A stretch of DNA of 64,000 bases, from positions 25,916,001-25,980,000 of the forward strand of contig OZ286460.1 of assembly GCA_965644265.1 (NCBI GenBank), given 5' to 3'. The notes beneath the pieces are model-generated. The model was not told the origin of the DNA, searched no databases, and was given only the letters and a program-made list of their open reading frames with translations. The translations under genes were made by a program, and so were the position numbers. Source of the stretch: Glycera tridactyla. Lineage: Eukaryota. Below are positions 1 through 64,000 of this stretch, one piece after another. How positions within the stretch are numbered: position 1 is the stretch's first letter; every line of letters begins with the position of its first letter.

Positions 1-13541: not shown

Positions 13542-16500
13542 TACTTGTCTTAGACCGCTGACGGAGACAATAACGCCACACAGCCACCACGTTAGGACCC
13601 AACAGACTTCAGTTGTAAGCATCTCATAAGCACAACATGGACTATATACACAGCAACCGAATATACTTACAAAATCTCCCACGAAGGTCGTCATATTATT
13701 AACAGTTCCACCTCTTTTTGAGCATGCTATGCTTTGTCAGTTTCAAACCATGCAATTATCTGATGGAAGACATAAAATGGTGAAAGGTGCGAGATTTATT
13801 TGATATGGTGAATTATCAACATTATCCTCCACTGAGACACGTTCCAATTCATATCAGCATCTCTTACTTGAGACGATTCACTGAGCACAGATGTCTCAGT
13901 TGAGTCTCAAGATATCCTGAGCCATGCGAAGTGGCGCCTCTACCGTTGGCCAGGTGAACGATGACATCAGGAACCCGGATGCTGATTCCTGCGGAATGTG
14001 GATGCCTTCAGCAAAATATCGAAACATCCATTTTATATTCCCACACAGACATGCACTTACACTTCAAATTGGGATAAAGTCATAGATCATTCTTGAACAT
14101 ACATGTCATGTACAGTTTCTCGAGATAGTTGAACGATTTGAGTAAAGATTGATTGCCCGTAAAGTTTTGATAACTCTTATTCAGGTTAGAATGATTTTCT
14201 ATCGTATTCCTCAATGCTGTATTGAGGGGGTCAAACAAATCCAGCAATGACCATGGCAATGGTCGATATTCAGCTATCAGCAAACCTACTACTTGTAATT
14301 CACAAAATTTCATAGTCTTTCTCATCCTGATGTCCGGGCGATAGACCTTGTTGGCGGCCAAGATAACATTATTCTTCTATATCCCTAAACAGGGTGAAAA
14401 TTGGGAGAGTCACAAACCTTTGGTGTTTTTCATTGCCATGGAAAACACAGCACCGAACCGACATCTTTTTTGATTGATGACAGCACTTGTCTGCAAGAGA
14501 AGTGACTCTACTATCATAGATACAGGAAACACCATAGCAAGATCATAGCCTGGTCTCCTCCAAACATTGGGTTGCGAAAAGCTGTCAAAATTCATCATAT
14601 AATGCAGAATATCCAGCCATCATATCTCGATATGATCATGGTGATATCAATGAAGATGGCAGCAAGGGCGGCCAAAATTCGACTACGGCGACTATTCGCT
14701 ATATANNNNNNNNNNNNNNNNNNNNNNNNNNNNNNNNNNNNNNNNNNNNNNNNNNNNNNNNNNNNNNNNNNNNNNNNNNNNNNNNNNNNNNNNNNNNNNN
14801 NNNNNNNNNNNNNNNNNNNNNNNNNNNNNNNNNNNNNNNNNNNNNNNNNNNNNNNNNNNNNNNNNNNNNNNNNNNNNNNNNNNNNNNNNNNNNNNNNNNN
14901 NNNNNNNNNNNNNNNNNNNNNNNNNNNNNNNNNNNNNNNNNNNNNNNNNNNNNNNNNNNNCAATTATACTCGATGATCGGTCGAAATGGATCAAATGACC
15001 AAACACCAATAATCCATATCTATGGACGATTTCAAGCCTTTCGCAAAAGGAAGCGAATGTTGCCCAGAACACCTGGGAAACACTTTTACTTCCACATTTC
15101 TCAGAAGGCCAGCATCGCAGCCAAAATCGTTTATTTCCCTCATCTGATCATCTCACAAAAAGCGCCAGAAACTGGAATATCATACTCATAAACACAAACA
15201 ACTCAACGGGCTGTATTCTGTGAGTTTGTATGTACGTGTGCGTGTTTCTGTGTGCGTATATTCGTGTGCGTGTGTGATGGGGTATAAGACTTGTACTGAT
15301 TTCACACTAGGGTTTCACAAACATTTAAAACTCGTAATATAGTCCACCTTCAAGCATCGGTTCATACAATAACCAGTACAAGATGTTACACATATCCAGT
15401 CAGTTGCATAGTTGGGTTTAATTCACCAGTCTCTGTTGGGTTTAATTCACCAGTCTCTATCATATACAATCCACTAGTCATCCATCCACCAGGGCCGATC
15501 ATTTCACAATATGGAAAAATGGTTATAATATTTGGCGGTCAGATACCATCATATCACGTGAGATCCGGTGAACTTGTTGTGTATCCTTGGGCTATACCAG
15601 CGACGGGTCAGGTACGCAGGGTCCATCAATCAGATTGTGATACCTCATGCCACGTGAAGAGTGGGGAATCCACAGGATCCAGGGCATAAGAAGACCAACA
15701 ATTTGGATCAAGAATAGTCAGACATATAAGGCTGACTCAGATGTCTCACGTCGACATTTGAGGGTCCCAGTGGTTTGCCAGTGATATGGTTAAGGTCAAA
15801 CATAGCATATTATACTCTCAGAGGTGACACGAATCGAATAATTAACTTTAAGTGAGTCTGTCCATAGTTACCTACACCATCCCATTCACTTCATTTCTAG
15901 AACAAACTATTCAATCTGATTTGCAAATCTTGGAAGACATTTCCATTCATCTAAATGCACAGAGCATATTTCAAAGCTCTCATATATGCCGTCAAGGGCC
16001 AAGACGCTCCAAACCCAATTGATCAGTAAATCTAACCAAATAATAACACTAAGGGAAGTGAAAAATTGGAGATTTCACTCAGCCTGCCCGACGGACACCT
16101 GAATCAAATATTAACGTGGAGCTATGGGTAAGAGAAAAACTCCCAGATCGAAGTCGTTGTTGGGAGGGCGGTTCTCTCGCGATGTACAGTGGGCATGAGT
16201 AGCAAGACCCACATGGAAGAATACCACTCAATGAAGGGGTCGGCAGTTGAAGCAGTAACATTTCACTTTGAATTTTGACCAATAAGACTGGTGTTGCATT
16301 CTTCAATTTCAGCCACATATCAAGGTGTTCTCGCTATGGGAGGAGTAGCTAGATTGGTACGTATCAACAGAGAGCATCGAGACGATTGAGGCGCTCTATG
16401 GACGTCTGAGATTGGCGGGGGAGGGCCAGATGATGAAATGGTTACCTGGTAATCGAATTATCGAGGAGATTATCGCCTTCGCCAGCTTCTAGACATGCCT

Positions 16501-17114
16501 CCCCTAATAAGTCGTTGGTCATATCTAGATGACCAAGTTAGCCCCGCCATTCTATGATATATCTCACTTGATTAGACCTGATATGGGGGAGGCGGTATAA
16601 TGTGTGATATTCCACAGCCATGTAGGTTATTACTTTGTACTGACATGTCTCTTAAGATACACAGACATAGCGTGGCTGGTCAGGGCAGGGGTTCAGTTTA
16701 TGCAAATTGATAACAAACATGGCTGCCGAATGATATCCGCTATGGATCATTCTCAGGAATTATCTAAATATAAACAGCCTCATCTAATGATTCGAGTGTC
16801 GAGTGTCAGTGATCTGAACAATGATAACAACCACAGGCATCGTTTCTCCCTACGCTCCCACGTGCGTGATAAAAGCATTGGGATCAATCAGGGAGGTGGT
16901 CTTTTCATACTATCACATGATGGGGAGTAGAACTATATTATCAGTTAGTCAGTGCCCATCGATCGAGACATCTCATACCAGGCTTTCTAATGAGTCCCAG
17001 CAAATAGGTCATTCGGACGTACTATTCATGAAAGATTACAGCTGGATAAGTATTCCAGATGAACCAAGCCTGTACTCTGCCAGAAACTGCCAATTTCATC
17101 AAAAATGGAACCAC

Positions 17115-18080
17115 CGCAGAGAGCACGCCGACGTCCATTGGACGTCCTATGGACGTCGGCGGTACGTCCAGAGGACGTCCACTCCCGACGTCCATTGGAC
17201 GTCATTTTGTCTCGAGGAAAGACGTCCACTGGACGTCCGTTTTTGATCCAATTGATGTCCTATGGACGTCCAGAAGTGGACGTCCACAGGACGTCCAGTG
17301 GACGTCAGCCCAGTGCTTAGTTTTCTGATCCGACAGAAATTGGTCCTGTGGACGTCCAATGGACGTCTTGTGGACGTCCATGAGAGAGGTCCAATGGACG
17401 TCTGGTGGACGTCGATCAAAGGTCTGTAGGACGTCTCATGGACGTCCATGGCAACTGTTGCTGCCTCTGCTTGGGTCGAACATCGGCCTTAGTATAAAGG
17501 ATGTTCTGGATTCTAAGATAGGCTTTGAATAAATTTGGACAAATTTGGACAAATTTCCACAGAATTCAAGTGGTATATACATGCAAATGAGATCAAAAAT
17601 TGAGAAACATCATTCTCCATACTGACCTAATAGTTTGATTCGCATATACTTATTCACAGCTTGTAAAATATAATTTTTGGGACTACTTTTTGTGACGTCA
17701 GCTGGACGTCCATTGGACGTCTGATGGACGTCCATCAGACGTCCAATGGACGTCTATAGGGCGTATAACGGACGTCCATCAGACGTCCAATGGACGTACA
17801 TTGGACGTCTGTGTTGGACGTCCATTGGACGTCTGTTGGACGTCCAAACTCACGTCGATTCATGGACGTCCACTGGACGTCTGTTGGACGTCTAAATTAT
17901 GACCATCAAAACTGCGGGACCATTGCAATCCTCCCGAACGTCTGTTGGACGTCCAACGGACGTCCGAAATTCGACGTCATTCTTTTGACGTCCATACGAC
18001 GTCTAATGGACGTCCGATTTCGGACCTCCGACGATTCCGACGTCCTAGGACGTCCAGTGGACGTCGGCGTGCTATCTGGG
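17115..18080. mobile_element. 966-bp non-autonomous DNA transposon with long TIRs and GACGTC subterminal arrays (CMC/EnSpm-like)
   Basis: Left end AC|CGCAGAGAGCACGCCGACGTCCATTGGACGTCC matches the reverse complement of the right end GGACGTCCAGTGGACGTCGGCGTGCTATCTGGG|AC, giving a 2-bp AC TSD. About 40 GACGTC hexamers lie in two blocks around an AT-rich core (~17460-17690). Confidence 0.75.
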
Positions 18081-18759
18081 ACTCGATGGGGATTTCGTGT
18101 GTCCGAAATTTGGCATGCTTATATCATGATTCTGAACCAGTGGTGGTTTGGTTCGGTTGTGTTAGGTTGCAGCTTGATGGCATGTATCAAACCAACTGAT
18201 TAAATATGCTGGGTGGCCGATGGTTGTTGGATAGTCACCATATCTAACTCTGGGTAGTATTCGAACTCTTTAGTATAGTGAGTTCTCGTAAGAGATGACT
18301 TATAATGCTCACAGGTGAGTGGATCAGCTAGGATCTTACTCACTAGCCTTATAACCATGTGATCCGAGCCAGAGCATGAGACTATATTATTATCAGATAA
18401 ATGTCTCCCACTTTCATTTCTGCACTCAAGTAGAATGACATTGCACAGAAGTTGATCAATGTCTTTGTGTGTGCAAGCCCGACAAATACCCCTACCCTTG
18501 GCTAATATGGGACCTACACTTATATTCTGACTTATTTCGCAAAACCTCTCCTATCCACCCTTCGCACTCCAATGAATCCAAATGGGTGAGTTACGGGGCC
18601 ACAATTCCCCATATCTCCGACATGCTAGCCCCAAATTCACTCCATCCCTTCATTATGAAATCCATTAATATTTGGAAGAGTAATGATTCATTTACTATAC
18701 ATATACCGAGATAAGTCAATGTGGTGAGATATAGAATGAATTTTGAATTTGAGTGATGC

Positions 18760-20310
18760 TCATGGCTCCGGGGTGGTGGAGTTGGAGCGAAGGTCAAACT
18801 CACTGGGACACACCTCTATAGTGATGGAGTTATCTGAATCATCGTCTGTAGTAGAGATGGTGCTTGCCCGTCTACTGTACAGATCAGGGTGATAGTGTAC
18901 CACCTCCGGGTTCACCCCTGGTTTCCTCAACAACAGATAGGCCGTGCCCATCGAGGGCCCCTCATCATCGCTATCCGTCATATCAAAACACCGGTTGCGC
19001 CGGTGTGAAGCGCCGGCACTACGCGACTGCTGATTACCACCATGTTGCTGAAGATTTTTCGCAGACCTGGAGGGTGATTGGTTGCCGAGGTGCTTCTTCA
19101 GTAGAGGAGGCAATAAAGCGCCCTTGGCAGCAGCAGCCAGCTTGGAGGTTTTGTGTTTTTTAGGCAGCTCTGCGCTGAGGCAATGTGCCGTCATGTTCCA
19201 GTCACCGAGTCCAAGATAAGGCGTGAAGCGCTCGGTGTTGTGGTTGTTAGAACCCCGAGTTCTGTTCTTGAGAATGTCCGTTTTGCTTGAGGATATGGGT
19301 GGCACTTTCTGAGTCACGGTAGCCTCTTCTCGGGGGAAACTTTCCCCTCCCAGAAGTTGGTCAAGGCGTTCAAACAGTTTCGTCACGCATGTCTCATGAA
19401 AATCTAATGTATAAACAATTGCACTTTCATTGGCTTCCCTGATGACTTCAGTCAGGGAAGAGCCTTTAGTCCTCGAAAGCCGTTCGTCTATGGAAGATAT
19501 AGTCAAGGATGTATAGGTGGAGTCAGCGGCGTGATACGAGTTCTGACAAGTTGTTTCTACTTGGCTGACGATACTTGGGAACTCATCTGGGAGCTGGAAG
19601 CCTGGGTCTTTCACCATGATGATGGCGATATTAGCTTCTGATGCCTGTAAGAGCAACTGTAAACAGTCTCGATCCATGATAGTCGACTTGTTCAGCATGA
19701 ATATAAACACATCACAGTCTCTCACTCCGTACGATGTATCCTTGGGCGCTGCAAAACGCATTGCATACAAGGAACTATTTGTGCGCACGTAACAATAAGG
19801 CAAGAGGGTGTTAACAAGGATGTCGACCTTGGTAAGCTGCGTCGACTCGCAGCGGTCGGGCCGCTGGCAACAGAAAAACACTCGTTTGCTGCGTTTCTGT
19901 GACATCATGAAATCGCGAGCGTCTTGGTTGTTTTTGTTGATGAGTCCCTCACAGCACCCGCCCATTTGTGCTGGCGGGGGGTGAGTCGGGGAGCGAGGGC
20001 GCGGAAACTTGGTGAGCGTCTCAGTGAGCGATTTGATTCGTTCAAGGTAAGGCTGCAGGAAGTACCAGAGGGAATTGAGCGCAGTGTCGTGGATAGATTC
20101 GGGGAAGGAATGTACGAGTCGGAAGAATGTAGCTAGGTCGTTCTCGTGGCTGTGAATCCATTCCAAGGCCCCGGCCAGACCAGCGGCAAGCTGCGCTGCT
20201 TGTTTACTGGACGCCTCGTGCCCTTTGATCACACCGGCGCACCCCTCGCGGAAGAATCCAAACAAGTGACTGTCGCGACTCAGTTGTTGCTGGTTGTTCG
20301 GCGACGTCAT
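18760..20310 (-). CDS. Single-exon 516-aa protein with a divergent TIR-like (SARM1/TIR_2-type) domain and a disordered C-terminal tail
   Basis: 1551-nt open frame with GC-rich, coding-like composition. ATG at 20310 (MTSPNNQQQ). An in-frame TGA lies upstream within the same putative exon, which starts after acceptor TTATCTGTTTGACAG at 20457. TIR-like segments: KRVFFCCQRPD; VRDCDVFIFMLNKSTIMDRDCLQLLLQASEANIAIIMVKDPGFQLPDEFP; AIVYTLDFHETCVTKLFERL. The CDS call is firmer than the domain call. Confidence 0.8.
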   Translation of the reverse strand: MTSPNNQQQLSRDSHLFGFFREGCAGVIKGHEASSKQAAQLAAGLAGALEWIHSHENDLATFFRLVHSFPESIHDTALNSLWYFLQPYLERIKSLTETLTKFPRPRSPTHPPPAQMGGCCEGLINKNNQDARDFMMSQKRSKRVFFCCQRPDRCESTQLTKVDILVNTLLPYCYVRTNSSLYAMRFAAPKDTSYGVRDCDVFIFMLNKSTIMDRDCLQLLLQASEANIAIIMVKDPGFQLPDEFPSIVSQVETTCQNSYHAADSTYTSLTISSIDERLSRTKGSSLTEVIREANESAIVYTLDFHETCVTKLFERLDQLLGGESFPREEATVTQKVPPISSSKTDILKNRTRGSNNHNTERFTPYLGLGDWNMTAHCLSAELPKKHKTSKLAAAAKGALLPPLLKKHLGNQSPSRSAKNLQQHGGNQQSRSAGASHRRNRCFDMTDSDDEGPSMGTAYLLLRKPGVNPEVVHYHPDLYSRRASTISTTDDDSDNSITIEVCPSEFDLRSNSTTPEP

Positions 20311-21554
20311 TGTGCTGAACGGAGCGGGCCGATTGTGCCGACGAGAACGACGACGACGACAAAGATCCCAAGTCTCACTGGACCAAGACACGAATGGTGA
20401 AGAAATGCCGCTGAACACAGAGATACTCCTGTGTAGTCAGGCCCCCTCCATTACATCTGTCAAACAGATAAGAAACACAACACAATTAGAGACATCCAAG
20501 ACACAGTAAATGCTCTCGGTGGCTAGCATCACTAAGAGACAAGGCTGAAATCGTGACCTGCAAAGGTAATGGAATTACGATGATCCGAAACACTCTCACA
20601 TGAATTATCATATAATGTACACAAATATACGTGCATTATCCAGCACTTAGTTATATGCACAGGATGACTCTATAATGAAACACACTAGGCGATGATTCTA
20701 GATATTGATCGACAGTCTCCCATTATCTTGTGTCTAGGGTGATGCTTAGTAGATACAGAGCATCATATTGTCATTGAAGTGTTACACACGGCATACGGAA
20801 TAAATAATCACATAGGTTGAACAAACAACCAAAAGGCCAACCAACCAACCGACAAACCAACCAAAATATCAATAATCCAAGTTAATAGACTGACCACCCA
20901 ACCCATCAACCGCTTAACGAAAAGGACAACCAACCAAGCAAACCAAGTCATTGAGTCCAGATATGTTATTGTATGCCTCATGATTCAGGTAGAACGTCGT
21001 GTCACAGTCTGCTTCGACATTAGCTTCCCTGAACTGGAGACAGTAGTAAGTGGTTGGCCATGTCTTTTCCGAGTGGATCTGAGTGATTTAGATCCATAGT
21101 AGAAGTAGGCCAAACTGGTTGCCGTCCACTCTCTGCTAGTCCAGTCTTAGTGATATTTAATCAATATTTGACACAAGTGGAGTTTTCTCCCGTTGACATA
21201 ATGTGCCATTGCTGTACCGACGCCATCGGGTCCAGGTCGTCCGTTCTAGTCATGTGCGTGTGTGTCTGAATCAACAGATACAGTTGTATTTTCGAGATTC
21301 AGCCTGGAGTTGGGACCTTGCATTTCCATTCCGAATAACTGGGATCGTCTACACAGCTCCCAGGCCATCTATACTGAACACACCGCTCATTGTGTCAAAA
21401 TGTACTCCTTACACACAAGACCTTGGTCCGAACAAGATGCAATGTGAAACTGTCACGATACAAAGAAGCATAATGGATTTGGTCTAGTATTATCGAAAAG
21501 ATAGTATTTGCAATCTGTGGTCCACATCGAGTGTCTGACTTCACGAATTTTCGC

Positions 21555-21670
21555 CTTCCGTTGGGTACTCAGAAGGAGGAGTCTTGAATGATCTCTTTCA
21601 TATGGGCGTCCGAATATAGCCCAGATTGTGCTCATGGGACGTAAAACAGCCAACCAATCAACCAACCAAC
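21555..21670 (+). mobile_element. SINE-like 3' end
   Basis: GGAGGAGTCTTGAATGA...GGGCGTCCGAATATAGCCC...GACGTAAAACAGCC followed by an (AACC)n tail; same core as 6393-6500. Confidence 0.5.
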
Positions 21671-24600
21671 GCAGGACATCACTGTCCTAACATTCTCGTC
21701 CCTGGGAGAGATGTAGGACTTGAATTTTATTTGCCACGGCGCTCAAGTAGAGCCATTCATAAATTGATGGCCGGGGCTGACTCTCGGAGGAAGCTGAGGG
21801 TTGAAGTGACATGTGAAAGATAGGCAATAAATGGTGAGCAGGAAGCATCTGGCGTTTCCATTCACACGTGCTCTTTTCATTATCCAAGCTCGATGGCAGA
21901 CTCCCGCATATCTATATGACGAGTGATTAAAACAGCCCCCTTTATAAAGCCAACCGAAGCCATTGATTGACACCCGAAATTAATAACAGTCCGAAATCGA
22001 CACCGATCAATATCATAATTAACCTGTCAATCATATTCACATCATATCCTGCAGGAAATGCGTTCTCACCTCACCTACATAAATGGCCGCCTTACCACAT
22101 TCTTTCGAACCATGGGGCATAATTAAATTCGGCTTTGTTGTCTAAATTCGCTCCTATATCGGTGCAATATTGCCAATTACTTCACTCGTACAATGTCGAT
22201 TGGTAAAGGATTTCATTAATGATTGAAGATATAAGTAGGATCAATGGACAAACAGACAAACGGAAGGGGGTGGGGTTACGAAGAGAGACAGTGAGACAGA
22301 TGAACAGACAGATATACTGACTGACAGATATATTGATAGATGGATGAATGTGTGGCTTGGTGAGATTGTGCGTGAATGGCTGGGTCAGATGAATAGATGC
22401 ATGAATGGCTGATCGTCTGGATGGAACAATGGATGGATGGATGGGAAGCAGGGAGTGGAGGAGATGGAGAAATGAAGGAAGGGTGAAGGGAGAAAGGAAG
22501 GAAGTGAGGACGGAGGGAAGGAACGAAGGAGCCGACCGAGATTACAAGGGAGGAAGGAAGGGTGGATACGATTCCAACATCACTGGGATAGGACAATCCT
22601 CCGTTTCCGAATGCGTGATCTTCACAGCTATTAAGAAGTCTTGGGAGACTAGATATTTGAAATGTACGAAGTATGCCAGCCAGATATTGGAGCAAATCGA
22701 CGTTTTGGCGGAAGAATCCCATATCACTGTGTCATAGACGTCACACCAAGCTGAATTTATAGAGGATAACAGCATTTAGTTCCAAAACTTTCCACTAGGG
22801 TATTTCACTGCATTTTACAAGGTGGCACTTTCGATGAGCTGACTCCCACTTTCCCTTTCTATCACAACCATAGATGTCTGTGAGGATATGGAGTATAACT
22901 TTACTGCAATAAATATGAGATGGGTCATTATTATCATCATATGTGTGTAATGAAGCACAAAATGAAGTAAATGATGAAGTACACCTCATATGCTTGAACT
23001 TCAGCCAGAGCATGATCAGCTAGTTGATCCTCTGAATTACTTATAAAATCATTCTCATGGCTTACCAAATTTTGCGTTGTCTCAAAACAAAACAAAATTC
23101 ACAGGTATGAAAGGCTATGCCTCACAGTATCATAGATTTTGATTGAATTATTATATCACTCGTCTACCAAAATGAGAGGAACCATTATGCCCACTAGTTG
23201 CGACTAGGTAACACTCTAATTAGTAGACACCTCGCTGAATTACTTTTAATGTCTATATCCCGAGGCGGAAAAATGGCTGCTGGTTCTGATGCATATATCT
23301 GGGAAATCCATGGAAGATAGAGGTAGCGTCATTGATTGCGGGCGGAGATTTCTGTCAATGAAGCAGGCACCAGACTCCTTTCTAATTAGGTTGTCATGTA
23401 CTGGGATCAACTCCACCTTGGCATGACGTTAGTCTCCAGTCATGTCATCAATTTGTTTCCAACTTTTGGCGCTGCCCATCAGGCGCTATTGTTTGACGAA
23501 TAAATCTCATGGTGGACTTCTTGAGCAACACCCCTCCCCCTCTCACCCCGACCATCACCTCCCCCTAGCTAGCATATACATCTCTTCCCANNNNNNNNNN
23601 NNNNNNNNNNNNNNNNNNNNNNNNNNNNNNNNNNNNNNNNNNNNNNNNNNNNNNNNNNNNNNNNNNNNNNNNNNNNNNNNNNNNNNNNNNNNNNNNNNNN
23701 NNNNNNNNNNNNNNNNNNNNNNNNNNNNNNNNNNNNNNNNNNNNNNNNNNNNNNNNNNNNNNNNNNNNNNNNNNNNNNNNNNNNNNNNNNNNNNNNNNNN
23801 NNNNNNNNNNNNNNNNNNNNNNNNNNNNNNNNNNNNNNNNNNNNNNNNNNNNNNNNNNNNNNNNNNNNNNNNNNNNNNNNNNNNNNNNNNNNNNNNNNNN
23901 NNNNNNNNNNNAGGAAGGTTGCCTCATCAACCCCAATTTTCTCATCCTCTCAGTCATAATCAGGCAGAAATAAGAGATACTCAATCCACCCGACCATGTA
24001 TACATCACGCACCACACAGCTCCCTCCACACATACACACGCACAAACAAATCTACGCATCCAACTATTCATAAACTTTTTTCACCCATATCCCTGCTTGT
24101 GCATCTTAATCACGTATGAGTGCAGATACACGTGTTTGTGATAAGATTAGCGAATGAGGTTTAATACGCCTGTTCACACAATCGCATACAGGCAGCACAA
24201 ATGAGCGTAGAAGATGCTTTCTGGCATAACTATGCACTACACCATTCCATGATATTCAAATGGTTTTCTTGGTGAATTGAGAGGTAGAAACATCTGTTGC
24301 TACAGTTTTCTATGGTAGGCTATCCCCAGAAGATTCGTTCCTCCTGGATTCGCCTTCAAAACTTCAGATATCACTCGTAAGTGAACCCCAACAATTGAGC
24401 GATTAGCATTCAAGGTATTTGGTCAGTTTGGTGAACTGATCGAGTGGTCTGGCGACTCTGGTAGTCCCGGTGTTACGCGTGTCATAGGGCTAATAGCTTC
24501 TAAACAGCACTGGTTTTCTCTCATGATCCTTCGTTGAGGTAGACTTTTACCTGTCATATACCCAAAAAGAACACTCCCAAGAGATGACATTGGTAGCAGA

Positions 24601-27600
24601 GTTTTATTGTATCATAGTTCGACGTAGTGCTCATCCAACCCTACGATGTCAAGGGTTGAGAAGCTTGTGCTATCCCCTCGAACCAACATCATAATTTCAT
24701 ATATTGTGAGTACTATAATTTGTCTCATGCTGAATATGGATTTGACTATTCTTTGAGAGGTCACCAATCTCTCAGAAACATCTTCAGTCTTTCCAATACA
24801 CCAGTCGGTTCTCCTGATTCCTTGTACCAGCAGTTCCAAAGACCCATTCATATTATTCGACCGAATGATGTTTGTCGCAGTGTGCCGTAGATGCAGCCCA
24901 TAGCTATTGGGGAGAAGGTAGGGACAGACCGAAGGGGGAGGAGATGCAGAAGGAGAGTGGGCAGACAGACAGAATGACAGGAACAGACAGAGAAATTCCC
25001 TTGTAGCAACACTCAGTGTTCCAATCAAATAGGGGCACGGGGTCCCCGCTCCTTATCCCCTCCTCCTCCCATTCCTTTTCCCTCTCCTTCCAGGCCAGAC
25101 CCTTCTTATCCCGCTCGTAAATCGGTCATCAAATGTGACATGAACGAAATGAACATCGGATTATGGTCAGATTATCAACACAAATGGTCGACTAATGAGA
25201 TTGACAGATATCCTGGTGGATGCCCTGCCATGGACACTCATATGTCAAACCACTATTTCTGCAATATTGGGGGGGGGGGGGGGGAGAGATCACTGTAGAT
25301 AGGTAGCTCATGGCAAATTATATCCCTTAGCAGGAAGGTGATCTATGGATATATGGGGGGGGGGGGGGGTCTTTAAAAAACGTTGTAGTGTTCATTACTT
25401 CGCAGTAAATTTATCTCGACGCCACATTAATCGGATTCATATTTGAGTGCAGTATACATATTTGAAGGCAAGAGGAATCTATAGACACAGGCACTATGAC
25501 AGGACTATTGGCTGGTACATTGTAATATGGATTCAAATGAAATAACCTGCATATGAAGGGAAGCCATGTGGTCCAGAATATGCATCATCACCTGTCATAT
25601 TCACTTGACACCAAATGTAAATCCAAGTTCTCTCCATATGCGAGCCTCTGATGGGCCTTGTACTTTATTTTGAAGCGTTGCCATCGGATATGACGTAGCT
25701 TCCTCGCCTTCTTTTCTCCTCACTGGTCTCCGCTCTAGGGAGTCAGCTGAGAAGATACCTTCACATATTTCTATTATCTGTGTAGGTAGCTGATGGCTTG
25801 CTTGTCTCAATACTGTAGCTATACACAAAGCAGGTACCCAGGTTCTGGGTTACTACGACCATGACAATGTTTACTAGGAAGTATGCATGCATAGAACAGG
25901 GAAGGATTACTGTTGAGCTGGCTTGAGGTTGACAGTTCGTTACTGAACTCTATGCTTACATATTCTCGGAATTTGCAGCATTCCCTTGTTTGGACACTGT
26001 GCTTTATGTATATAATGCAGTGTTTCAGATTTGGGAGAAAGCCTTCTGCCGGTCAATCAGTTGGCCATGCCATCTAAAGGCTTATTTGCATTATTGTATG
26101 TAGGCAGAGGCGTGCCTGAGGAGACAGCTACTTCTACCTGACAAGTTTTCTGATACCTATTATTTTGTTATCAGGACTAGTGACAATGATCACTGTGGTG
26201 AATAGAGCATCCATAAATCAGAAACACATAGCATGCATAATCTTTTGAATGTGTAAAGGTGTTGCTAGACAGACAAAAACTACCAACCAACCAACTAACC
26301 AACCAACCAAACAACCATAGCTCAGCATTAGCTCGTGATGTCAGAGGTAAGGTGGTGATGAGAGTGAGTGATGAAGATGAGGCGGCAGGAAGATGACAGA
26401 TGTGCTACAAGTGTCAGCATCCTCGGTCGTAGCATCTCTGTTGTGAATAACAACACCTGGGATGCTGCTCAACTCCCCCCATCCTAGTATCAAAGAACAC
26501 ACCACCTTATACTTCACACATCCAGTCCTCATAGGTTACCCGAGACCTCCCACATGCCAAAATAGAAGAGAGAGCCCCATGTGATCCATGTATTTATGTA
26601 TGTTCACGTGTCAACGATGGCAGTGAACAATATTCGCTGATCGCAGTCGAATATAGTTTTGAAGCATTTCTGAGCCTTTTGGAGGCTGTTGATTTCAACA
26701 AACTACCAGTCTTACATTGGATTTCATGAGAACGTTTGGGCTGCTCGAATTGAACAAACTATAGCACCTCCGTCATCAATGGCCTCCTGTCCGACTCTGT
26801 TGTGGTGGTTGGGACATCTGCGAAGCCCCCCTTTACTGTCCTGAAATGTAAGACACAGGCCACCCTGAATCATCAGACATGACAAAAGGGTATATATGCA
26901 ATGTGTAGCTGATCTATGAAAGCTGGATTTTCTGTCCCCTGCAGCAACCACTGCCATAAAGCCTAGACTAAGAAATGGTGATCCTTTACCGGTTCGAGTG
27001 TACCAGCTCGTTTGGGAATGATAGCTCATGTTCCTCAGTCATATGCCGAATGTATCTGATGCACGATGTCCAATGTATGAGAGGATGAAGAAGAGTCATC
27101 ACTGTGAAAAGCAAAATAGAATGGACGGTTCCGGGGATGTATTGAGAGTCTTCCCTTTGGTGGGCCAAATCTGACCGGGCCTTGCATTTTCTTCTGGTGA
27201 TCATGACATTAGCAACTAAGTTCGGAATCCAGTGCTACTGACTACGGTGGGAGTCCAAAACTATGTGTGCAAGTATCTATGTGAGTGTGCACTTTGAAGA
27301 TAGAGGCCAGCTTTCAAATAGAGTAGAGGGGCGTCTACAGTAAAGTGCCTCGAAATATTGATGACATTTCTGCGAGTTTCCTGTGAGTTTCCTCAGATAA
27401 GACCACCCATTAGGAATCCAGGAGGATTCTTGAATGATCCCTCCAGGGGAATATTGCAGGCGGGTGTCTCAATATAGTCTCCGTGGTGCTGACCAAATGA
27501 TAAACAACAAACAACCACACCAATCACTACTCCATTCAGGCCCGGCCATGACTACGGTCATTTGCAAGACTTGGAGTGACTTGTTTCCTTCCAGGCAAAT

Positions 27601-27812
27601 CAATCATTTGTCACCAACCACCTTCTTCACTAAGCTNNNNNNNNNNNNNNNNNNNNNNNNNNNNNNNNNNNNNNNNNNNNNNNNNNNNNNNNNNNNNNNN
27701 NNNNNNNNNNNNNNNNNNNNNNNNNNNNNNNNNNNNNNNNNNNNNNNNNNNNNNNNNNNNNNNNNNNNNNNNNNNNNNNNNNNNNNNNNNNNNNNNNNNN
27801 NNNNNNNNNNNN

Positions 27813-28156
27813 AGTGATATGATACATGGGCAACAGGTCCATGAAATGTGTCAAATGCGGGAGCCCAATTTTTGAGTTTCATACGGGGTTTGAACCCACA
27901 AGCCCTGAGTAAGTCATCCATCGCCAGCAACACCCCACAAAAGTTGGAGCTCAGCAAGCAGCTATGAGGCTAGCACTGGCAATGTGTCACCCCGAGCAGT
28001 CATGGAATCATGATATCCGGCACTGGCTGTTCATACACTTTGATCAATTTCATGTCAGTGACAAGATGCACGGGCAACAGGTCCATGAACTGTGTCAAAT
28101 GCCCAAGCCCAATTTTGGGGTTTCATACGGGGTTTGAACCTACGACCTCTGAGTCA
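27813..28156 (-). mobile_element. Two tandem tRNA-derived SINE-like heads (~244-bp spacing)
   Basis: Both copies read GGTTCAAACCCCGTATGAAAC (pol III B-box-like) followed by CATTTGACACA.TTCATGGACCTGTTGCCC on the minus strand. Confidence 0.45.
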
Positions 28157-28157
28157 C

Positions 28158-28223
<66 letters not shown>
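28157..28223. repeat. (AC)n microsatellite
   Basis: Directly visible. Confidence 0.95.
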
Positions 28224-28227
<4 letters not shown>

Positions 28228-28816
28228 GATCGAATTTGACGGGAACATCCCAAGATGGGAGAAGGTGCTGATAGAGCTGGGATTTGTGCTGGCCTTCGGT
28301 CTCATGGATCAATCCCACGTCATGCTCATCTCCTGTGCCGATACCTTGTATCTGGTTCCTTTCAATTATATGGGCGTGTGTGTAGGTGGACATTGTTATG
28401 TGACAAAGACATTGCTCGTGTCTGATTACGTCCAACAAATAGAATATTGGACAAATGTCTGGTACGGCATCCTCAATGCCAGGTATTTATACACCTCATT
28501 CCGTGCCATCCATCGTATATATAAATATGTATGTACATATATCTTGATTTGGTACGTGATGCTCGTGGAGGTGTGTATGGACAGACAGCTCTTTCTATTT
28601 GACAATACGGGTTTTCCTCACAAGCTGCTCTCTAGTCTTAGAGGGTGAAATGAGTGGCAATAATACTAGTTCCAGAGACGAGGATGAAAGCTTGCTTGTG
28701 TAATGCAGTCATGGATATCTCATCAAAATTGAGTGATCAAGAATGAGGGGTTTTAATCAATGACCTCCTGGTGAAATAGTTCTGACCCCTTGTAAAAATG
28801 TACTGAGGTCACTGAG

Positions 28817-29526
28817 GCATGGGCTGGGCCAACTGCTATCACCCTGCATATGATTACTGATCAAGCATTATCACAGGGGTCTTGTCCTGTCTGAAGCAAT
28901 TGCATGAGCCGGGCTAACTGCTACCACCCTGCATATGATTACTCATCAAGCAACATCACAGGGTCCTGTCCTGTCTGAAGGAGATGCATGGGCCAGGCTA
29001 ACTGCTATCAACCTGCATATGATTACACATCAAGCATTATCACAGGGGTCCTGTCCTGTCTGAAGGAGATGCATGGGCCGGGCTAACTGCTATCAACCTG
29101 CATATGATTACACATCAAGCATTATCACAGGGGTCCTGTCCTGTCTGAAGGAGATGCAGTGGCCGGGCTAACTGCTACCACCCTGCGTATGATTACTCAC
29201 CAAGCAACATCACAGGGGTCCTGTCCTGTCTGAAGGAGGGACATGGGTCGGGCTAACTGCTATCACCCTGCATATGATTACTCACCAAGCAACATCACAG
29301 GGGTCCTGTCCTGTCTGAAGGAAGGGCATTGGTCGGGCTAACTGCTATCACCCTGCATATGATTACTCACCAAGCAACATCACAGGGGTCCTGTCCTGTC
29401 TAAAGGAAGGGCATTGGTCGGGCTAACTGCTATCACCCTGCGTATGATCACTCACCAAGCAACATCCTGTCTGGAGGAGATGCATGGGCTGGGCTAACTG
29501 CTATCACCCTGCATATGGTTACTCAG
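28817..29526. repeat. 85-bp minisatellite, ~8.3 copies
   Basis: The AACTGCTA anchor recurs at 28831, 28916, 29000, 29085, 29170, 29255, 29340, 29425 and 29496. Spacing is 85 bp, with one 84-bp and one 71-bp unit. Confidence 0.95.
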
Positions 29527-31202
29527 CAAATATTCAGGAAAGTTGCTAATTGCAAACAAAAAATTCTGGTTCACTCTAGTACAATTATTCCCATATTCTG
29601 CATAATGGTGACTGGTTTTCTAATTGATGTGTTTGGAAGCTCTGTAGAGCCCATGAGTGACAGATCAATATAAAAATGAGATATAAATTATCACCCCTAT
29701 TTGTTACCATTGGTAGTGAGGAGGCCTCGCTGACGGAACTAGAATTATCAGGCTGTCTGGACATACCTGGAGCCCTGATGAGGCCGGGAAGAGGGTAGTG
29801 AGGAAAGCCCCTATTATCAGAATAAAGGGTGACATTCTTCATAGACTTTGAGAGCATGTCCTGATACAACTCACCCATGGTGCTGGCGATATATCGAGAC
29901 ACAAACAAAAATCATATTTCAACTATCAGAATGGGCTAAGCACTTTCAAATCAACACCTTTCACACCTGCGTCAGGCGGAGTGGTACAGTGGAGACATTC
30001 AAGACAGCCATCTCTGCCAACGAGTACCTCCTCAACACGTTGTTGAATCAGAACGCTGCATATTCAAAGTACTAAACATATTGGGACCCATCTGACCTGT
30101 GTGATAATCATGCATTCTTTCACGCTTGTATCCCTCACTCACTCATAGCCTAAGATGCCTGACTTCATCAGGACGGGCGATAATACAATCTATGAGCAGA
30201 TGATAGAAATGACGGATGGGGGCGTGGCAGGCGGCAATAGTCTGGTGCCCTACCAGGCTACGCCATGAATCATATCTGGGAGACGGGCACCCGTTCATTC
30301 TCACTGCATCTGCAGGAGAGACAAGTAGCATCGTCATCATCATCATCTTCGTCGGATCTTGAGTGATTTATGTCGGCTTGTTTATCCTGATTCGTTTTTC
30401 TATTTTCTACATGATTTATTTCATGATTTCACGGTCATCTGTCAACACACAATAGACTCGAGTTCATCAAGAATGCTGACTCACTCCTCGCATGTGTACC
30501 CACTACAATCTGATTACATCCCGGAGTAATCGATCCTCTTCTTGACCCTTTACTCCACGAATAAAGGTCCCGCCATTTCAGTTCTGTATATGTACTGCAA
30601 TGTATAGCTAAAACACTCTCTTTACGATTCACTTGGGAGAGTTCTTGGTTGTTTGGCTGAATTGATAAAAACATCGATTAGTCGGTTGGCTGAATTGATG
30701 ACATGCATCGAACCACGTGATTAGGTATTGATTGATTGATTGATAGACTTTATTTGTAAACGAGAATTACAATTAGCTGTTGAAAGAAATAGCCCTTTCC
30801 AGTACCTCGTTTTTGGGTTAGTCGCAGCAGCAACAGTTTGGTTAATGAATATTTATGCCATGTATTCCAGATCTATAAGCACTGGATACTCTGTCCCCCG
30901 CACAACCGTCACCCTTACACACTACTGGCAAAACAGACACACCTCTGCATACATCGAACAAAACTGATGAATCGCTATATGACATATCTGACTATGTGAC
31001 TGGCTGGGAGATGACACTCAAGCCTGATAGCGATTGTGCTCAACTTAGCGGTCGGATCGACGAAGAATGAATTGTGTGCGCTACAAGGCTTATTGTACAA
31101 AAAACCATGCATGTGACACAATCATATATCGGGTTTCTGAGTATACCCCTCCTCCTATCACCAGCATTCACACCTATGCACTCATCCACACGCGCACGCA
31201 CA

Positions 31203-31247
<45 letters not shown>

Positions 31248-31861
31248 GCACACACCACAAGCTGTATACTGCTTGCAATACAATTGAAACCAGTACCAGA
31301 GGAAAGAGATTACATACTACGGTATTTTATGTATGTATGATTCTTTATTTGCTAGTCTGCCTATGTCTGTGTCATGTTGGATACGTTGAAATAAAGATAA
31401 TTTGAATTTGAACTTGAATATATCAAGTAGAGGCGTGTCAGGCTGGCCATTATGGTTGAAAGTATCTATTCAGACACCAGGATGGATGCTGGCGCTGGAG
31501 TTATCTGGTCTTAATCTTCGGTGAATGCTTATAACGGTCTGTATAAGATGAAATGTACCTTCCTCAAATTCCAGTGAAGGAGTTCAAAAGTTGAAGAGCG
31601 AATGGATGAAGCCAATAATGAGCGGAAGAGGATTACATATGAGTGATGAAGTGTGCTACTTCCGTTGAACAGAGATTTCCGGTGTAGTAGGAAATGTGTC
31701 GTTCAGCGGGGATACAGGGTCATTTTGTCGGAAATTCGGGTGACACATGAAGTGGAATCACCGGGAGATCACTGCGTACAACCCACCAACTGACCCAAGT
31801 GTTACTCCTCAACTACACAACATTGTTTTCTTGCTTTTATCACAACAATATAAATTGATGT

Positions 31862-32797
31862 AAACAATTAATCAAGAAACTGGAAACGAAACTCACAACG
31901 AATGTAACGTTGCGGCTGGAACCTCCAGCCCTCGACTGACAATGAACTCTACGAGTTGTCACGTGAGAGGCGGCAGGGAACCCCTCGTAGCACCCGGCCC
32001 CAGCTCCTGCTTAGCGAGAAACGTAGCCCTCCTCTCTTGTTCAATGATGGATTCTACGTTCTTTTGTAGATAGCCTCCTTCCCTCCACGCTCAAACCACT
32101 TCTGCTCACTGTCCAGGATCACTACTTCAGAGTCATTGAATTGTAGTTTTGATGTGATGGAAGACCGCCGATTCTTGTGCCTCATTCGTGCTGGGTCTTC
32201 GATGTTGCTTGAGTCTCGATATGAGTGCCTGGTTGATCTCACCCACATATGATGCCCGGCACCCTTCCTCAGCACATTTGACACCATAGATCGATTCACA
32301 CTTCTTGGTCTTCTCAGTCTTGTCCTTCGGGTGGACAAGTTTCTGGCGTAGGGTATTGCAAGGCTTTTAGAGCACACCTCTGTACCCGACTGCTTAAATG
32401 TCTTTTTCAGCTTTTCAGACAGTTCTGGGACATAGGGTATGCTGATGATAGTGTCAGACCTGCTCCCTTTGGCATGTGCGACCTTATTCTTTTTTCCTTA
32501 TTCTGTTTCCTGATTTTAACCCTCTCAAAAGACCAATCCGGGTAGCCACACTTCTTCAAAGCTCCTTTTATGTGCTGTAACTCAGAGGACATAGACTCGT
32601 CGGAGCTGCACACAGTTCTGGCCCTACAGTTTTGGTGTTCCCCGCCGCCTCTCACGTGACAGCTCGTAGAGTTCATTGTCAGTCGAAGGCCGGTGGTTCC
32701 AGCCGCAACGTTACATTCGTTGTGAGTTTCATTTCCAGTTTCTTGATTTATTGTTTACATGAAATTCGGACTGGATGACTAATAACATTCATCAGCA
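31862..32797 (-). mobile_element. 5'-truncated Penelope-like element (RT thumb + GIY-YIG endonuclease) with inverted pLTRs and a 15-bp TSD
   Basis: Frameshifted minus-strand peptides RARTVCSSDE...ALKKCGYPDW and SEVVILDSEQKWFERGGKEAIY. 31858-31975 is the reverse complement of 32643-32760. AATATAAATTGATGT is directly repeated at 31847-31861 and 32798-32812. Confidence 0.85.
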
Positions 32798-33807
32798 AAT
32801 ATAAATTGATGTTGATTAGCAGGATGGTATCCGTCTATTTTCTTCCCACTAAATCCAGGTCTACATATATGACTCGCATCACGATTTCACATGAGGACAT
32901 GTGGGTTCAAATGTGAAATTATATGAATGAACGGGGATCACTAGCATACCCCGGCCAAACCACCGGTGAATGATGAGGCACATATTTGACTACACACGAG
33001 ATCTAATAGGTATCAGGCCGTATTCTATGAGCCTGACTGATTTCTTTGTCCCACTACAGTCAAACTTGCCCGAATGCTCATATCAAGGGGTGCAGCAAAA
33101 CTCAGAGACAGAGGTAGAAATGAGATATAGTGAAAGCACTCTGGGGGGATATACAGAAACCTGTTGTTTAGGGTAGGCTTTTGCTCAATACGAGAATTAC
33201 TCAGGGCAAACTTGCCTGTAGCACACCTTGTTGGAAGGCAAACTGCATGCCTTCGAACTTGAATATCTTAAACGTGGATTCACTTATTGGTAGGAATGCA
33301 TATGACCTGAAAGCGTATTCGAATTGACGAACATTCTGGCTTCCCACCATGTATTGGGGTTGAGAGTCATGCTTGCGGCCTACGAATCACAGAGCTGTCA
33401 TACATCTCAAAAACATCAGTAAAACGTTGAATCTATGAAAACTATGCATCATTATCTAATACTCAGTTTCTACCCACTGACTTGAATATTTTTCATCTAT
33501 TTAACTTGTTTGATCGGGAGAAATCTCATGTCGAGCTAATCACACGTTGTATTATTCGAAGAGTTTTAACTGGAATTGACATGTCTTAATTTGTCTTCAT
33601 GAACATATACAGGACGTCAATTAGGACGCGTATAGTCTTCCGTAGGAGCATGGATGCACCATCCCCCGTTGGAACTTATTCAAGCAATAGAGCAACTACA
33701 GTGGCATATCCAGGTCCATATCTGGTTGATACCATATTACTGGCAGCATGACTATCATGTGCTGTATTCTACCCGAGGATAATGATGTTATGGGTCAATG
33801 TGTCACT

Positions 33808-34010
33808 CCAATCCAATCACCTGACCGGAAGTGCACGATCACGTGATTAGAAAGCTAGCGCTTCTCACTTCCGCGCCATTTCCCATCTGTTCCAACTACC
33901 GCCATTTTCATTTCCTCTCTCCATGAAGCGAGAGCAGTCGATTTATACATGCCGCTGAGATCGGCCTCAGAACTCACTACTATAGGGAGGTGTTCATGCG
34001 CATGCGTGCA
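33808..34010 (-). promoter_or_regulatory. Housekeeping-type core promoter motif cluster
   Basis: Within ~200 bp of CpG-rich sequence: CCAAT (33808-33818), ETS CCGGAAGTG (33825-33833) and CACTTCCGC (33866-33874), E-box ATCACGTGAT (33838-33847), YY1-like GCGCCATTT and CCGCCATTTT (33873, 33899), NRF1-like TGCGCATGCG (33997). The strand is inferred from YY1 orientation only. Confidence 0.5.
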
Positions 34011-34366
34011 CATTCGGCTTCACTCTTGACATGCCATTGTGGGGGTGTTTTCTTAATGTTCATAAAAATGTTCAAATGTTAATTATGACTCCAATAAGTC
34101 ATTTCCATCTCATCTAGCTGATACCAAACATCATAGAAAGAAAACTTATAATACAAACCAGCATAAGATTACTACAAAATTTAGTATATCACAAAAACCA
34201 ATTCTCTATATCGAAATGATATTATATCCACAAGTGGAGGTCAAAGACCACAGCCACCCTATCGATACAAAAACTCACCTCATAGGTCAGAATTTATCAC
34301 ATGTCAAATCAATAGCATAATAAATGAATATACAACAATGCATTATTACAAAAATCGGACAAAACA

Positions 34367-35658
34367 TCATGTCAATATATTAGGAAGATATACTTTGAAT
34401 TCAAGACACAGTGCAAGATTGAATATATGAGTAAATGAAGGAATAAATGATGTAGCACTAGGGAGATGTGAACAAAAATGATTTTGCTTGCATTTCTGGT
34501 ACAGGGTATCCACCGATGCTATCATCTCACGTACCAGATTATGATAGGTGTTGTAGGGAAGATGGGATCGTATCAGTAGCAGCACTGAGCCAATCATCAC
34601 TCTGTGAATACTCAGCACATTGGTATGACTTCTGATATCTTCATATAAGGTTTTTGATGATAATCCAACATCTTGGTATTCAACACAGATGTCCATCCGC
34701 TGTTTGAAGGAGGATGGTGGTAGATTTTGCATCTCAACTGTGGTAGGTTTTGGATCTCAGATTCCGAGTGCCTCCACTGTCAAATTGACCAATCCAACTC
34801 TGTCAATGTCTTCAGCGTCTAGTAATATAATTTCAGCTGAGTCTACTCGTATATTTCTCCCTTGTGCACCAAAATACGTCGATCTCATGCTGTTTTTAGA
34901 GTGCGAGCGCCAGTCGTATCCCATTGCTTCACCTAGAGAAGATCAGTCGATAATATGAAAATAGTATCTCCATTTCTTCACGTAGGGGAGATCAGTCGAT
35001 GGTATGAAAATATGAGCGTATCCTTTTGAAGAGTATCAAATCAAATCAAATCAAACTTTATTTAAACTCGTATAGATTTGTACAATCTACCGCAATTTGC
35101 TCAAGGAGCATATTGAGGCGGCCACGAGTATGAGTACTTAACTCTATATCAAATGGTTAGTCATGACAGTAGGAGAATGTGAATTAAAGGTATCATCCTG
35201 CTTCATATTGAATGGAATTGAAGTAATCGGACTAGCAGAAACCAGGTTCGATTTTCGCTGGAAGTTTCGAACAATCCATTCGTGGCTTTGAAACTAAAGT
35301 CAGGTGGAAAATTGCGACCGGAGTGTCCTAAACGTTACCGTCGGATGGCAGTGTATATACCGAGCAAACTATACGCAATATCAATCAATCATCAATAAGT
35401 TGATATGATCAATTGCAATCAGTTATCTGTTTGGATCAATCAATCATCAGATGTAGAAGCATGAGCAACACTAACTAGGGTAGTCCTTGGGTGCATCATG
35501 GTTGCAATACGTCGCTGCCAACAGATGGTCAAAGGATATGCCGTTAGTATAGTGTATCTGTTTATAATCCACATAGTCTTCCTCAACAGGGCAGGGGATG
35601 TCACCGGTGCTGTGCTCTCTACATCGGAAACAAGAATGTCCTTGGTGAAACTCAACTT
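34367..35658 (-). pseudogene. Two phase-compatible exons (35658-35476 and 34932-34367) of an unidentified gene, with an in-frame TGA
   Basis: Exon A: acceptor GTTGGTTTCCCTATAG, 183 nt, donor GTTAGT. Exon B: acceptor TGATCTTCTCTAG. The phase-1 junction keeps the frame (...KDYP-S-EAMGYDW...). TGA at 34759-34757 is followed by 129 further sense codons. Confidence 0.4.
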
Positions 35659-36685
35659 CTATAGGGAAACCAACAGAAAGAACGAACGAACGAACGAACA
35701 AACAAGCCAGCCAATCAATCAATCACGCCGATCAGCCAACCAATGAACCACGAGCGTCCATTCAACGAATATCCGACAAACAAACCAACCAACTAACTGT
35801 CCAACCAATCAACTCATGATAGAGGAAACCAACCAGATGCCATCTGAACCAATCAATGAGAAAATCATTCAACCAACCTGTCCATACTTATATAAACTAA
35901 GAGAAGGCGGTGACAGCAAACTAAGGCTAGCACGAGATAAGATGGTGTCGGCATCAAGAGTCCATACGAGATTGAGTCATCCAAGTCTACATTAACAGCT
36001 TGCCAACGTCAGTACGTCGCCATCTCACGCCGCACAGATGGCCGTAAATGTGCTGCACGCCTCGTTCCAGGTGTCCTCCAAGGTTGCACTTTGTTCACAC
36101 TGATCTTCATCCTCTATATTTGATCTGCCGACTTACTCACACGCATGCACGCTCACGCACAGGCCAGGCATCAACGCACAGGAGGAGTCACAAACAGGTG
36201 CATAAACTCACTCATTCTGTTCTAATCATGTCAATGACATGATGCACAATCAATTGACCTATATCATATGTCAAATGCATAAGCACGATATCCGTTTTTA
36301 TGGAGATTGAGCCCAAGACCTCTGGGTGAAGCACCCTCTACTCGCAAGATACCACCAGCAACCCTAAATATCATGGTACCTGGCAGCAATAAAGTCTGGG
36401 CAGGTCTAGTACAGTTCCTTAACGTTATTAACAGACATCGAAGTATTTCAATGGACATGCAATATAGACGGCGAATGATATGAGCTGATAGATACAGGCA
36501 GGCAGACAGGTGGGCAGACAGACAGACAGGCTGGCTGGCTGGCCGACCGGCAGGCAGGCAGGTAGAGAGGCTGGCAGGCAGGCATGCAGGTAGATAGACC
36601 AGCAGGCAGGTATAGACAGGCAGGCAGGTGGGCAGGCAAGAAGATGACGACGGTAGAAAAGTGGCAGCGACGTTGGCAATAACGA

Positions 36686-36686
36686 A

Positions 36687-36733
<47 letters not shown>
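36686..36733. repeat. (GAT)n microsatellite
   Basis: Directly visible. Confidence 0.95.
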
Positions 36734-36734
<1 letters not shown>

Positions 36735-37611
36735 AATGCTTTTTGTCAGGTGTTGCACTCTCGTAATTGGTGTGAATAGCAATAGCGTCATAATAATCAT
36801 CATCAATTACAAGAGCTGGCTGTTCATGACTGATATAATCAGATTTGGAATCAAACCGGAAGTGATTATGCACAAATCACAGCTCCGCACTGATTGATAT
36901 GCAAGCCACAGACTGGTGGCCTCACAGAGACCAACATTAATACCATGATGCCTGTCAGTCTCTCTCCACTCCCGTCTGACCTACAGATGAATATTACATA
37001 TATGTACAAAGAATGTCGCACCAGTAAGAATCATATGAATGTGATTATCCAGTGAAACAAGATTCTAATAAACGATTCATTCATAGCAATCACGGGACAA
37101 CATTCTATTCATTGACATCGATTCAATGTGAACTATCCGTTGTTATACCTAAATGAACCATGTACCTTGATAATGCCACATTTACCGGAACTGGCCTTGA
37201 TAATAAGAAATGAACAGGTTGGGTGCCATTCAGCACATTGGACACATGTGCATGTCCTCATCCCGGCACACAAGGTATTGTAACAAAATTTGAATGCGGT
37301 CAATTTTGAATGAAGATAACGTTAGTTGTTGATTTCAGGTGGGCGTTAAAACCTCTCGTGAGATTTGGTTATGCATTTCAATATCCGCGCAGCTTTGATG
37401 CACCGCCGCGAGTACCCCTTCACCCCCGTCCACAGTTTTCCATATTTGATAAACGGCGCACGTCAGAATTTAGAATGAGACCTGGACATATTTTATCAGA
37501 ACTGATGACGCTTACACCATTTGTCACTTTGGTACAAATACTCTCGGGGATTCAGATATCTTAATCCAAATGTTTCGCCAAGTATGAGGCTGTAGTAAGA
37601 TACTGGATAGA

Positions 37612-37614
<3 letters not shown>

Positions 37615-37684
<70 letters not shown>
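37615..37684. repeat. (GT)n microsatellite
   Basis: Directly visible. Confidence 0.95.
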
Positions 37685-37688
<4 letters not shown>

Positions 37689-40524
37689 GTGTGTTCCTGC
37701 TTGTGTGCGTGCTACTTGGTGGGGGGGGGGGGGGCTGAGGGCCCGGGAAAATGGACAAGGTATAGCAATCCAGGCCAACAGACCGGAAATTAAGGGAAAC
37801 TGCCTTGTATATCCCCCATCATACCTATGAAGAGAAACAAGCCCCCATTTCCTGCCTCATGTGACTGACTCAGCACAACCTCAGCCACAATGACTCAAAA
37901 CAACCGTTATAGCTTAGGGCACTGACCCTGATAACGAAAGCAACACACACATTGATGATTGATAGATGATTGATAGACGATAAGAGCAAATTAGAGTTTG
38001 CCATCCAAAACTTTCGGTTTGTGGTCAAGTATACTGTTGCAAATGCATCAATCCAGTTTGTCATAACTGAGTAGGCGCAGATGTTGGGTTTCTGAGTCAC
38101 AACGTCGAGGAGGGTTTCTACACGGATGGGTGACTACGATTGCTTGAGTACCGCTTTCAACACATGACATCAACTAGATTCACAAAGCGACACCCCTTAT
38201 AAGAGGTGCTTACATGTAACACATGTAAACTTCAGATTCTATAGTATTCCTGTTAATTTGGAGATAAAGATGGAAATCTGGGGTTAATTCATCCAGCTGA
38301 CCTAGATACATCTATAGGTCGTGTGTATGAAGGAGTTGGATGAAGGAATGGGAGGGGGCGTGGATATGGTGGAGTGATATTATAGGAGATGAGGGCAAGG
38401 AGTGGCACTTCAAACTATCGCCATCTTATACGGAGAACAATCAATAAAGGCGGAGAGCAATGGCCTACAGACTATGGTCGGTCGACCCCATCAATTGGCC
38501 GGATGGAGAGATGGGTAGGTGCATAGAGGTATGGATGGTGGAGTTGAGGAATGCATGGATGAATGGCTGGATAGAAGATCGTGTGGGTTGATCAACTGGA
38601 TATCGAATGAACTGAATTATCGATTAATTAATGGGTCAATAAACAGATGGTAGGTTGACCGGCCGGNNNNNNNNNNNNNNNNNNNNNNNNNNNNNNNNNN
38701 NNNNNNNNNNNNNNNNNNNNNNNNNNNNNNNNNNNNNNNNNNNNNNNNNNNNNNNNNNNNNNNNNNNNNNNNNNNNNNNNNNNNNNNNNNNNNNNGGTTT
38801 AAGATCAGCACCAAATGTGCTATATTGCGACGCCCATGTTATCGGCATGGATGAGATCATTCAAGACTCCTCCTCCCGGGTCCTCAGCGGAAGGTGAAAA
38901 TAAATTAATATCNNNNNNNNNNNNNNNNNNNNNNNNNNNNNNNNNNNNNNNNNNNNNNNNNNNNNNNNNNNNNNNNNNNNNNNNNNNNNNNNNNNNNNNN
39001 NNNNNNNNNNNNNNNNNNNNNNNNNNNNNNNNNNNNNNNNNNNNNNNNNNNNNNNNNNNNNNNNNNNNNTAGTACTTTATTTTATTTCGTCATATCGTAT
39101 ACAATATACATGTACCTCATAAAGAGGCGTTTTCGAAGCGACGAAAAGAAAAAGCGGTAAAAAAATAGACATACATTTACTCATCACAATAAATACAGTT
39201 ATATACTTGGTTCTGTTTGAGATGGATAGGTTCTCATACAAAATACGATAATATGCTATGAATCAGATAATGATTGTTGATTTTTTTTCGTAATTACGAT
39301 AACCCTGGGATGATATCTAAATGATAAATGGATAGGATGATATGATTTCTATAAGTTTGGTGGGGAACCTTTAAACTTGAGACAGAAGAAGAAGAAAGGA
39401 AGGGGGCTCATGTCTATATAATTCATACATTCTTCAGTATGTTGGCAAAATGAATCAAATCAAATGGGGTGTACAATTTTGGGGAACTTAAGGGAGAGAA
39501 AGAAAAGAGAAGACTACGTCGGAGGAAATGGCTTTGTGGGAATTGACACTGGGGGGGGGGGGGGGGGAGTGGGAATTTGTTTGTTTGTTTGTTTGAGGCT
39601 TAACGGCATGTATCAACCCACAGGATTATGTATGCCGTGTGTTCCTGGTTAATGAAAGCTAGATGGTCTCTCCCCTGCAGACATCACTCTCATAAGCCCT
39701 GAACACAAGATGATGGGGAACTCCCTGAAAGGTTGTCAAGTGGAAGTAGCTGATGGTTCAGACACACCCCTACCAACTCTACAAAAAAAGACATATTGAA
39801 CCTGATGATGGCATATCTAACTATGTAACTGGCTGGAAGCTAACACTCAAGCCTGATAGCTATGTTGTTCTTTTTCACAAAGCGCAGTACTTGAAACAAG
39901 GAAAAGCATTAGGTTCGGAGAATACTCAAACAATGTCTTCAATTACGAACTGTCAACTTCAAACCAGCTTTACAATCATGGCTTGCCCTATGCTTGCAGT
40001 ACAATGCCATCACACAACCTAGTAAACCTAGTCGCAGCCCTAGTAACCCAGAACTGGTGTGCCTGGTACCCCCGTTTTGCACAGTGACAATATCTGCTAC
40101 AAGCAAACCATCAGCTACCTACACCTGAGACCATTTCACTGAAGGAATGAGAAATAGCTTAGAGGGAAAGGAAAGAGGTCAAGAAAAAGAAATCTGGTGA
40201 TAGTGCAATTTTGGTAGAAAATGCCTAAAGATAGATGATAGAAAATTTTGAAGGTATGTTTTCATTCAGCCCCCCATTCCAAAAGATATTGAGAAGAAGA
40301 GAAGGGATGATGCTACACCTAGGCCACATCATGCCCGATGGCAACACTTCAGAGTAAGAGTCCCACGCCCATTGGTGGCTGCCATCTATAGAGACCCTGG
40401 ACTCCCACCCTACGAGGGAGTGGGAAGATGGAAAATAATAATATAGTATGCCTTTGGATTAGATTATGAAGGTATTTCTACAATCCATAGTATGACATAC
40501 TAATATATAAAATTCATCTGCGAT

Positions 40525-43426
40525 TCATATAAAATTCACGAAATTCTTTAGATTATCCTTAAACAATTTTGGCGGTAGATTTGTAAAATCATTATGCCTC
40601 ATTGTATACAGGTTCCATAACCTCGCTCCCCTATAGCGGAAAGAGCCCTCAGATAATTTCAACCTAGGCATATCGACATTCAGAAATGTTCGTGTCTGAG
40701 ATCTGGTATGGTATTCATGGGTTGTTGTTAAAAAAGATGCCAGTGGTGTATACTGTGGGTGAAGTACTTCACATAGTATTTTATTTATGTGGATTAAGGT
40801 GTGACATTCTCTACGACAGTCTAAGTATGGCATCTCCAGGTCTTGATGTAAGTCTATCGTTCTTGTATATCTATGGCACTGCGTTATTATCCTGAAAGCC
40901 TTGTTTTGAACTCTTTGTAGCTCGGTTGAGTCAGCCATACCCAGATTGTCGTAGACAATGTCATAGGCAGTATCAGCGTCTTGAAACGGGTGAGAGACAT
41001 ACTACGACTTAGTATACCTCTCAGCCTCCCCATAACGCCAACTCTACATAATGTTTTTGATCGAATATATTCAGCATGGGCTTTGAAGGTCAGATTGCTA
41101 TCCAGTATTATTCCCAGATACTTGAAAGTTATTACTTGTGAAACTGTTTGTTCATCAAATTTTATGGCAAATTGACATCTTTGTGTTTGCTGTTTCGATC
41201 CAAAAACCATTGTCTTTGTCTTGTTAACATTCAAACTTAACTTATTCCTTCTAAGCCACACACTTACTAACGATAGAGTCTCCTCTAATTTCCTATGTAA
41301 CATCATTGGTGAGACATCATGGACGATAATTGCTGTGTCATCAGCATACAGGCTCATACTGAGTCCCCTCATATAATGTGATATATCATTTACATATATT
41401 GTGAAGAGAAGGGGACCCAGTATGGATCCTTGCGGTACTCCGCAGGATACAGTTCGTTCACTCGATGTAATGCCATTTACCCTAACCTGGCAACTTCTGT
41501 TGGTAAGATAGCTTGAGAACCAGCTATTACATGTTTGATCAGAACCATATCTAAACAACTTTCTCAGGAGTAAGCCATGATCCACCGTGTCGAAAGCCTA
41601 CTTTAGGTCCAGGAAGACGACTCCACTGGTACTTCTATTTTCTAGATTTACGTATAGTTTATCCAAAAATTCAAGTAAACAAGTACCAGTGGAGCACCCC
41701 TCCCTGAACCCAGACTGCTCACGACACAGTAGACCATGGCCTTCGAAATAAAGAGAAATCTGTTTATGCACAACATGTTCAAGGACCTTGCTAAGTGTGC
41801 ATAAAAGACTAATTGGACGGTAATTCGCTTCTATAGTTCGATTGCCTTCTTTATAAAGAGGCACAATAGTAGCAGACTTCCATCTGGACGGGAAAATTCC
41901 TTCCGTGATACTGTTATTTATCAAATGACACAGAATAGGTGATAAAGACTTACTGCAATTTTCAACTATTCTGGCTGGGAGACCATCATCTTTACCTGCT
42001 TTATTCATGTGTAGTCGGTCTATTGCTTTTTTAACCTCGCTGGCATCTATGCATTTTAGACTCATAGTATCTTTCAAATTATACGGGAAATCATATAATG
42101 CGTCGACACCGTCATTTACGATTTTAGCGCTAAGATCATTACCAATATTACTGAAATAGTGGTTCATTTTATTAGAGATTTCATTCTTGTTAGTGGTATT
42201 TCCTATTTTTAGAACATCATTAGATCCTTTATTGTTACCCCCGAAACTGTTTATGGTCTCCCACATCTTCTTTGGGTTATTTCGATGATCGAAGACTGAG
42301 TCCTCTATGTACTGTCTCTGTAGATCACGTTTCAATTTCTTGCAACGTCTTTCTATGCCCTTCTTTAGATCTAGATTTTCTGGAGTGTTATTTATTTTAA
42401 ATTGTTTATTTAACAATTCTCTTTTTTTGATTAGGTCCAAATATTGTCCATTAAGCCACTTGGGCCAATTCTCTCTGACGCGATGTCTTTTCATAGGAAT
42501 GTGATCTTCTACGATGGTATTTAGCTTACTATACAACATTTGGGCACATTCGTCAGTATCACTAGAGGAATAAAAATCCGTCCAGTCTGCAGTCTGAATA
42601 TCTCTATTAATATCTTCAAAATTGGCATCAGCAAAGTCCTTGAAGTATACAAATTCTGATTTTCTAGACATGACAATCTTTTTCCTCGCAATGACAATCA
42701 TACTATGGTCCGAAAGACCCGTCTCAATGAGGCCATGTTGGTTGTATGATTCAGGACAATTCACAACTGCATGGTCAATCAAGCTTTTTGTGGTAGTGGT
42801 TACCCTAGTATATTTTGTAATTAATTGTGTCATATCACAATTTTTCAAAGAAGTTAAATATTGATTCTGTCTATTTGGTTTTGAAAAGTCCAAATTCGTG
42901 TCGCCCATTGCTACAATATCTCCAAATTTGTCATAACCAATATTTATACACCCGGACTCCAACCATTCACAAAATACTCCAGGGTCACCACTTGGGGGCC
43001 TATATAGACCACATAAGTAAATGGGCCTAGTATCGGGTAATATCAATTGCATCCATAGACCCTTGATGTCAGGGGTTAAGATTATTGAGTCGTTTATGAT
43101 TTCCACCGAGCGTTTTTTATGTATATAAATCAATAAACCTCCACCTCGTTCTTTCCCACTCTCTGCTGTGCGATCTACTCGAATATGAAAGTAGCCAGTT
43201 ATTGATATTTCACTGTCCTTTCTGTCAAAAAAGTTTCAGATGTAATTAAAATATCCAGATCACTTTGTAATAGCAGGATCTGTACATCATGAATTTTGTT
43301 GATTATACCCCTGACATTGAGGTAACCAATTTTAACTCCCTTAAATGATCCCACCTCTTTCATTGAGTTAAATTGTACACTTTGCTTCAGACATGAGTCA
43401 GTTTTCACTTCAATTGGATCTGGCAT
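40525..43426 (-). mobile_element. L2/CR1-group LINE, near-complete ORF2 (APE endonuclease + RT) with one stop and two frameshifts
   Basis: Endonuclease motifs: GYLNVRG, SETFL, RGGGLLIY, LYRPP, MGDTN, LIDH, LSDHSMI. RT motifs: NYRPISLL, QSGFR, FLDLK*AFDTVDH (TAG at ~41598), VPQGSILGPLLF, LYADDT, KYLG, LQRVQNKA. Frameshifts near 43222 and 40962. Confidence 0.92.
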
Positions 43427-43897
43427 GGGAAATATGTGATGAGTAGAAAGAAATGATATTGATCCATTGCAAGATGTATGTTAAGGGACTAACAAACTAT
43501 CTAGACGTTGCTTGGCAACAAACAATCCTTAGTATAATCTAGAGTTCTCGAGAGAAAAATAAAAATAATATCTAATAAATCAAAATGAGTTGCAGTCAGA
43601 GACGTACGATCTGACTTACATGCACCAATTCTGGGTGAATGAACGGACGGATGGACGGACAGACGGACCGATGAGTGCGTGGAAGGATGGATGGATGCGT
43701 CGTCAGATGGGTGGATGGATAGATGGATAGATATTTAAATGGGCGAAAGGAGATCGTGATACTCGGCCACTCCCTCCCCGTACTCAAGTTCCTGGGCCGT
43801 TGAAATAGTCAGCTTCATGTCAGTTCGATTTCCAAAAGATGTCGCTCGCACAGATAATAATCTCGAGTATCCCACGAATAGACTGAATGAAAACATG

Positions 43898-44080
43898 ATC
43901 TATCCATACCATTTCTCCCTCAAATTTAGCACTCCCCGGGCCGAAAGGCCTATTGCGAAATATTAAAAACAAACAAATAATAATCATAGGATGGGACCTC
44001 CATAGTATCTAGTACTTCCCCTAGATGTCTCTATACACGAAGTCGCGCCTGCGACTCCTTTCCACTGTGTATTCTTCAAT
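43898..44080 (+). repeat. DIRS left inverted terminal repeat
   Basis: ATCTATCCATACCATTTCTCCCTCAAATTTAGCAC...GTGTATTCTTCAAT. Its reverse complement matches 51949-52121 with roughly 7 mismatches. Confidence 0.9.
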
Positions 44081-44750
44081 TTCGCCTCGGGAGAGGCGGT
44101 TTGTTGGATACCCGGAGCTGGGGAAAAATCTGAATTTTGTGATTTTTCTCGGTGCCTGTTTTCGACGTCTGGAATGATTGTGTTAAGGAGAACTTACTTA
44201 TCTTTCCAACGTGGGATTTGTGAAAATAATTACCTTATTTCCGGATTTGTTCAGAGTGACAGTGGTGTCTCGTGTCATGACCGATTAAGTCAGCTAGACC
44301 GTTGCGCGTTTGCTCAACCATGCGGAGTCATGCAATGAGGACTTACTAGATAGACAGCAGGTTTGATGAAGTAGGCTGTATTGTTTGCTGATATGTTTGT
44401 ATTGCTTGTGGTGAAATGATTCTTTAGGAGTCTGTGATGAAACCACGACGTGTAATCTCCTGAAATGACTCGTAGGAGTGATTTTCATACGGTGCATGTC
44501 TCGTCAGCAATCGCGGTAGGATTTGTTGTTATTGTTGTTGTTTGTGGTGAAATGACTCTACTAGGAGTCTGTGATTTAGCCACGACATGTAATCTCCTGA
44601 GATGACTCGTAGGAGTCTGTGATTTTCATAGGGTGCATGGTCGGAACAACGAGAGTTAATTGGTGAGACCTCACTTTGCGCGCGTGAAACGAGTTGGTTG
44701 ATTGATTGAGCGAGTGACACGAGTCATAGACTGCTTGAGTTACAAATCCC

Positions 44751-47597
44751 TTGCGGGGTTATATGTATATAGTAATGTCGAGTTCCCAGAAGCATGGATC
44801 GTGCGGCCATTATATGGCAGGTTGGGACATGCATTCTCATTGCCCCTCTTGTCGCAATTGCGGCAATATTCCGGATATTGACGAGAATTCTCATCATACT
44901 TGTGAGATATGTAAAGAATGGACTGCAGAGCAATGGGTGCGTCATCATGGGCATCGTACATTAGCCTCTGAGAAGACAGTATCTCAGAAATCTCGTCACG
45001 ATAGATCTAGTAGTTCGAATTCCTCTAAGAAGTCTGCTCTTTCAGGGAAACACGAGGATCAAGGGGTTGAATTGTTAGGGGTAGAGGGACCGTTTCAGAA
45101 AGAGAATGCTTCTCCCTACGCTAAGAAGGATAGTTTGCAGAAGCCTAAGAAATATGTCCCTAAGAAGCTCATGAGTCCTAATATCCCTGAACCTTCCCCT
45201 TCTACGTCAGAACTACGGAGTACGGCGAAAAGAACGGTGAAAGTATATGAGTCGGATTTGGAGTCTGAGAAGAGTCCAGATGATTCTATCAATGAACCTC
45301 CGGTGAGATCTTCATCGAGAGTCCAAGAGCAGATTTTGGTAGAAGAGGAGGAGAAAATCATTGATTCAGGTTCCCGGACGGTTAGTCAACCTTTAGAGGA
45401 GTTCGACGCTGCGTTTGTTGTTGAAGAGGAGGATGTTTCCGGCCATACAAAAGAAATTGTCCGGACATTGTTAGGGTTTGATGATGCCTTTGAGGTGGAA
45501 GATGAGGAAGAGGTGTCACTCTCTCAGAGGTCCGGTAGTCCAATCAGAGCTTGTGTCCGGTCCTTGATAAAGGGTAGGCCAGGGTACTCAAGAATAGTCC
45601 AACAGATTCAGACCAGAGGTAGGTCCGGTAGACCTATTACTAATGGTGTCTCTATGTCCAGTGACAGTAGAAGAGGGACTTCTAGCACGACAACTCAGAT
45701 AGTCGGACGTCCTAGGGTTGGGACGAAGGTTGCCGATAGAGACCGGTCTGGTACTCGGGGGAGTAGTGACAGAATGGTGGTCCGGACCGGACAATATACA
45801 CCACCGGACATGGCAGTCCAGTCCACTGTTGAATCTTATTCCAACAGGACTAGAACTGATAATTCCTCATTATTGAAAAGAGGTAGAGCTTCCATATGGA
45901 AAGATCACCCTGCTTTCGAACAATCAAACAGACCCCATGAATTATTTGCTACACTCTCTAAACCGGTGTTGACTAGGGGTGAGCAGTTGATATCCGGACA
46001 GTTTTCTCCTAGGGGAACTAGAAAGAGAAAAGCAGGTATGGGTACACTAGAAGAAAGGATTTTTGGATCAGAGGAGTCTAGTTTTAAGGAGGATGGACTA
46101 AGGAAACTAGTGGCAGAGAGATCAGAACTTCAGAAACGCTTGGGAAATTTGAATGAGGTTCTAGATCAAGTAGAGAGAGGTGTCACGTCAGGAGATGAGG
46201 ACACCACAGAGTTTGCTGCAACTCAGATATCTAATAAGTCATCCACTCCACCAACTAAGAGAAGTCGTATTACTCCCTGCACATCAGGTGCTCCTGGGCA
46301 GGAGGTAATAATGGGAGAGAGACAGATAGCTGATTGGGACTTGAGTAATGTAGATACAAAATCACAGAATGCATTATTCTTAGCCATGAGGGATAGAATT
46401 GTCTCCTTAGAGAGTAGACTAGACGAGAAAGAAGCAGCAGACAAGGAAGAAGGGTCAGATTTGGGAGAAGAATCAGAGGATGAATCTGTCAGGCCAGCGG
46501 TCAGAAAGAGATTGAGGAGTTTTCGGAAATTTGCCTTAGATATCCTACCAAATCATATCCCTTCGCCAGATCCGATAGATACATGCACTACAAGTGTAGG
46601 AGTCATGAAGTTCGACAGATCTTTTATTGACAAACATAGAGCAAGAGAAGTGACTTTCGCGTCTGAGACAGCCCTTCCTTTGTCACCAATCATTGTGGGT
46701 ACTCAAGAGATTCTTGATAAATGTCTCCAATGTAAAGATAAAGAGGAACAATTCCAGGACATTAAGACACCACTGGAATCATTTGTAGTGGGTCAAGGAG
46801 GGCTGAATGAGGCCAACTCGAGATACTTCAAAGTATCAGTTCCGAAAGTTTTCGGCTGTAACCCCAAGGCTTATAAGATACGTAGTGGGGGTGAGAGGAA
46901 CAGAAGGTACTTAGTACAGTCTCCTATAATAGACTCTGATTATTATAATTATGGATCGGCATCTAAGAATGATCTTAAACCATCCAACGATGAGACTACT
47001 CTTAGAGAAGCACTCAAGGTTATTAGCTACGCAGATTTTGCGTTAGCTACAGGATTGAGCGCAGCGGATGTTTCAGAAGAAAGCATACCAGACGTTAGGG
47101 CTAAGGCCAAGGAGGCTACAAGAGTAGGTCTGAGAGCAGTAGACCATGTTGCACTTTTGGTATTAAAAGTGGTTAGCAACATGGAACTTGCTAGGCAAAC
47201 TACAGCGCTAAAGTCTGTATGTTTTGATGAGGATACAAAGGCCCAACTGAGAGCTCTGCCACTGGGTCAGAGACAGCTGTTTGCAGGAAAGCTCAAAGAG
47301 GCTTCTAAGGAAGCATTTGAGGTAGGAAGAAGAAGTAGAGAACTGTCTTCTGATTTCAAAGGTCAGAATGCTACATATTCAGCTACAGCATCATCATCAA
47401 ATCAGAGTGAAAAGCAGAAAGGGTGGAAACAGTCATCTGGTAGAGGCCGAGGACAAGGCAGAGGCAGGGGATCCAAGAGGGGATCCAGAGGGAGAGGAGG
47501 TTCGAACAATAACCCGAACTCATATAACCAAGATCAGAAGACTGAATTCAAGGTGACATTCCCTGAGTCGCAAGGAAGAGGGAAGAAACAGCCCTAG
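44751..47597 (+). CDS. gag: DIRS1 Gag-like ORF1 (948 codons; probable start MSSSQKH near 44774)
   Basis: Uninterrupted frame. N-terminal Cys/His cluster CGHYMAGWDMHSHCPSCRNC...HTCEIC, a long acidic/Ser-rich linker, a helical C-terminal domain and an RG-rich tail. It occupies the first-ORF position in the element. Confidence 0.8.
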   Translation: MRGYMYIVMSSSQKHGSCGHYMAGWDMHSHCPSCRNCGNIPDIDENSHHTCEICKEWTAEQWVRHHGHRTLASEKTVSQKSRHDRSSSSNSSKKSALSGKHEDQGVELLGVEGPFQKENASPYAKKDSLQKPKKYVPKKLMSPNIPEPSPSTSELRSTAKRTVKVYESDLESEKSPDDSINEPPVRSSSRVQEQILVEEEEKIIDSGSRTVSQPLEEFDAAFVVEEEDVSGHTKEIVRTLLGFDDAFEVEDEEEVSLSQRSGSPIRACVRSLIKGRPGYSRIVQQIQTRGRSGRPITNGVSMSSDSRRGTSSTTTQIVGRPRVGTKVADRDRSGTRGSSDRMVVRTGQYTPPDMAVQSTVESYSNRTRTDNSSLLKRGRASIWKDHPAFEQSNRPHELFATLSKPVLTRGEQLISGQFSPRGTRKRKAGMGTLEERIFGSEESSFKEDGLRKLVAERSELQKRLGNLNEVLDQVERGVTSGDEDTTEFAATQISNKSSTPPTKRSRITPCTSGAPGQEVIMGERQIADWDLSNVDTKSQNALFLAMRDRIVSLESRLDEKEAADKEEGSDLGEESEDESVRPAVRKRLRSFRKFALDILPNHIPSPDPIDTCTTSVGVMKFDRSFIDKHRAREVTFASETALPLSPIIVGTQEILDKCLQCKDKEEQFQDIKTPLESFVVGQGGLNEANSRYFKVSVPKVFGCNPKAYKIRSGGERNRRYLVQSPIIDSDYYNYGSASKNDLKPSNDETTLREALKVISYADFALATGLSAADVSEESIPDVRAKAKEATRVGLRAVDHVALLVLKVVSNMELARQTTALKSVCFDEDTKAQLRALPLGQRQLFAGKLKEASKEAFEVGRRSRELSSDFKGQNATYSATASSSNQSEKQKGWKQSSGRGRGQGRGRGSKRGSRGRGGSNNNPNSYNQDQKTEFKVTFPESQGRGKKQP

Positions 47598-47599
47598 GA

Positions 47600-50500
47600 A
47601 ATGGGGCGTCACCTCTCCAGAAAGTCAAACTGTAGGAGCACGATTACTAGGCTACGTGGAACAATGGCAGACTATAACTCATAACAGATACGTTCTATAG
47701 GTTGTAGGAGAGGGGTTCACACTGAACTTTCTGGAACCACCTCCACTTTTGCTAGATTTCATCCCTTTTTCTCTTCCAAAAGACCGAGAGAGGAGAGCAG
47801 CATTAATAGGGGAAATTGAGTCTATCAAGACAAAACAAGCAGTAGTTCAAGTCAAGGAATCGAACAGCCCAGGGTTTTACTGCAATCTGTTTTTAGTAGG
47901 GAAAGCAACAGGGGGTTTTCAACCCGTGATAAACCTGAAACCATTGAACAACTATGTCATAAATCAGAAGTTCAAGATGGCGACGGCACGATCTGTGGTG
48001 AGAGCAGTATCTCTCCACGATTGGACCGTCTCCATCGATTTGAAAGATGCCTACTTTCACGTGCCTGTACACCCACAGTATCAGAAGTACCTAAGATTTG
48101 CTTTGTCAAAGACAGAGGCCTACCAGTTTCAGGCTCTCCCTTTTGGTCTTTCGACAGCCTCTCAAATCTTTACTATGGTACTCAGAGAGGTGGTGCACCA
48201 TTTACATCGTCGAGGTATCAAGATACATTTTTACCTCGACGATTGGTTGATTCGTCATCAGAACCCAGAGATTTTGAGAATCAAGTTGGATTATGTCTTG
48301 GAACTAATGACCAGGCTCGGATGGGTAGTCAATTTGGAGAAATTAGATTTGATACCAACACAGACATTTGTATACCTAGGTATAGAATTCGACACCCATC
48401 GGGGTCAGGTCAAACCATCACTCAAAAGAGTTCAGAGACTCCTACTTTGTCTGAAACTATTTCTGCGCAGACCGAGACAACCTGCAAGAGTGGTATTGAA
48501 GCTTATTGGACACATGTCCAGTATGGCCGAATTCATCCATCTGGGTCGGCTTCACATCAAACCGATCCGGATGGCTCTCTTATCCCAATGGAGACCGTTT
48601 TTAGACCATTTGGAGATGATGGTGGAGATACCATTAGAGATTTTGTCAATAATAAGATGGTGGAACAACCAGGACAGATTTTATGTGGGAGTCCCATTGG
48701 TACAACCCATACCACAAGCAACACTATTGACAGATGCGTCGCTGGAGGGATGGGGAGCACATGTGATGGTAAACAAGTTCCGAGAGCAGGCGGCAGGAGA
48801 GTCGCCTTCTTCTTACAAGCGAAGATCTATAAACACCCTAGAATTAGAAGCGATATATTTAGCCATTCAAGCCTTTTCAGAGATTCTCAGAGATCAGACA
48901 GTGTTGATTCTAACGGACAATTCAACGGCAGTATCGTATTTGGTCAAACAGGGGGGAACCAGATCTTCCATGCTATGCGGGATAGCGTGGCAGATATTCA
49001 TGATGTCTCAGATGCTGAACCTGAGGATTACAGTTCGACATATACCAGGAAGACAGAATGTCCTGGCAGACGTGTTATCCAGGACAAAAACCAGTCCAGA
49101 CAGAGTGGTCGCTGGATCAGACAGTCTTTCATCTGGTTCTGGAAGCCTTCAAGATTTATCCTCTGATAGATCTGATGGCAACCCCGTTGAACAACAAGCT
49201 GCCGACATTTATTTGCCCTTATCCAGACTCAGGGGCCCTGGGGACAGACGCCTTGTCGATGTCATGGACACAGTTTTCGACAGGATATGTTTTTTCTCCG
49301 ACAGCTCAGAGAGGTGGTGCACCATTTACATCGTCCAGGTATCAAGATACATTTTTACCTCGACGATTGGTTGATTCGTCATCAGAACCCAGAGATTTTG
49401 AGAATCCAGTTGGATTATGTCTTGGAACTAACGACCAGGCTCGGATGGGTAGTCAATTTGGAGAAATTAGATTTGATACCAACACAGACATTTGTATACC
49501 TAGGTATAGAATTCGACACCCATCGGGGTCTGGTCGAACCATCACTCAAAAGAGTTCAGAGACTCCTACTTTGTCTGAAACTATTTCTGCGCAGACCGAG
49601 ACAACCTGCAAGAGTGGTATTGAAGCTTATTGGACACATGTCCAGTATGGCCGAATTCATCCATCTGGGTCGGCTTCACATCAAACCGATCCGGATGGCT
49701 CTCTTATCCCAATGGAGACCGTTTTTAGACCATTTGGAGATGATGGTGGAGATACCATTAGAGATTTTGTCAATAATAAGATGGTGGAACAACCAGGACA
49801 GATTTTATGTGGGAGTCCCATTGGTACAACCCATACCACAAGCAACACTATTGACAGATGCGTCGCTGGAGGGATGGGGAGCACATGTGATGGTAAACGA
49901 GTTCCGAGAGCAGGCGGCAGGAGAGTCGCCTTCTTCTTACAAGGGAAGATCTATAAACACTCTAGAATTAGAAGCGATATATTTAGCCATTCAAGCCTTT
50001 TCAGAGATTCTCAGAGATCAGTAACGGCAGTATCGTATTTGGTCAAACAGGGGGGGAACCAGATCTTCCATGCTATGCGGGATAGCGTGGCAGATATTCA
50101 TGATGTCTCAGATGCTGAACCTGAGGATTACAATTCGACATATACCAGGAAGACAGAATGTCCTGGCAGACGTGTTATCCAGGACAAAAACCAGTCCAGA
50201 CAGAGTGGTCGCTGGATCAGACAGTCTTTCATCTGGTTCTGGAAGCCTTCAAGATTTATCCTCTGATAGATCTGATGGCAACCCCGTTGAACAACAAGCT
50301 GCTGACATTTATTTGCCCTTATCCAGACCCAGGGGCCCTGGGGACAGACGCCTTGTCGATGTCATGGACACAGTTTTCGACAGGATATGTTTTTTCTCCG
50401 ACAGCTCTCATAAGAGAGGTGATCAACAAGATCAGGGGTCTGGAAATCACACTGGTTTGCATAGCACCTTGGTGGCCGAACCAGTCGTGGTTTCCAGACC

Positions 50501-64000: not shown

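What the first reader, a model, noticed from the sequence alone, without database searches (positions are those of the whole stretch)
18760..20310. Intronless gene for a putative catalytically dead SARM1-like TIR protein
Seen: a 516-aa ORF with an N-terminal helical region (LEWIHSHENDLATFFRLVHSFPES...), a central alpha/beta block and an acidic, Ser/Thr-rich tail (FDMTDSDDE, RRAS, TTDDDSD). By-eye alignment to TIR domains: RVFFCCQRPD for betaA (DVFISYRR); VRDCDVFIFML for the alphaB-betaC region; DRDCLQLLLQA for alphaC (consensus WCxxEL); IIMVKDPGFQLP for betaD; AIVYTLDFHETCVTKL for betaE-alphaE (SARM1 GIKWSHEYQEATIEKI). A ~45-aa Ser/Thr insert precedes betaE. Known: TIR NADase activity needs the alphaC glutamate. 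Inference: Leu replaces that Glu, so this would be a pseudo-enzyme TIR acting as adaptor, decoy or inhibitor, with no SAM, ARM, LRR or transmembrane partner domain. This is the best host-gene novelty candidate in the window.
Basis: partly seen in the sequence, partly recalled or inferred. Interest (0 to 1): 0.7.

Follow-up and report, generated by a model that had tools for sequence, protein, structure and literature searches.

The report
Hidden TIR-fold signalling protein gene
This invertebrate gene encodes a protein whose central part folds like the TIR modules used in immune signalling, lacks the glutamate that lets some TIRs destroy NAD+, and belongs to an unnamed, unstudied family shared by molluscs, a bryozoan and nematodes.

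Summary
Window 18760-20310 (minus strand) is an intact 516-codon ORF. It is far longer than chance allows (longest open frame in shuffles: 199 codons).

It has no Pfam, NCBIfam or PDB sequence match. An exhaustive HMMER search found 32 relatives of about 500-690 aa with the same layout, all unnamed or "uncharacterized". The named ones are gastropods, a cephalopod, a bryozoan and a nematode; a follow-up search added many nematodes.

An AlphaFold model built on these relatives gives a confident (pLDDT >90) five-strand alpha/beta domain at residues 139-324. In an exhaustive structure search its best matches are TIR domains: SARM1 Z 14.0, TIR-1 13.9, RPS4 13.1.

A profile alignment to the Cat1 TIR places the catalytic Glu (E74 of WCWDEL) on Leu219. 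That column varies across the family, while Leu220 and Ala223 next to it are almost invariant.

- **What does not:** "SARM1-like" is too specific (no ARM or SAM domains, and SARM1 ties with other TIRs). The missing Glu is a family trait, not a recent loss.
- **Selection:** relatives show purifying selection (dN/dS 0.21).
- **Untestable here:** expression of this copy.
- **Most likely role (inferred):** a non-enzymatic TIR scaffold.

The parts
18760..20310 (-). Complete coding sequence, 516 codons plus stop, in a single exon
   Evidence: The start position agrees with where relatives begin.
20011..20178 (-). N-terminal helical domain (residues 45-100). Family motif: GAxxWxxxH...LLxxYPxLIQDxxLDxxWxFLxP
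   Evidence: Helices 45-54, 56-68, 70-73 and 76-100, pLDDT about 65-82. Conserved columns A48, W51, P70, W82, P87. Absent from the nematode relatives.
19339..19896 (-). TIR-fold domain (residues 139-324)
   Evidence: pLDDT mostly above 90 with beta-alpha x5 topology. VIA-align: SARM1 TIR Z 14.0, rmsd 2.6 A, 131 of 140 residues; TIR-1 13.9; RPS4 13.1. Foldseek and Atlas TIR_2 clusters agree.
19636..19671 (-). Helix alphaC (residues 214-225, RDCLQLLLQASE). Leu219 (19654-19656) sits at the position of the TIR catalytic Glu; Leu220 and Ala223 are near-invariant in the family.
   Evidence: The HMM alignment puts family C-l-e-q-L on Cat1 C-W-D-E74-L. E74A is inactive (PMC12162218). Column statistics.
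19456..19542 (-). Variable Ser/Thr-rich insert between alphaD and the helix before betaE (residues about 257-285)
   Evidence: Low pLDDT at 263-270. This is the most length-variable region of the family alignment.
18961..19338 (-). Disordered basic/Ser-rich linker (residues 325-450), holding the conserved LPP motif (P401, 19102-19116)
   Evidence: pLDDT below 50. P401 is conserved in 34 of 34 sequences.
18883..18948 (-). Conserved C-terminal beta-hairpin (residues 455-476, GTAYLLLRKPGVNPEVVHYHPD). Family motif: TxYLVF...PxxVxWPP
   Evidence: Strands 456-460 and 469-473, pLDDT 76-85. T456 is in 51 of 53 relatives with a residue there and Y458 in 49 of 53. The window copy has His at 474, where 52 of 54 have Pro.
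18763..18846 (-). Acidic Ser/Thr tail (residues 489-516). Family motif: DSxxxFxxxxD...SxxP[DE]
   Evidence: Conserved columns D493, S494, F498, D504, D506, S509, P514.
20437..20480 (-). Putative 3' splice acceptor (pyrimidine tract plus AG at 20457-20480), followed by an in-frame stop (20437-20439) upstream of the ATG
   Evidence: Read directly from the sequence. Not confirmed by RNA data.

Best explanation
A real host gene with its whole coding sequence in one exon. It encodes a diverged member of an unnamed protostome protein family (molluscs, a bryozoan, nematodes). Layout: a small N-terminal helical domain, a TIR-fold domain, then a long disordered tail with conserved short motifs (LPP, a TxYLVF...WPP hairpin, an acidic DSxxxF..D end). 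The TIR domain has no acidic residue at the canonical catalytic Glu position, and that column is unconstrained across the family. The protein therefore most likely does not cleave NAD+. It would instead work as a scaffold: the TIR domain assembles with itself or with other TIR/STIR domains, and the N-terminal domain and tail motifs bring in partners. Shown: the ORF, the family, the fold, the missing Glu, and selection in relatives. Inferred: the scaffold or adaptor mechanism and any link to immunity.
For: The ORF is intact and far beyond chance. There are 32 relatives at E<=1e-3 in 1.84 billion representatives; the best is 4.5e-60 at 39% identity, and they share the same length class and block structure. 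In the tree the window protein is sister to P0001 (SH-aLRT 96) with a comparable branch length, 1.28 versus 1.19. It matches 27 of 33 family-conserved columns, within the family range of 0.73-0.97. The model built with the alignment gives pLDDT above 90 over 139-324. TIR domains top an exhaustive structural search at Z 12-14, against about 9.5 for generic CheY-like folds. Foldseek and the Atlas agree. Two relatives have sub-threshold TIR_2 hits. Three nematode relatives carry the source names 'TIR', 'TIR-like' or 'SEFIR domain-containing'. The catalytic Glu column maps to Leu219 and is variable, while Leu220 (55 of 55) and Ala223 (54 of 55) next to it are fixed. Purifying selection in relatives: dN/dS 0.21 (Sd 24, Nd 17, p about 1e-6) for two copies whose flanks barely align, and 1 difference in 1668 CDS bases against 25 in 2142 flank bases in another pair. 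The Patella orthologue also has an uninterrupted CDS.
Against: No sequence method reaches significance for TIR: Pfam 0 hits, and the best PDB profile hit is Cat1 at E 0.25. The fold call and the residue mapping therefore rest on a predicted model and a weak alignment. I could not inspect coordinates, so another acidic side chain could reach the pocket (D200 and D213 are conserved, and D213 aligns with Cat1 active-site S68). Nucleoside 2-deoxyribosyltransferase/MilB enzymes score nearly as high as TIRs. No RNA evidence exists for this copy, and no canonical AATAAA lies within 2 kb downstream. The window copy replaces two of the family's most invariant prolines (P229A, P474H), which could mean relaxed constraint. 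No partner or phenotype is known for any member.
Confidence: 0.6

Rival explanations
1. It is an enzyme after all: a TIR/NDT-superfamily hydrolase or transferase acting on NAD+ or another nucleotide, through a non-canonical set of residues in place of the alphaC Glu.
For: MilB, nucleoside 2-deoxyribosyltransferases and DNPH1 score Z 11-13 and Foldseek E about 1e-3, close to the TIR hits. One relative has a weak Nuc_deoxyrib_tr hit. Conserved polar residues cluster around betaC-alphaC: D/E200, N207, T210, D213, C216, plus R234, H305 and Y300. D213 aligns with the Cat1 active-site residue S68.
Against: The catalytic Glu used by both TIR NADases and NDT-type enzymes (general knowledge, not tested here) has no conserved counterpart. 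The long disordered tail with short motifs is typical of scaffolds. Most conserved positions are hydrophobic core or prolines.
Confidence: 0.15
2. It belongs to the SEFIR branch of the STIR superfamily and is an Act1/CIKS-like (C. elegans ACTL-1-like) adaptor of IL-17 receptor signalling.
For: One nematode relative is named 'SEFIR domain-containing protein' by UniRef. SEFIR structures appear among the matches: bacterial SEFIR Z 11.8, the IL-17RA/RB/ACT1 complex 10.4, IL-17RB 9.8. No BB-loop RDxxPG motif is visible, as in SEFIR domains. IL-17/ACTL-1 signalling exists in nematodes (PMC7190641).
Against: Pfam SEFIR gives no hit in any of 45 members scanned. TIR structures outrank SEFIR ones by 2-4 Z units. 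Non-amniote ACT1 orthologues are described as death domain plus SEFIR (PMC7190641). Nematode members here start directly with the TIR-like domain, and no Death domain is detected.
Confidence: 0.12
3. The window copy is a decaying or non-functional paralogue (possibly a retrocopy) that still has an open frame.
For: No RNA evidence. No canonical polyA signal. Non-conservative changes at near-invariant P229 and P474, and P43A. The neighbourhood is dense in transposable elements.
Against: 516 codons without a stop or frameshift. 82% of conserved columns are kept, within the family range. The branch length equals that of its sister P0001. A single-exon CDS is the normal state in relatives, so it is no sign of retroposition.
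Confidence: 0.05
4. It is a SARM1-derived paralogue that lost its ARM and SAM domains and its catalytic Glu.
For: The SARM1 TIR and C. elegans TIR-1 are nominally the best structural matches (Z 14.0 and 13.9; Foldseek rank 1).
Against: Those matches tie with RPS4, MilB and IL-18Rbeta within about 1 Z unit, at 14-16% identity. There is no sequence-level hit to SARM1 and no ARM or SAM domain. The family has its own conserved N- and C-terminal modules and is itself old (molluscs to nematodes).
Confidence: 0.03

Closest known systems
SARM1 / C. elegans TIR-1 TIR domain
   Same: Best structural match to residues 141-320 (Z 14.0, rmsd 2.6 A, 131 of 140 residues aligned). Same beta-alpha x5 order. 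The alphaC pattern hydrophobic-x-x-[E/L]-hydrophobic-x-x-Ala followed by an I-P-I betaD resembles the SARM1 motif as I recall it (not tool-checked).
   Different: No ARM or SAM domains. 14-16% identity. Leu instead of the catalytic Glu. An extra insert of about 30 aa before betaE. Family-specific N-terminal helical domain and C-terminal hairpin.
Non-catalytic animal TIR adaptors and receptors (MyD88, TIRAP/MAL, IL-1R/IL-18R family, Hydra TRR-2)
   Same: TIR fold at Z 10.6-12.7. A cytosolic protein with one TIR domain plus other interaction regions. A role in assembly rather than catalysis is expected.
   Different: No Pfam TIR/TIR_2 hit. No box 2 RDxxPG BB-loop motif. No death domain or transmembrane segment. 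Restricted, so far, to protostomes.
Cat1 and other prokaryotic or plant NADase TIRs (WCxxEL motif)
   Same: Cat1 is the top PDB sequence-profile hit for the betaA-betaD half (E 0.25) and a structural match at Z 12.1. The family motif FIFxxNxxTLxDxxCLxxLxxA parallels Cat1 FLAFLSNEYLKSDWCWDELEQA.
   Different: The Glu (Cat1 E74) is replaced. The counterparts of Cat1 D33 and of the Trp residues are not conserved. No CARF or other sensor domain.
SEFIR domains (IL-17 receptors, Act1/ACTL-1)
   Same: Same STIR superfamily fold (Z 9.3-11.8). No BB-loop motif. One nematode relative carries the source name 'SEFIR domain-containing protein'.
   Different: No Pfam SEFIR hit. Lower structural scores than TIR. 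No death domain, unlike the architecture described for non-amniote ACT1 (PMC7190641).
Nucleoside 2-deoxyribosyltransferase / MilB / DNPH1 hydrolases
   Same: Similar fold scores (Z 11-13; Foldseek E 1e-3 to 5e-3).
   Different: Those are compact stand-alone enzymes of about 150 aa with a catalytic Glu. Here that column is unconstrained, and the domain sits inside a 516-aa protein with disordered regions.

Membership tests
TIR domain superfamily (fold level) | Flavodoxin-like fold: five parallel strands alternating with five helices, superposable on solved TIR domains | tested here: met
   Model pLDDT above 90 over 139-324. The top of 48,161 chains are TIR domains at Z 12-14, and generic CheY-like folds score about 9.5. 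Foldseek probability 1.0 for TIR-1 and SARM1. Based on a predicted structure, not a solved one.
TIR domain (Pfam PF01582 / PF13676) | Score above the curated gathering threshold of the TIR or TIR_2 HMM | tested here: not met
   0 hits for the window protein at E<=10. The best in the family are P0009 and P0010, at 13.6 and 12.6 bits against a cut-off of 28. None in 10 nematode members.
NADase-type TIR (SARM1, plant TNL, bacterial TIR) | Catalytic Glu in alphaC (WCxxEL; SARM1 E642, Cat1 E74) | tested here: not met
   The profile alignment places Cat1 E74 on Leu219. E74A is inactive. The family column reads N11, L10, T8, Q7, A4... E1. The alignment itself is weak (E 0.25), and no 3D superposition could be inspected.
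Signalling TIR (TLR/IL-1R/MyD88 type) | Box 2 BB-loop motif RDxxPG between betaB and alphaB | tested here: not met
   The segment 177-192 reads TNSSLYAMRFAAPKDT, with no such motif. The region is variable in the family and has lower pLDDT.
SARM1 orthologue | ARM repeats plus two SAM domains N-terminal to the TIR | tested here: not met
   No Pfam domain at all. The N-terminal region is a family-specific helical module of about 55 aa.
SEFIR domain / Act1-like adaptor | Pfam SEFIR (PF08357) match; death domain plus SEFIR architecture in non-amniotes | tested here: not met
   No SEFIR or Death hit in 45 members. Architecture as described in PMC7190641. SEFIR structures score below TIR.
The unnamed protostome family itself (relatives P0001-P0032, P0075-P0097) | Significant full-length sequence similarity plus the shared motifs (CLxxLxxAxxxxIP, TxYLVF...WPP, LPP) | tested here: met
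   E 4.5e-60 to P0001, and 10 relatives below 1e-10. Motifs present, with A229 and H474 as deviations. Sister to P0001 in the tree.
Expressed, functional gene | Transcript evidence and purifying selection on this copy | not testable with these tools
   No sequencing run was listed for this DNA. The nearest relative is 39% identical, so dS is saturated. Selection is shown only for relatives.

The most novel reading that the evidence does not exclude
The family is a so far undescribed TIR-type signalling adaptor of protostomes. That would give nematodes a further TIR-type protein, beyond the two usually counted (my recollection, not checked here). It would couple TIR/STIR receptors to downstream factors through its invariant C-terminal hairpin and acidic tail, taking the place of adaptors such as TRIF/TRAM/TIRAP, which by my recollection (not checked here) have not been found in these phyla.
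Probability: 0.25. Interest if true: 0.7.

Novelty: new variant of a known kind. Interest (0 to 1): 0.45.

Why it matters
Surveys of TIR proteins in invertebrates generally rely on Pfam or SMART models, and this family escapes those models. It is conserved from molluscs to nematodes (including Caenorhabditis and Pristionchus species), is under purifying selection, and has no name, paper or phenotype that I could find.

If it is a TIR adaptor, it adds a component to protostome innate or neuronal signalling that can be tested genetically in nematodes. If it proves catalytic without the canonical Glu, it would widen the known chemistry of TIR domains. For the scan, it also shows that a by-eye strand assignment on raw sequence can be correct.

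Tried and rejected
**Searches that gave nothing**
- Word-index homology searches with the protein and with alignment A1 were blank. The alignment search did not even recover its own members, so that blank means nothing.
- Pfam and NCBIfam gave no hits.
- PDB sequence and profile searches gave nothing significant. Only the betaA-betaD half-profile put a TIR (Cat1) first, at E 0.25.
- The single-sequence AlphaFold model was useless (pLDDT 35).
- No sequencing runs were listed.
- Paper searches for assembly and protein accessions found nothing. Searches for structure-based TIR surveys in molluscs found nothing on this family.
- Atlas look-ups of the two domains separately failed three times because the service was busy.

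**Inconclusive checks**
- The Logan contigs of relatives have no polyA tails. Shared contig ends hint at transcripts but prove nothing.
- No canonical AATAAA lies downstream.

**Ideas rejected**
- A chance ORF.
- A transposable-element gene: there are no TE domains, only one to a few near-identical sequences per 90% cluster for most relatives (14 at most), and its own conserved family.
- An N-terminal extension through the upstream acceptor: an in-frame stop blocks it.
- An Act1/ACTL-1 identity.

**Not done**
Full report
**1. The observation**

- The minus strand of window 18760-20310 carries an ATG-initiated ORF of 516 codons plus stop. The open frame extends to 552 codons from an upstream GTG.
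- With the local base composition, the chance of 552 stop-free codons is about 8e-11 per start position. Twenty shuffles of the whole window gave open frames of at most 199 codons.
- The only other long ORFs in the window belong to retroelements: RVT_1 and RT_RNaseH hits at 40887-43133 and 47749-49374.
- The CDS has higher GC (0.52) than the window (0.43), with GC3 0.59.
- Upstream, a pyrimidine tract ending in AG (20457-20480) looks like a 3' splice acceptor. An in-frame TGA at 20437-20439 separates it from the ATG.
- The coding sequence therefore sits in one exon, but a 5'-UTR intron is likely. "Single coding exon" is safer than "intronless".

**2. Is it a gene with relatives?**

- Pfam, NCBIfam, PDB sequences and the word-index search gave nothing.
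- The exhaustive HMMER search of 1.84 billion representatives found 32 proteins at E<=1e-3, and 10 at E<=1e-10. The best is P0001 at 4.5e-60 and 39% identity.
- Most are 500-690 aa and align over the same blocks:
  - an N-terminal helical motif (GAxxW...YPxLIQDxxLDxxWxFLxP);
  - a central block (VYxC ... FVR ... DxFIFxxNxxTLxDxxCLxxLxxAxxxxIPxIxVR ... LPxxLP ... GYxxSxxYxxxxHxxC);
  - a variable linker with an invariant LPP;
  - a hairpin motif (TxYLVF...PxxVxWPP);
  - an acidic DSxxxFxxxxD tail.
- Cluster look-ups name Patella vulgata and P. caerulea, Haliotis, Littorina, Lottia, Aplysia, Bulinus, the cephalopod Argonauta, the bryozoan Watersipora and the nematode Auanema. All are "uncharacterized", "hypothetical" or "unnamed".
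- A word search seeded with the Auanema protein added strongylid, Pristionchus, Caenorhabditis (angaria, briggsae), Plectus, Steinernema and Heterorhabditis proteins.
- Three of these carry the source names "TIR domain-containing", "TIR-like domain-containing" or "SEFIR domain-containing". None has a Pfam hit.
- The nematode proteins lack the N-terminal helical module but keep the central domain and the hairpin.
- In a quick maximum-likelihood tree the window protein is sister to P0001 (SH-aLRT 96) with an equal branch length (1.28 against 1.19). It sits in a group of unnamed ENA/Logan sequences plus the bryozoan. Gastropods, cephalopods and nematodes form their own groups.
- The family evolves fast (median terminal branch about 1 change per site).

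**3. Selection and gene structure in relatives**

- Two copies in one ENA assembly (L005, L006) differ at 24 synonymous and 17 non-synonymous sites. That gives dN/dS 0.21 (Fisher p about 1e-6), while their flanks barely align.
- Two NCBI assemblies carrying P0033 differ at 1 of 1668 CDS positions (synonymous) against 25 of 2142 flanking positions, p about 9e-6.
- The CDS is uninterrupted in those loci and in the Patella locus, where the called gene range translates exactly to the RefSeq protein XP_050405039.1. The bryozoan gene spans 17 kb, so it has introns.
- The window protein keeps 27 of 33 columns that are at least 75% conserved. This is within the family range, but it has Ala for Pro229 (Pro in 53 of 55) and His for Pro474 (Pro in 52 of 54).
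- Expression of this copy could not be tested, because no public run was listed.

**4. The fold**

- Folded alone, the protein gave a useless model (pLDDT 35).
- With the 35-sequence alignment A2, mean pLDDT rose to 64.5 and residues 139-324 came out mostly above 90. The order is:
  - betaA 143-147, alphaA 156-169, betaB 174-177, alphaB 189-197;
  - betaC 201-206, alphaC 214-225, betaD 229-234, alphaD 246-256;
  - a poorly defined insert (about 257-285);
  - helix 286-295, betaE 298-299, alphaE 302-320.
- VIA-align against 48,161 PDB representatives gave these top matches:

| Match | Z | Note |
|---|---|---|
| SARM1 TIR | 14.0 | rmsd 2.6 A, 131 of 140 residues |
| C. elegans TIR-1 | 13.9 | |
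| RPS4 TIR | 13.1 | |
| MilB | 12.9 | |
| IL-18Rbeta TIR | 12.7 | |
| Hydra TRR-2 | 12.4 | |
| Cat1 | 12.1 | |
| MyD88 | 11.8 | |
| SEFIR domains | 9.3-11.8 | |
| CheY-like receivers | about 9.5 | generic fold |

- Foldseek ranks TIR-1, ThsB, deoxyribosyltransferases, SPARTA and SARM1 first, at E about 1e-3 and probability about 1.0.
- The ESM Atlas shape search returns TIR_2 clusters.
- Two relatives give sub-threshold TIR_2 hits over the betaB-betaD region, and one a weak Nuc_deoxyrib_tr hit.
- The domain therefore belongs structurally to the TIR/NDT superfamily, with TIR proper the best fit. No sequence model reaches its threshold.
- SARM1 is only nominally first. Differences under 1 Z unit are ties.

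**5. The catalytic residue**

- A profile of the betaA-betaD half (A4) searched against all PDB sequences puts the CRISPR-associated TIR Cat1 first. The score is E 0.25: not significant, but it is the same chain as a Z 12.1 structural match.
- It aligns family ...sdvfifllnestlsdedCleqLvaA... with Cat1 ...SQYFLAFLSNEYLKSDWCWDELEQA....
- Counting from the printed coordinates, the Cat1 Glu is E74. The residues at 33 and 68 are D and S.
- The Cat1 paper lists D33, S68 and E74 among the residues lining the NADase site, and reports that the D33A, S68A and E74A substitutions (among others) no longer caused growth arrest in vivo (PMC12162218).
- E74 falls on family column 219, which is Leu in the window protein.
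- Across 55 family members that column reads N11, L10, T8, Q7, A4, M3, S3, D3, I2, and C, R, E, K once each. The next residue, Leu220, is invariant, and Ala223 is in 54 of 55.
- Residues 216-224 (CLQLLLQAS) contain no acidic side chain, so a register error of up to three positions does not change the result.
- The absence of the Glu is thus a family property. I could not inspect coordinates, so a substitute carboxylate from elsewhere is not excluded. D/E200 and D213 are conserved, and D213 aligns with Cat1 S68.

**6. What it most likely does**

- Shown: a selected, fast-evolving protostome protein with a TIR-fold core, a lineage-variable N-terminal helical module, and a disordered tail that carries strongly conserved short motifs.
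- The hairpin (T456, Y458, P468, V471, W/F473, P474) is predicted with pLDDT 76-85.
- Several Atlas alignments to TIR proteins extend from residue 140 to 492-516. This hints that the hairpin packs against the TIR domain, but it is only an inference.
- Inferred: a non-enzymatic scaffold or adaptor that oligomerises through its TIR domain and recruits partners through the N-terminal module and tail motifs.
- The closest relatives share an RRxS site near residue 480 (RRAS here, RRDS and RRES in P0001 and P0009). That suggests phosphoregulation.
- Rivals: a non-canonical enzyme, a SEFIR/Act1-like adaptor, a decaying copy, and a SARM1-derived paralogue. They are weighed in the rival-explanation entries of this report.
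- The Act1 idea was checked against the ACTL-1 literature. Non-amniote ACT1 is described as death domain plus SEFIR (PMC7190641), which does not fit proteins that start with the TIR-like domain and show no Death or SEFIR signal.

**7. Novelty**

- I found no paper naming any member. There is no Pfam family, and every source name is generic.
- Source names on a few nematode entries already flag them as TIR-like or SEFIR, so the fold is not wholly unnoticed.
- The architecture and the family are undescribed: a new variant of a known kind, of moderate interest.
I did not examine it.

Noticed in passing
window 17117-18078: About 1 kb downstream of the gene lies an element bounded by 33-nt inverted repeats (17117-17149 and 18046-18078, 94% complementary). 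It is filled with at least 32 copies of an 11-bp periodic GGACGTCCAxT-type unit that also form many internal palindromes. It looks like a MITE or a foldback-type repeat.
   Followed up: partly
window 44751-51696: A large retroelement: a 948-aa Ser/Arg-rich ORF, then RT plus RNase H (47749-49374; RVT_1 3e-21), then an internal near-duplicate of part of the RT/RNase H region (about 49058-50266 repeats 48021-49166), and a 512-aa ORF (50158-51696) that looks by eye like a tyrosine recombinase but has no Pfam hit. The layout is DIRS-like.
   Followed up: partly
window 40887-43133 (minus strand): A LINE-type element whose reverse transcriptase is split over two adjacent ORFs (RVT_1 positions 7-76 and 84-204). 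There is a break between 41585 and 41598.
   Followed up: partly
window 20437-20480 (minus strand): A candidate 3' splice acceptor, followed by two tiny upstream ORFs (ATG-TAA at 20456; ATGGAGGGGGCCTGA just after it) ahead of the main ATG. This may be a 5'-UTR intron with uORF regulation.
   Followed up: no
L005:2001-3923 and L006:2001-3923 (ENA ERZ26052287): One assembly holds two 640-aa copies of the family. They are 97% identical in protein, but their 2-kb flanks barely align (23-42% mismatches plus gaps). They are either recent paralogues or very divergent haplotypes. One copy has an RVT_1 gene just downstream.
   Followed up: partly
L013:1501-18653 (Watersipora subatra) versus L012:1501-3075 (Patella vulgata): The bryozoan orthologue spans 17 kb for 546 aa, so it has introns. 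The limpet orthologue, and every ORF-called relative, has an uninterrupted CDS. Intron loss or retroposition may have occurred early in some lineages. Note that ORF-based gene calling biases detection towards intronless members.
   Followed up: no
P0075-P0097 (nematode relatives): Nematodes, including Caenorhabditis angaria and C. briggsae and Pristionchus species, have a shorter version (about 365-480 aa) that lacks the N-terminal helical module. Its betaC-alphaC motif is very conserved (AEAMLFFVNEFTLGDKNCLLNLQYAWHLMVPxIMLRPP). Source names disagree between TIR, TIR-like and SEFIR.
   Followed up: partly
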